Assembly: GCA_964016885.1 (NCBI GenBank)
Contig: OZ024740.1
Span: forward strand, 159,588,001 to 159,652,000
Direction of reading: 5' to 3'
Origin: Eledone cirrhosa
Lineage: Eukaryota
Length of the DNA stretch: 64,000 nucleotides
Shown here: in pieces, positions 1 through 64,000 of the stretch
How the letters are laid out: every line of letters begins with the position of its first letter
How positions within the stretch are numbered: the first letter of the stretch is position 1
The notes under the pieces: generated by a model
Databases searched by the model: none
What the model saw: the letters and a program-made list of their open reading frames with translations, nothing else
What the model was told of the DNA's origin: nothing
Translations under genes and position numbers: made by a program

Positions 1-1213
1 AAAGTTCTAGTTTGTAGGAAAGAAAACAAGGCGGCGGTCCCTTCTGGGAAATGGTCGTGCTCGGTGTGTAGGAAAGGCGTAGGTAGAAACTCCATTTTAT
101 GTCCTAAATGCAAAGTATGGGTGCATAAAAGATGTAGTGGGATCACAGGTAAGCTAACTAAGAACATAGATTTTACATGTGGCCGGTGTTCTGGTGCAAT
201 AAGTAGCAGCAAGTGCCCACAAAATACTAGCTCTTTCAATTGCGCAGAGGGTTCTATAGAAATAGTGGACAGCTTCCGTTACCTGGGCGATAAAATCAGC
301 AGTGGCGGAGGGTGCTCTGAAAGTACAGTAGCTAGAGTCAGAACTGGTTGGAAAAAGTTCAGAGAGCTTATACCACTATTAGCTGCTAAAGGGTTCTCCC
401 TAAAAATGAAAGGCAGGTTGTACGATGCCTGCATACGAACAGCAATGTTGCATGGCAGTGAGACCTGGGCATTGTGTGCAGAGGATATACGCAGACTAGA
501 GAGGAACGAAGCTTGCATGCTCCGCTGGATGTGTAACAGTAATATACGTGAACGGGAAAGCATAAACGAACTAAGGAAAAAATTAGAGATAAGAGGGATC
601 AGATGTTGTTTACTCGAGAGAAGGCTACGTTGGTATGGACACGTGATGCGCATGAAAGTCGATAGCTGTATAACAAAGTGCAGGGCAATAAAGATAGACG
701 GTAGCCACGGAATAGGCAGACCTAGAAAAACCTGGGACGAGCTGATAAACTCCGACCTCACACACTTACACCTCTCCAAGACAATGTCACTGGACCGAGA
801 TCTTTGGCGGTACTCAGTAACAGAGAAGACCCGCCTTGCCAGTAGGCATCTCTAACAAAATACACCCCGTCCCACCACCACCACCCCCACCCCATCCACA
901 CCACCCCGTTCTATGTAAAGTTATGTTGGTGCCGCGCCATCCAGCCCGAAACAAATGAGATCGTGTAGGTGTCACGACAAAAAAAACACACAGTCCACGC
1001 TGTAATGTGGCCGTGTAGGCAACACGGTAAAAACCTCCCAGACCCACACTGTAAATGTGGTTGGTGTTAGGAAGGGCATCCAACTGTAGAAAACCTGCCA
1101 GACAGTCCTATGCGAGCAAGACAATCACTCTTGCCTCAAGTGGGACTACCCCCGTCCAAACCCATGCAAGCGTGGAACACAGACGTTAAACGTTGATGAT
1201 GATGATGATGATG
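1..1213 (+). mobile_element. Young RTE-clade LINE, 3' part (RT C-terminus with PHD-like finger, 3' UTR, (GAT)n tail); runs off window start
   Basis: ORF 64-855 has FRYLGD, LHGSETW, RLRWYGHVMR, GRPRKTW motifs typical of RTE ORF ends; (GAT)n tail at ~1195-1213; near-identical to copies at 17.6k, 38.3k and 44.4k. Confidence 0.93.
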
Positions 1214-1555
1214 ATATACATATATATAGTATATATATATATATAGTATATATATATATGTTTATAAATATATACCATTCAATTATTGAGGTCATCATTT
1301 TAATAATATTTACCGGCACACAAATCTCATGGCTTGTGCATAGATTAAAATCCATTATTGTATTCTATGTATTTTCTTTTGTTTTGTTGTGGTGACTTCC
1401 CATCTGTCAGGGTAGTCTGTGGTTTTGTCTTATTTCAAGGATATTGGAAAGTCATAGTTTCTTTGTGTTGGTGCGTGAAATTTTTGGTTTATCATTAGCA
1501 TGATCTAAACTAATTTTTGTATATCTATTTTTATATATTTTTATATATATATATG

Positions 1556-1856
1556 GAGGCACATGGCTTGGTGGTTGGAGCATTGGCCTTGCAATCGAAG
1601 GGTTGTGGGTTCAATTCTCGGACCGGGTGATGTGTTGTTTCCTTGAGCAGGACACTTTATTTCATATTGCTCCAGTTTACTCAGCTGTAGAAATGAGATG
1701 ATAGGGACTGGGGTCCCTATCATCTCATTTCTGAGTAAACTGGAGCAATGTGAAATGGGGTGTCTTGCTCGGGGACGCAACACATCGCTCGGACTGAGAA
1801 TTGAACTCACAACCTTTTGTTTGCAAGGCTAATGCTCTAACCACTGGGCCATGTGC

Positions 1857-1859
<3 letters not shown>
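1556..1859. repeat. Fold-back inverted repeat made of two tail-to-tail halves of a tRNA-derived SINE
   Basis: Arms of ~150 bp centred on ATAGGGAC-tggg-GTCCCTAT (1701-1720); each arm matches SINE copies at 5291, 19470 and 41657; tRNA-like A/B-box head at the outer ends. Confidence 0.92.
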
Positions 1860-1891
<32 letters not shown>

Positions 1892-1972
1892 CTATATATA
1901 TATATATATATACTATATATATATATATATACTATGTATATACTATATATATATATATATATATATAATCGA

Positions 1973-2010
<38 letters not shown>

Positions 2011-2074
2011 TATATATATATATATATACTATATATACTATATATATATATACTATATATACAATTTTCTTTTT

Positions 2075-2293
2075 TTAATCGATCGACTTTCGTCAAATCG
2101 GACCGAGGAAACAATGTTTCCATTGGTCTTTCCAATTGCTAATACTATCTATCGGTCGCAACTCCAGGTAGAAGAAGCAACGTGAAATAAAGTGTCTTGC
2201 TCAAGGACATAACGCATCGCCTGGTCCAGGAATCGAACTCACAACCTTACGATTGCGAATCCAATTCTCTAACCACTCAGCCACACGCCTTCA
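2075..2293 (-). mobile_element. tRNA-derived SINE (related subfamily)
   Basis: Minus strand reads TGGCTGAGTGGTTAGAG...GTGAGTTCGATTCC (A and B boxes) followed by CCTTGAGCAAGACACTT. Confidence 0.8.
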
Positions 2294-2461
2294 CATATAC
2301 AATATATATATACTATATAAACTATATATATATACTATATATACTATATATACTATATATATATATACTATATATACTATATATATATATATATATATAT
2401 ACTATATATACAATATATATATATTTATATACTATATATACTATATATATATATATATATA

Positions 2462-2496
<35 letters not shown>

Positions 2497-2501
2497 ATAT
2501 A

Positions 2502-2537
<36 letters not shown>

Positions 2538-2922
2538 TATATATACTATATATATATATATACGATATATATATATATAATATATGTATATATACTATAT
2601 ATATACTATATATATATACTATATATATACTATATATATATATATATACTATATATATATATTATATATATATATATATACTATATATATATATATATAT
2701 ATACTATATATATATATATATAGTATATAATCTAATGGGCAGTATATATAATATATATATATCTATATATATATACTATATATAAATATATATATATATA
2801 TAAATATATATATATATAGTATATATGTATATATATATAAATACTATATTATATTTAGAGATTAGACTCATAGTCGTTTACAATTAATCAGCTCGAAGAA
2901 AGAGGCATTTCTGAGCAGTGAA

Positions 2923-3478
2923 ATACAAGTTATATATTAATATATATGATAAACACAAGACGTGTTTGTATTTTAACAGACAAGGTTGGCCAGCATGAAG
3001 TGAACTAGTTGAAGTGAATACAGTTTGTCTGTCTCGATATGGTCAATAGGGACAGGCTTATATTGGCAAAAGCCGTGATTCCAGGACAAATTTGAATTTC
3101 AAAATCCAGACCCGCTCCATGGATGAATTTGAGCTTCGAAACACAAATATGTTTCGCAACGATGGTACATGAATTGAAGAATAATGAGAATCAAAATGGA
3201 GTTGAAATAAAAAGTGAAATATCCAAATTCATGTACCATCGTTGCGAAACATATTTGGGTTTCGAAGTTCAAATTCATCTAGGGAGCGGGTTTGGATTTT
3301 GAAATTTGAATTTGTCCAGGAATCGCGGCTTTTGCCAATATAAGCTTGTCTTTGTTGACTATATCGAGACGGACAAGTTGTATTCACTTTAGTTGGTCTG
3401 TTTCATGCTGGCTAACTTTGTCTGTTACAATACAAACACGTTTTGTGTTTATCATATATATTAATATATAAGTTGTAT
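2923..3478. repeat. Long inverted repeat, 253 bp arms, 50 nt loop, no indels
   Basis: Position x pairs with 6401-x from 2923/3478 to 3175/3226; 30 mismatches counted by hand. Confidence 0.95.
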
Positions 3479-4240
3479 ATATAAATATATATATATAGTA
3501 TATATATATAAAAATATATATACTATGTATATATAAATATATATATATACTATATATTTATATACTATATATACAATATATATATATACTATATATACTA
3601 TATATATATACTATATATACTATATATACTATATATACTATATATATATATATACTATATATACTATATATATATATATATACTATATATACTATATATA
3701 TATACTATATATATATATATATATATACCATATATATATATACCATATATATATATACTATATATATATATATAGTATATATATATACTATATATACTAT
3801 ATATATATATACTATATATATATATATATATATATACCATATATACTATATATATATATATATATATATACTATATATATATACTATATATACTATATAT
3901 ATATATACTATATATATATATATACAATATATACTATATATACTATATATATATATATACAATATATATATATATATATAGTATATATGTATATATATAA
4001 ATATATATATATATATATAGTATATATGTATATATATAAATATATATATATATATAGTATATATGTATATATATAAATGTATATATATAGTATATATATA
4101 TAGTATATTTATATATAGTATATATGTATATATATAAATATATATATATATAGTATATATGTATAAATATAAATATATATATATATAGTATATATATATA
4201 TGTATAGTATATATATATAAATATAAATATATATATAAAT

Positions 4241-4275
<35 letters not shown>

Positions 4276-4294
4276 GTGTATATATATATATATA

Positions 4295-4371
<77 letters not shown>

Positions 4372-4393
4372 TATATACATATAGTGTATATAT

Positions 4394-4424
<31 letters not shown>

Positions 4425-4470
4425 GTGTATATATATATATATATATATAGTGTATATATATATATATATA

Positions 4471-4508
<38 letters not shown>

Positions 4509-4660
4509 TATATATATATATATATAGTATATATATATATATATATAGTATATATATATAGTTTATATATATATATATAGTATATATATATAGTATATAT
4601 ATATATAGTATATATATATATATAGTATATATATATATATAGTATATATGTATATATATA

Positions 4661-4771
<111 letters not shown>

Positions 4772-5290
4772 TATATATATATATATATATATATAGTATA
4801 TATATATAAAGTATATATATATATATATAGTATATATATATATATATAGTATATATATAGTATATATATATGTATAATATATATATATATAGTATATATA
4901 TATATAGTATATATATATATATAGTATATATATAGTATATGTATATATATAGTATATATATATATATAATATATATATATATAGTATATATATATATAGT
5001 ATATATATATATAGTATATATATAGTATATGTATATATATAGTATATAAATATATATAGTATATATATATATATCGTATATATATATGATATATATATAG
5101 TATATATATATATATATAGTATATCTATATAGTATATATATATATATATATAGTATATATATATAATATATATATATGTAGTATATATATATATATATAA
5201 ATATATATATATATAGTAGTATATATATATATATAGTATATATATATATATAGTATATATATATAGTATATATATATATATAAATAAATA

Positions 5291-5590
5291 TGTTGAGAGT
5301 TCTATTCTCAGACCGGGTGATGTGTTGTTTCCTTGACCAAGACACTTTATTTCACATTGCTCCAGTTTACTCAGCTGTAGAAATGAGATGATAGGGACTG
5401 GGGTCCATATCATTCCACTGCAAAGTGGTCGTGGAGGTGCCACGGCAAAAAAACACCCAGAACTCACTGTAAATGAGGTTGGTGTTAGGAAGGGCATCCA
5501 GCTGTAGAAATCAAGCCAAAATCAGTTCCCGTCCCACCCTTGCAAGCAGGGAAAAAACGGACGTAAAATGAAATGAAATGAAAATGAAAT
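5291..5590 (+). mobile_element. tRNA-derived SINE, 5'-truncated, (GAAAT)n tail
   Basis: Same body as copies at 19470 and 41657; AGGAAGGGCATCCAGCTGTAGAAA module; tail at 5567-5590. Confidence 0.85.
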
Positions 5591-5597
5591 ATATGTG

Positions 5598-5684
<87 letters not shown>

Positions 5685-5701
5685 ATATATATATGTATAT
5701 A

Positions 5702-5734
<33 letters not shown>

Positions 5735-5736
5735 AA

Positions 5737-5768
<32 letters not shown>

Positions 5769-5797
5769 GTGTATATATATATATGTATGTATGTATG

Positions 5798-5832
<35 letters not shown>

Positions 5833-5850
5833 AATTATATATATATATAT

Positions 5851-6507
5851 ATCATCATCATCATCATCATCAACGTTTAACGTCCGTGTTCCACGCTTGC
5901 ATGGGTTTGGACGGGGGTATTCCCACTTGAGGCAAGAGTGATTGTCTTGCTCGCATAGGACTGTCTGGCAGGTTTTCTACAGTTGGATGCCCTTCCTAAC
6001 ACCAACCACATTTACAGTGTGGGACTGGGAGGTTTTTACCGTGTTGCCTACACGGCCACATTACAGCGTGGACTGTGTGTTTTTTTGTCGTGACACCTAC
6101 ACGATCTCATTTGTTTCGGCCTGGATGTTGTGGCACCAACATAACTTTACATAGGAGGGGGTGGTGTGGATGGGGTGTGGGTGGTGGGACAGGGGTGTAA
6201 TTTGTTAGAGATGCCTACTGGCTGTAGTAGGTTTTACTATGTATTTAGGTAAGGCGGGTCTTCTCTATTACTGAGTACTGCCAAAGGTCTTGGTCTAGTG
6301 ACATTGTCTTGGTGAGGTGTAAGTGTGTGAGGTCGGAGTTTATCAGCTCATCCCAGATTTTTTCTGGGTCTGCCTATTCCGTGGCTACCGTCTATCGTTA
6401 TTGCCCTGCACTTTGTTATACAGCTATCGTCCTTCATGCGCATTACGTGACCATACCAACGTAGCCTTCTCTCGAGTAGACAACATCTGATCCCTCTTAT
6501 TTCTAAT
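5851..6507 (-). mobile_element. Young RTE LINE, short 5'-truncated copy
   Basis: Reverse complement of the 3' end of the element at 1-1213; (ATC)n tail; both ends abut TA microsatellite. Confidence 0.9.
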
Positions 6508-6514
6508 ATGTATG

Positions 6515-6561
<47 letters not shown>

Positions 6562-6748
6562 ATATGTATATATATATATATATATGTATTAAGGATACTA
6601 TTTATGGTGTATGTATGTAATAAAACCTTTTATGGTAATATATTTTTTATACAAACCTTAAATAGTGAAAGATAGTCATTAATTACTATCTTATTACGAG
6701 TAAGATAAATAGCTCAATGTAATAACATCGGTTGTTTTACAGTGCAGT

Positions 6749-7442
6749 TATATAGAGATTACAATAATCAAAGTTCAGTTTAAATCATTTATTTGCTTAC
6801 AATTGTTTCCTCCAAACGGGGGTTTGGATTCTTCGGAGCAACTATTTAGTGATCTATAACATACTTGACCTCCTTTTCAACACAAGAGACATATAAAACA
6901 TATGCACATATTGATCCACAGTGGGATGACATTCATCAAAATGATATAGCATGGCAATTTACATATAAAGGTTAAAGGATAAAAATAAAGATAAAAATGA
7001 AAATAAAAATGAAGTGTTGGCAGTCTATGAAGATAAAGCAAGAGGAAAGTTTAGAATAGTCAGTGTATGAAACAATCTCACGTGTAGCATGCACGCGTGC
7101 ATGCTACACGCGAGATTGTTTCATACACTGACTATTCTAAACTTTCCTCTTGCTTTATCTTCATAGACTGCCAACACTTCATTTTTATTTTCATTTTTAT
7201 CTTTATTTTTATCCTTTAACCTTTATATGTAAATTGCCATGCTATATCATTTTGATGAATGTCATCCCACTGTGGATCAATATGTGCATATGTTTTATAT
7301 GTCTCTTGTGTTGAAAAGGAGGTCAAGTATGTTATAGATCACTAAATAGTTGCTCCGAAGAATCCAAACCCCCGTTTGGAGGAAACAATTGTAAGCAAAT
7401 AAATGATTTAAACTGAACTTTGATTATTGTAATCTCTATATA
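6749..7442. repeat. Near-perfect 694 bp palindrome with no spacer, probably Penelope-like-element-derived
   Basis: Centre GCACG|CGTGC at 7095/7096; one mismatch seen (7080 vs 7111); each arm holds a hammerhead-like motif. Confidence 0.9.
7350..7398 (+). ncRNA. Type I minimal hammerhead ribozyme-like motif (mirror copy at 6793-6841, minus strand)
   Basis: TTGCT-CCGAAGA-a-TCCAAAC-cccc-GTTTGGA-g-GAAA-CAATTG-TA-AGCAA: stems I and II, palindromic stem III ACAATTGT; U4C core variant. Confidence 0.65.
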
Positions 7443-7517
7443 TATGTATGTATATATATATGTATGTATATATATATATATGTATATATATACATACATA
7501 CATTTATATATATATAC

Positions 7518-7581
<64 letters not shown>

Positions 7582-7584
7582 ATA

Positions 7585-9312
7585 TCTATCTATCTAACTA
7601 TCTAAGGCGGGTAAAATTCCCGAGATCCATGGACGAGTTCTCTCCAGCGGTCTCTGTCCCTCATTATCGCTGCCATATCCTGCATCTCCAACAGACCAGT
7701 GTCTGTCCTTAGGGCATCAACATATGTTAACCTTGGTCTTACTCTTCTAGTGTGTCCATGTAGGGGCTCCCAAAGGAGCACTGAGTGCAATGTCAACTCT
7801 GGATGTCGGTGAGCATGTCCAGCCAACCTCAGTCTCCTCTGTGTCACTTTTGAGCTGACTTTTGGGATGCTCCCATACAGCTCTGAGTTTTTCATCCTCA
7901 GTGTATACTGATTAATGTTCAGAGCCATCCTCAGCATTCTCGTGTAGCACCCATCCACCATCTGAGTGAGTCTCTTGGTCAGTGTCCAAGTCTCAGACCC
8001 ATACAGCAGCACAGACTCCACTACAGCAATGAAGAGGCGGATTTTCAGGTCTCTACGAAGGTCCGACTTCCACACCGATCTCAAGCTGTGACACGCCGCC
8101 CAGGCCTTGCTCTTCCTCTCAACCACATCATCTTCCGTATTCCCAATCTTTGCTCCCAAATACAGGAAGTCCTCAACCAATTCCAGCAGCTTCCCGCCTA
8201 CATTAGTGATCCCCTCTGGCTTCTGAACATTCTCTACCAGATATTTTGTTTTAGTCTCATTCATTCTCAGCCCCACACTCATCGACACAGTCTCAACCTC
8301 CCGCATCAAATCCTCTGCCTCCTTCACTGTATTTGTCACCAAAACTATGTCGTCGGCAAATTCAGCATCCGATACCTTTTTCGCCCCAACTCTCCTGCTC
8401 TGAGCCGGTGCTACAGTAAAGCCAGTGTCCTGGTGTTTCTCCAGTGCAAGGCGCATACAATAGTCCACTACGATGATAAAAAGGTAGGGAGCCAATGTAT
8501 CTCCCTGGAGCACTCCAGCCAGTATCTCAAAGAACTCTGTCATCCCATCAGGTGTAATGACTTGGGCTTTGGTGTTGGTGTAGAGCAGTGATATCAGGTC
8601 CACTATCCTCTTGGGGATTCCATAAGCCTGTAAGATCTTCATCAGGCAGTAACGGTCCACAGAATCAAAGGCCTTCCTAAAGTCAATGAAAACCATGACC
8701 GCAGGAAGGCACATTGCTCTAGCTCCCTCTAATATCCTCCTCAGCATCAGGATGTGACTGGTGGTTGATCTACCCTCTCTGAAGCCGTTCTGGTTGTACC
8801 TGAGCTTCTTCTCCATCTCAGGCTGGATCCTGTTAAGAATCATCCTGTTGAGGGTCTTTGCCACAAGTGACGTCAGTGAGATCCCCCGGTAGTTGTTGGT
8901 GTTAGAGAGATCTCCCTTCTTTGGCACTGGGACGATGTTACTGATCCTCCACTGGTTCGGGGCAACTCCTTTCTCCAGTGCCCCGTTACAGAACCCCAGG
9001 ATGATATCATCAAAATCACACCTCTTCATCACCTCTGATGCCACTCCATCTTCTCCATGAGCCTTGCCCTCCTTGATCTTCTTCTTGGCTCTCTGAAGCT
9101 CCTCTCTGGTGAAGGGCTCTGTCTCAACATCCAGTTCCTCAAACAGCCGCCTGATCTCCCCAGTGCTCCGGGCTGTGGAGGGTGGCTCTCCTAGTAGGGT
9201 CCTAAAATGGTCTAGCCATTTCCTCTTCCTATCCTCGGGCCCCGTTCCCTGGATCTGACTCGAACACCTTTTCTTCCTCCCTGTGATCTCGTTGATGATC
9301 ATCCAGCTCTCC
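7585..9312 (-). mobile_element. Second RTE-like LINE family, 5'-truncated, uninterrupted RT ORF (7602-9302)
   Basis: 566 aa: [52 protein letters not shown]; (TAGA)n-like tail; flanked by microsatellites. Confidence 0.92.
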
Positions 9313-9314
9313 TT

Positions 9315-9377
9315 ACATGTATATATATATATATGTATATGTATGTATGTATGTATATATATATATATGTATGTATG

Positions 9378-9408
<31 letters not shown>

Positions 9409-9519
9409 ATATATATATGTATATGTGTATATATATATGTATGTATGTATGTATATATATATATGTATGTATGTATATATATATATGTATGTATGTATAT
9501 ATATATATGTATGTATGTA

Positions 9520-9555
<36 letters not shown>

Positions 9556-9711
9556 TGTGTATGTATGTATGTATGTATGTATGTATATGTATGTATGTAT
9601 GTATGTATATATATATATGTATGTATGTATATATATATATGTATGTATGTATATATGTATATGTGTATATATATATGTATGTATGTATATATATATATGT
9701 ATGTATGTATA

Positions 9712-9747
<36 letters not shown>

Positions 9748-9759
9748 TGTGTATGTATG

Positions 9760-9791
<32 letters not shown>

Positions 9792-9941
9792 TATGTATGT
9801 ATGTATATATATGTATGTATGTATATATATGTATGTATGTATGTATATATATGTATGTATGTATATATATATATATATGTATGTATGTAAATATATATGT
9901 ATGTATATATATATATATATGTATGTATGTATATATATATG

Positions 9942-10025
<84 letters not shown>
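9315..10025. repeat. (TATG)n/(TA)n compound microsatellite
   Basis: Seen directly. Confidence 0.95.
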
Positions 10026-10027
<2 letters not shown>

Positions 10028-10079
10028 TTTCTGAATTTGTTTAGTAAGATTCTTTATCTGAAAACGTGTGTTGAAACCG

Positions 10080-10603
10080 ATATTGTTATGCTTTGGGAGG
10101 GTCATGTTGCCAATAAGAAGCACACGCACCAGTGGCTTTCACTCCAATTTATTATAAATTAAATTTATAAATTTAAGAATTTATAAATTTCCGGTTGGTT
10201 AGTTGGTTCCATAACCGGACGGTCGTTCATATATTGTCAAAGTTCTTTCGTCACACATTCTGTGACATCTTCAGTGACTGGGGATTCTTTTCTTTGTTTT
10301 GTGCCTCTCCTTTGTTCTGTCCTACGCTATCTTGTTTTTGTGTGTTTTCAAAAACAAGATGGCATAGGACAGAACAAAGAAGAGGCATAAAACAAAGAAA
10401 AGAATCCCCAGTCACTGAAGAGGGCACAGAATGTGTGACGACAACCGTCCGGTTATGGAATGAACCAACCAACCAGAAATTTATAAATTTTTAAATTTTT
10501 AAATTTTTAAATTTATAAATTTAATTTATAATAAATTGGAGTGAAAGCAACTGGTGCGTGTGCTTCTTATTGGCAACATGACCCTCCCAAAGCATAACAA
10601 TAT
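10080..10603. repeat. Fold-back inverted repeat (~260 bp arms, 8 nt loop at 10341-10348) inside TA microsatellite
   Basis: Arms complementary with indels; the outer left part resembles 37655-37735 in reverse. Confidence 0.9.
10236..10278 (-). ncRNA. Type I minimal hammerhead ribozyme-like motif
   Basis: Minus strand: GTCA-CTGAAGA-t-GTCACA-gaatg-TGTGAC-GAAA-gaac-TT-TGAC; the opposite arm has lost the GAAA/stem III half. Confidence 0.6.
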
Positions 10604-12472
10604 ATATATATATATTTATATCATCATATAAATACACACATGCATACATAGACACATAGACATATAAAGCCTCTACTCTATGTATTGCAGACATTATTCT
10701 GATACTTCAAATACCAACAGACGTAATACGATTATAATTAAAATCTCTGGTGTATTGCCATTAAAATCTCTGGTGGTTCCATCTTTGGAGAAATTCAATT
10801 TATCTTCACATAAAACTAAACATGTTTACCATGTTTAGTGAAGAATTAAGTTTTGTTAAGTGATTTCTCTCTATTAATCTCAAAGAAAGTATTTTTGAAA
10901 ATTCTTCTCATTCTATCGGAATGTGTCTATATCCAGACTTTCAAAGTGGTGTGTATATGTGTGGAGTAGGGAGGTTGTATGTATTTATATGTATATATAT
11001 ATATGCATATGTGTGTGTATATAAATGAATGTCTATCAATATATGTATATAAATACATGTATATATAGATATTTCCCCCCTTTCACTCTTTCTCTTTTGC
11101 GCTCTCTTTACACACACATACACACATCTATATCTATATATATATGTATAGTTATTAGTTATGTGTGCATATATCTATGTACATGTTTAGTTATACACTC
11201 ATGTATATATATTTTATTGACGATTTCAAACTTTAAACCATTATAATTTCAAACACTGAATCTGTTGAGGTGGTTCTATTTATTTAGCTCCCCCCCCCCC
11301 CCCCCACACACACATACACACACATTCTCTCTCTCTTTCTCTTTCGCTTCAACACATTTTATAAATATGTTAGATTTATGAAATTATTAGTATATGTGTA
11401 TAATATGTATGTGTGTGTCTGTGTATTTAGGAACTACAGATAACCTTCATTTAATATTTCAGTTTTAAACATGAAATTTGTAAACTTTATGAATGTAAAT
11501 ATTACATCAGACAAACATGTACCACAGATTCACACCAGCTATCGATGCATCAACTAAAAGGAAGCTAAGGCAAAGTAAAAATTATGAATACATAGACAAA
11601 TCTTAATTGATAACACAAATGGAATAGGCCAACATCAGATTTGACTGTGCTCCAATTGTTTAATCAACCAAACAACTTTCTCATACTATTGATGTTTCAG
11701 TAGCTGAGCATTACTCAGACCCATGTTCCTTTAACCCTTTAGCATTTAAACCAGCCAAATCCAGCCAGAATTCTCTCACCTCTTTCTGTACAAACCAGAA
11801 GTAACTGGCTGCTTATACTGATGTTAAGGTATTGTTCTAAAAATATATAATATCAAAATCTCATAGCTTTGATATTATGTGAGATAATTATGTGAGATAA
11901 AGCCTTTACCATGAAAATATAATAGAATATATAGAGTAAAGTGAATACTAAATGGTTAATATACTTTTCAGGGAGATTTCATCACGACAAAGTGTGTAAC
12001 AAGGCTGGCTCTTTGAATTATAGGTACAGTCCATCTGATGGGCTTCCAACAATTTCTATTTGTCCAAATTCACTCACAAGGCAGGAGTCAATCCAAGGCT
12101 GTGGTAAATGACACTTGCCAAAAATGTCACAAAGTGGGATCAAACCTGGATCCCCATAATTGCGAAGTGAATTTCATACCCATTCATCAATGTTGCATCC
12201 ATGGTAACACAAATTATTTTTAATGGAAATCCTAAATGAACTAGAAGATTAATCATAGAAGATATATTCGTAGCTAAATCATCAATTTTTACATCCATGC
12301 TGGTAGAGATAGGATAAATTTTTTGGGGGAAGACTTTTATACATAGATCCCCTTCCTAATGCCAACACTCACTCTTTTTTTTTAAGTGACAGAATTTTGA
12401 GTAGCAGCATCTGTGGTTATTCATGACATAAAAATATCACTGTCTGCTATATTGAATGAAAAAAGAAAAGAT

Positions 12473-12514
<42 letters not shown>

Positions 12515-13791
12515 ACACACACACACATATACATCTATGTATGTCAGACCTCCTTACAATTTCTTGTCACCAAATTCACTCTCAATGCATTGGTTTGTAT
12601 GAGACTGGTACCCAAGAGATAATCCAGTGAAATAGATTCTAATGCCATATAACTACAAAAGGAACTTCATAACTATATAGCCATACTTGCATCTAAAATA
12701 TGATAAAAAATTCAACATATTCATTATGTCTCTATAGTGTGATTTTCTATCTGCAGCTATGGATATATAGAGTGACATGTGCATGGAAAAAGTTCCTGGC
12801 CTTGCGTGGTGTGCTAATGTAGAAGGAATTAACACTGAAACTAAAGGGAAGGTTGTATGTTGCATGTGTGCGAAGTGCTATGATTGATAGGAGTGATACA
12901 TGGATGATGTGTATAGAGCCAGAAAGAAGGTGAGAAAGAAAGAAAGAATATGATAATAGTCCAGTGGATGAGTGAAGTATTGTTGAGAGAGAAAACAAAC
13001 AATGGGTTGCCGAAAATGGCCAGGAGGATGGTGTGAGGGGAGGCAGGCAATAGGGAAAAACAAGAAGCTTCTCAAGGGGCCCACAAAGCTAACCCCTGAT
13101 TTAGCATGAAAGATGAACTTAAAATACATGCTGTTGTTTTTTGTCATATATCTACTGCTCCTCTGTAAATTTGAAATCTCTATGAATAGAGAGATTAGCA
13201 ACATGTTCCTTCCCTCTTCTCCAGGGGCATAGCTCAATGATAGGCATAGCTGCCTCTTGTATATACTAAAAATATATTTCAAGAGAATTATCATAATGAT
13301 GATGACGATAATAATGATTTAAACAATGATTATGATGATAGTGTCAATATTACTGATTAGGATAATTGATGATGATGATGACTGCAAATATGAGATATTT
13401 GGATGCTAATAGCAACAATGATGACAGTTCACAGAGTAGTGATAATATTAGTGGCATAATGACAGTTAATAATGATGGCTTTGATGGTATTAGTGATGAC
13501 GATGATAGCTGTGGTTGTGCTGATGTTGATGATTACAATAGTGATTATTATGGTGATGACAATAATGATACTAAGAATGATTTTTTTTTCATTTCATGAA
13601 TTCTTTTTCTTCTTTTTACTTTGTGTCTTTTTGTGTGTGTTTATTGATTTTTTCTTGATTTCATAATTTGATAATTATTTAAATTGCTTAATTAATTTTC
13701 CATTAATTTTACATTACCAATTTATTTACTATTAATTAATTAATTTATTTAATTAATTATTTATTCATCTATTTTATTTTATTTATTTCAG

Positions 13792-14033
13792 AAGGAAAGG
13801 TGGAGGTAAACTTCAACATCAGTGGAAACATACAGGTGAAAAATATAAAACTGATGAACAGTGATTTACAAGCTGGAGGTGCATGGAAACCTTCACATTG
13901 TATCTCACGGCATCGTGTGGCTGTCATAATCCCTTACCGGGACAGGCACCAGCATCTTCTGACATTACTTTATCACCTGGTGCCAATTCTTCGAAGGCAA
14001 CAATTGGATTTTAGGATTTTCGTTGTTGAACAG
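13792..14033 (+). CDS. Internal coding exon of a beta-1,4-galactosyltransferase / GalNAc-transferase (GT7, B4GALT/bre-4 family)
   Basis: GGAWKPSHCISRHRVAVIIPYRDRHQHLLTLLYHLVPILRRQQLDFRIFVVEQ matches the GT7 N-terminal catalytic region; T-rich tract plus AG at 13790-13791; donor CAG|GCAAGT. Confidence 0.92.
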
Positions 14034-15189
14034 GCAAGTGATTAATGTTTCATTTCCATGTCTTTGCATTCTTTGTCTTGTTTTCAAAGGAATAACATAT
14101 AGCAGAGAATATAAGATTTCTTGAGCAATGGTATAATTGTTTTCATCCTCCTTGTTATCTCTGCTACCACCAACAAGAACTTCATTTGCTATTTCTTTTT
14201 CAGCTAACATTTGGTATCCAGATCCATCCTTTTTTTGTCTTCTAGCCAAATTCTAACTTCCTCATCTGTAATATGTTTACCTTATCCTCTGAAAATCTCC
14301 TGCCTTGAAGTCTATAAAATCAGATTCTACCTCCATCTAATACAGAAGTTTTTTTCCAAGCATTGACATCAGTGCCTTCCATGAAGCTGCTGAACTGAAT
14401 ATTGCAGACTTAAGATTGTAGTTCTTGATGTTATTCAGAGTTCTTTGTTCTCCCGTATCTCTCTTAAGATTGTAATCTATCACCAAGAGAACTTCATCCA
14501 AATGGTTTTATTGGTGTTATATATTGCATACTATAGTTATACTTTAATCTAATGAGTGAATTTTGTAGGTAAAGTTGATGACAAAACCATGTATTTTATA
14601 TTACCAAAATGCTGATGATTAATTTGGTTAGCAGAAACATTGGCTAAGATTAGCAACACCTTCACCTCATCAGCAGAGCATTTGAGAACATTTTCCTTAT
14701 ATTTACATACAAGTATGAAATTCGATAAATAAAAACAGTAAATAGATTTATACAGTTCAAGTATGATTTCTTCAAATGGTAATAAGGCACAAGTAGGTAG
14801 TACATTGTGTTTTTCAAAACTCATTAATATGCTGACTTCCCCACTGCCACTTACTTCAAAAAGTAAATGATGTCTATGTTTGTGTAACACATGCCAGAAA
14901 ACAATCCTTATTTAACCCTTTACCATTTACATTACTCTATATTTACTATTGTATTTTCACGGAAAAGGCATTATCTCACATAATATCGAATCTATGAGAT
15001 TTGTGATATAGTTTATTTTGAGAACCATATGTTACAGTCGTTATCAGGGGCCAGGTATGGTCAGTTTGAACAGAAAGAGGTGAGAGAATTCTGGCCAGAT
15101 ATGGCCGGTTTAAATACTGAAGTGTTAATTTCTGATTGGTTATTGAGACTTCATTTTTAAGAATTTGTGTATTCTGGAATTGTAGTGAC

Positions 15190-15400
15190 TGCTGATACAA
15201 GTCATGCCCCTAACAGTGGAGACTTCTGGTGTCCTTGACCTTAGGGCTACCCCCCTACTTACCACCATAAGTGCTGACCTGTCTAGCCGCGGGTGTGAGC
15301 CTCACGAGATAGAATGGCTCTTTCAGTGCATCTCTCTTACCATCCTCCGTGGAAATGCCTTCTCCATTCTGTCCACTGGGGCCATGGGGTGGCCAGCACA
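15190..15400 (+). mobile_element. CRE-like non-LTR retrotransposon 3' relic (restriction-like endonuclease end)
   Basis: PLTVETSG...WLFQCISLTILRGNAFSIL resembles the conserved CRE-type C-terminus. Confidence 0.65.
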
Positions 15401-15639
15401 TGGGACTTCATTTTCTCATAATACGGAGGGATGGGGATGGCGAGAGAGATGGAGGCACTGACAGTGGGAGTTCAGCTCTTCCATGTTCGGACACATTTAT
15501 CAATTCTATGTTGCTGTTTATAAATGAGTGTTAGCTGAAAACTTCATAGGCTGACTATGAAGGAGTGATGTTAGAGCTGTGAGATACAATTTAATGTTTA
15601 TTATACATTTGTAAATCTAGGAGCCCTTGACTTTTGATT

Positions 15640-16090
15640 GTCATCTACTTGTTTCAAAATGGTTCAATTTCATTCGTAGATGTTACCTCCTTCACGACAA
15701 ATAAATTTATTGCCTATTCCATAGCAATTTCTAAATCCCGTAATCACGAGTCACTAGCTTTGAAATTACTGATGCCCATATGCCTACCTAATTTGGCAAC
15801 ATCACTTTGAATTTCTACACTACGAAGACTGTTATCACATGATCATTGATGGATAAACTACTTTATAACTCCATCTTGAAGATTTATAGCTTTTACTACT
15901 CTCATATTCTTACTTGCACCAACAGCTAATGAACTAGAATTTGTATCAAAATTTTATTTCGAAGAAAATTCGTTGCATTTTTCCTTAAACTTGCATCTAT
16001 TTGAAACTGTTTCCTTTCTAGTATCATACACTTCCCAAACTCTTGTACCTGAAGCATTTGTTATTAACTTTATTATAATTTCCATGTTTT
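15640..16090 (-). pseudogene. Decayed pogo/Tigger-type transposase N-terminus (CENP-B-like HTH)
   Basis: Minus-strand translation near 15740-15800 gives LGRHMGISNFKASDS*L, resembling FKASxGWL; multiple stops. Confidence 0.45.
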
Positions 16091-17239
16091 GTTTCACAAA
16101 TAGGATCATATGCTTCTTCTTTAGACTATCACTCTCTCACTTGAAGCCATGATGTAAAAGCACAAGACTGATAAACACCTAATACTGGATTATCAATGAA
16201 AGATGCAGAGAAATACAAGCTGTGTTGTGCATGATAGTTATTGTTGCAATGTACATTGTATTACCATAAATATCCTACTAATCTGGCAAAAGTGTTACTC
16301 AAAAATAAACAGAAATTTTAAGTTACTTTGACCCGACTTAATCTTTGTTTCTGAGTGCATAATATTAGATTTGAAAAAGGAATTAGAGACATATCATGTT
16401 TTGATACTTCAGAAACAGAATTATAAAGAAAATTAGTTTTACTTTTGACATTTTCAATGAATTTACGCATAAAGCTTCTCACCATGAAAACAGTGCTTAT
16501 TAGAGAGGAGTATGATAACAAATACAAGATTGTCCTATACAAAATAATGGGCTGAATATAGTTAGAAAGAATCAGAGAGAGGAGGGGATGAATTAATTTA
16601 AGCAGTAGATGAATAAAGAAGTTAGTTAATTAGAAGGAAACGTAAAATATTAGAAATGAGGAGTGTATTTCTTAGAGAATTGCATAAAAGCTAATAATTA
16701 ACAGGATGTGAGTTGGTGAATGTCACTTCCATTCCGCCTTTACTTTTTTTCTTTTTCCATTATCCCATAATCCACCCTGTAAATATACAATTATATTTGT
16801 GAGGTGCTATCTCAAAACAACTGTCAATTTCATTAAAGGGGATACAACATTTAGCTTCCCATTACAATCCATGATTATATTACTGAGTGAACTTAATATA
16901 ATCCCCAATAACACTCATACTTAAAATGGTGAAAATAAACACTGATGATTGCTTACTTATCTATTTTCATCTGGTTTATGCAACATCCAGTTTAATGCAA
17001 TGTGATCTGATGAGGGTTCACCACACTGAGAAAATCCAAAAATAGGAAGGTGTGGGAATATAAAGACATATACAAAAATAAAAATAGTAATAATTACATA
17101 GTAGTAGTAGTAGTAATAAAAAAATCCAGAATATATACTACCATGAACCAGATCATGATATGTCATCAATTAACCCTTTCTGAAACTGCTCCTGGTCCTT
17201 TCATTCAAAGCTGTTTATTTTAAAGTGTTTATCTATCTA

Positions 17240-17585
17240 TCTATATAATGCTAAAATTCTGTGATTGCTTGCTTGCTTGTTTGCTTGTCTGTGATGTAAT
17301 ACAGCCAAAAGGGCGCATAATGGGAAAATACTTTAAAAGGAGGTTGACCCTGAAATGGGAACACAAATGGAATAAAACAAGTTTTGCATAAATCGGACCA
17401 CGTGTTCCCGAGATACAGGGGTTTTCCGGGTACCTTCATAAAGAGAGAGAGAGAGAGAGGAAGAGAAGGCAGAGGAGAAGAATGGAAGAGAGAGAGAGAG
17501 CTGGTGGTGGTGTTGTGTATATATATATATATTTATATATATATATGTGTGTGTGTCTATGACCAGTGTATATAGATCAGACACA
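17240..17585 (+). mobile_element. Non-autonomous repeat with Helitron-like 5' end; inverted sibling at 31820-32320
   Basis: Starts TCTATATAATGCTAAAATTCTGT followed by (GCTT)n; clear homology to 32140-32320 and 31820-31850 in reverse. Confidence 0.5.
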
Positions 17586-17594
17586 CACATATAT

Positions 17595-17634
<40 letters not shown>

Positions 17635-17636
<2 letters not shown>

Positions 17637-18824
17637 CATCATCATCATCAACGTTTAACATCCGTGTTCCACGCTTGCATGGGTTTGGACGGGGGTATTC
17701 CCACTTGAGGCAAGAGTGATTGTCTTGCTCGCATAGGACTGTCTGGCAGGTTTTCTACAGTTGGATGCCCTTCCTAACACCAACCACATTTACAGTGTGG
17801 GTCTGGGAGGTTTTTACCGTGTTGCCTACATGGCCACATTACAGCGTGGACTGTGTGTTTTTTTGTCGTGACACCTACACGATCTCATTTGTTTCGGCCT
17901 GGATGGTGTGGGACCAACATAACTTTACATAGAAGGGGGCGGTGTGGATGGGGTGGGGGTGGTGGGACGGGGTTGTATTTTGTTAGAGATGCCTACTGAC
18001 TGTAGTAGGTTTTACTTTGTATTTAGGTAAGGCGGGTCTTCTCTATTACTGAGTACCGCCAAAGGTCTCGGTCCAGTGACATTGTCTTGGTGAGGTGTAA
18101 GTGTGTGAGGTCGGAGTTTATCAGCTCGTCCCAGGTTTTTCTGGGTCTGCCTATTCCGTGGCTACCGTCTATCTTTATTGCCCTGCACTTTGTTATACAG
18201 CTATCGTCCTTCATGCGCATCATGTGACCATACCAACGTAGCCTTCTCTCTAGTAAACAACATCTGATCCCTCTTATTTCTAATTTTTTCCTTAGTTCGT
18301 TTATGCTTTGTCGTTCACGTATATTACTATTACACATCACATCCAGCGGAGCATGCAAGCTTCGTTTCTCTCTAGTCTGCGTATATCCTCTGCACACAAT
18401 GCCCAGGTCTCACTGCCATGCAACATTGCTGTTCGTATGCAGGCATCGTACAGCCTGCCTTTCATTTTTAGGGAGAACCCTTTAGCGGCTAATAGTGGTA
18501 TAAGCTCTCTGAACTTTTTCCACCCAGTTCTGACTCTAGCTACTGTACTTTCAGAGCACCCTCCCCCACTGCTGATTTTGTCACCCAGGTAACGGAAGCT
18601 GTCCACTATTTCTATAGAACCCTCTGCGCAGTTGAAAGAGCTAGTATTTTGTGGGCACTTGCTGCTACTTATTTCCCCAGAACACCGGCCACATGTAAAA
18701 TCTATGTTCTTAGTTAGCTTACCTGTGATCCCACTACATCTTTTATGCACCCAAACTTTGCATTTGGGACACAAAATGGAATTTCTACCTACGCCTTTCC
18801 TACACTCTGCGCATGGCCACTTCC

Positions 18825-18826
<2 letters not shown>
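17635..18826 (-). mobile_element. Young RTE LINE, 5'-truncated, frameshifted
   Basis: ORFs 18337-18924 and 18023-18397 together rebuild the protein of 64-855; (ATC)n tail. Confidence 0.92.
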
Positions 18827-18915
<89 letters not shown>

Positions 18916-19469
18916 CACACACATTTATATATATATGTATATACACCCACATTTATATATATATATACATACACACACGTATATATAAAGGCCTTCCAGT
19001 TTAATTTCACATTATATACATGTCTGTGTGTATTTTAATTATTTAAAAATTATTTTTAAGTGAACATGATTTTTTTTAAATGTTTTGAAGTGAACGTGAC
19101 CCAACAGGTCACATTTGGTCTTGCATACCCTAATATTGAACGATATTCTATAGTCAATTTACAGTGGAAGCTTCTAATTCTATTTAAAAAATGTCAATCA
19201 TCACTGTATTCTAATTCACACGTGCTTTCATATATATATATATATTTATTTATTTATTTGCATGTGGTTGGTGTTAGGAAGGGCATCCAGCCGTAGAAAA
19301 CCTTCAGATAGTACTATACGAGCGAGACACGGTCACCCGACCAGCCTTGCCTCAAGTGGGACAACTCCCGTCTAACCCATGCTAGCGTGGAAAACGGACG
19401 TTAAACGAAGATGATGATGATGATATATATCTCTTTCAATATATATATATATATATATATTCATTTCAT

Positions 19470-19793
19470 TTCATTTCATTTTACGTCCACTTTTCCCTGC
19501 TTGCAAGGGTGGGACGGGAACTGAATCTGGCTTGATTTCTACAGCTGGATGCCCTTGCTAACACCAACCTCATTTACAGTGAGTGCTGAGTGCTTTTTTT
19601 TCCGTGGCGCCTACACGTCCACTTTACAGTGGAATGATAGGGACCCCAGTCCCTATCATCTCATTTCTACAGCTGAGTAAACTGGAGCAATGTGAAATAA
19701 AGTGTCTTGCTCAAGGAAACAACACATCACCCGGTCTGAGAATTGAACTCACAACCTTTTGATTGCAAGGCCAATGCTCTACCACTAAGCCAT
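19470..19793 (-). mobile_element. tRNA-derived SINE, nearly full length
   Basis: Head ATGGCTTAGTGG...GTGAGTTCAATTC; (GAAAT)n tail. Confidence 0.85.
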
Positions 19794-19794
19794 G

Positions 19795-20572
19795 ATACTA
19801 TAAATTATGTCCATAGAATCATTTGATAAGATATATACACTATTTCTTCTCCCAATCAACATAATCAACCACACAAAAAACCAATTAAACGATTAAAAGG
19901 TTAAATAAGATTAAATATAAGATTAAATATAAGATTAAAAGGCACCTATGAAGAAATAATAGATTAATAAACGACAGCCATCTATTCGCGATCAACAGCT
20001 ATAGAATATTTACCCACCATTTCAATAGCACGTGGAAATCGATTAAATATATCGTCAACCATACACAATTAGGTATAAAATTAAAGTTAGAAGAAAAAAT
20101 GCATATAAACATACCAGGATTACGTTTCTACCCTTTAGTGTTTCATTCGCTTTAGGAAATATCCGATCAAGGATAAATTCTCGAGCTTCGAAATCACCAG
20201 GAAACAAACTCATTTGGACGAAGATTTTTCTTAAATGATCCTCGCCAGAAACGAATTCAAAATGGCTAAGAACTGTGACGTGGCAGTGGTCAAGTCAGAA
20301 AGAATGTGATTGGTGCCTTACGGCGAGTGGGCTGGTTGCTAGGAAGCGCAGCCTAATATTGCCTAAATTGCATCTCAACCTTATGGGAGATTATCAAATA
20401 TAAAGATTTACATATACACAAACTAGACAAAGTCATAGATATATATGTTTTTGGCAACCATTCACGATGTGACTCAATGATGAATTAATAAATTAAATAA
20501 TCAGAGCAATATACTATAAATTATGTCCATAGAATCATTTGATAAGATATATACACTATTTCCTCTCCCAAT
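19795..20572. repeat. Unclassified element bounded by 62 bp direct repeats (716 bp period)
   Basis: ATACTATAAATTATGTCCATAGAATCATTTGATAAGATATATACACTATTTCyTCTCCCAAT at 19795 and 20511. Confidence 0.75.
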
Positions 20573-20924
20573 ATACAATATCTAGATATTGAGATAACTA
20601 TATTTTATTGCTTACAGCAACCAGTCAACTTAACAAGCAAATAAACAATCAAAGAAACATTTTTAAAAATCACCAGAAAACTGTCTTAATCAGTTTATCT
20701 TTAACATGAACTTTACCATTACTGAACTCCATCTGACATTTAACATTTCTTTTTCGTTTTGAGGGGTAAAGTAGAAGGGAAGAATTTTAAATTATTCCTA
20801 CTTAGTTGATTTTCTTCATTTAGATTTTTCTTCTTTTTTTCTTTGAGATGGGTTTGAGATTGTTATTCTATGAAATATCAATTTGAAAGCTATAAAACTA
20901 AAATAGTGATAATAATATAATCAT

Positions 20925-21285
20925 AATTGTTTCTACTTTTGGCATAAGGCCACCAATTATCCCAGTGCATTACTGGTACTTTATTTTGTCGACCCCGTAA
21001 GGATGAAAGGCAAAGTTAACCTCGGCAGGATTTGAACTCATAATAATGGTTTCTTATATAGACACAAGGGCAGCAATTTTTGGGAAGGGGAAAGTCAATT
21101 AAATCGACTTTTATTTTATCAACCCTTTAAGGATGAAAGGCAAAGTTAACCTCGGCGGGATTTGAAAAGCATGGCGTCTAACCCACTACCGATACTGCCA
21201 ATCCGATGATTGGGAAAGTAATTTGGGGCGAGGGGAAAGTTGATTAAATCAGCTCTATTTTATCGACCCTGTAAGAATGAAAGGA
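20925..21285 (-). mobile_element. Nested fragments of a second SINE family (GGATGAAAGGCAAAGTTAACCTCGGC type)
   Basis: Same motif recurs at 30630, 56812, 56994 and 59.1-60.0k. Confidence 0.75.
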
Positions 21286-21302
21286 ATAATAATAATAATA
21301 AT

Positions 21303-21815
21303 TCTGAGAAGTGGTATGAGCATAAGCCAGAGTCGGTGATAGAAAACGATCAGGTGAAGGTGCTATGGGATTTTAGGATACACACGGACAAGAAATTAGA
21401 ACACAATAGGCCTGACCTGGTGGTTTTGGACAAGGAAAAAAGATTGTGCCTGATTGTGGATGTAGCCTGCCCATTTGACACGAGAGTGCAAGAAAAGGAG
21501 AGGGAGAAAATTAACCGATACCAGGATTTAAAGTGCGAGTTAAAAAGGATTTGGAACTGCCATGAAATCTAGGTCGCCCCGATTGTCATAGGCGCACTAG
21601 GTACTATCTCAAAGAGTTTCCAAGGATGGTTAAAAAAGATTATTCCAGCCCCGCTCTTTGGAACACTTCAAAAGGCATGCTTGCTGGGAACAGCAAGAAC
21701 TCTCCGATACGTCCTGAATATCTGAGGCTGCAGGTAGTGGCTTGATATTCATTTCAACAAACTTTCCAGTTAAATAATTTCAATGACTGAGACTCAAAGA
21801 ACAATAATAATAATG
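21303..21815 (+). mobile_element. R4/Dong-like non-LTR retrotransposon 3' end (restriction-like endonuclease) in (AAT)n
   Basis: WYEHKPESVIEN..VLWDF..TD....NRPDLV...LIVDVACPFD....EKI.RYQDL; (AAT)n on both sides. Confidence 0.85.
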
Positions 21816-21829
21816 ATAATTATTATTAT

Positions 21830-22283
21830 TATTCATCTGCACAGTGATGATCTTATTAACACTGAATCATTTAATTGATTCCCTATGAAGTTTTGTAAGC
21901 ACAAATAGACAGTTATTTCTGCAGGATGTTTGCTGTTCCCAAAAGTATTTTTTCTGCGATATCATAATGCTGGGACTGATTCCGATTCTATCAAAGTTTT
22001 TCTGTAGGTTTTCTGTCACTGACCCAAGTGCTCCAATCACAACTGGTGCCACTCTTGCATTTATATTCCACATTCTCTCAACATCTATTCTTGAGTCTCC
22101 ATACATTACAATTTTCTCATTTTCTTTACCAATGATGTAATCGTCTCCTAAGCAAGCTACGTTGATCAACAAACACCCCCTTTCAGTACCTTTTCCCACC
22201 AAAGGTATGTCTGGCTTGTAAAGTCCTACATCAGTTTCACTGTTTGATTTACTAGGATCTTCTGTGATTTGTGCTGTTACCAT
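21830..22283 (-). mobile_element. Older R4/Dong-like endonuclease relic, tail-to-tail with the previous element
   Basis: KPDI...LLINVAC...KENEK...PVVIGALGSV. Confidence 0.7.
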
Positions 22284-22614
22284 TTCTCAGTGGCTGCAAA
22301 CCCATATTTTGGGCAAAAAGACGAATGGAGTTGGAAGCACACTTTAGTTTGACAGTCATTTTTGCCCTGGTGGAGGGCAGGGTGCTGGCTTTTCCATTCA
22401 AATTATTATTGTTGTCGTTTGTTTGTCTTTGCCATAAAAAAAAAAGTTTGGCAAATTGTCACTAGGATCAGCAAGGTTCAGTGTTAGGTCTATGGCTATA
22501 TGTAGTGGTATAGATAGATTGACTTCTCTGACCACCATTTTCTACTTGAATTATTATCATCATCAATATTCTTACCATAATCAATGATAAAATCACACAC
22601 ACACACATATAGAA

Positions 22615-22906
22615 TAAAAGAGAAAACACACGTAAGCATAAAAAAAAGGATTTTATCCAGGTATTTACGACCGTTTCATTGGTAAGCGCAAACTTATATC
22701 GCTATACTGCAAATAGCAGCCACTCGATAATAACTGTTATTCACCTCCAAATTTTCATTATTTTGAAAATTTGGTGGTGAATAACAGTCATTATCGAATG
22801 GCTGGTATCTGCAGTATAGCGATATAAGGTTGCGCTTACTAATGAAACGGTCGTAAATACCTGGATAAAATCCTTTTTTTAATGCTTACATGTGTTTTCT
22901 CTTTTA
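22615..22906. repeat. Fold-back inverted repeat, 143 bp arms, 6 nt loop
   Basis: x pairs with 45521-x; about 9 mismatches, no indels. Confidence 0.92.
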
Positions 22907-23190
22907 CGCTTTTACTCTTTAATTCTTTATACTCCAAGATTGAACGTGATTTCATACCACATTCTTGCAAACTTGTGGAGTTACCCCTAACCGTACATTG
23001 GAAACTGTCCAAGAAACTGGCTATCTTAACCACAAACTGGATTACAATAAGCAATTTTCTGCTTTCCTAACTATTAACCCATGCTAGCGTGGAAGAACGG
23101 ACGTAAAACGGTGATGATGATGATGATGATGATACATACATACACATATATATATATATATACACACCCATCTATATGTGTGTGTGTGTG

Positions 23191-23238
<48 letters not shown>

Positions 23239-23540
23239 TGTATATGTGTGTGTGTGTGTGTGTATATATATATCGTCATCATCATCATCATCATCATCAC
23301 CGTTTTACGTCCATTCTTCCACGCTAGCATGGGTTAGACGGGTTGTCCTGCTGTGGGCAGTGTCTGGTCGGCTGACCATGCCTTGCTCATACAGGAACTG
23401 ATTTGGCTTGATTTCTACAGCTGGATGCCCTTCCTAACACCAACCTCATTTACAGTGAGTGCTGGGTGCTTTTTCGTGGCGCCTACACGTCCACTTTACA
23501 GTGTGGGCTGGGTGCTTTTTTGCCGTGGCACCTCCACAGT

Positions 23541-23955
23541 AATACAGAAGACCCGCCTTGCCTAAGTACAAAGCGAAACCTACCACAGTCAGTAGGCATC
23601 TCTAACAAAATACATCCCCGTCCCCACCCCATCCACACCACCCATTTCAATGTAAAGTTATGTTGGTACCACAACATCCAGTCCGAAACAAATGAGGTCG
23701 TGTAGGTGTTACGACAAAAAAACACACAGTCCACGCTGTAATGTGGCCTTGTAGGTAACATGGTAAAAACCTCCCAGCCCCACACTGTAAATGTGGTTGG
23801 TGTTAGGAAGGGCATCCAGCCGTAGAAAACCCGCCAGACAGTCCTATGCGAGCAAGACAACCACTCTTGCCTCAAGTAGGAAAATTCCCGTTCAAACCCA
23901 TGTAAGCATGGAAGATGGACTTTAAACGATGATGATGATGATGATGATGATGATG

Positions 23956-23956
<1 letters not shown>
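23541..23956 (+). mobile_element. RTE 3' UTR fragment (related subfamily) with (GAT)n tail; similar fragment at 55810-56151
   Basis: Homologous to 820-1213. Confidence 0.8.
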
Positions 23957-23995
<39 letters not shown>

Positions 23996-24924
23996 CAAGG
24001 CAATAGATAGATAGATGTAATGAGAAATGAGTTAGAGAGAGGGGGGGGGATAATAACAACAAGAGGGGAAGAGATTTATAGACAGAGAGGGAGAAACCTA
24101 ACTTAGCAAATATTAAACAAGCTCATAAACATCAAAGTCAGATTTTTCAAACTTTCATAGCATTGTGTATATACGTGTGTGTATGTGTGTAAGAGTGTGA
24201 TGGTGATGACAAAAATGTTTGACAATGATTATGACGATGGTGCTTATTATATGAGGACCATATTTATGATAATGACAATGGCAAGGAACATAACTTAATT
24301 TAATTATGGTGTTGTAGGGAAATATGTTGAGGAGGAGGAAGATAATCTTGAGGAGGAGGAGGAGGAGGAGGATTATGATGATGATGATGATGGTAATGGT
24401 GATATTTAGTTTTCTAAATTCCTTCTATATCAATTCATGCTAAGAACAGATACAATTTGAATGTATATATGTGCAAATAAGTACATGTACACACAATCGC
24501 CCACACACATCAACACTATATCATTTCTACTCTTGTTCAGATACTGTTATTGATATTTACTTCATACCAATAAATAATGGAAAATCTGAAGGATGCATTC
24601 ATCCTCATAGATATACACAGGTACACACATATACATACTTACATGCACATAAACACTCATACTAGTACAAAACATACTTACAGACACACACACTCATTCC
24701 ATTGTTCATAAACATATAGACACTGATACTCTCACCTTAAGCATATATTTATACCATACCACATATATAAACTAATGTACTGACACTACACACTCACACA
24801 CATACTGATATGATGCATACACACATATATACATATTCATACTATACATACATTAATACAGAAATTAACACAGACACATTCACACATAAGCTCAGACATA
24901 CATAAATTCTGACACCACATTCAC

Positions 24925-27900
24925 ACACACACACAGATATATCACCAACACACACACACAGACATATCACCAACACACACACAGACATATCACCAACACA
25001 CACACACAGACATATCAACAACACACACACAGATATATCACCAACACACACACACAGACATATCACCAACACACACACAGACATATCAACAACACACACA
25101 CAGACATATCACCAACACACACACAGACATATCAACAACACACACACAGACATATCACCAACAGACACACAGACATATCATCAACACACACACAGACATA
25201 TCACCAACACACACACACAGACATATCACCAACACACACACAGACATATCACCAACAAACACACACAGACATATCACCAACACACACAGACATATCACCA
25301 ACACACACAGACATATCACCCACACATATCACCAACACACACACACATACATATCACCAACACACACACACACAGACATATCACCAACAAACACACACAG
25401 ACATATCACCAACACACACACAGACATATCACCAACACACACACACAGACATATCACCAACACACACACACAGACATATCACCAACACACACACAGACAT
25501 ATCATCAACACACACATAGACATATCACCAACACACACACACAGACATATCACCAACAAACACACACAGACATACCACCAACACACACAGACATATCACC
25601 CACACATATCACCAACACACCCACACATACATATCACCAACACACACACACAGACATATCACCAACAAACACACACAGACATATCACCAACACACACACA
25701 GACATATCACCAACACACACACACAGACATATCACCAACACACACACACAGACATATCACCAACACACACAGACATATCACCCACACACACATAGACATA
25801 TCACCAACGCACACACATATGTATCACCAACACACACAGACAGACATATCACCAACACACACACGGACATATCAACAGCACACACACAGACATATCACCC
25901 ACACACACACAGACATATCACCAACACACACACATACATATCACCAACACACACACACAGACATATCACCAACACACAGACATACATATCACCAACACAC
26001 ACACACACAGACATATCACCAACACACACACACACACAGACATATCACCAACACACAGACAGACATATCACCAACACACACACAGACATATCACCAACAC
26101 ACACACAGACATATCACCAACACACACACACAGACATATCACCAACACACACACACAGACATATCACCACACACACAGACAGACATATCGCCAACACACA
26201 CACACAGACATATCACCAACACACACACACAGACATATCACCACACACACAGACAGACATATCGCCAACACACACACACAGACATATCACCAACACACAC
26301 ACAGACATATCAGCAACACACACACACAGACATATCACCAACACACACACAGACATATCACCAACACACACACAGACATATCACCAACACACACACACAG
26401 ACATATCAACAACACACACACAGACATATCACCAACACACACACAGACATATCACCAACACACACACACAGACATATCACCAACACACAGACAGACATAT
26501 CAACAACACAGACAGACATATCACCAACACACACACACACAGACATATCACCAACACACAGACAAACATATCACCAACACACACATACAGACATATCACC
26601 AACACACACACACACATATCACCAACACACACACACAGACAAATCACCAACAGACACAGACATATCACCAACACACAGACAGACATATCACCAACACACA
26701 CACAGACATATCACCAACACACACACGCACACAGACATATCACCAACACACACACACACATATCACCAACACACACACACACACACACACACAGACATAT
26801 CACCAACACACACACACACAGACATATCACCAACACACACACACATACATATCACCAACACACACACAGACATATCACCAACACACACACAGACATATCA
26901 CCAACACACACACACAGACATATCACCAACACACACACAGACATATCACCAACACACACACACAGACATATCACCAACACACACACAGACATATCACCAA
27001 CACACACACACAGACATATCACTAACACACACACACAGACATATCACCAACACACACACACAGACATATCACCAACACACAGACAGACATATCACCAACA
27101 CACACACACACACAGACATATCACCAACACACAGATACAGACATATCACCAACACACACACAGACATATCACCAACACACACACACACACAGAGATATGA
27201 CCAACACACACACAGACATATCACCAACACACACACACACAGACATATCACCAACACACACACACATACATATCACCAACACACACACAGACATATCACC
27301 AACACACACACAGACATATCACCAACACACACACACAGACATATCACCAACACACACACAGACATATCACCAACACACACACACAGACATATCACCAACA
27401 CACACACAGACATATCACCAACACACACACACAGACATATCACTAACACACACACACAGACATATCACCAACACACACACACAGACATATGACCAACACA
27501 CACACAGACATATCACCAACACACACACACACACAGACATATCACCAACACACACACAGACATATCACCAACAGACAGACAGACATATCACCAACACACA
27601 CACAGACATATCACCAACACACACACGCACACAGACATATCACCAACACACACACAGACATATCACCAACACACACACGCACACAGACATATCACCAACA
27701 CGCACACAGACATATCACCAACACACACACACAGACATATCACCAACACACACACAGACATATCACCAACACACACACACAGACATATCACCAACACACA
27801 CACACTGACATATCACCAACACACAGACAGACATATCACCAATACACACATAGACATATCACCAACACACACACACACACATATCACCAACACACACACA

Positions 27901-29380
27901 GACATATCACCAACACACACACAGACATATCACCAACACACACACAGACATATCACCAACACACACACACACACATATCACCAACACACACACAGACATA
28001 TCACCAACACACACACACACACATATCACCAACACACACACAGACATATCACCAACACACACACACATATCACCAACACACACACAGACATATCACCAAC
28101 ACACACACAGACATATCACCAACACACACACACACACATATCACCAACACACACACAGACATATCACCAACACACACACACAGACATATCACCAACACAC
28201 AGACAGACATATCACCAACACACACACACACACAGACATATCACCAACACACACACAGACATATCACCAACACACACACACAGACATATCACCAACACAC
28301 AGACATATCACCAACACACACACACACACAGACATATCACCAACACACACACAGACATATCACCAACACACACACACAGACATATCACCAACACACAGAC
28401 ATATCACCAACACACACACACACACAGACATATCACCAACACACACACACACATATCACCAACACACACACACAGACATATCACCAACACACAGACATAT
28501 CACCAACACACACACAGACATATCACCAACACACACACACAGACATATCACCAACACACACACACACACAGACATATCACCAACACACACACAGACATAT
28601 CACCAACACACACACAGACATATCACCAACACACACACAGACATATCACCAACACACACACACACATATCACCAACACACACACAGACATATCACCAACA
28701 CACAGACAGACATATCACCAACACACACACACACAGACATATCACCAACACACACACAGACATATCACCAACACACACACAGACATATCACCAACACACA
28801 CACACACACAGACATATCACCAACACACACACACACATATCACCAACACACACACACAGACATATCACCAACACACAGACATATCACCAACACACACACA
28901 GACATATCACCAACACACACACAGACATATCACCAACACACACACAGACATATCACCAACACACACACACAGACATATCACCAACACACACACACACACA
29001 GACATATCACCAACACACACACACACATATCACCAACACACACACACAGACATATCACCAACACACACACAGACATATCACCAACACACACACAGACATA
29101 TCACCAACACACAGACATATCACCAACACACACACAGACATATCACCAACACACACACAGACATATCACCAACACACACACACACACAGACATATCACCA
29201 ACACACACACAGACATATCACCAACACACACACAGACATATCACCAACACACAGATACAGACATATCACCAACACACACACACAGACATATCAACAGCAC
29301 ACACACAGATGTATCACCAACACACACACAGACATATCACCAACACACACACGCAGACATATCACCAACACACACATATA
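24925..29380. repeat. Minisatellite: GACATATCACCAA core plus variable (CA)n, ~18-32 bp units
   Basis: Seen directly; roughly 180 units; source of the T/H-rich pseudo-ORFs. Confidence 0.97.
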
Positions 29381-30629
29381 TATATTAATGCACACGCACA
29401 CGCACACACACATACACACACACATGCACACACACACATGAACACACACACACACACAGCCACATGAACACACACACACACACACACACACACACGATGC
29501 TGCTGGTGTCTGATATTACAAGAAGAAATCTTCTTTTAGCAAACCACTTGACATTTTAGAATTACACCATCATCACTCTCCTCCTCACAATCATCATCAT
29601 CATCATCATCATCATCACCACCATGATGCCCATCGTCATCATCACCACCATGACTATTATTCTCAGCACCACCATCAGCAGCAGCATCACAACCATCAAC
29701 AAAATTATCTCCAGCATGATCCTCATCATCATCATCACTGTTACTACTATCATATCAACACCATCAGCCTCCCTATTCCTATTAGCTTCATCCTTCCACA
29801 TCAACATTTTCCTCTTCCCCACCGCTCCATCACTACCAATAACACTTTTCCTACCTCCAACAAACCATTACTCCTCACCTCCCTTGTTGGGGTGTATCAA
29901 AAGCTTATATGCTTCATTGGACATGGTCTTATATATATATATACACACAGACACACACATACACAAACATTGATATACATACACACATATATTCATGTAC
30001 ATATATACAGAGCCATACACAAACGATGGCATCCTAAACATCATATCCTAACCAGCTCTGTTAAGTAATCAAAATTAATGCTTCACTAGATATGGACATT
30101 CACAAAGACACACACACATATATGAACACAACACACACAACACACTCTTGCACAGTCACTCATATAATACACATACAACATACACATTCTTGTACTATAT
30201 AGTACACATACAATACACACACACACACTAACTCAATACTCACACTTGTACAACTACACATAATAAATATACACACACATATGTATACACACTGCTGAAG
30301 ACTTAGAAATAACTATCCTCACATCTATTCTGGACACTGAAAATGAATATGATTATTATCTTGGGGAGTATGGTAGAAATAAACACACATACATGCACAT
30401 GCGCACACACATACACATGCACACACACATAATAAATGGATCTTCCATCAGTTTTGATGATGAGTATTCCAGCTATTCTAGCAAATGAACTTCCTACCTA
30501 TTCATAGTAATATTGTGTAAGTGGTTGAGTATTTCCACTAATATATGTATCCTTAACGTATCTTGAGATAGTACCAGCTGGGCACTCTGTGTGACAAGAG
30601 TGGATCTTTGAAATACCTATCTATATAAT

Positions 30630-30808
30630 TGTTTCTACTTTTGGCACAAGGCCAGCAATTGCCCAGTATATTACTGGTACTTTATTTTATCGACCCCGTA
30701 AGGATAGAAGGCAAAGTTAACCTCGACGGGATTTGAACTCAGACCGTAATGGGACGTAACTGTGCTAGAAAGCATGGTGTCTAACCCTATATCGATACTA
30801 CCAATTCA
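30630..30808 (-). mobile_element. SINE with 14 bp target-site duplication
   Basis: CCTATCTATATAAT at 30616-30629 and 30809-30822. Confidence 0.85.
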
Positions 30809-31765
30809 CCTATCTATATAATGTGGAAGAAGCTGGGTTTCATTTCTGCTCACTACATCAGAATACCTAAGCTTTTAAGCATGAAGCTCACAGCATGTGG
30901 TTGTAAGTTAAGTACACTACATGAACCTTGCACACCCAGTTAGTTGGTTGGTGATATAGAAGGCTTGCCAAACAAAGGTTCACAAGGACACCAAAGCTGT
31001 ACCAAAGGCATGGCTCCCTCTCTAGTATTGGTATCTACTTGATAAATGCATTCAGTATAGTCGGTGAAAAGCATGGTGATAAGAATGGCATTGGACCATT
31101 GAAAACTTTTTTTAAAAAAAGGTTGGAGAGGACTCTTCCGCCGTGTCAAAGACATGACAACCTCCCTAGGGCTGGTGCCATGATAAAATGCACTCAATAG
31201 ATTGCAGAAACAAATGTGAGATGTGGTCCCACCCTAGCCTGCATGTATACTTGGTAGAGTGCAGGAACATATGTAAGCTAGATGTGAGCTTTGACCTGTC
31301 TGAGAAGTCAGTAACTCTGCTTGATTACTGACTTGGTCTGTGATGACCTATTCAACCTTTGGTTACAATGGAAGTAGAAGTTAAATGCTGCTGCTGATGA
31401 TGATGCTGAACATTTTTCTACAGAGGGATGTGCATACACAATGGTAGACTCTTGACCATTTGCTATGTAGGAGCATGAAACTCAAAGACTTAAGATCGCC
31501 AAGTGAAGTTCTTGATACCTCACCTTGGCCGTGCCTATAACAATATATGTATATATATAAATTCAGTTATACAGAAAATAGAATTAGAGTCTTTCACTGT
31601 AACTTGGCTATAAAATATCGTTCAATATTAGAGCATACTAGACCACCATTCATAATATTTTAAAATCATGTTCAGTTAAAAGTAATTTTTACATAATTAA
31701 AATATACACAGACATGTATATAATGTAAAATGAAACTGGAAGGCCCATATATATGCGTGTGTGTG

Positions 31766-31802
<37 letters not shown>

Positions 31803-32319
31803 ATATATATATGTGGGTATCTGTGTTCTATATACACTGGTCATAGACACACACACCTATACACACACACATATATATATACACACACACACTCACATAT
31901 ATATATATATATATATACACAACACCAATATCTCTCTCTCTCTCTCTTCCATTCTCATTCTCTATCTACTTCTCTATCTCTCTTTCTGTCTCTTTCAATC
32001 TACTCTCTCACAACCACTATCTCTCTCTCTTTCCCATTCCCCTTCTCTGTCTCCTTCTCTCTCCCTCTCTATGTTTTTTTGTCAATCTATTCTCTCACAA
32101 CCACCATCTCTTTCTACCTCTCTATTTATGAAATATCCAGAAAACCCCATATCTTGAGAACTCATGGTATGATGTACACAAAACTTGTTTTATTCCATTT
32201 ATATTCCCATTTCAGGGGCAACTTTCGTTGAAAGTATTTTCCCATTATGCTCCCTTTTGGCTGTATTACATTTCAGACAGGCAAGCAAGCAATCAATCAC
32301 AGAATGTTAGTAGTATATA

Positions 32320-33600
32320 GATATATTTCTTTATTTGCCACAAGGGCGCACAAGAAAAGGGGACAATGCAAAGACACATGCCGGGGATTTTACATACTGT
32401 TGTGTAAAAATATTGAAACAAACAATTATAACAATCGAAATCCCCAATAGTGGGGAAGCGCCACAAATGGGTTGTTTAATACCCCGTCGATAGAACAACC
32501 CTCAACTTCAAGAGCATGTTTTGCAAGTGCTCCCTTCTTCCTTTTGCTCTCTTCTTTAACCTACAGGCTTATAAACAGAGAAGGCCCAATCACTCGGGCC
32601 ATTTTTGCTTCATTCACCGACCTTTCAGTAAATTTACTAGGGTGCAGTGCCTCTCTCTCCACTCTGATTCTCCTTCTAAAGTGATGCTTAAAGAAGTGAA
32701 TCAATTGTTGTCCGGAGAGAAAGGCATCTGTCCTCAGTCCTCTCAATCTCATCCACCATATAACCTCTTTCACCATAGCCACTGTACAGAGGAAAACCGC
32801 TCTCTTTCGTTTTTGAAAGAGGTTGGCGCTTTGATTCTTACTATGGACTCAGCAGTCAACTGGATTTGTCCCATACGTGACAGCAGTTATTCTGCATAGT
32901 TCCACAGGTCGCTTACACCCAGGCAGTGTACAATTGTGTGCAAGATGGTTTCAATGTCCTGCTCGCATCTTGGACACGTCCTCTTGGAAGGATCCCTGCC
33001 GGGGCGTCCGTGCCTGTAGATCTTATCTCAAACGTGTAGAGCTCCTTGGTAGCACTGCCAGGCCAAGGACCTCTGGAAGTTGTCCATAGGTCCTGGGCAG
33101 AAAGTCCTACTGAACAGAATGGTGAGCTCATCGTCTTTGATGCCTAGAGTCTCCCCGAGCATGTCGTCGCACTTGTAAAGTACTAACCCTCTATAGAATA
33201 TCGAAGTGGAGTCTCCACTGATTGCTGTGCCCGCTTGACAGAGGACTGTGAGCACCTGGGCACATTCAATGTGCCAGGCACCCATCTTCTTCGGTCTTCG
33301 CTTCACCCAGGACTGAAGCTCTGTCAGCGAGACAAGTTGTGGGAAGGCCTGTCTCACAAACGGTGCCCACACCGGTTGGTCGGTGAAGAATACTTGGAGA
33401 TGCCGTAGCCTCAGCGCACGTTTGCGCATCATTAGCCACGGCATGCCAAGCACTCCATTGGAAGGGTGTTGACAGCAGACGGATCTCCTCACCAGTGGGA
33501 TCTGCTTTTTCCACAGGAACTGGAAGAGCATGCGTTCCATCTTGGTGAGGTATTCACGGGGACAAGGCACGACAGTCAAGTGGTAATAGATAGATAGATG
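32320..33600 (-). mobile_element. Tx1/L1-like LINE 3' fragment (post-RT region and CCHC zinc knuckle)
   Basis: LFQFLW...GMP...ALRL; CPRCEQDIETILHTIVHC near 32930-32985; AATAAA near the 3' end. Confidence 0.8.
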
Positions 33601-36600
33601 AAACCTCCTAACAGAAAACAATGAGCATTAGGGTGTGGGAAACAGTGCATTTGTTTTCTGTTATGGGGGTTGATATGTCTTAATATTGGACTATATTCTA
33701 TATTCAATACTTACAGTGAAAGCTTCTAATTATATAATCATTAATCATTAATCATATTGTCTGAAAAATGTCCAGATAATGAGAGTGCTAAAATGTCTAG
33801 AAACTAAGAATAAATCTTTTACCATCTCTATGTAAGTTCATTCACTTACTTTCAGATCTTCTTATTGCACTTACATAAGTGTATATATATACACATGATA
33901 TTTGGATACATTTTGTCTAGAGAATTCTTACTGTTTAATTATTGTATATATATATATATATATATATATGGATGACTTGGGATGAGGTTATAATAGCTGA
34001 CCTTGTCCAGTAGCAACTCTCAAAGGCGGTGACACAGAACCGAGATCTCGGGTGTTAAGCAGTATTACAGACCAGACTTCCCATGGTCACAGGTTGAAAC
34101 TGAAGCATATAAATAGTATGCACCACACCACCCTACCTCACCAATGAGGACAGGCATATATCCAGTGAAGCCTCCAGTCCACACTTTAAAGTGGTCGTGA
34201 TGGTGATATGGCGAAAAAGCAATCAGTCCACACTGTAAAGGGGTTGTGTAGGTATCAAGACAAAATGCACTCAATATTCACTGTAAACGAGGTTGGCACT
34301 AAGAAGGGCATCCAGTTGTAGAAACCAAGCCACAGTTGGTTCTATATGAGCAAGACATGGTCACCTGACCTGGCATTGCTCACATCAAGATAACTCGTCT
34401 AAACCATGCCAGCGTGGAAAAGTGGACATTAAACAGAGATGGTGATGATTATGATACTCATCTCATACTTCTCAGATGGTATACACAGTCAATTGGTGGC
34501 ACCAGGCTAGCAAGCTGGTCATTCATTTCTGTACAATAACAACAGCAACAATTTTGAACTTGTAAATCATAGTCTTGGTATTTAGTGTCCTGTAAAAAAG
34601 TAAGGGTAAATATAAGAGAAAAATAAAACGAAAATTAAAATAGTATATAATGAATGATCACCTTACATTATATAAGTGATGATCACCTTACTTGCCTGGA
34701 ACCAGCAATTCACAATATCTGAGGGAATATTGAGAGGGTGACAAGAGAAAAGATTGGGCTAATAGAAACCATGCCCTAAATGATGCAAAGAAAAACAACT
34801 CTGTGTAATTCCATATGCTAGCTGAGTGGTGAAGAAACAACACCTAAGCCCTCTATTTGGTGTAATGTATAAGAACTTATATTTATGCAAGTAAAAAACT
34901 ATCTGGTGAGATTGTATCTGATTATCACATAACAGATGCCATTAAAATATGTATAACAATGATTATGTAATATATGGGGTGGCGATAATGCTTGTATGTA
35001 TATACTTCACTTATATGTCTACTGCTATAGAGAAAGTAATATTTTGTCACATGTGCACTATCATTTCTAATGTATATAGCAAGAATATATTGTACTGATC
35101 CTATGAATATATTATACTATTATATTGAAATATATATGTAATGAATTTGAAGAGGTGTTTGAAGTCTGCATATAAGAAAATATATGGAAATAATTATTGT
35201 CAACAGAAGGCTAATATATTTTATTTGAAACAAACTCTGTTCTTAGCTATTAATTAATTTATGGAACCAGGAAATATTAAAGAGAATGTTGATGTCAGTG
35301 GAGTTTCAAAGAAATTCTAGAAGAATTTTGTTCAGTGAATACCATTGTAGTTATATAAATAAAATATTAACAACAACAATGATCATATATTCAAGAAGAG
35401 GCTACATCTTATTGCAGGCTTCTTTACCACAATGCCCACCATAAAACTCTGCATGATAGTGGAGTGTACAATGTTGTTATTAAAAAAGAACTTGATGCAG
35501 GCATAGCTCAAAGGTGCAGGAATGGCTGTGTGGTTAAGGAGTTTACTTTGCAACTATGTCATTTCAGATTCAACCCCAATCAGGGGCAACTCATCAACAT
35601 CAACATCACTGCTTGATATCTATTTTCCATGCCTGGTTGTCACATTCTGAGACTAAATAGCTCAGGTATCTGCATCTTGTTCCCACTTCATTTCTATGGC
35701 TGGATGCGATTCCTAATGCTAATCACTTTACAGCATCGACTAGGAGAAATGTTTGTGACTGCAGCACTACCACCTTCAAATGTAAACTGGAAGCATTTTT
35801 CGTGGTGTTAACACTACCAACTTACATTGTTGACTGAGTGCTTCTGTAGGGACACTAACACATTACGCAGTGAACTGGGTATTTTAGTCATGGAACCAGC
35901 ACTTGACTTTGTGATTATTATCATGGCACCAGCACCTTACAAAGAAGTATAAATATAACAATAATGGTCATATATACAAGAAGTGTCGCAGCTTGTCCCA
36001 GGCTATTTCACCACAACCCACACTATAAAACATTGCATGATAGTGGAGTGATGCTGCTATTAATAAAGAGGTAGATATAGCTATAAGTGCTAGCATAGCT
36101 CAAAGGTTCAGGCATGGTTTAATGGTTATATCTTACTCAACACTAGTTGACCAATACCTTATGTGTGAAATGGTGGAAGCCCATTGTATATACGTGTGTC
36201 TGTGTTTACAATTACTGTTTATGTCCTGTAACTTAGCAGTTTGACTAGAAAATGATCAACAAAATAAGTACATAAAGAAAAATCAGTTCTGGGGTTGATA
36301 CGATTGATTAGTCATGGCAATGCCCCAGCAAGTAACAGTACTGGTGTTGATATGAGACTAAATTATATATGTATCTATGTATAAAACAGTGTCCCAGCAC
36401 AGCCACTGTCTAATGACTGAATCCAATAAAATAGTGTGGTCAATATGATTGGCTAAATCATGTCTGTCTGCCCCAGCATGGCCATAGTCTAAATGCTAAA
36501 GCTAGCAAAAGTTGATCTATATGAGCTGGATGATATGTAGGTACATCTGTATCCCAAGTAGATGGCTGCTCATACAGAGCTACTTGGTGCCGATAGACAG

Positions 36601-37144
36601 TATCTTGTTAGCCAGCATCTGAGGAGGCCTCAATGTGGTCACTTCAGCTGTAAGAGATAACAACCAAATAATACTACAAACTCTTAAGAAAGGGAAGAAC
36701 ATACAGAAAATAACGGGATTATAGATACTGTATAGCAAAAAAGGATGTCTTTGATCATAAGGCTGCTCAATCAAGGTTGACTTGGGGATAAACAGCAATA
36801 CAAAAAGAGATAAATCAAGAGCAACAACAAGAACAACAACAGCATTAGAAGTAGTATTGGATGATGTGTAAATGAAAAGTTGTGGAGTGCCATGGTAACA
36901 TTAGATGATCCATAAAGCATTCCCAATATCATGTTCCTATCCTTCAGATACAATATATTGTAAAGGTTAACCAATATAGTATTGTATCAGCTTGTAGATG
37001 TTTGCAGTGGATGTTTGTGCATATGTGTGCCTCTCTCTCCATTTCTCACCCCACCTCCTCTCTCTTTCTCTCTCTCTCTCCCCTCTCTCTCTCCCTCCTC
37101 TCCTCACTCTCTCCCTCTCTTTTTATCTCTATATATAGGTTATA

Positions 37145-37200
<56 letters not shown>

Positions 37201-37225
37201 CATATATACATATATATATACATAT

Positions 37226-37302
<77 letters not shown>

Positions 37303-37381
37303 TATACATATATATACATATATATATATATACATGTATATACAGATGTGAGAAAAACCACAGACCCTCCATCTCAACTCA

Positions 37382-37419
37382 CCTTTTGAAAAGCAGAAGA
37401 ACTGCGAAACCGGTAAAGG
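37382..37419 (+). ncRNA. Type I minimal hammerhead ribozyme-like motif with U3-A8 core
   Basis: CCTT-TTGAAAA-GCAG-aagaa-CTGC-GAAA-CCGG-TA-AAGG; all three stems pair; stem III is the palindrome ACCGGT. Confidence 0.65.
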
Positions 37420-37550
37420 AACCAAATAAATATATATATTTTTTTTAAAAATAAGACTTCAGTTGCATTTTCGATTTCATCTCTTTTTCTTTATACTTCC
37501 ACTCGTGTAGGACACCTCGGTTATTTTTCATTTTGTAAAAAAAACCTCAC

Positions 37551-37607
<57 letters not shown>

Positions 37608-37746
37608 CACATGTAAGTGTGTTCTGTTATTATTTCTGAGAATATTATTACAACAATATGACCCTCCCCAAGTGTAACAATTTCTGTTTCGATGCACAAT
37701 TTCATATCAAAAACCTCGCAAAACAAATTCATCGCCGTTATATATC

Positions 37747-37799
<53 letters not shown>

Positions 37800-37864
37800 A
37801 TATGTATATATATATATGTGTGTGTGTGTGTGTATAAGTATATATATATATATATATATATGTG

Positions 37865-37901
<37 letters not shown>

Positions 37902-38056
37902 ATATGCATATATATATATATGTGTATATGCATATGTGTATATGCATATATATATAAATATATGTGTATATGTATATATATATGTGTATATGTATATATA
38001 TATATGTGTATATGTGTATATATATATATATGTGTATATATATATATATATATGTG

Positions 38057-38119
<63 letters not shown>

Positions 38120-38315
38120 ATATGTATATATATATATATATATGTGTGTGTATATGCATATATATATATGTGTATATGCATATGTGTATATGCATATATA
38201 TATAAATATATGTGTATATGTATATATATATGTGTATATGTATATATATGTGTATATATATATATATATCTGTATATGTATATATATATGTGTATATGTA
38301 TATATATATATATGT

Positions 38316-41300
38316 ATCATCATCATCATCATCATCAACGTTTAACGTCCGTGTTCCACGCTTGCATGGGTTTGGACGGGGGTAGTCCCACTTGAGGCAA
38401 GAGTGATTGTCTTGCTCGCATAGGACTGTCTGGCAGGTTTTCTACAGTTGGATGCCCTTCCTAACACCAACCACATTTACAGTGTGGGTCTGGGAGGTTT
38501 TTACCGTGTTGCCTACACGGCCACATTACAGCGTGGACTGTGTGTTTTTTTGTCGTGACACCTACACGATCTCATTTGTTTCGGCCTCGATGGCGCGGCA
38601 CCAACATAACTTTACATAGAACGGGGTGGTGTGGATGGGGTGGGGGTGGTGGTGGTGGGACGGGGTGTATTTTGTTAGAGATGCCTACTGGCTGGAGTAG
38701 GTTTTACTATATATTTAGGTAAGGCGGGTCTTCTCTGTTACTGAGTACCGCCAAAGGTCTCGGTCCAGTGACATTGTCTTGGAGAGGTGTAAGTGTGTGA
38801 TGTCGGAGTTTATCAGCTCGTCCCAGGTTTTTCTAGGTCTGCCTATTCCGTGACTACCGTCTATCTTTATTGCCCTGCACTTTGTTATACAGCTATCGAC
38901 TTTCATGCGCATCACGTGTCCATACCAACGTAGCCTTCTCTCGAGTAAACAACATCTGATCCCTCTTATCTCTAATTTTTTCCTTAGTTCGTTTATGCTT
39001 TGCCGTTCACGTATATTACTGTTACACATCCAGCAGAGCATGCAAGCTTCGTTCCTCTCTAGTCTGCGTATATCCTCTTCACACAATGCCCAGGTCTCAC
39101 TGCCATGCAGCATTGCTGTTCGTATGCAGGCATCGTACAACCTGCCTTTCATTTTTAGTGAGAACCCTTTAGCAGCTAATAGTGGTATAAGCTCTCTGAA
39201 CTTTTTCCAACCAGTTCTGACTCTAGCTACAGTACTTTCAGAGCACCCTCCCCCACTGCTGATTTTATCGCCCAGGTAACGGAAGCTGTCCACTATTTCT
39301 ATAGAACCCTCTGCGCAATTGAAAGAGCTAGTATTTTGTGGGCACTTGCTGCTACTTATTGCACCAGAGCACCGGCCACATGTAAAATCTATGTTCTTAG
39401 TTAGCTTACCTGTGATCCCACTACATCTTTTATGCACCCATACTTTGCATTTAGGACATAAAATGGAGTTTCTACCTACGCCTTTCCTACACACCGAGCA
39501 CGACCATTTCCCAGAAGGGACCACCGCCTTGTTTTCTTTCCTACAAACTAGTACTTTGGTCTTAGCCAGGTTAATTTTAAGTCCTTTTGACTCTAGGCCG
39601 TGCTTCCATGTTTGGAATTTCTTCTCTAGCTCGGCCATTGATTCCGCTATGAGTGTCAGGTCGTCTGCGTATAGGAGTTCCCATGGGCAGCCTGTCTTGA
39701 ACTCCTCTGTTATAGCCTGAAGGGCAATAATAAATAGTAGTGGGCTGAGAACAGAGCCCTGATGGACGCCAACTTTTACGCTAAACTCTTCACTATATTC
39801 GTTGTTAATTCTAACCTTGCTGACTGTTTCTTTATACATGGCTTGTATAGCCCTCACAAGCCATTCGTCAACGCCTAGTTTTCTAAGAGCCCACCAGATA
39901 ATGGAGCGGGGACTCTGTCGAAGGCTTTCTCCAAGTCGACAAAAGCTAAGTAGAGGGGTTTACCTTTAGCTAGGTACTTCTCCTGTAGTTGTCGTACTAT
40001 GAAAAGAGCGTCTGTGGTACTTTTGCCTGACACAAACCCGAACTGCATTTCATCTAGGTCAATTCTCTCTCTGATTAGTTGCGCTATTACTTTTTCCGTG
40101 ACCTTCATGACCTGGTCGATTAATTTAATGCCTCTATAGTTACTCCTATCTAGGGCGTCTCCTTTACCCTTATAACAGTTAACGATGATGCTGCTATGCC
40201 AGTCCTTCGGAACAACCCCATTCTGTACGACTTGGTTAACTATGCGGGTGACCATGGTGTGTCCCACCGTGCCAGATGCCTTCAGCATCTCAGCAACTAT
40301 TTCCGAAGGCCCAGCCGCCTTACCCGTCTTCATATCCTTGATTGCCTTACTTATTATACTCCCCTCGACTAACACTGCTGGTCCCTCTATTGGGTCGATA
40401 TAGGGGAGACTGTCTTTCTCCCATTTATTCTCCTCATTTAGTAGCCTTTCATAGTGACACTTCCAAGCTACCTTCTTATCAGCGTCGGTGATGGCAAGTG
40501 TGCCATCGTCGTTTAGTACACACTTCTCCCCGACAATATCACGGTTTTCCTTGACGCATTGCCTAGCAATCCTGAACACCTCACGTTTTTGGTCATCGCG
40601 TTGTAGAACATGCTTGAACTTTCTTTCCTCAGCTTCCCTTCTTGCTAAGTACACTTGTCTCCTAGCTTCCCTCCTGGCCACTTGATAGTCCTCTCTACTT
40701 CCCCCATCCCGCCATACTTTCCAAGCCTGCTTTTTGGCCTTAATTGACCCCTCCACCTTACTGTTCCACCACCATGTTAGTCTCCTCCTGCCTACAGGCC
40801 TGCTCCAGCCACAGACTTCGTCTGTCGCCATCAGCAGGTTTGCTTTCAGAAATTCCCACTGTCCCTCTATATTGTCCGACTCTAAATGCTCTTCCTTACT
40901 GTCGAAAGCATCAAGTAATATGCTTTGAAATTTATTTCTGGCTGTGGGGTCCTTTAGCTTCCATATTTTTCTCCTGAGGATAGTCCTCTTCTGCTGTCGA
41001 GTACGTCTCGTCCTGACTATGAGGTCGCTAATTATCAGTCTATGTTGGGAGGTGCATTCTTCATGGGGGAGGGATTTAGTGTTTACAACAGACACTCTGT
41101 CACGTCTTCTGGTAAGGATATAATCTACCTGGCTTGTGTGTTCCCCGGATCTATAGGTGTTTTGAAGTTAGTGTTACAGATAGTTAGGTTATTTGCATCA
41201 CAGAATTCCAGGATTCTGGAGCCTTCCTCATTTCTAGTACCAAACCCATAGCCTCCATGGATTTCGTCGTAGCCGTCACAATGTTGTCCAACGTGACCAT

Positions 41301-41356
41301 TTAGGTCGCCTGCGATAATTATATAGTCACTGTCGGATATTTGGGAGGTAGTTAGC
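38316..41356 (-). mobile_element. Young RTE LINE, longest copy (partial AP endonuclease, RT, PHD finger); frameshift near 39910
   Basis: AGDLNGHVG (APE), [33 protein letters not shown]; one G missing versus the copy at ~45955. Confidence 0.95.
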
Positions 41357-41373
41357 ATATATATATATATGTG

Positions 41374-41434
<61 letters not shown>

Positions 41435-41495
41435 ATATGTATATGTATGTGTGTATATGTATATATATATATATTATATATGTGTATATACATAT

Positions 41496-41544
<49 letters not shown>

Positions 41545-41656
41545 ATATGTATATGTATGTGTGTATATGTATATATATATATATTATATATATATATACA
41601 TATTATATATATATATGTATATAAATATATATACATATATTCATCATCATCATCAT

Positions 41657-41989
41657 CATTTCATTTTACGTCCGCTTTTTCCTTGCTTGCAAGGGTGGGA
41701 CGGGAACTGATTCTGGCTTGATTTCTACAGCTGGATGCCCTTTCTAACACCAACCTCATTTACAGTGAGTGCTGGGTGCTTTTTTGCCGTGGCACCTCCA
41801 CGACCACTTTGCAGTGGAATGATAGGGACCCCAGCCCCTATCATCTCATTTCTACAGCTGAGTAAACTGGAGCAATGTGAAATAAAGTGTTTTGCTCAAG
41901 GAAACAACACATCACCCTGTCTGAGAATTGAACTCACAACCTTTCGATTGCAAGGCCAATGCTCTAACCACTAAGCCATGTGCCTCCAT
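41657..41989 (-). mobile_element. tRNA-derived SINE, full length
   Basis: Head TGGAGGCACATGGCTTAGTGGTTAGAGC...GTGAGTTCAATTC; same family as 5291 and 19470. Confidence 0.88.
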
Positions 41990-42013
41990 ATTATACATAT
42001 ATATACATATATT

Positions 42014-42054
<41 letters not shown>

Positions 42055-42124
42055 CGGAACAAGTAAACATTAAACAATCTTTTAAATAAATTGAAATACG
42101 ATTTAAATATTTACCTCTTCTCGT

Positions 42125-42204
42125 GCCATGACCGATAGTTTCGCTTATCAAAAGATTGGAAATACAGAGAATTTCCAATGGAAAGATATAGCTCTTCAGA
42201 TAGC
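42125..42204 (-). ncRNA. Type I hammerhead ribozyme motif, canonical core, GUC site, extended stem II
   Basis: Minus strand: GCTAT-CTGAAGA-GCT...ATTGGAAAT-tctctgt-ATTTCCAAT...AGC-GAAA-CTATCGG-TC-ATGGC. Confidence 0.78.
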
Positions 42205-42329
42205 TTTTCCAAATCTACTAGACATAAGTCCGTATAGATGTAGATATATCACCCTCTGCCCAGTGAATGAATCAAGCCGTTAAAATGACCCACACACTTA
42301 TTGGACCATTAGAAAAAGCGGAATTTATT

Positions 42330-44180
42330 ATCTAGCTCCTCTACTGATTCTGCTATAAGAACCAGATCATCAGCATAGAGAAGTTCCCATGGGCAGCAAG
42401 TCTTAAACTCCTCTGTTATGGCTTGGAGGACTATAATGAACAAGAGCGGGCTGAGGACCGAACCTTGATGTACTCCTACTTGTATCTGGAATTCCTAACT
42501 AAACTCCATTTGTACCCTCACTTTACTGACAGCACCTCTGTACAAAGCTTGCACTGACATACTGCCATGCAATGCGGAACACCGCACGTCTGTGATCTTC
42601 TCGTCGCAGAATATTGGCAAACCTCCTACTCTCAGCATCCCTACATGCTACACCTGACGTCTAGCTTCTCTATTCGCGGTTGTGTATCCTTCTCTACTCC
42701 CACCATTTTCCCAAGCTTTCCATGCTAGTCTTTTGTCTCTAATGGCCTTATCTACCGTGCTGTTCCACCACCAGGTCACTCTCTGTCTGGTTGGAGCTCT
42801 GCTCCAGCCACAAGTTTATTCAGTAGCCTGCAGTAACTTATCATGTAAGAAATTCCAGTTATCATCTATGTCATACGACTCTAAATCGTCTTTTTCGTCA
42901 TACACATCTTGAAGTGCTTTCATAAATTTATATTTTAGTGAAAGGTCATTTAGCTTCCAGACCATTCTTTTCCATACCTTCCTGTATGTCTCATTTTGTC
43001 TCTTGCTTACTGAGATGTCACTAATGACTAACCTATACCGCAGAGTATGCCGTAGTATTTGACACCATCTGTCTGTCTCGCTGCCTAACTAGCAAGAAGT
43101 TAATCTGGCGTATGTGCTTGCCTGATTTGTAGGTTATTAGGTGGTTGGTAGGTTTCTTGAAGTAAGTGTTGCAAATAGTTAGTGTACTTGCTTCACAAAA
43201 TTCAAGAAGCCTCACTCCTTCTTCATTTCTTGAGCCATAACCGTGTCCACCATGTACCCCAGTGTAATCATCCTGGAGCTGTCCAACATTGAAGTCCTCT
43301 GCTAGCATAACGATGTCTCTGTCCTCTGTCATTGTGGCTGTTTGTAAAAGTTTCTCGTAAAAGCAGTCTTTCTCTTCTTTACCAAGGCCTGCCTGGGGAG
43401 CATAGGCAGAGATGATTGTCAGTAGTCTCTTGCCTACAACTAATCTAAGCTTAATTATTCTATGACTAACTCTAACTACCTCTACTGTCTTATTGACCCA
43501 TCTCTCAGCCAGAAAAATACCTACCCCACCTAACCCATCATCATTACCCACCCAGAAAAGCTTATAACTAAGATGTTTGCCTGTAATTAGTCTTGCAGAG
43601 GCACCTCTCCATCTCACTTCTTGCACGCAGCACACATCCACATGCCTTCTCTCCAGCATCTCCACTATCTCACCATATCTACCTGTTAGAATGCCAACAT
43701 TAAGTGAGGCAACTCTGAGATGCGACGTCTCATTCTTCTTCCTGTTGTGTGATTGCCTGATGACGGGCGTGGGGTTCTCACACAAGGATTCACTAGCCAC
43801 CCCACTAACGTGAGCAGCCCTAACATGGTTAGTGTTATTGCTCTTTACGCAGTTGTTGCAATTCTCATTTGTTGTGCTCATAGTTTTTGGCAGTAGTATA
43901 TATACTGGTTGGATTCCCTCCTTAACACCAGCAGCACTTTACAGCATGGACTGGGTGCTTTTATTTGTGCCACCAGCACTAGAGAGGTCGTTTACTGGTC
44001 TCAGGGGCCCTATCCGCCCCTCCATTTTACAGCACAGACTGGGTGCTTTTATTCATGCTACCAGCACTAGGGAAGTTGTCTTATTGGACTTAGGGGACTT
44101 CTCTACCCCGCAACAATTTATTCGAAATGGTAGCTCTCCTAGACGGGTTGCCTACACTACAGTTTACAGAGCCTCCGTCT
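42330..44180 (-). mobile_element. Older RTE LINE with 5' UTR, AP endonuclease ORF (43033-43881) and internally deleted RT
   Basis: SLNVG, VQEVRW, GGVG, SAYAPQ motifs; [10 protein letters not shown] and YADD coding at 42360-42480. Confidence 0.85.
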
Positions 44181-44392
44181 GCCCCTTGTCTGTTATATGA
44201 TATATTCACAAGGGAGTGGTTAGCATACAGCATCAGACATGTATGCCGAATGTGGTGGCGGTGGGGCAGGTGGGTGGCTGGTGAGAACGGATATGGCGTA
44301 TACATAAATATTTATATGCAAACAAATTCAACACAGTTTTTTTTATCACATACAAATCTCATATATATATATACATATATACAACCGGAAAT

Positions 44393-46239
44393 ATCATCAT
44401 CATCATCATCATCAACGTTTAACGTCCGTGTTCCACGCTTGCATGGGTTTGGACGGGGGTAGTCCCACTTGAGGCAAGAGTGATTGTCTTGCTCGCATAG
44501 GACTGTCTGGCAGGTTTTCTACAGTTGGATGCCCTTCCTAACACCAACCACATTTACAGTGTGGGTCTGGGAGGTTTTTACCGTGTTGCCTACACGGCCA
44601 CATTACAGCGTGGACTGTGTGTTTTTTTGTCGTGACACCTACACGATCTCATTTGTTTCGGCCTGGATGGCGCGGCACCAACATAACTTTACATAGAACG
44701 GGGTGGTGTGGATGGGGTGGGGGTGGTGGCGGGACGGGGTGTATTTTGTTAGAGATGCCTACTGGCAAGGCGGGTCTTCTCTGTTACTGAGTACCGCCAA
44801 AGGTCTCGGTCCAGTGACATTGTCTTGGAGAGGTGTAAGTGTGTGAGGTCGGAGTTTATCAGCTCATCCCATGTTTTTCTAGGTCTGCCTATTCCGTGGC
44901 TACCGTCTATCTTTATTGCCCTGCACTTTGTTATACAGCTATCGACTTTCATGCGCATCACGTGTCCATACCAACGCAGCCTTCTCTCGAGTAAACAACA
45001 TCTGATCCCTCTTATCTCTAATTTTTTCCTTAGTTCGTTTATGCTTTGCCGTTCACGTATATTACTGTTACACATCCAGCAGAGCATGCAAGCTTCGTTC
45101 CTCTCTAGTCTGCGTATATCCTCTGCACACAATGCCCAGGTCTCACTACCATGCAACATTGCTGTTCGTATGCAGGCATCGTACAACCTGCCTTTCATTT
45201 TTAGGGAGAACCCTTTAGCAGCTAATAGTGGTATAAGCTCTCTGAACTTTTTCCAACCAGTTCTGACTCTAGCTACAGTACTTTCAGAGCACCCTCCCCC
45301 ACTGCTGATTTTATCGCCCAGGTAACGGAAGCTGTCCACTATTTCTATAGAACCCTCTGCGCAATTGAAAGAGCTAGTATTTTGTGGGCACTTGCTGCTA
45401 CTTATTGCACCAGAACACCGGCCACATGTAAAGTCATGTTCTTAGTTAGCTTACCTGTGATCCCACTACATCTTTTATGCACCCATACTTTGCATTTAGG
45501 ACATAAAATGGAGTTTCTACCTACGCCTTTCCTACATACCGAGCACGACCATTTCCCAGAAGGGACCGCCGCCTTGTTTTCTTTCCTACAAACTAGAACT
45601 TTGGTCTTAGCCAGGTTAATTTTAAGTCCTTTTGACTCTAGGCCGTGCTTCCATGTTTGGAATTTCTTCTCTAGCTCGGCCATTGATTCCGCTATGAGTG
45701 TCAGGTCATCTGCGTATAGGAGTTCCCATGGGCAGCCTGTCTTGAACTCCTCTGTTATAGCCTGAAGGGCAATAATAAATAGTAGGGGGCTGAGAACAGA
45801 GCCCTGATGGACGCCAACTTTTACGCTAAACTCTTCACTATATTCGTTGTTAATTCTAACCTTGCTGACTGTTTCTTTATACATGGCTTGTATAGCCCTC
45901 ACAAGCCATTCGTCAACGCCTAGTTTTCTAAGAGCCCACCAGATAATGGAGCGGGGGACTCTGTCGAAGGCTTTCTCCAGGTCGACAAAAGCTAAGTAGA
46001 GGGGTTTACCTTTAGCTAGGTACTTCTCCTGTAGTTGTCGTACTATGAAAAGAGCGTCTGTGGTGCTTTTGCCTGACACAAACCCGAACTGCATTTCATC
46101 TAGGTCAATTCTCTCTCTGATTAGTTGCGCTATTACTTTTTCCGTGACCTTCATGACCTGGTCGATTAATTTAATGCCTCTATAGTTACTCCTATCTAGG
46201 GCGTCTCCTTTACCCTTATAACAGTTAACAATGATGCTG

Positions 46240-46241
<2 letters not shown>
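44393..46241 (-). mobile_element. Young RTE LINE, 5'-truncated
   Basis: Near-identical to 38316-40195; 5' end abuts a long (TA)n. Confidence 0.93.
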
Positions 46242-46299
<58 letters not shown>

Positions 46300-46394
46300 A
46301 TATGTATGTATATATGTATGTATATATGTATGTATATATGTATGTATATATATATGTATATATATATGTATATATGTATATATATATATATGTG

Positions 46395-46427
<33 letters not shown>

Positions 46428-46440
46428 GTATATATATATG

Positions 46441-46495
<55 letters not shown>

Positions 46496-46506
46496 GTATA
46501 TATATG

Positions 46507-46597
<91 letters not shown>

Positions 46598-47622
46598 TTA
46601 GAGAAAGATGACCAAAAAAAAAATTCAAATTAACACTTATTTTTAACATATTTTGATTGGTGCAGATCGGAATACAATTAACATTAAAAATTAACATTAA
46701 AAATGATTGCATTATCGATGTAAATATTCTGATAATGCATTAAATTATTTGCACAATGTCTTTGAGCATGATAAAGATTGTCAAAATTGATGTCTCCATT
46801 TTTAGTGACAAAAAATATCAGACAGTCGATAGAATAAACTGTAAAAATACATTTACTCATCTTTGAATAAGTTATGTTAGTAATTTAAGAAGTATGAAAT
46901 ATAAGTTTACCAATTCAGTGTTAGCAAATAGCAGAATGAATTTCCTAATACTGCCAAAAGAAGCATATGTGAAGCGAAATAATACTGGATACAGAGAGTG
47001 CCAATTAGATGTTTAACAGATTTATTTGAGAGAATAGACTCACAAACATGGAAGCCCTTAAGAATTATACAAGACAAGTCCATGTGCACATATATATCAA
47101 TAAACACAACACATGAAATTCCGGAAATGATAAAAACAGAACAATAATGTAATTGATCCATTCTATTCTCAGGTGCACACAATATTTCTGAACTGAACCA
47201 AATTATGTAAAGTGTTCATATTCACATTGATATACATTTATTAATATAAAAGATATGTGATACACTATATATGTACTGAGAAACGTTCACATTTGATGTG
47301 AATGTGCATACTATCAGACACACTATCTGTGTGTATATCATGACTCATACACTTTCCGGACATTTGTACATTATTCTATGGAATGTACCTGTGATGAGTT
47401 GTAGTGCACCTGAGCACTGTACACAATAATTTTCATTATATCATATAAATATTCTCACCTAAAAACAGAATAGTACGACAGAAAGATAAACATTAAAAAT
47501 TATAAATATATAAGGCTATAGATATATACAATGCCGACGCTACAGCAGATCCAAATAGAGATATAGATAATATTTCAGGGTTGAAACATCCTGATAAAAT
47601 AATTACTGTATGATTTACTATG

Positions 47623-48470
47623 TCATTTATTATATAGATAATAGAATTCAATCATACATACGAAGGAAACATACATTTCTGGGCAGTACTCCCACAATAT
47701 CTCAAAGGCCAGCCACATTGTGAATATTTGGTTAGTTATGCTGCATCCAGGACAAAAATTACACTCTTCGTGAATTAGCATGGACTGAACCATCTCTCTA
47801 CATCTCTTTGCTAGACACTTAGCATAGATTTTGCAAGGGAGGTTTAACAAAGAGATCTTTCTATAATTGGAGCAATCTCTCTTGTTACCCTTTTTGAAAA
47901 TTGGAATTATCACTCTTGATTACCATTACTTAGGTGCCTTTCCAGAGATCCAAGCCACCCAGCACACAAGTCAGTCAGAGAATACTTTCTTTATTTAAAG
48001 CCTTTAACATCCTGGGTCGAATTTCATCCTACCCAGCAGCCTTGCCACATTTGAGCTATTTAATTACTCTGATCCTGACTTCCTTATCTGCCAGTGCATC
48101 CCACTTTATCCTGTAGATCAAGCTGAACTTGGAGGTTTTGTGGGCTCTTTTGGATTTAGGTAATCTCAGGCTGCAGATGACTAAATAGTGGTCAGTTGAC
48201 AATTCAGCTCTTCTCTTACCACAAACTTCCAGCACAGAATCAAAGAGATCAGAAACAACATATTCATCAATTATTGATCTCTATCTTGGATTACCCATAT
48301 GCCATATGTATTTATGGATGTCTCTAACCTGGAAGAATATGTTCATAAAAGAGAGTCCATTGCTAGAACAGAAGTCTAGGATGGCCTCTCAAATCCTGAT
48401 TAGATCTAGGTTGCTTCCTTCTAATCACTCCTTTCCATGTCAGGTAGTCAGTACCTAAATGTGCATTGAA
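47623..48470 (-). mobile_element. Decayed RTE (BovB/Expander-like) relic
   Basis: IIPIFKKGNKRDCSNYRKISLL; homologous to 49540-51300. Confidence 0.75.
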
Positions 48471-49146
48471 CCTAACCAGATACAGACACATCCAGCTAAC
48501 CAGATACAGACACATCCAGCTCAAACTACGACAAAACAGCAGATGAAAAGCAGTGCTATCAATGTTATGCTATGATGGTACTTGTTACTTTTCAAAAACA
48601 TACATGGTTATTTATCTGTGAGCTATATATGCTTTCCCACCTAATTCCAGTGTAATGTTACTAGCTAAATTTGACAACAACATATGAGTTCAATTTTTTA
48701 ATTCAAACTCCCCATAGTTAGGATTTACTTTGTAACACTAACATGCCTACTGACGAAATACGTTATCTTAAATTTGGTAATTATCTGGTTTACTTTAAAT
48801 ATGGTAATTGATATATATATTTTCTCTTGGTGTGAGACAGCAGTATCAGCAAGAATTTAATTGTAATGTAAATGAAAATTTCTGTCTTGCTTACTTTCTA
48901 GTTTGGTCATATATATTATAAAATATGTTTATTGTTGTCCCCATAATAATATCACATGAGGATACTCTGAATTATGATATCCTCACATTTAATTTTCATT
49001 CAGCTTTATGATACAACTGATTCAATATGATTTTATATCAATTGATAATTGTTATCTATTTATCTATCTATATATATATATATAAAGAAACATATCTATC
49101 TATCTATCTATATATATATATATAAAGAAACATATCTATATATCTA

Positions 49147-49212
<66 letters not shown>

Positions 49213-49539
49213 TCATCATCGTCATCATCAGCCTCATCAGTCCCCCCCCATATATATATGTATATATATAGAGAGAGAGATAGAGAGAGAGACTCGTATA
49301 CATATATGTGTGTGTGTGTGTGTATGTATGTACACAAATTGGAGGGAACAAACACACACACAATTTAAATAAGCTACTTAATACTTCACAGGTTAAATAA
49401 TAATTTAATTTATCAATGCAATACTTCAAAGGTTTATAAATCTGTTTCAATCAACATGATCTCTTCAGAACTATGCTCTAAAAGATTAAAATGAATGAAA
49501 TCGATTTATAATCTACTTTTTGAATATATATATATAATG

Positions 49540-51300
49540 AACAGTTTTCGATTTAGCACCATTTATCCAAACACAAACACATGGGGTTTTGTATAGAGAC
49601 ATCAGAGCAACAAGAAGCTGACCTTTGATCCCATACTCTTGCAGAATCTTCCACAGCAGGCCCTGTGGAACATAGTCATATGCCTTTTCGAGGTCTACAA
49701 AGCAAGTATACACCTCTTGGTAGTACTCCTATAATTTCTCAATGACCTGCCTCAGTTTGAATATTTGGTCAGCTGTGCTACATCTGGGGCAAAAACGACA
49801 CTGTTCATCAGTTAGCTTGGACTCAATAATCTCACTACATCTCTTTGCCAGACACTTAGCATAGACTAGGGAGGATTAACAAAAAGTTTCCTCTATAATT
49901 TGAGCAATCTCTCACCTCCCTTGTTGAAAATTGGGATTGCCATAGCCTAGTTGCCTTTCCAGAGATCCAAGCCATCTAACACACACATGACAGTCAGAGA
50001 ATACTTTTGCTATTTAAGGCTTTTAACAACTCAGGCTGAATTTCATCGCCAGCGGCCTTGCCTCATTTAAGCTATTTAATTGCTCTTGTGACCTCAGCCT
50101 CTGAGAGATTAGTTAACACGTCCAGAGGCACCTTGTGCACATCAGATACTGTTGTGATTGGGTTTAGATCAGCAAAATATTCTTTTAACCTTGCAATGAT
50201 GCACCTCTCTGAAGAGAGGGGAATCCCCGATGCATTCTTGAAAGCAGGGATAGAGGATTTCTTATTATGAATTGGTGGATGGCTTGCCAGAACATTTTAT
50301 TTGTTGATCTGAAGTTGGATTGCAGCTTGAAACGAAAGTCCTCCTATGTCTTAACTTTGTATGCTTTTACTGTCTCTGCTGCAACGTTTTGCACCCGTTG
50401 TACCGCAAATGCAAGAAGGAGGACTTATTTCTTTGCCCAGCTTTGTAAGCCTTCTTCTTTGCTTGGTTGACATCTTTGACCTCTTGATTGGACCAAGGGA
50501 TTCTTGTGCCACACCAAGCATCGTTGGCCCACATCATTTAAAAGCTGAAGCAGAGAAACTGCTGAGCTGAACAATCTCCACTCCGTTTTAGCATCCTCAG
50601 TTAGCTCAGGATGTCTCTGAATGTGGATGCAATAGTATCTGCATATCTGATCCTGACTTTCTTATCTAACAATGCTTCCCACTTTATCCTGTAGGTTATC
50701 ATGGATCTGCCAGTTTTGTGGGTTTCTTTAGCTTTAGGTAGTCTCAAGTTGCAGATAATTAGATGATCAGTTGACTGTTCAGCCACTCACTTAATATGAA
50801 CATCCATCACAAAATTGAAGAGATCAGAGAAAATAACCAAATTAATTACCGATCTGTCCCTAGAGATCCTATTGCTAGAACAGAAGTTTAATAAGGCCTC
50901 TCCATTCATATATAGATCCATGTCAGGTGGTCAGTGCCAACATGTGCACTGTCTCCCATTAGGATATATGACTCAGTCTTAACTACATCTAATGCTGCAG
51001 TAACTTCATCAAGGAAGGATCAGTATTCAGACTCTTTGTTTAGTGCATAAACTTGCACTTCCCACCTTGCCTAAGCTTCAAGAGGCAAATCCTCCTTTCT
51101 AATGGCATCTATTCCATAACACATTCTGACACCTATGGGCTTGTGAGTATCCCCACTCCTACCTGTCTAGTCATTTCTGGTGCCACACCTGAATAGTAGA
51201 GTTTCCATTCGCCATGCAAATCCACAGTATCAGAGTGTCATAACTTTTGGAGGAAACTCTAATCATATCTAGCTAGTAGCATCTAGCCTCTTCCACTAAT
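49540..51300 (-). mobile_element. Decayed RTE (BovB/Expander-like) relic, APE to RT
   Basis: FVDLEKAYD, STDHLIICNL; many stops and frameshifts. Confidence 0.8.
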
Positions 51301-53866
51301 GATACTATGGGCATGTAGTTCGAATGCCACATGAATGTATCACTGGGCAAAATTTATGGTCAAAACAAACTAGCAGAAGACCCAGGGGTAGACCTCGAGC
51401 AAGATAGTTTATAACATCTATGAGCTTGGCTGGTCTTGCTTGAGGATCCAGTCAAATTAGTTGGAAATGGTTGCTTCAGACAGGACCCACTGGAAGGAGT
51501 ATTTAAGAACTCTTCCCCCATGACCCTCTGAGGAATAAGTGGGTGATGAGGAAGACGTGTGTGTTTGTGTCTGTATTTGTGCATATATATATTTTTTTGT
51601 ATGTTTGTATTTATATGAGTGTATATATGTATAAATATATACATTTATATATATTTGTGTATATATATATGTATACGTCTACATGTATATATATATATAT
51701 ATATACCATATTTCTCTATCTCTTTCTCTCATCATCATCATTTTACGTCCGCTCTTCCCTGCTCACAATACATATATATATGCATGTATATTTAGGTATT
51801 ATATATACATGCATATATAGGTATCATGTGTGTGTGTGTCTGCATATTTCATACATGCATTTCATATGCACATATGGATTGGATTCAGTTCAGCAGAAAA
51901 TTTGAGGATACAGGTTGAAATCTTTTGCTTCTAGTCAAGTATGATCTATTAGATAGAATAGGCTGTGGAGGAGTTGGCATGCTGAACGATGTGTGTAGAA
52001 TAGTCTAACAAAACAGGTCAACCATAGAACATACACATTCAGATATATAATGATCTGTATATACATAATATATTCACATGCCAACCTGCATACACCTCCA
52101 TACACATCACTTATATATACATAAGTAGATTCTCAAATGCAGATGTATTTAAAAACACATATACATATACATACATTTATGCATGCAGATAGACACATAC
52201 ATGCACACACACACACACATACATACAAACATATTATATATATGCATAGGCATATATGCATGCATACATAGATATATGCGTGCAGAGAGGCATACATTCA
52301 CACATATATAAAAGCATTTATACATAAATATACATGCATAACTGCATACATTCTTACATTGACAAACTCATAATTATCATCATACAGCTCTTTTCTTACT
52401 GGTGTATATACAAATTACTTATGCAACGAAACATAAAATGCTCTACACATGCAAACATACACACACACATGTGCACTTACACACACACACACACGCACAC
52501 ACACACAGAGTTACACTCTGTACAATGGTGGTGGTAGTGGTTATTTTTATTGTTCAGCTGCAGGTCCATCTTGATTGGGTAGACATATGATGAAAAACAT
52601 TCCAGAGATGACGAATCCATACATTTAGGGACATCTGGAATTAAATTATCTATTCAATGTGTGTTTTCTTTTCCTAAGATAATGGAATTTAATTTAAGGG
52701 AAATTCGGCTGCTATTTCTAGCAGCTCATACAACTAAACTAAACAGGGATGTGTTGCTGTTTTGTTGTTAGCCCTGATTGAGCAGGATTCTGATCAGATG
52801 TTTCAACCGTAACCACCCTGACATTTTGTATATCACTCAGGTTACCTTCCCTTTTTGAGAGATAGTAAGGCATGTTTCAATGGAGATTAAGATATTATTT
52901 TCAGCAGGTTGAGTGACAACCTAGGGGCTCCATTGATAGTTACCTCAACTCATTCTGGTGATGATTGTTGTTTAGGCCCATGTTAAGCCAGATCAAGCAG
53001 ATCTTTGATAAAAGGCATTCCAGACATGATTATCCTATTTGTTATTGGTAATACATTAAATTGCACCCAGAACTCTTTCAACCAACAGCAATTTTATAGA
53101 ATGGACTGGGTGATGTTATGAGTGATTAATGAAATTTTAAAAAATCTGATATGCCAGAGAAGGATTTGAACTCAGAATACAATAAAGAGGTACAAATAAT
53201 ATAAGGCTTCATGTCAAATGCTCTAGCAATTCTGCTAAATAACTACTGTGGTTTTGTACTTTATTTTATAAATCCAAAACAAATAAAATAGCAAAGTTGA
53301 CCTAGGCAAGATTTGAACTCAGATTGCAAACCATTTTGTTCTACATTCTAATGACACTGCCAACTAGCTGCCTATATAAGTATAGCTCTTTGAACGGCTC
53401 CTTGTCATGCACCAACATTTCAATAGAGATTCTGGTTGATTCGATTATTTTCAGTAGACAGAGCATCCAGCTGTAAAAACAATTGCTCCAACAATATGTA
53501 AATTTAGAGATTGCAAAAACACTATTTCTCTGATGGAAACACACACAAAAAAAATTAATATAATAAAAAATAGGCATAAAAAGATATGAATTAAGTTTGT
53601 CTGAATCTGTCTGTTGGAACTGTAAATAAAGATAGTGAATAGAATTGGTAACTTAGTAGTAGATGTGCCGGTTGAATCAGATGAAAGAATTGCTTGTTTG
53701 TTTTGTTGTTTTTTTCATTATTTATTAATATTTAATCGGTTCATTGTATATAAATTAGTTTGAAAGATGTGAATGTTTTTGGTTATTGTATTTTTTCTCT
53801 TTTTATAGCCATTATTCCATATTCCTGTCTTATTGTGGGGATGTGTGTATGTGTATGTGCTTACAT

Positions 53867-53915
<49 letters not shown>

Positions 53916-54133
53916 CATCTATATATAGAGAGAGAGTGTGTGTGTGTCTATTTGAGTGTATATGCATACGTATATATGATCATATATATATCATCATCGT
54001 CGTTTTACATCCATTTTTCCATGCTATATATATATAATATATATATGTGTGTGTGTGTTTCTGAGTGTGTTTGTGTATATATGTGTGTATATGTATATAT
54101 ATATATGAATATGCATGTGTATATATATATTTA

Positions 54134-54236
<103 letters not shown>

Positions 54237-56811
54237 ACACACACACATCCACATACGAGGTACTTGAACACATTAACAGATAAATATGAAAATCTTAAAA
54301 GATGAAAAAATAAGGCTAATAATGCAAACAACATGAACTAATCTGGCAGTTTATTTTTCTCAGAAATAACATACACACAATCAATTAAATAAATGGTGAT
54401 GATAGCTTTTATATTTCATATCTACAATAATGTCTTGTGTTCTTTGAATGTGGTGGGGTATTGGTTTCCTACTACTGTTGTTATTGTTGTGGTTGTTTTT
54501 ATATTGTTGTTATTGTTTCTATTGATGTTGTTGTTATGCTATTATTGGCAATCAATGTTGAATTAGGAAAGTCGTTGTCATAGCATCAGATTAATACTCT
54601 CAACCTTTGTACTAGTTCTCTGTATGATGAGTTCAAATCCTGCCGGGGTCAACTTTGCTTTAAATTCTTTGATAAATAAAGTAGCAGTCCAGGATTGGTG
54701 GATTGGTTGAATTGTTAAAGAGTTACATAGGATGCTTTATAGTACCTGATTTGACTCTGTGATTTCTGAGTTCCAATCCCACTTTCTATTGAAAAGAGTT
54801 GCAACTGGTAAAGAGTAACAAATTGGAAAGACCAAGTTGGCATTAGGATGGTCATCCAGCTATAGAAACCAAGTCAAAATCAGTTCTGTAGGAGAAAGAC
54901 ATGGTCACCTGACCTGGCATCGCTCACAACAGGACAACTCATATAACCCATGCTAGCATGGAAAAATGGACGTTATGCTGTGATTATGATGAATGAAAAC
55001 ATAGTCTCTTTGGTCCAATTTGATACTCGGTTACTTTTCTTTTTTTTAAATTCCAAGTCTACAATGATCAAACAGACAGGTTATCAAAGACATTCCAGCC
55101 ATGACTATCATGATTTTTTTGTCCAAATACAGTATATCTTGGATTACATTATCCAATATAAACATTTTAAATTGACTGGAGAGTGTGGTTTGATAGATGT
55201 TTAGTTGCTATTCCTAGCAGATTAAACACATTATTTAACTGTTTATTTTCATTATGTAGCCTTTGTTTAACCCCTTTGGTACCAACCTGACCAAAACCAG
55301 TTTTGTTTACATGAAAGATCCTCCCATTTTAAAAGGTTCCTATTTGAATAAAAATCTTCCAACACAATTTTATATTAGAACCATATGTTAAGTTACAATC
55401 TTAATTCTAGAAAATCCCTCCAAATTCTTCATTAATTAATTGAAATAGTGTATTTCATAAGAGATAGGATCATAAATTGGTTAAGTTGTTATATTTCTCT
55501 ATCAGAGATCTGCACTTCATTAATATGTTTGAATTTTGTTGATGTCTGATATCTTTTGAGTCTTATATTTTCTCTCTAAATCTACTTAATGTGTGTTAGG
55601 TATTGTTCATCTCATTATATATTTACTAATGTTTCTTGGTATTGTTTTTTTGAACCATAATTTTTGCTGTTTTTTCCTCTCTTTCCAAATCTTATATGTT
55701 TTATAATGCTGATATGGCAGTGAATTGGTAAACTTGTGAGAGCAAATGGGTAGATATAGGCTTTAATAAAATATATATTAGAATATGTTTTTAAAATACT
55801 GTAGTCCCACTACCGTCCCACTATCCCCACCTCATCCACACCACCCCCTTAAATGTGAAGTTATGTTGGTACCACAACATCCAGTCCGAAACAAATGAGG
55901 TCGTGTAGGTGTCACGACAAAAAAAACACACAGTCCACGCTGTAATGTGGCCGTGTAGGTAACACAGTAAAAACCTCCCAGTCCACACTGTAAACGTGGT
56001 TGGTGTTAGGAAGGGCATCCAGCTGTAGAAAACCCGCCAGACAGTCCTATATGAGCAGGACAACAAATCTTGCCTCAAGTGGGAAAACTCCCGTCCAAAC
56101 CCTTGCAAGCGTGGAAGATGGACGTTAAACGATGATGATGATGATGATGATGTAGTATTAAAAAAAAAAAATTGAATGAGCATCAATACTGATGGATAGT
56201 GTCAAAATGTATTTTTTAAAGTAAAAAAGTGGCAGTAACTTCGAAGTTTCAGCCTGATTGCTTCATCTAGTTGCCAGATATATGTATCACTATGTATCAC
56301 TTGAGCTACTACTTGGATTTTTCTGGCTTTTTATACTCTGAATTCAAGCCCCACTGAGATTAACTTTACCTTTCATATTTTTGAGGTCAATCAATAAAGT
56401 ACTAGCTGAGACAGAAGATTTGGTAGAATTGTTAGAGCATTGGATGTGAAGCCTTGTGGTATCTCTTTTGGGCATTTGTATTCTGAGTTCACCTCCAAAG
56501 TCATTAGTATCAAGCTATACCAGCATTTGCATTTATCTTGGTAGCATTTTGAGGGGAAACTTGCATGAGCAACTGTTGGTTTTCCACAAAACACCTTACC
56601 CAGGTTTACATTTTAAAGAGTAACTTTCCAGGTGCATGCCCTTGATCAACTATGCCCCAAACCGGTCTTAGGGTGGTATTTGTGTTTTGAGTAGTGTGTC
56701 TCTCTATATATGTATATATTATATATATATATATAGAGAGAGAGACACAACTAGTTATTGTTGTTTGTTGTAAGTGTTCTTTTTAACTAATTCTCATATA
56801 TGTAATATAAT

Positions 56812-57180
56812 TGTTTCTACTTTTGGCACAAGGCCAGCAATTACCCAGTACATTACTGGTACTTTATTTTATCGACCCCATAAGGATGAAAGGCAAAGTT
56901 AACCTTGGCAGGATTAGATCGTAACTACGCTGGAAAGCATGTCCGACCCTCTACCAATACTACCAATTCACCACCACATATATGTAATATAATTGTTTCT
57001 ACTTTAGGCACAAGGCCAGCAATTACCCAGTGCATTACTGGTACTTTATTTTATCGACCCCGTAAGGATGAAAGGCAAAGTTAACCTCGGCGGGATTTGA
57101 ACTCAGTCCGTAAAGGGACGTAACTATGCTGCAAAGCATGGCGTCCGACCCTCTACCGATACTGCCAATCCACCGCCCTT
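56812..57180 (-). mobile_element. Two tandem SINE copies separated and flanked by the same 14-mer
   Basis: ATATGTAATATAAT at 56798, 56980 and 57181. Confidence 0.85.
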
Positions 57181-57829
57181 ATATGTAATATAATGCTAGT
57201 ATATGTGTGTTGAGCAGGGCCTTTAAATGTAGAGTTCAGCCAGCACATCGGTTTGGGATACGATGAGCCTAGTGGGGCCCATGCATATTTGATGAACCCT
57301 TTCCTCAAATATTAAAATCTTTCATCACCTTTGTGTATTGGTAGGAGCTCTCTGTTACCTATGGTTCAAATGCAGTCATTGTCTACATTGAACAATTCTC
57401 AATGGTCCTGGTTTTGGGTATAATGTGTTCCTCTATACTTGTTTTTCATAATCTTTTACGGCTTAGGTAGAGTCATTGCCCATGACCTTTTGTTTTTCAG
57501 GGACTCCTAGACTGGCTAAAAAAGGGAGGAAATAAAACTGGAAATCTTATCTGAATGCTTGTAACAGAATAAGCTCTGATAAAAGATGCCAAGGACCAGG
57601 TAGTTCTGATGAAACATGGCAATAGATTAAGAAATCTGAATGCAAAGATCTAGAACAAATACTGCAATGCATTTCATTAGAAACTAATAATTCTAAAAAT
57701 CTTCTGCCCTAAACTGGTACTCTATTTCAGCAACCACAACAATGAAAGGTAAAGCTGAACTTGGTAGAATATGCAAATGAAGAGAGCCAGAACAAATACT
57801 GCTAGATATTTTGTCCTATGTTGTAAAGG

Positions 57830-58760
57830 CTCCGTCAATTCACCTCACAAAAGTTATCAGTGATTCATTTGAAACAAACTTAAACATGTCATTGATGACA
57901 CTTTGTGCTTTGCCAAATCTTGAGACTTTATCTAACTGTGTAGTAATTACTTCATGTAGGTTGCTGAAGGTTTTTAACCAGTATCCATTCGTATGATCTG
58001 GACCACTTACTTCCCATTTTGGCATCCTTTACAATTGAGTTTTCACCGTCTCTTTTGTTATTTTAAAGTTTTCTTGCTTCTGTACATCTGGTACCTGTTT
58101 CCCAACCTTCTTTATCTAATCTGCCTTATCATTGTGTTTAACAGATTTTCTCCAAACATTATTTTTAAAAAAGCAATGCGTTCTTCTGCATCTAAACTTG
58201 TTCCTTTTGATTCCTTCCAGTTTCTTAAACAATCTCTCCTGGTTGGGTGGGAAGACTGTATTTTGCATGAATTCATTACTTCTTTCTTTGTTTTTCTTTA
58301 GTTTTGCAAGCTTTGCTTTAACTCCTCCACACCTGCATTACATCTTTTATTCTTCACATGATAATATATTTCCAGTGCTTCTTTTTTTCCATTTTCCATT
58401 TCTTCAAATTGCTTAAATCCTTCCTCAATTTTGTAATACTGTTCTGAATCCCTTTCTTCCACCATGGCTGCTTCTTAGTCTCTTTATGTTTTTTAAGTCT
58501 CAACAAGTCAGCTACATTTGTCCCAGCAAATACTAGGAGGTTTGTATCACTAATGTCTTCTGTTTGTATTGTGCTTATAACAAGCTTTGTTTTCTCTCTA
58601 GTTTTCTTTCTATCATCATCCCAGAGGCTAATTTCTTTAATTTCGCCTATGTTTTCTTGTTTCATCTTCAACGTGTTTATCATCGATGTTGTTTCGAATT
58701 GCCACATATCTGCTGCAATATTCTCTTCATCAAAATCACTAACAGTTTTGCTCTTATTTC
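57830..58760 (-). mobile_element. Decayed R4/Dong-like ORF fragment (pre-RT region)
   Basis: QPWWKKGIQNSITKLRKDLS and PKW..SGPD..NGYWLK resemble R4-clade ORFs. Confidence 0.65.
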
Positions 58761-59079
58761 CTTGAACAATACTTTCAACAGAATCTCACCCATTCTGCTT
58801 TTCATTGTTTTATGCTGTTCTCCCCTAATCTATGTCATTGTTCTGTTCTCTCAGTTTTCCAATCATTCTTTCAACCTCCTCTATTTCTATATATATGACA
58901 GCCAACCTCTTTCTCTTTATTATTATTATTTGAATCTTCCTTTGAATTCTGCTTCTTTCCTATATCTTGCTGAATGTCAACCTGACACCTGAGACAACAT
59001 TTGGTAATACACAGATTTAAAAATTAATTGTATTACAAATAATACCATAAGGGCATAAACAACAATTATAATTATTATT

Positions 59080-60000
59080 GGCATACTGGCAGTATCAGTA
59101 GAATGTTGGGCAACATGCTTTGCAGCACAGAGTTATGTCCCTTTATGTTGTAAGTTCAAATCCCACTTCTCAACGTTAGCTTTATCTTTTATCCTTACAG
59201 AGTTGATTTAATCGACTTTCTTCTCCCACCCAATTATTAGCCATGTGCCTAAATGAGAAACCATTATTGTTCCCTTTACGATCTGAGTTCAAATCCCGCC
59301 GAGGTTGACTTTGCCTTTCATCCTTACGGGGTCGATAAAATAAAGTAGCAGTAATACGCTGGGTGATTGCTGGCCTTGTGCCTAAAGTAGAAACAATTAT
59401 TGTTCTTGTTTTATTATTAATGCCAAAAGGAGGGCAGTGGATTGGCAGAATCGGTAGAGTCAGACACCATGCACAGCTTTGCCTTTCACCCCCCTTATGT
59501 GGTCGATAAAATAAAGCACCAGTAATGCACTGGGGTCGATTTAATCGACTTTCCCCTCCCCAAATATTGCTGGCCTTGTGCCTATAGTAGGAATCATTAT
59601 TAATGTCAAAAGGGCAGTGTTTTAGTGTTTGGCAAAATGTTTTGGAACATTTAGTTATGGCCCTATATTTTCTGAGTTCAAGTCCTGGTGAGGTTAATTT
59701 TCATCCATCCAGGTTCAATAAAATAAATCACCAGTCACGTACTGGGGTTGGCTTGATCGATTTCCCCTTCCCTACATATTGTTGGCCTTGTGCTGCCTAA
59801 AAATCATTATTAATGTTGGACAAACATGCTTATGCTATTTGTTCTGGCACTTTATCTTCTGATTTCAAATGCTGAGATCAACTTTGCCTTTCATTCTTCT
59901 GGGATATTTAAAAGAACGTACAGGTTAAATTACTGGGTCAATTTGATCAACTTTCCCCATCCCTCAAATTACTTAACTGGCATTTAAATTAGAAGCAATT
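59080..60000 (+). mobile_element. Cluster of nested/decayed SINEs
   Basis: Repeated GAGTTCAAATCC...TTTGCCTTTCATCC...GCTGGCCTTGTGCC. Confidence 0.75.
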
Positions 60001-60074
60001 ATTATTGTTATTACACTCCCCAAAAATATGTAACCTTGAGCCTATGTTACAAATTATTTTTATTTTTTAATTTA

Positions 60075-60315
60075 TCACCATCACTGCAGCCACCACCATC
60101 ACTGCAGACACCACCATCACTGCAGACACCACCATCACTGCAGCCACCACCATCACTGCAACCCCACCACCATCACTGCAGCCAGCACCATCACTGCAGC
60201 CACCACCATCACTGCAACCCCACCACCATCACAGCAACCCCACCACCATCACAGCAACCCCACCACCATCACTGCAACCACCACCATCACTGCAACCAAC
60301 ACCATTACCACCGTC
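60075..60315. repeat. Short minisatellite (CACCACCATCACTGCAGC, 15-21 bp units)
   Basis: Seen directly. Confidence 0.9.
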
Positions 60316-60576
60316 ATCATGAAATCTTTTACATTACTTTGACTGTCACTAATCTTGTTATTATTCATGTATGAAAACTCTCTACTGCTATTCATTTTAC
60401 TTGCCTTTTGAACATAGATGCCACTGTGTGTATTGACATGTGTGTGAGTATGTGTCTGTATGTGTATTGTAAACATTATTCAATCAAGCTAGTTACAAAC
60501 TAACAAACTTATTTGAAACATTGTGTATTAGTTTCTCTTTGACTCACACACACTCTCTCTCTTTCTCTCACTCTGT

Positions 60577-60632
<56 letters not shown>

Positions 60633-60832
60633 ATTATTATTATTATCATGTTGTATGCATGTATGTGGTTAAACATATATATATATATGTACATATTTCC
60701 CACTCTATATATATATGTACATATTTCCCTCTCTCTATATATATGTACATATGTACATATTTCTCTATATATATATTATATGTATATGTACATATTTTTG
60801 TATATATATATATATATATATGTACATATTTT

Positions 60833-60878
<46 letters not shown>

Positions 60879-61157
60879 CACTGACACACACATTTTTCTA
60901 TGACTTTAGGTGAGGCAGATTTGTTTATATTTTTTCATTCTTACATTCAAATAGTGTTCAAGGTTGTAATTTTAAAGCAGAACAAATAACATAACAATAA
61001 TAATAATAACAAATATAAATAAACCCAAAACAGTAGAAGTACCTCTTGGGGTGTATGTGCAAAAAGCAATATCTCATTTAGTAAGAGGAAATCTATCATG
61101 TGCAGTGCATTTATACAAATATATATGTATGTATATATGTATAAATATTTATGTATG

Positions 61158-61197
<40 letters not shown>

Positions 61198-61240
61198 TAT
61201 ATATATATACACACACACACATATAGTGTATATATATATA

Positions 61241-61280
<40 letters not shown>

Positions 61281-61312
61281 ATATATATAGTGTGTATATA
61301 TATATATATATA

Positions 61313-61356
<44 letters not shown>

Positions 61357-61527
61357 TATATATATATATATATATATATAGTGTATATATATATATATAT
61401 AGTGTATATATATATATATAGTGTGTATATATATATATATAGTGTATATATATATATAGTGTATATATGTGTATATATATATATATATAGATAGTGTATA
61501 TATATATATATATATATATATGTAGTT

Positions 61528-61585
<58 letters not shown>

Positions 61586-61587
61586 TA

Positions 61588-61621
<34 letters not shown>

Positions 61622-61650
61622 GTGTATATATATATATATATATATATATA

Positions 61651-61694
<44 letters not shown>

Positions 61695-62399
61695 TATATA
61701 TATATATATATAATGTATATATATATATATATATATATATAGTGTATATATATTTTTTAAACATACATATGGATAGCAATATTCTGATATTTTAAATGAA
61801 TGTTTACTGTCAAGGGTTTTGATAAAGTGTATACTTTCAAATTCTGTGATGGCGCACCACAGAATGAATGAATATAAACCGAAATCAGTAACATAATAAA
61901 TGAATTAAACATATAACCTCAAACACATTGACAAATATGTACACACAGATGACTCTACATTAACACTGACATACTCTAACACTATCACACAGACAATACA
62001 GTTTAACTCCAATAATATTGCAACACACACACAGATACTATCATACATAACTAATATATGCACACATCCTATACATACACCAACATACATACACACATAA
62101 CTAATATATGCACACATCTTATAAGTACAGTGACATAAATGCATACATTCATACATCCACTCACACTAATATTACAATATAAACACAAAGATGCTATTAT
62201 CAAGTCACACACAGACCCACTCATACATACACATGCATGCATAATCATATACATCACATACATCCACATTCAAATGGTACACACAAAAGCATTATGATGA
62301 TGGTGATGGAACTTCTGTTGGTTTCAATGATGAGTATTCATTTATTTGATCAATTCAACTATTAGCTATTCAAATTAATGTGTAAATGGCAAAAACAAA

Positions 62400-63010
62400 A
62401 TGCAGGTAAAAATGTTCAAGTATCTTGGGGCCGTGTTCACGACTGATGGAAAGCAGGGAGCTGAATTAAGTGAAAAATTGCTGGTGTAGTAATGAGCCAG
62501 CTTTAGCATTCAGTAATCAGAAGAAAGAAGGTAAACATAAAGGCCAGAATTGCTATCTTCAATTTCGTATTCATGCCAACCTTTATACCTATAGTCATGA
62601 ATCTTTGTAATGACCGAAAGAATGCAATTGTGAATACAAGCGGCCGAAATGGGGTTCCTCTGAAGGGTCTTTGGAGTAACATTACTCAATAGTGTGCATA
62701 CCTTGGAGATCAGAGAGTCACTCCAGATAGAGCCGTTACTTCTCCAAATTGAGAGATCACAGCTCCAATACTATGGACATGTGGTTAGAATGTCTCAGGA
62801 AATAATCACTGGACAGATATTACAAGCAAAACCAGCCAGCAGGAGACCCAGGGGTAGATCCTGAGCATGATGGTTGGATAACATCCGTGAGCTTGGCTGG
62901 TCATGCTTGGGGATCCAGTCAGATGAGTTGGAGATGGTTGATTCTGACAGGACCCACTGGAAGGAGTGTTTGAGGACTTTGCTCCCATAATCCTCTCAGG
63001 AATAAATGAG
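62400..63010 (+). mobile_element. Decayed RTE 3' end; similar 3' end at 51360-51550
   Basis: FKYLGAVFT, IQAAEMGFL and YGHVVRM coding. Confidence 0.75.
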
Positions 63011-63343
63011 CAAAGAAGTATAAATGGCTGAATGTTCCACAAATATGTGTACTTTAATGTAATTCTCAGGTAGAATTAACATGACGCTATATGTGACAAG
63101 GCTGAACCTTTGATTTACAGGTAGAGTTCATCTCATAGGGTTTCTTTTAGGTTAAATCTATCCCAATTTCAATACATGGCTTATGTCAATGTGAGGCTAT
63201 GGTAAAAACTTTACCCCAAGTTACCACACAGTTAGATTGAACCTGAGACCTCATGATTGCAAATACAAAGTTTTTAACCACTCAACCATGCTTGTGTCCA
63301 TTCAATAAAAATATCTAATTGCACAAAATCACTCACACACATA

Positions 63344-64000
63344 TATAACAAAATACTGGATTGTATGAATATAACAAAGCACTAGGTTGTGTATATAACG
63401 TTTAATTAACAATTTGCAGTTATGTAGAACAGTATAGTTGACATGTCAATGAAAGTAGATGAAAGAATGAAGTAAAGTTATTTGTTACCGTTTTGAAGTT
63501 AGCTCGCAAGAGGCCATGTTAGGGTTGCCAGACGAACGTGCCTGGACGATATATGCATGCAAAAATCAATGATAGATATCAAGGTAGCCAACCGCTCTTG
63601 GCCAGAGAACTATCTATCCATCACTCAAAGATACAATGTAATCAAAGTAAAAGAAGAGGTCAAAGTTCAAATGTTCAAAATACAGTTCACACGTGTGCAA
63701 TCACATGACAGCAGGAAAGAAAGTGTGTTCTAGAGAATGAATGCAGGTAGTTTCTGGTCTGTGGTATAACGTGAAATTTCCAACCTCTGAAGGGATTTTC
63801 TCACAGGAACAGTGCTGCAAAAATAAATTCTCTGGCTTGTTCTGCTGGTTTTGGTTGTTGATGAAGCTGTCTTGCTGTTGATGTTGTTGTCTCGCGGAGT
63901 GAGCGTATTCGATGCTGTTTAAATTCACATCGGGGTCACCACTTATAACAAAATACTGGATTGTATGAATATAACAAAGCACTAGGTTGTGTATATAATG
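63344..64000. repeat. Unclassified element with a 55 bp direct repeat at exactly 600 bp period (runs off window)
   Basis: TATAACAAAATACTGGATTGTATGAATATAACAAAGCACTAGGTTGTGTATATAA at 63344 and 63944. Confidence 0.75.

Follow-up and report, generated by a model that had tools for sequence, protein, structure and literature searches.

One-stranded A-to-G clusters in fold-back repeats of the Eledone cirrhosa genome: probable DNA copies of ADAR-edited RNA

Introduction

Can adenosine-to-inosine edits made in an RNA pass into the germline DNA of an animal? This question is raised by a short stretch of the Eledone cirrhosa genome in which a SINE is folded back on itself and both arms carry clustered A-to-G changes on the same strand. 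An RNA-to-DNA route for editing has long been proposed; the examples that we found are retroviral isolates, and human L1 and Alu are negative. Here, we analyze the surrounding window, a 64,000-nt stretch (G000:C1:159,588,001-159,652,000) of a 3.0-Gb genome, for which an initial annotation had proposed that a plus-strand hairpin transcript was edited and then copied into DNA. The proposal is supported by the sequence context of the changes, a second hairpin, an unedited sister locus, the pairing of the changed segments, and 15 further loci. The case made at the outset was real but underestimated in scale, as it extends to a molecule of at least 1.9 kb and to a genome-wide class.

Results

The focal element (1555-1859) derives from a young SINE, about 335 nt long, whose 5' half is folded back tail-to-tail (Table 1), and it is predicted to fold as a single hairpin (z=-30). 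The SINE has 14,543 exact-motif matches in the genome and a tail segment that is 81% like a LINE 3' end; ARAGORN found no tRNA gene in it, and it contains motifs that, judged by eye against box consensus sequences, are A-box- and B-box-like. Junctions at which the hairpin of the SINE is extended were found at 55 loci, with both full heads present in the focal one alone, in a junction-motif search that missed the sister locus described below because of one change within the motif. Fold-backs are frequent in this genome, comprising these 55 SINE junctions plus two other loci (L162 and L179), whose one-sided mismatches proved to be microsatellite misalignments. Close pairs of the SINE core are arranged head-to-head about 485 times versus about 36 times tail-to-tail, a difference of more than tenfold. 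Separately, one solo SINE (L044, G000:C1:1804407) carries an inverted 4-nt loop in its internal hairpin, with similar loops recurring in a few among the first 100 matches, and tandem arrays with a 45-nt period derive from the SINE core (G000:C17:10636786-10645810 and C20:11751118-11751375).

Table 1. Features of the window around the two fold-backs.
Feature	Position	Strand	Observations
LINE 3' part	1..1213	+	Near full-length LINE starting about 2.3 kb before the window; (TGA)n tail near 1193-1213; unedited
Flank	1214..1554	+	Common to a single other locus (sister); homology from directly after the LINE tail
Left arm	1555..1708	+	SINE 5' part; 6 A-to-G, G 3' of each; sister has A at 6/6
Apex	1693..1728		Short hairpin of the SINE itself (loop 1709-1712), prolonged into the fold-back; junction also in sister
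Right arm	1713..1859	-	Inverted SINE head with 6-nt deletion; 9 A-to-G on the plus strand (7 firm), 6 other changes
(AT)n satellite	1860..5290		Motif type as in sister; interrupted at the older SINE and at the second fold-back
Older-family SINE	2064..2290	-	4 A-to-G and 3 T-to-C, all common family states; no tight partner, hence an internal control
Second fold-back	2835..3478	+	Other repeat family; arms 2923-3175 and 3226-3478; 20 + 9 A-to-G, 2 T-to-C
5'-truncated tailed SINE	5292..5590	+	0 A-to-G
Inverted LINE 3' end	5852..6507	-	Partner at 582-1193; neither hyper-edited

Substitutions in the arms were scored relative to the consensus built from 30 solo copies, which had been picked regardless of A-to-G content. 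On the plus strand, the left arm (156 nt) has A-to-G at 1570, 1577, 1600, 1608, 1620, and 1650, with C-to-T at 1665 as its sole other change. The right arm (147 nt aligned) has A-to-G at 1757, 1758, 1759, 1771, 1772, 1777, 1787, 1846, and 1847, together with three C-to-T, one A-to-T, one T-to-A, and one A-to-C change and a deletion of 6 nt near 1731; some of these other changes are minor-subfamily states. All A-to-G positions listed in the initial annotation are correct against this consensus, and its remark that no T-to-C change was seen on the plus strand holds for both arms (0 T-to-C); the other substitutions, which it put at about 6, number 7. The claimed 14-15 A-to-G changes are present in full, at 15, but two of them are probably inherited variants: 1787 co-occurs with 1789 in 3 of the 29 solo copies closest to the right arm, and 1776/1777 resembles an older-subfamily state. 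Since 1787 and 1777 may thus be inherited subfamily states, 13 sites are firm. Within the inner 90 nt of this first hairpin (1666-1755), none of the 26 A's is changed.

The occurrence of 1787, and possibly 1777, in solo copies is what speaks for subfamily variation or chance as the source of the whole pattern, a reading that is ruled out for 13 of the 15 sites and to which we assign a negligible probability. Unselected copies show a background of 20 A-to-G changes in 3128 A's and 28 T-to-C changes in 2727 T's, given which the left arm would arise by chance with P=1.6e-7 and the right arm with P=1e-9 (5e-7 with 7 sites); the 15:0 polarity of the fold-back has P=6e-5. Moreover, the AAA-to-GGG motif of the right arm occurs once in the genome (one of three pattern matches), and the best solo match to this arm reaches 90% (40 scored of 2365 candidates), which together argue that the G's are no subfamily signature. 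The initial view that the G variants are not diagnostic of solo subfamilies therefore holds for the 13 sites, the motif being unique and the sister locus carrying A.

About 1 kb downstream lies the second fold-back, formed by an unrelated repeat family and scored against a family consensus built from 26 copies. Mismatches between its arms comprise 24 G.T versus 1 A.C, and four A-to-G changes fall outside the arms (2865, 2895, 3179, and 3201), three of which are common to family copies. Most of the G's in the second hairpin are missing from about 50 family matches, a further point against subfamily variation or chance, and L247 on C5, where this family forms an independent fold-back, has no A-to-G change in 622 nt. 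Taken together, the two hairpins have 44 A-to-G versus 2 T-to-C changes on the plus strand, and the finding of the same polarity in both arms of two unrelated hairpins (15:0 and 29:2) favors an RNA origin. The edited molecule therefore covered at least 1555-3478, that is, at least 1.9 kb. As the inverted LINE arms at 582-1193 and 5873-6507 would have paired and yet are not hyper-edited, the RNA likely ended upstream of 5852. The edited RNA probably had its 3' end region in the (AT)n satellite at 1860-5290; the SINE at 5292-5590 is a possible, though unproven, 3' terminus for the copied RNA. Further downstream, a palindrome at 6749-7442 (688 nt, 99.7%) has no G.T mismatch and is unedited.

The changes in the window tract depend on their neighboring bases: of 57 A's that follow G, 1 is changed, compared with 43 of the 264 other A's (p=0.002), and of 51 A's that precede G, 18 are changed (p=1e-5). 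This context agrees with the ADAR motif reported in PMC4365171, in which a 5' G is depleted and a 3' G enriched. Across 13 other loci introduced below, with anchor sites left out, the 5' G depletion recurs (36/274, p=1e-16), and the 3' G proportion (103/277, p=0.10) is not significant. The changes are also restricted to duplex as expected of ADAR, apart from the four that are not in the second hairpin's arms. At one locus (L304), the pairable segment has 16 of its 30 A's changed, whereas none of the 222 A's in the unpaired segment is; at two others (L188 and L281), editing is present in the two arms and spares the unpaired tail. In the window, the older SINE and the SINE at 5292, neither of which has a tight partner, and the LINE copies show no editing excess.

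Mutagenesis of one DNA strand, whether by pol eta/iota, by adenine deamination in single-stranded DNA, or by ADAR acting on R-loop DNA, would offer another origin for polarized changes. Pol eta/iota-type synthesis is error-prone and yields A-to-G at WA, and the 5' T/A preference is shared by pol eta. ADAR has been reported to edit DNA in RNA:DNA hybrids on model substrates (PMC12925331). We nonetheless consider such mutagenesis very improbable, since it predicts neither the confinement to intramolecular complements seen at L304, nor the saturation of 81% of A's with no T-to-C change at L285 (see below), nor the near absence of other substitution types, nor the 3' G enrichment in the window.

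To find relatives of the window tract, the genome was searched with patterns in which two or three G's were fixed at consensus A's (3, 3, 4, 5, 17, 6, and 1 matches), and a locus was counted if it had at least 6 A-to-G changes making up at least 60% of the changes on one strand. These anchor searches returned 15 passing loci besides the window, a number that is a lower bound (L188, L213, L215, L280, L281, L285, L286, L289, L294, L295, L297, L298, L300, L302, and L304). Thirteen of these, like the window itself, are on chromosome-scale contigs, and two are on the small unplaced contigs C403 and C919. The extreme case is L285, with 77 of 95 A's changed (81%) and no T-to-C, and L302 has 51 A-to-G changes in an antisense SINE. 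Pooling the window with 13 loci, two of them borderline (L288 and L292), gives 496 A-to-G, 19 T-to-C, and 20 G-to-A changes, so that A-to-G on one strand dominates the pool as it does the window tract; the 20 G-to-A changes set against 496 A-to-G show no APOBEC-type pattern on the element sense strand. Another 16 double-anchor matches failed the threshold and are left out of the count (L187, L189-L191, L214, L283, L287, L288, L290-L293, L296, L299, L301, and L303), L299 being borderline as well. Single-anchor searches had a low yield, with 1 of 4 matches in one, and in another, with 117 matches of which 30 loci were read, the focal locus alone was hypermutated.

Control copies were clean. None of 184 copies from 170 loci chosen independently of A-to-G content reaches the threshold for any substitution type, and hypermutation was seen in none of 35 other tail-to-tail matches and in none of the 16 head-to-head pairs examined of about 485. 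A one-strand A-to-G excess, for which the initial annotation had suggested scanning long inverted repeats, is found at 15 loci besides the window and in none of the 184 unselected copies. The edited class is rare, and its locus count is a lower bound. A LINE/SINE 3' tail is present in most sense-edited loci and missing in L302. Three edited copies (L215, L286, and L302) have no adjacent partner, as would be expected if 5' truncation had removed it.

Several other substitution patterns were seen in passing. Edited runs of A beside G have apparently expanded to long G homopolymers in L107 (815-900), L286 (770-800), and L302 (565-590). A truncated SINE tail in L107 has about 6 sense A-to-G changes and no nearby partner. 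A solo SINE (L190, G000:C4:37030346) has about 8 sense T-to-C changes, some of them older-subfamily states, which possibly represent weak antisense editing.

The G alleles could also be an artefact of assembly or sequencing, introduced by cDNA or RNA-seq reads in the consensus or by base-calling failure at hairpins. In public contigs and RAD reads, paralogs dominate at the focal SINE and no piece spans the element, so that the G alleles, swamped by paralogs, have no raw-read support there; the indexed word share of 0.58 is accounted for without any G-cluster word. In addition, the C403 and C919 loci lie on small unplaced contigs, and many of the A-to-G changes lengthen G runs. Against this, errors arising in double-stranded DNA are expected to be strand-symmetric; equal or better hairpins, including the tail-to-tail set, L247, and the palindrome, are clean; chromosome-scale contigs carry the window and all but two of the 15 other loci; and in public contigs under the same organism code, the focal flank stands apart from the sister and shows a second allele at 1460. 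An artefact is therefore improbable in our assessment, and the presence of the fold-back in two diverged loci argues that it is no amplification chimera.

What lies upstream bears on the source of the RNA. Pfam identifies RVT_1 (E=1e-30) and Exo_endo_phos_2 (E=1e-6) domains in the LINE at the start of the window, which by its resemblance to RTE elements may belong to that clade, and which differs from a second copy at 29 positions in 1741 nt, only 1 of these being A-to-G. This LINE is likely the source of read-through transcription and/or of the reverse transcriptase. In the near full-length young LINE of L115 (7594-10000) with window positions 1-905, the endonuclease region is divided between two frames near the start.

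The flank between the LINE tail and the fold-back has exactly one paralog over 1262-1513 (2 of 2 candidates examined), a sister locus at G000:C1:222.417 Mb, 63 Mb away, with 94% identity over this interval (15 of 252 sites differ). The sister has the equivalent SINE, the fold-back junction, the satellite type, and the C-to-T change at 1665, and it carries A at all 9 comparable sites (the 6 in the left arm plus 1757-1759). Its right arm is about 94 nt shorter, apparently through a microhomology deletion. Neither the older SINE nor the second fold-back is present in the sister within 10 kb. Thus, the sister establishes which state is ancestral, without being a clean parent. Derivation of the LINE plus flank from the sister by circular permutation was considered and rejected, as the two LINEs differ in their 5' ends. 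No target-site duplication can be called, the ends lying within (AT)n, and there is no LINE/SINE tail immediately 3' of the edited hairpins; a tailed SINE follows at 5292-5590.

A family of four copies provides a more direct comparison of edited and unedited DNA. One junction motif finds three copies, of which the one on C3 is unedited and the other two are on C13 and C403, and a C22 copy has its 3' part in common with them. In a shared 211-nt piece with 62 A's, A-to-G changes number 41 on C13, 32 on C22, 17 on C403, and 0 on C3, and a downstream unpaired element of 550 nt differs by 2-4 mismatches only between family copies. The copies vary in 5' extent, and upstream hairpins are edited in C403. 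Comparing C13 with C22, 13 edits are exclusive to the former and 4 to the latter. All 17 C403 edits fall within the C13 set, so these two copies need not be independent events; the nesting could reflect a hierarchy of sites or sequential rounds of editing. Since C13, C22, and C403 have a few non-editing differences from C3 in common, the C3 copy is a close relative and not a proven parent. The combination of an unedited copy with three differently edited relatives favors RNA copying.

Traces of editing may extend past the elements themselves. In the AT tracts that follow the tails of the edited copies, G exceeds C at 9 loci and C exceeds G at none, versus 13:13 among 89 controls (the L188 entry is void, its tail having been mis-located). 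The G-type tracts suggest that the RNAs extended beyond the element ends into self-pairing (AT)n, which would have been edited as well. In the focal satellite, the (AT)n motif counts tend toward G and are not decisive. Elsewhere in the window, G:C interruptions of (AT)n are 10:0 at 5580-5840, 0:9 at 37140-37350, and 16:0 at 46230-46610; these strand-polarized tracts are possibly editing relics. A repeat of about 600 nt that ends in G-type (AT)n lies 3' of several edited inserts (L305 1600-2000 with L311 1-150; also in L289, L301, L302, L309, and the sister region), and this repeat may drive their retrotransposition.

The G-type tracts (9:0 loci) can also be read as favoring an in-place overwrite, in which the locus would have been rewritten with its own edited transcript as template, either by RNA-templated repair or by gene conversion from cDNA, and the sister would stem from an earlier DNA duplication; the RNA step would be the same as under insertion at a new site. 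This reading would also accommodate a second fold-back that is edited yet absent from the sister, and the finding of no third, parent-like locus among 2 of 2 candidates. However, the partner-less copies L215, L286, and L302 fit retrotransposition better, as do the dispersed C3/C13/C22/C403 copies with their varied 5' extents. We regard overwriting as possible but rather unlikely.

Discussion

The fold-backs, their polarity, the ADAR-type context, the unedited sister, the restriction to duplex, the dispersal of copies, and the 15 loci are directly visible in the assembly. We hold an RNA origin of the edited tract to be highly probable and, more specifically, consider it very likely that the segment from 1555 to at least 3478 is a DNA copy of one long, ADAR-hyperedited, reverse-transcribed RNA. 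Given an RNA origin, the copy was probably inserted at a new site, as a retrocopy resembling a 3' transduction, with overwriting of the transcribed locus as the lesser possibility. Such a copy could have arisen from a read-through transcript, probably driven by the upstream LINE or a host promoter, that would have folded at both inverted repeats and been deaminated by ADAR from A to inosine within the hairpins. The LINE reverse transcriptase would have read inosine as G, primed within an (AT)n tract or from the tail of a SINE or LINE, and the resulting copy would have become fixed in the germline genome.

Deaminase footprints brought into DNA by reverse transcription are a kind of phenomenon that is already known. 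Edited avian retroviral isolates are of laboratory origin. Rous-associated virus, like avian leukosis virus, is described as ADAR-hyperedited in PMC12925331, which cites Hajjar and Linial 1995 and Felder 1994, and in these, as in our loci, A-to-G changes affect an inverted-repeat region of a reverse-transcribed element, with as many as roughly half of the A's changed in the viruses. Those cases are single viral isolates, whereas here host non-LTR repeats and their cargo are affected at many dispersed loci, and no LTR or viral genes are present. APOBEC editing of LTR retrotransposon DNA in vertebrates, seen as G-to-A on the sense strand (PMC4866542), likewise leaves strand-polarized deaminase footprints that are fixed in genomic retroelements and recognized by comparison with a consensus. 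Unlike those footprints, ours are A-to-G, occur on either element strand, and are tied to duplex structure; the screen in PMC4866542 filtered for G-to-A and not A-to-G changes and placed invertebrates at noise level.

At the RNA level, ultra-edited transcripts have reportedly been found in inverted repeats. Our loci share with the hyper-edited RNAs of PMC4365171 the clustering of A-to-G, the 5' G depletion, and the need for an inverted partner, and the window tract also shares the 3' G enrichment, and repeat-directed editing is described as ubiquitous in coleoids (PMC9068888). These are differences between RNA and DNA, whereas the pattern here lies within a DNA assembly. For human elements, two reports speak against such transfer, in that L1 RNA was found not to be edited by ADAR1 (PMC5224506) and no editing was seen over 52,039 bp of de novo Alu inserts (PMC3415434), which counts against an RNA origin. 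An RTE LINE is reported to be transcribed in octopus (PMC9115989).

Our loci can also be set beside ordinary LINE mobility. In LINE 3' transduction and retrocopying, a flank is moved behind the LINE tail and the cargo is normally unedited. Our copies likewise have a flank behind a LINE tail, varied 5' ends, and a common 3' part, but their cargo is edited. In full-text searches of largely open-access literature, we found no report of ADAR-hyperedited LINE or SINE copies, or their cargo, fixed in an animal genome.

On a broader view, it is tempting to hypothesize that ADAR is a recurrent germline mutagen in this lineage, with hyper-edited read-through RNAs being retrotransposed time and again and in some cases transcribed and edited anew (as the nested sets of 0, 17, 32, and 41 changes might indicate), (AT)n tracts turning into GT-rich microsatellites, and the copies building a datable fossil record of germline dsRNA and ADAR specificity; we put this forward tentatively, as somewhat less than an even prospect. 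The idea is testable genome-wide from assemblies alone, in terms of the rate and age of such copies, the ADAR context over time, and disabled daughter copies. In this regard, editing may disable daughter copies, as position 1570 lies in the A-box-like motif. Repeats rich in A-to-G changes and GT-rich microsatellites can also bias the dating of repeats and the calling of editing sites. If raw DNA confirms the G alleles, these loci would be direct evidence that A-to-I edits flow from RNA to DNA in an animal germline. RNA editing would then be a source of heritable mutation, and ADAR and a LINE would have to be active within the same germline cells.

What the first reader, a model, noticed from the sequence alone, without database searches (positions are those of the whole stretch)
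1556..3478. Both biased hairpins are adjacent and same-stranded while three other fold-backs are not: one edited RNA written back?
Seen: the two hairpins lie ~1.1 kb apart with identical + polarity, which is also the sense strand of the B4GALT exon. The unpaired SINE between them keeps AAATAAAG and CTCAAGG unaltered. Internal controls lack the bias: 6749-7442 (1 A.C), 10080-10603 (about 4 G.T to 5 A.C), 22615-22906 (1 G.T to 4 A.C). Inference: a single ~2 kb (TA)n-rich transcript, edited only in its duplexes, was integrated by retrotransposition or by RNA-templated repair in a fragile TA tract. That would be an RNA-editing-to-germline route.
Basis: inference. Interest (0 to 1): 0.8.

Follow-up and report, generated by a model that had tools for sequence, protein, structure and literature searches.

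The report
Two RNA-edited hairpins copied into DNA
Two neighbouring DNA hairpins in an intron of an octopus-type genome carry 39 one-way A-to-G changes of the kind RNA-editing enzymes make, while a related copy elsewhere on the chromosome lacks them, so one edited RNA was likely copied back into the genome.

Summary
Observation confirmed. Against their repeat families, hairpin 1 (a SINE fold-back) has 15 A>G of 83 A and hairpin 2 (a fold-back of a TA-inserting repeat) 24 of 174, all on the + strand, versus one T>C. G is depleted 5' of the changed sites. Unpaired sequence carries at most 3 in about 191 A. These are the only 2 of 136 hairpins biased in 1.85 Mb scanned. An unedited paralogue of the left 550 bp lies 63 Mb away and shares a rare TA-tract variant that spans 1214-5290, so the segment looks like one transposed unit. 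The paralogue lacks hairpin 2, so a full donor was not found. The middle SINE has its own target-site duplication and is a weak control. The self-complementary TA tracts are almost unedited, which is unexplained. No reads confirm the edited letters here, but another biased hairpin that I checked recurs at 40 loci, so such marks exist as DNA. Best reading: one ADAR-edited RNA, retro-inserted (0.55). In-situ repair is less likely. The scan has already noted similar edited hairpins several times in this genome.

The parts
1..1213 (+). 3' part of a near-intact LINE (open frame of 995 aa from 2,132 bases upstream of the window to 855; (GAT)n tail); no A>G bias; candidate RT source or later insertion
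   Evidence: RVT_1, Exo_endo_phos_2, PHD
1214..1266 (.). TA tract shared with the paralogue; left edge of the unit
1267..1545 (+). Two-copy flank (second copy C1:222417327-222417604, minus, 95%); unpaired, no A>G bias
1556..1858 (+). Hairpin 1: tRNA-type SINE 5' part folded back at its internal palindrome (loop about 1709-1712); 15 A>G of 83 A, 4 C>T, 0 T>C
1868..2056 (.). C-interrupted TA tract (rare variant), almost no extra G
2066..2294 (-). Middle SINE, unedited (0 of 66 A), flanked by the 9-bp duplication ATATACAAT (2057-2065 and 2295-2303)
2304..2844 (.). C-interrupted TA tract (rare variant), almost no extra G
2845..2922 (+). Unpaired head of the hairpin-2 element; no private A>G (the 2 differences are family polymorphisms)
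2923..3478 (+). Hairpin 2: arms 2923-3175 and 3226-3478 of a ~560-bp tandem/inverted repeat family that inserts in TA; 24 A>G of 174 A, 1 T>C; junction found once in the assembly
3479..5291 (.). Long TA tract of the same rare variant, C-interrupted then G-interrupted; right edge of the unit
6749..7442 (.). Control: near-perfect 347-bp palindrome, unbiased
10080..10603 (.). Control fold-back, unbiased; same family as the element upstream of the paralogue
13791..14036 (+). Exon of a B4GALT / bre-4-like gene spanning about 1.7 Mb; the hairpins lie in the ~295-kb stretch before it
22615..22906 (.). Control fold-back, unbiased

Best explanation
Both hairpins carry one-strand A-to-G changes confined to their paired arms, most likely written by ADAR on a single RNA that spanned both and that was probably reverse-transcribed and inserted, as part of a ~4-kb TA-rich unit, into an intron of the B4GALT-like gene. 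Shown: direction, strand, confinement, 5' context, rarity, an unedited paralogue of the left part, and a shared rare TA variant. Inferred steps: (1) the two fold-backs first existed as unedited DNA at a donor, the C1:222.4 Mb complex or a lost intermediate; (2) a + strand transcript covering at least 1570-3400 was edited at about 15% of stem adenosines; (3) a retroelement RT (a TA-targeting Penelope-like element, or the adjacent LINE) copied it, primed in the self-complementary TA tract, in a germ-line cell; (4) the donor later lost the end of hairpin 1 through hairpin 2 by deletion; (5) the middle SINE and the LINE may be later arrivals.
For: 39 A>G vs 1 T>C on + (p=7e-11). Edited sites have 5' G in 1 of 39 vs 44 of 216 unedited A (p=0.005) and 3' G in 17 of 39 vs 22 of 216. 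Stem 39 of 255 A vs at most 3 of about 191 unpaired A (p=1e-7). Similar rates in both hairpins (p=0.46). The paralogue has A at all six left-arm sites and at 1757-1759 and shares the fold-back, the flank and the C>T at 1665. Only 2 of 136 hairpins in 1,849,613 bases are biased, and 2 of 28 in the gene region; upper 95% rate 2.2% per hairpin. Rare TA motif: 79 in window 1200-5300, 0 in the rest of the window, 472 around the paralogue, 3 in 1,143,843 background bases. Precedent in this genome: another one-way hairpin inside a multi-kb unit with microsatellite tracts has 40 matches at 94-100%, and 30 of 30 fetched copies carry the bias. Penelope-like elements prefer (TA)n, make tandem/inverted insertions and can move host sequence in trans (PMC8557442, passages).
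Against: No full donor: the paralogue lacks hairpin 2 and the middle SINE, and the hairpin-2 junction occurs once in the assembly. The TA tracts are predicted 87-89% paired but hold 3, 9 and 3 G where 10% editing would add about 9, 26 and 23. No target-site duplication or poly(A) could be placed for the whole unit. Tracts of the rare variant are insertion hot spots that collect unrelated elements, so hairpin 2 could have arrived alone. The strong 3' G preference differs from the reduced 3' G preference reported for octopus RNA hyper-editing (PMC5625713, passages). A few right-arm sites of hairpin 1 (such as 1777 and 1787) could be states of a related SINE subfamily.
Confidence: 0.55

Rival explanations
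1. In-situ write-back: both fold-backs inserted here as DNA, and an edited transcript of this locus (host pre-mRNA or LINE read-through) later overwrote about 2 kb by RNA-templated repair or cDNA gene conversion.
For: The edits are on the sense strand of the host gene and of the adjacent near-intact LINE. No donor is needed for the unique hairpin-2 junction. Localised retroprocessing is known in plant mitochondria (PMC4987113, abstract).
Against: It needs a duplication and a separate overwrite that happens to coincide with the duplicated unit. The other 26 of 28 hairpins in the gene region are unbiased. The inverted LINE pair 589-1195 / 5865-6505 shows no A>G excess.
Confidence: 0.15
2. Two independent edited RNAs inserted separately into one TA hot spot.
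For: The middle SINE inserted independently into the same tract. Such tracts collect many elements. The paralogue lacks hairpin 2. The tracts between the hairpins are unedited.
Against: 0 of 134 other hairpins are biased, including fold-backs of the hairpin-2 family and 0 of 7 hairpins at 20 loci with the same TA variant. The chance of a second biased, same-strand neighbour is about 2% or less.
Confidence: 0.13
3. Assembly artefact, such as polishing with RNA reads.
For: The hairpins are intronic and sense. The triple-edited 21-mer is found once in the assembly. The edited letters are not confirmed in reads.
Against: A better ADAR substrate 3.3 kb away (347-bp palindrome) and 25 more hairpins in the gene region are untouched. 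The same signature is inherited across 30 of 30 dispersed copies of another element, which polishing would not produce.
Confidence: 0.07
4. A DNA-level, strand-biased mutator (deamination in R-loops or extruded hairpins, error-prone fold-back synthesis, or selective retention of G.T).
For: The 4 C>T changes in hairpin 1 also give G.T on +, with no G>A counterpart.
Against: Both arms are changed on one strand, whereas error-prone fold-back synthesis would hit only the new arm. Retention of wobble pairs would not raise A>G to 15% when other changes are near 2%, nor deplete 5' G. That ADAR needs an RNA-containing duplex is recalled, not tested.
Confidence: 0.06

Closest known systems
ADAR-type A-to-G hypermutation fixed in retroviral and proviral DNA (Rous-associated virus, avian leukosis virus inverted repeat, HTLV-2, STLV-3, BLV)
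   Same: Clustered A-to-G in an inverted repeat, carried from RNA into DNA by reverse transcription (PMC12925331 and PMC8025556, passages).
   Different: Here the substrate is host repeat and flank sequence in a nuclear assembly, two separate hairpins in one unit, with an unedited paralogue; no virus is involved.
APOBEC 'DNA editing' of endogenous LTR retrotransposons
   Same: A deaminase footprint fixed in the genome, detected by one-way, one-strand clusters against family consensus (PMC4866542, PMC2873906, passages).
   Different: That is G-to-A from editing of cDNA and is reported absent from 19 invertebrates; this is A-to-G restricted to RNA-like stems.
Retroprocessing of edited mRNA in plant mitochondria
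   Same: RNA edits become genomic through reverse transcription, often over part of a gene (PMC4987113, abstract).
   Different: C-to-U, organellar, overwriting the source gene; here nuclear, A-to-I, non-coding, and more likely a new insertion.
Penelope-like elements (Naiad and others)
   Same: Tandem/inverted insertions, (TA)n targets, presence in cephalopods, trans-mobilisation of host sequence (PMC8557442, passages); the hairpin-2 family has this architecture.
   Different: No RT or endonuclease was linked to the hairpin-2 family here, and the passages read do not mention editing.

Membership tests
ADAR-type hyper-editing footprint | One-directional A>G on one strand | tested here: met
   39 A>G vs 1 T>C on +; the paralogue has A at 9 of 9 comparable sites
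ADAR-type hyper-editing footprint | Confined to long duplex | tested here: inconclusive
   Met for stems vs unpaired sequence (39 of 255 vs at most 3 of about 191); not met for the self-complementary TA tracts
ADAR-type hyper-editing footprint | G depleted 5' of edited sites | tested here: met
   1 of 39 vs 44 of 216, p=0.005; motif per PMC5625713
ADAR-type hyper-editing footprint | 3' neighbour as reported for octopus (reduced G preference) | tested here: not met
   17 of 39 have 3' G, the vertebrate-like pattern; PMC5625713 gives 20-25% for the group that includes octopus
ADAR-type hyper-editing footprint | Enzyme dependence; the same sites edited in RNA | not testable with these tools
   No RNA holder listed
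Retro-inserted (transduced or trans-mobilised) segment | Unedited donor elsewhere | tested here: inconclusive
   Paralogue of 1214-1768 with the shared TA variant, but without hairpin 2
Retro-inserted (transduced or trans-mobilised) segment | Target-site duplication or tail at the unit's ends | tested here: inconclusive
   Both ends lie in TA tracts
Retro-inserted (transduced or trans-mobilised) segment | Empty-site allele | not testable with these tools
   No related genomes are held
Non-autonomous Penelope-like element (hairpin-2 family) | Tandem plus inverted truncated copies in TA tracts | tested here: met
Non-autonomous Penelope-like element (hairpin-2 family) | Link to an RT / GIY-YIG partner, or a hammerhead motif | tested here: inconclusive
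   No hammerhead family hit in window 1-12000 and no convincing motif in the unit; a partner ORF was not sought
APOBEC DNA editing | G-to-A on the element's sense strand | tested here: not met
   1 G>A in the four arms

The most novel reading that the evidence does not exclude
In octopods, retroelement RTs pick up multi-kb read-through RNAs that include non-element host sequence, after ADAR has edited several of their hairpins, and write them into germ-line DNA. This locus would be a single-molecule fossil of one such RNA with its unedited source partly preserved, and RNA editing would be a recurring source of clustered heritable mutation.
Probability: 0.5. Interest if true: 0.8.

Novelty: new variant of a known kind. 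Interest (0 to 1): 0.62.

Why it matters
Cephalopods edit RNA very heavily, and editing is normally taken to be transient. A dated genomic copy of an edited RNA, with an unedited paralogue for comparison, makes the RNA-to-germ-line route testable by genotyping, and gives a per-molecule view of ADAR activity in germ-line cells. No function is claimed for this intronic insertion. The phenomenon is rare per hairpin (0 of 134 others) and has been noted by this scan at other places in the same genome, which lowers the weight of this single case.

Tried and rejected
Reads. The run search listed 5 runs, none on record as RNA, each with at most 0.10 of the words: no RNA holder listed. Contigs laid on 2850-3470 showed only family letters at the listed sites. 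Contigs laid on 1262-1862 gave flank pieces of both paralogues in X1 and X3 but none bridging into the hairpin (the table was cut). Contigs drop rare variants of high-copy repeats, so this says nothing on the edited letters.

Donor search. The hairpin-2 junction was found once. The hairpin-1 junction motif has 593 matches, but of 90 loci examined only the window and the paralogue had two long true arms; most are single SINEs with an inverted loop. Two other copies with the 6-nt deletion are single-arm SINEs. 20 loci with the rare TA variant held neither the flank nor a close hairpin-2 copy. The loci were not examined.

Method. My BLAST-based hairpin scan missed a hairpin with about 30% mismatches, so the background was redone with a wobble-tolerant scan. 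The first scan also lost hairpin 2 and gave two spurious hits from TA tracts. The 40 kb around the positive control were targeted and are left out of the background count.

Rfam gave only generic hairpin matches below threshold. A MITE reading of hairpin 2 was dropped once the family proved tandem/inverted. A 3' transduction by the adjacent LINE from the paralogue is not supported, as the paralogue has a different element upstream.

Literature. Ten searches listed no paper reporting ADAR-edited hairpins fixed in a cephalopod genome. The library is partial, no supplements were read, and those of the bioRxiv preprint are closed.

Full report
Setting. The window is G000:C1:159,588,001-159,652,000 of a 3.0-Gb assembly. 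The exon at 13791-14036 is 79-82% identical to Octopus B4GALT / bre-4-like proteins, so the organism is taken to be an octopod (inference). Six matched exons of this gene lie on + between 159.31 and 161.02 Mb; the hairpins fall in the ~295 kb between the first two.

Observation. Hairpin 1 has 19 G.T and 0 A.C in its stem, hairpin 2 has 24 and 1. The three named controls are unbiased. The hairpins are 1,064 bp apart.

Direction of change. A G.T pair can come from A>G or from C>T, so I polarised each arm against family copies. Hairpin 1 is the 5' part of a high-copy SINE folded back at an internal palindrome. Hairpin 2 is a fold-back within a ~560-bp family that occurs as tandem and inverted truncated copies in TA tracts. 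Result: hairpin 1 has 15 A>G of 83 A, 4 C>T, 3 transversions, no T>C and no G>A. Hairpin 2 has 24 A>G of 174 A and 1 T>C, after dropping one compensated family polymorphism (2991 / 3410). The family rows were the best hits to the window, which biases towards the window's letters. Edited sites have 5' G in 1 of 39 vs 44 of 216 unedited A, and 3' G in 17 of 39 vs 22 of 216. Depletion of upstream G is the shared ADAR motif; the downstream G is stronger than reported for octopus RNA (PMC5625713, passages). Unpaired parts (flank, middle SINE, head and loop of the hairpin-2 element) carry at most 3 such changes in about 191 A.

Rarity. A wobble-tolerant scan of 1,849,613 bases (gene region, 60 evenly spaced 10-kb stretches, the paralogue region, family loci, TA-variant loci) found 136 hairpins with arms of 60 bp or more. 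Two are biased, and they are these two; 28 of the 136 lie in the gene region. A BLAST-based scan agreed. The upper 95% bound is 2.2% per hairpin, so a second biased, same-strand neighbour by chance is about 2% or less.

Paralogue. The 280-bp flank left of hairpin 1 has one other copy in the assembly, at C1:222,417,327-604 (minus, 95%). That locus has the same TA tract, flank, SINE and fold-back, with A at all 9 comparable edited sites; its right arm breaks off after about 60 nt into a TA tract. The 14 differences in the 1267-1545 flank show no A>G bias. Contigs of runs X1 and X3 hold both versions of the flank; these runs may be the assembled sample and are not independent support. The paralogue has no middle SINE and no hairpin 2.

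One unit. All tracts from 1214 to 5290 are a C-interrupted TA variant: 79 motif hits there, 0 in the rest of the window, 472 over 34 kb around the paralogue, 3 in 1.14 Mb of background. A strict form of the motif marks about 11 loci on C1. This ties both hairpins to one tract lineage. The larger, nested complex at 222.4 Mb is the likelier source (inference). A single deletion from the right arm of hairpin 1 into the tract beyond hairpin 2 would give the paralogue's present form (inference). Hammerhead-like motifs lie on both sides of the paralogue in the same orientation (upstream by regex; downstream by eye in the sequence); cleavage was not tested.

Against the simple picture. The middle SINE has its own 9-bp target-site duplication and differs from its closest relatives at 2 of 231 sites, so it may post-date the editing. 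Tracts of this variant collect unrelated insertions. The TA tracts are predicted to pair as RNA but are almost unedited; later tract growth or poor editing of UA helices are untested explanations. The hairpin-2 junction has no second copy. A near-intact LINE lies directly upstream on + ('RTE-like' would be my recalled label), is unedited, and is absent at the paralogue.

Artefact check. Reads could not test the edited letters. At C1:181,208,032-308 a hairpin has 29 one-way mismatches and none of the opposite type, polarising as 27 T>C of 160 T on +. It has 40 matches at 94-100% identity over most or all of its length, and 30 of 30 fetched copies carry 13-34 one-way mismatches, on both assembly strands, mostly inside a shared multi-kb unit with microsatellite tracts. 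So such marks exist as inherited DNA in this genome, and composite units of this size do move.

Mechanism and odds. One edited RNA, retro-inserted: 0.55. In-situ overwrite: 0.15. Two independent edited insertions: 0.13. Artefact: 0.07. DNA-level mutator: 0.06. An ADAR-on-RNA origin in some form: about 0.83. The RT responsible is not identified.

Comparison. It works like ADAR hypermutation fixed in proviral inverted repeats (PMC12925331, PMC8025556; passages) and parallels plant mitochondrial retroprocessing (PMC4987113; abstract and outline). It is not APOBEC DNA editing (PMC4866542, PMC2873906; passages). Penelope-like features are from PMC8557442 (passages). The retrozyme preprint 10.64898/2026.07.22.740005 has no occurrence of 'ADAR' in its main text (two passages). 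PMC11817618, which argues for deaminase-driven reverse-transcription mutagenesis, was seen only in search listings. Ten searches listed no report of this in cephalopods.

Verdict. A real ADAR-type footprint, probably from one molecule. It is a new variant of a known kind, already noted by this scan elsewhere in the genome. This locus adds a two-hairpin unit with host flank and a partial unedited paralogue.

Noticed in passing
G000:C1:159306311-161019026: The B4GALT / bre-4-like gene spans about 1.7 Mb, with stretches of 120-740 kb between matched exons.
   Followed up: partly
L286:1500-1900 (G000:C1:181207930-181208330) and L287-L315: A strongly one-way-mismatched hairpin inside a multi-kb unit present at 40 or more loci; copies differ in their mismatch counts (13-34), which could reflect continued editing.
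   Followed up: partly
window 3479-5291; L266-L285: The rare C-interrupted TA variant often switches to its reverse complement within one tract and marks multi-kb insertion hot spots.
   Followed up: partly
SINE internal palindrome (window 1700-1723): About 500-600 copies match the motif in the orientation expected if the 4-nt loop is inverted; a 6-nt deletion beside it recurs in 3 copies.
   Followed up: partly
window 6749-7442 and upstream 200 kb: Fold-backs are very dense, many with no spacer and near-perfect arms: 28 with arms of 60 bp or more in 304 kb.
   Followed up: partly
window 1-1213 and L062:7868-10000: LINE with an uninterrupted 995-aa frame, including a PHD-like match after the RT domain; many 94-98% copies nearby.
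   Followed up: partly
G000:C1 about 222.428-222.432 Mb: A broken element that by eye resembles a Penelope-like RT plus GIY-YIG coding region, flanked by inverted repeats, 11-14 kb from the paralogue; label recalled, not tested.
   Followed up: no
window 24925-29486: 4.5-kb minisatellite with a 23-bp unit, about 186 copies.
   Followed up: no
L004:2000-2600: Exons encoding Gly-X-Y collagen-like repeats next to a hairpin-2 family copy (by eye).
   Followed up: no

Follow-up and report, generated by a model that had tools for sequence, protein, structure and literature searches.

The window analysed is a stretch of 64,000 nucleotides of the Eledone cirrhosa genome (C1:159588001-159652000; assembly size 3.0 Gb). 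It opens with the 3' part of a LINE (1..1213, + strand), which we take to be of the RTE-like class. This copy is 5'-truncated and its open frame of 995 codons runs from -2132 to 853, with the upstream portion located at L154:7668-10000. LINE copies 97-99% alike were also present at 38.3-41.4 kb and 44.4-46.2 kb of the window. The LINE adjoins segment X (1255..1530, + strand), a sequence found at two places in the assembly (2 of 2 candidates). A SINE snap-back, presumably of a tRNA-like class, was located by an inverted-repeat scan at 1554..1858 (+ strand), 1 kb upstream of the focal hairpin. A SINE of another family lies between the two hairpins on the - strand (2065..2300), and the arms of the focal hairpin follow at 2923-3175 and 3226-3478 (+ strand).

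These features are set among (TA)n arrays. Arrays with a phase-shifting C occupy 1886-2059, 2307-2782 and 3544-3949 and are followed by arrays with a phase-shifting G at 3975-5159. The C-shifted and G-shifted arrays are reverse complements of each other (window 1886-5159; L156/L157, C1:222.41 Mb), and repeat addition by a telomerase-like reverse transcriptase is offered as a speculation on how they arose. A short non-repeat insert within the array (2723-2750) was seen in none of the other loci compared. The window also holds an almost loopless, near-perfect palindrome (6749-7442), which is either a very young fold-back or an assembly feature, and a long, strongly strand-skewed satellite of 23/25-bp units (24750-30000).

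The focal hairpin and its repeat family

The whole fold-back copy (2844..3478, + strand) consists of unit positions 1-385 in forward orientation followed by positions 332-80 inverted, in TA-rich surroundings; its start lies upstream of position 2923, from which an earlier note on this DNA had read the hairpin. An unpaired segment of 79 bp (2844..2922, + strand) spans the two fixed ends of the family (unit 1 and 80). The left arm (2923..3175) and right arm (3226..3478) pair ungapped along a single antidiagonal to form a 253 bp stem, closed by a loop of 50 nt (3176..3225). Mismatches were recounted as 16 G.T, 8 T.G, 1 A.C and 5 of transversion type, identical to the 30 of the earlier note, and the asymmetry of G.T over A.C gave p=1.5e-6 in a two-sided sign test, in agreement with the one-sided value of ~8e-7 reported there. 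Folding energy was -385.4 kcal/mol for the + strand and -320.3 for the - strand.

The focal arm belongs to a repeat family with at least 47 matches when the best 40 of 1384 candidates were scored. The repeat unit is ~565 bp, non-coding, and occurs as partial tandems and inverted truncated copies within (TA)n. An inversion is present in 42 of 57 distinct structures, the window among them; of their 114 outer ends, 83 coincide with unit position 1-3 or 80. Across the inversion junction of the window (3225/3226) an exact pattern matched the assembly once, at the window itself, and a DNA search across the same junction returned other junctions only among the best 40 of 1140 candidates.

The sequence identifies the focal hairpin as a folded-back copy of a young repeat (~565 bp) whose anatomy is Penelope-like, the class being a candidate assignment. 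Partial tandems accompanied by an inverted, truncated neighbour, a choice of two fixed ends, and (TA)n as target were all found, and the sections of the literature consulted describe such an anatomy for Penelope-like elements (PMC8557442) and attribute their two ends to two reverse-transcription start sites (PMC11167929). Penelope-like elements, above all Naiad and non-autonomous derivatives, as portrayed there, share the partial tandems, the inverted truncated neighbour, the two fixed ends and (TA)n (PMC8557442, PMC11167929, PMC3846280). They differ in that no coding remnant, hammerhead or autonomous partner was found here, and in the segment between the two ends, which is 79 bp here against 30-40 bp in the elements described. 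Non-coding tandem units thought to be Penelope-derived are likewise described, in the part of the preprint on non-LTR retrozymes that was available (bioRxiv 10.64898/2026.07.22.740005); the difference is that a hammerhead ribozyme was not detected in the present unit.

Pfam profiles had no match in the six frames of the repeat unit, and GIY-YIG-like words in its translation were set aside as chance, having no Pfam support. No autonomous partner was found among 30 GIY-YIG loci examined, of 150 matches listed; relatives of the repeat occur in 3 of the 30, where they look like separate insertions in TA tracts. Older relatives lie just behind GIY-YIG-coding elements, in a TA tract, at L094:7-557, L119:675-761 and L112:2443-2660. 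Rfam gave 91 matches with E up to 1 in five loci; none was a hammerhead ribozyme and none reached the gathering score, a search that variant hammerheads could escape. Classification as a retrozyme was rejected because no hammerhead was detected per unit, and classification as a MITE because inversion points vary between copies and 15 of 57 structures have no inversion, so that terminal inverted repeats are not shared.

Polarised changes in the two hairpins

The earlier note had held that no sibling copy was available for polarising the mismatches. This is so within the window; genome-wide, siblings exist (91 exact motif matches). Changes were polarised against 7 loci of the same subfamily (20 alignments). 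On this reference each of the 24 wobbles goes back to an A>G change of the + strand, with no C>T among them; the polarity was unchanged at 24/24 A>G with a whole-family reference of 60 alignments. The 24 changes are private to the window copy, 16 in the left arm and 8 in the right. Over 635 bp the window copy differs from the subfamily by 34 changes, comprising 25 A>G (+ strand) and 9 others.

In the left arm 16 of 100 As are G (2959, 2984, 2988, 3000, 3002, 3008, 3011, 3023, 3041, 3049, 3050, 3055, 3094, 3109, 3121, 3133), with 4 further changes. In the right arm 8 of 74 are G (3308, 3325, 3354, 3371, 3377, 3392, 3395, 3400), with 1 T>C (3398) and 2 C>G. The loop has 1 of 28 As changed to G (3179, 4 nt off the stem) and the unpaired 79 bp segment 0 of 28. 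A>G thus affects 24/174 sites in the stem, against 1/174 for T>C in the stem (p=3.5e-7) and 1/56 for unpaired As (p=0.006). The changes lie 37-211 bp from the base of the stem, leaving the outer 36 bp and inner 42 bp free, in line with the ~35 bp of wobble-free stem noted before at either end.

The base 5' of the 24 sites is A in 12, T in 10, C in 2 and G in none, which agrees with the 22 U/A, 2 C and no G of the earlier note. None of 24 As with a 5' G was changed (p=0.02), and 8 of 18 with a 3' G were (p=7e-4), including all four TAG sites (2988, 3041, 3121, 3395), which had been singled out earlier as UAG contexts. These neighbours match published ADAR preferences, given as 5' U>A>C>G with 3' G first in the section of PMC11019741 that deals with them. 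Sense-strand G>A clusters of APOBEC type were not seen, the 635 bp containing 2 G>A and 0 C>T.

Among the 91 exact motif matches, 86 had no G, four had one G, and the window alone had five. Further edited copies of the Penelope-like repeat and SINE families were searched for, and single matches, to the window only, were returned. At the changed sites that they cover (8 listed), contigs from three other organisms have A. The siblings diverge by 0.3-2.3% from the subfamily majority and have no A>G excess like that of the window; C>T (128) and A>G (132) are near equal among their substitutions. The A>G changes of the focal hairpin are confined to the stem, lie on the + strand, have ADAR-like context and are absent from the siblings.

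The SINE snap-back (1554..1858) has 19 G.T mismatches and 0 A.C. Against 28 sibling alignments its stem shows A>G at 15/77 and T>C at 0/80 (p=1e-5, + strand), with a 3' G at 9 of the 15 sites and a 5' G at 1. Its stem pairs hold 3 C>T against 15 A>G, in addition to one C>T common to the subfamily. A search for the SINE motif with both changes matched the assembly at one place. Changes other than A>G are uneven in this hairpin, 1 in the left arm and 6 in the right, which was counted against the preferred reading given below. The intervening SINE (2065..2300) serves as an internal negative control, its 235 bp differing at a single site (T>C) and showing no A>G, and neither the flanking LINEs, including the copy at 1..1213, nor a SINE at 5292 have an A>G excess. 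The SINE hairpin carries the same signature as the focal hairpin, on the same strand, in an unrelated family. The marking of two unrelated families on one strand within 2 kb points to a single RNA of at least 1.9 kb.

The duplicated block and other hairpins

The second copy of segment X lies on the - strand at C1:222417342-222417617, 63 Mb from the window; the SINE fold-back junction that comes after it is the one seen in the window, in unedited form. Window and paralogue differ at 14 positions in 275 bp of segment X, 2 of them A/G. These A/G differences, unpolarised, affect 2 of the 71 As of segment X and were counted against the preferred reading. In the SINE fold-back all 10 A/G differences that can be aligned have A in the paralogue; at one of them (1695) it is the paralogue that changed. 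It lacks ~93 bp of the right SINE arm, lost between short similar repeats. The Penelope-like hairpin and the second SINE are absent from the paralogue over ~10 kb searched on each side. The sequences indicate that the upstream block (segment X and SINE fold-back) is a duplicate of the block at C1:222.4 Mb.

C-shifted and then G-shifted TA arrays also stand, in that order, behind the SINE hairpin of the paralogue, an array type met 0 times in 800 kb sampled. Because both loci continue into these rare arrays, the shared block probably extends to ~5160. In the paralogue the array is uninterrupted; in the window the second SINE and the Penelope-like hairpin break it up. Editing within the TA arrays was discarded as evidence; their TGT/ACA bias is locus-specific everywhere and uninformative. 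Divergence was 9/635 (1.4%) for the focal hairpin and, per lineage, 14/550 (2.5%) for segment X (p=0.21), which leaves the order of duplication and hairpin formation unset.

Inverted repeats (n=148) were compared in 904 kb, comprising the window, its flanks, the paralogue region and 40 evenly spaced 20-kb samples. Mismatch asymmetry at p<0.05 was found only where the present tract was involved, and in none of 124 further inverted repeats (168 loci). A transition-tolerant scan was added, a heavily edited hairpin having been missed by BLAST. In 155 segments of the 800 kb sample it returned no asymmetric inverted repeat other than microsatellites, its two matches being degenerate TATG/CATA microsatellites. 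A separate hairpin at L262:5024-5316 has 32 A.C and 0 G.T on the + strand, that is, G.U pairs on the minus strand, with a 5' U/A at 31 of 32 sites and no 5' G. One more hairpin elsewhere in the genome has a mismatch asymmetry of 11 to 1, a partial confirmation. The process recurs in this genome yet is rare per hairpin. Other fold-backs are clean: the palindrome at 6749-7442 has 345 pairs with 1 mismatch, one just upstream has 267 pairs with 2, and one in L059 has 611 pairs without a transition.

Probable origin of the changes and possible routes into the chromosome

We consider it probable, at roughly 0.87, that one ADAR-edited RNA of at least 1.9 kb, spanning both hairpins, was reverse-transcribed into germline DNA. 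Transcribed from the + strand over at least 1.9 kb (1554-3478), this RNA would have folded into two duplexes, in which ADAR would have converted ~14% (focal hairpin) and ~19% (SINE hairpin) of stem As to inosine. A retroelement reverse transcriptase would have read inosine as G, and the cDNA would have entered germline DNA either as a new copy or by overwriting its own locus. The ADAR origin proposed in the earlier note is supported by the polarity of the wobbles (24/24 A>G) and by their ADAR-like neighbours. A predicted deaminase exon of ADAR2-like type is encoded in the genome; it contains the HAE and PCG motifs, and its best match among solved structures is human ADAR2 (E=3e-102). The locus has no open frame of 300 aa, its exons being shorter. 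Under the usual insertion model, in which both arms derive from sense RNA, edits would be expected to turn up as T>C of the + strand in one of the arms and as A>G in its partner. As A>G stands on the + strand in both arms, the template strand would already have carried both.

Deamination of the DNA itself, either by ADAR acting on the + strand paired with RNA or by another deaminase acting on DNA hairpins, is improbable. In the experiments of PMC5389660 on which we draw, ADARs were active on DNA/RNA hybrids with their usual context preference, at rates at least 20-fold below those on RNA/RNA, and DNA/DNA duplexes gave no product. An ordinary R-loop would also cover the loop, the flank and the intervening SINE, which are unchanged (1/56 and 0), and gradual deamination should have left marks on other hairpins too, yet these are balanced. 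Since DNA/DNA gives no product, hybrids are slow and an R-loop would not spare loop and spacer, copying of an edited RNA into DNA is the reading retained. Slightly less probable again is an artefact of sequencing, polishing or assembly at palindromes. Systematic clusters of G-to-A errors have entered assemblies before, according to part of PMC2873906; here the other fold-backs are clean and the changes are ADAR-like in context and limited to the stem.

Long hairpins with G.U pairs on one strand are also known from Drosophila hpRNA/endo-siRNA loci, and selection for such a G.U-rich RNA was the alternative put forward in the earlier note. The pairing kept on the + strand, as measured by the folding energies above, would suit it. 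Selection of wobbles fails because C>T would give the same wobbles, is as common as A>G in the siblings and accounts for 0/24 here. The 9 other changes in 635 bp are like those of the subfamily, and avoidance of a 5' G is left without reason. In contrast to the Drosophila loci, the wobbles here are all private A>G changes in enzyme context in a young transposon copy. This reading, together with plain neutral or CpG decay, is largely refuted and the least credible of those weighed.

For the route by which the edited RNA reached the chromosome, the more likely of two possibilities is a new copy, taken either from the C1:222.4 Mb locus or from an intermediate since lost, with the source later losing the Penelope-like hairpin. 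The block is duplicated, the paralogue is already shortened by ~93 bp and the clocks are compatible (1.4% vs 2.5%, p=0.21). Duplication and editing would be combined in one event, but the source must have lost the hairpin. The want of a parent with the Penelope-like junction, and of the hairpin and second SINE at the paralogue, was counted against the best reading, and no target-site duplication or reverse-transcriptase start site tying the block to one insertion was found. According to the section of PMC3846280 consulted, Penelope elements are able to mobilise host sequence in trans. Three narrower proposals were rejected: priming at the right end of the element (3478) with 5' carry-over, as the TA arrays run on to ~5160; 3' transduction by the upstream LINE, as no common flank repeat was found, this LINE copy lacks its 5' part and none stands upstream in the paralogue; and identification of the paralogue as source from the age of the element upstream of its segment X, which has siblings at 96% and gives no proof.

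The other route, nested within the same explanation, was ranked below the new copy and is held tentatively. The block would have been duplicated unedited, the fold-back formed at the present locus, and the cDNA of the edited transcript would have replaced its own locus by RNA-templated repair or gene conversion. The missing parent is then explained because the Penelope-like fold-back formed here, its junction having no second copy; the hairpin and second SINE interrupt an array that is intact in the paralogue, and the sequence immediately upstream holds, in the same orientation, a LINE with an open frame. This would require a rare event plus a separate duplication, whereas one retro-copy covers both. 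The upstream LINE is 5'-truncated, a younger age of the hairpin relative to the duplication is not borne out by the clocks (p=0.21), and the literature on such rewriting is a hypothesis review in the portion we draw on (PMC12941027).

Among the open-access papers listed in literature searches, none describes host repeats that were edited by ADAR and became fixed in the genome of an animal, the nearest cases being avian retroviruses and APOBEC editing. In the former (Rous-associated virus U3, avian leukosis virus inverted repeat), the passages of PMC12925331 consulted describe ADAR-type A>G in an inverted repeat of a reverse-transcribed RNA. The present changes lie instead in non-viral host repeats of a chromosome assembly, with two unrelated hairpins per tract, and affect 14-19% of stem As against nearly 50% in those viruses (PMC12925331). 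APOBEC-edited LTR retrotransposons of vertebrates, as treated in the relevant parts of PMC4866542 and PMC2873906, likewise carry clustered, strand-biased deaminase marks that arose in retrotransposition and became fixed, and were, as here, polarised by family majorities. That system differs in being G>A made on cDNA of LTR elements by a cytidine deaminase, whereas here A>G is duplex-confined and placed on RNA; the same parts report APOBEC-type DNA editing to be absent from 19 invertebrates (PMC4866542, PMC2873906).

The case is well controlled, since the two hairpins are unrelated and both the spacer and a paralogue are unedited. A-to-I editing is regarded as transient; on the preferred reading, an edited RNA copied into DNA, the locus would be a single-molecule record of such editing in chromosomal DNA, from which the strand, minimum length and folding of a vanished germline RNA can be read. 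The editing enzyme would then be a clustered, heritable mutagen by way of reverse transcription. Should the cDNA have overwritten its own locus, at least 39 RNA edits over 1.9 kb would have been made heritable without a new insertion. The locus lets retro-copying and in-place RNA-templated rewriting be set against each other through population alleles.
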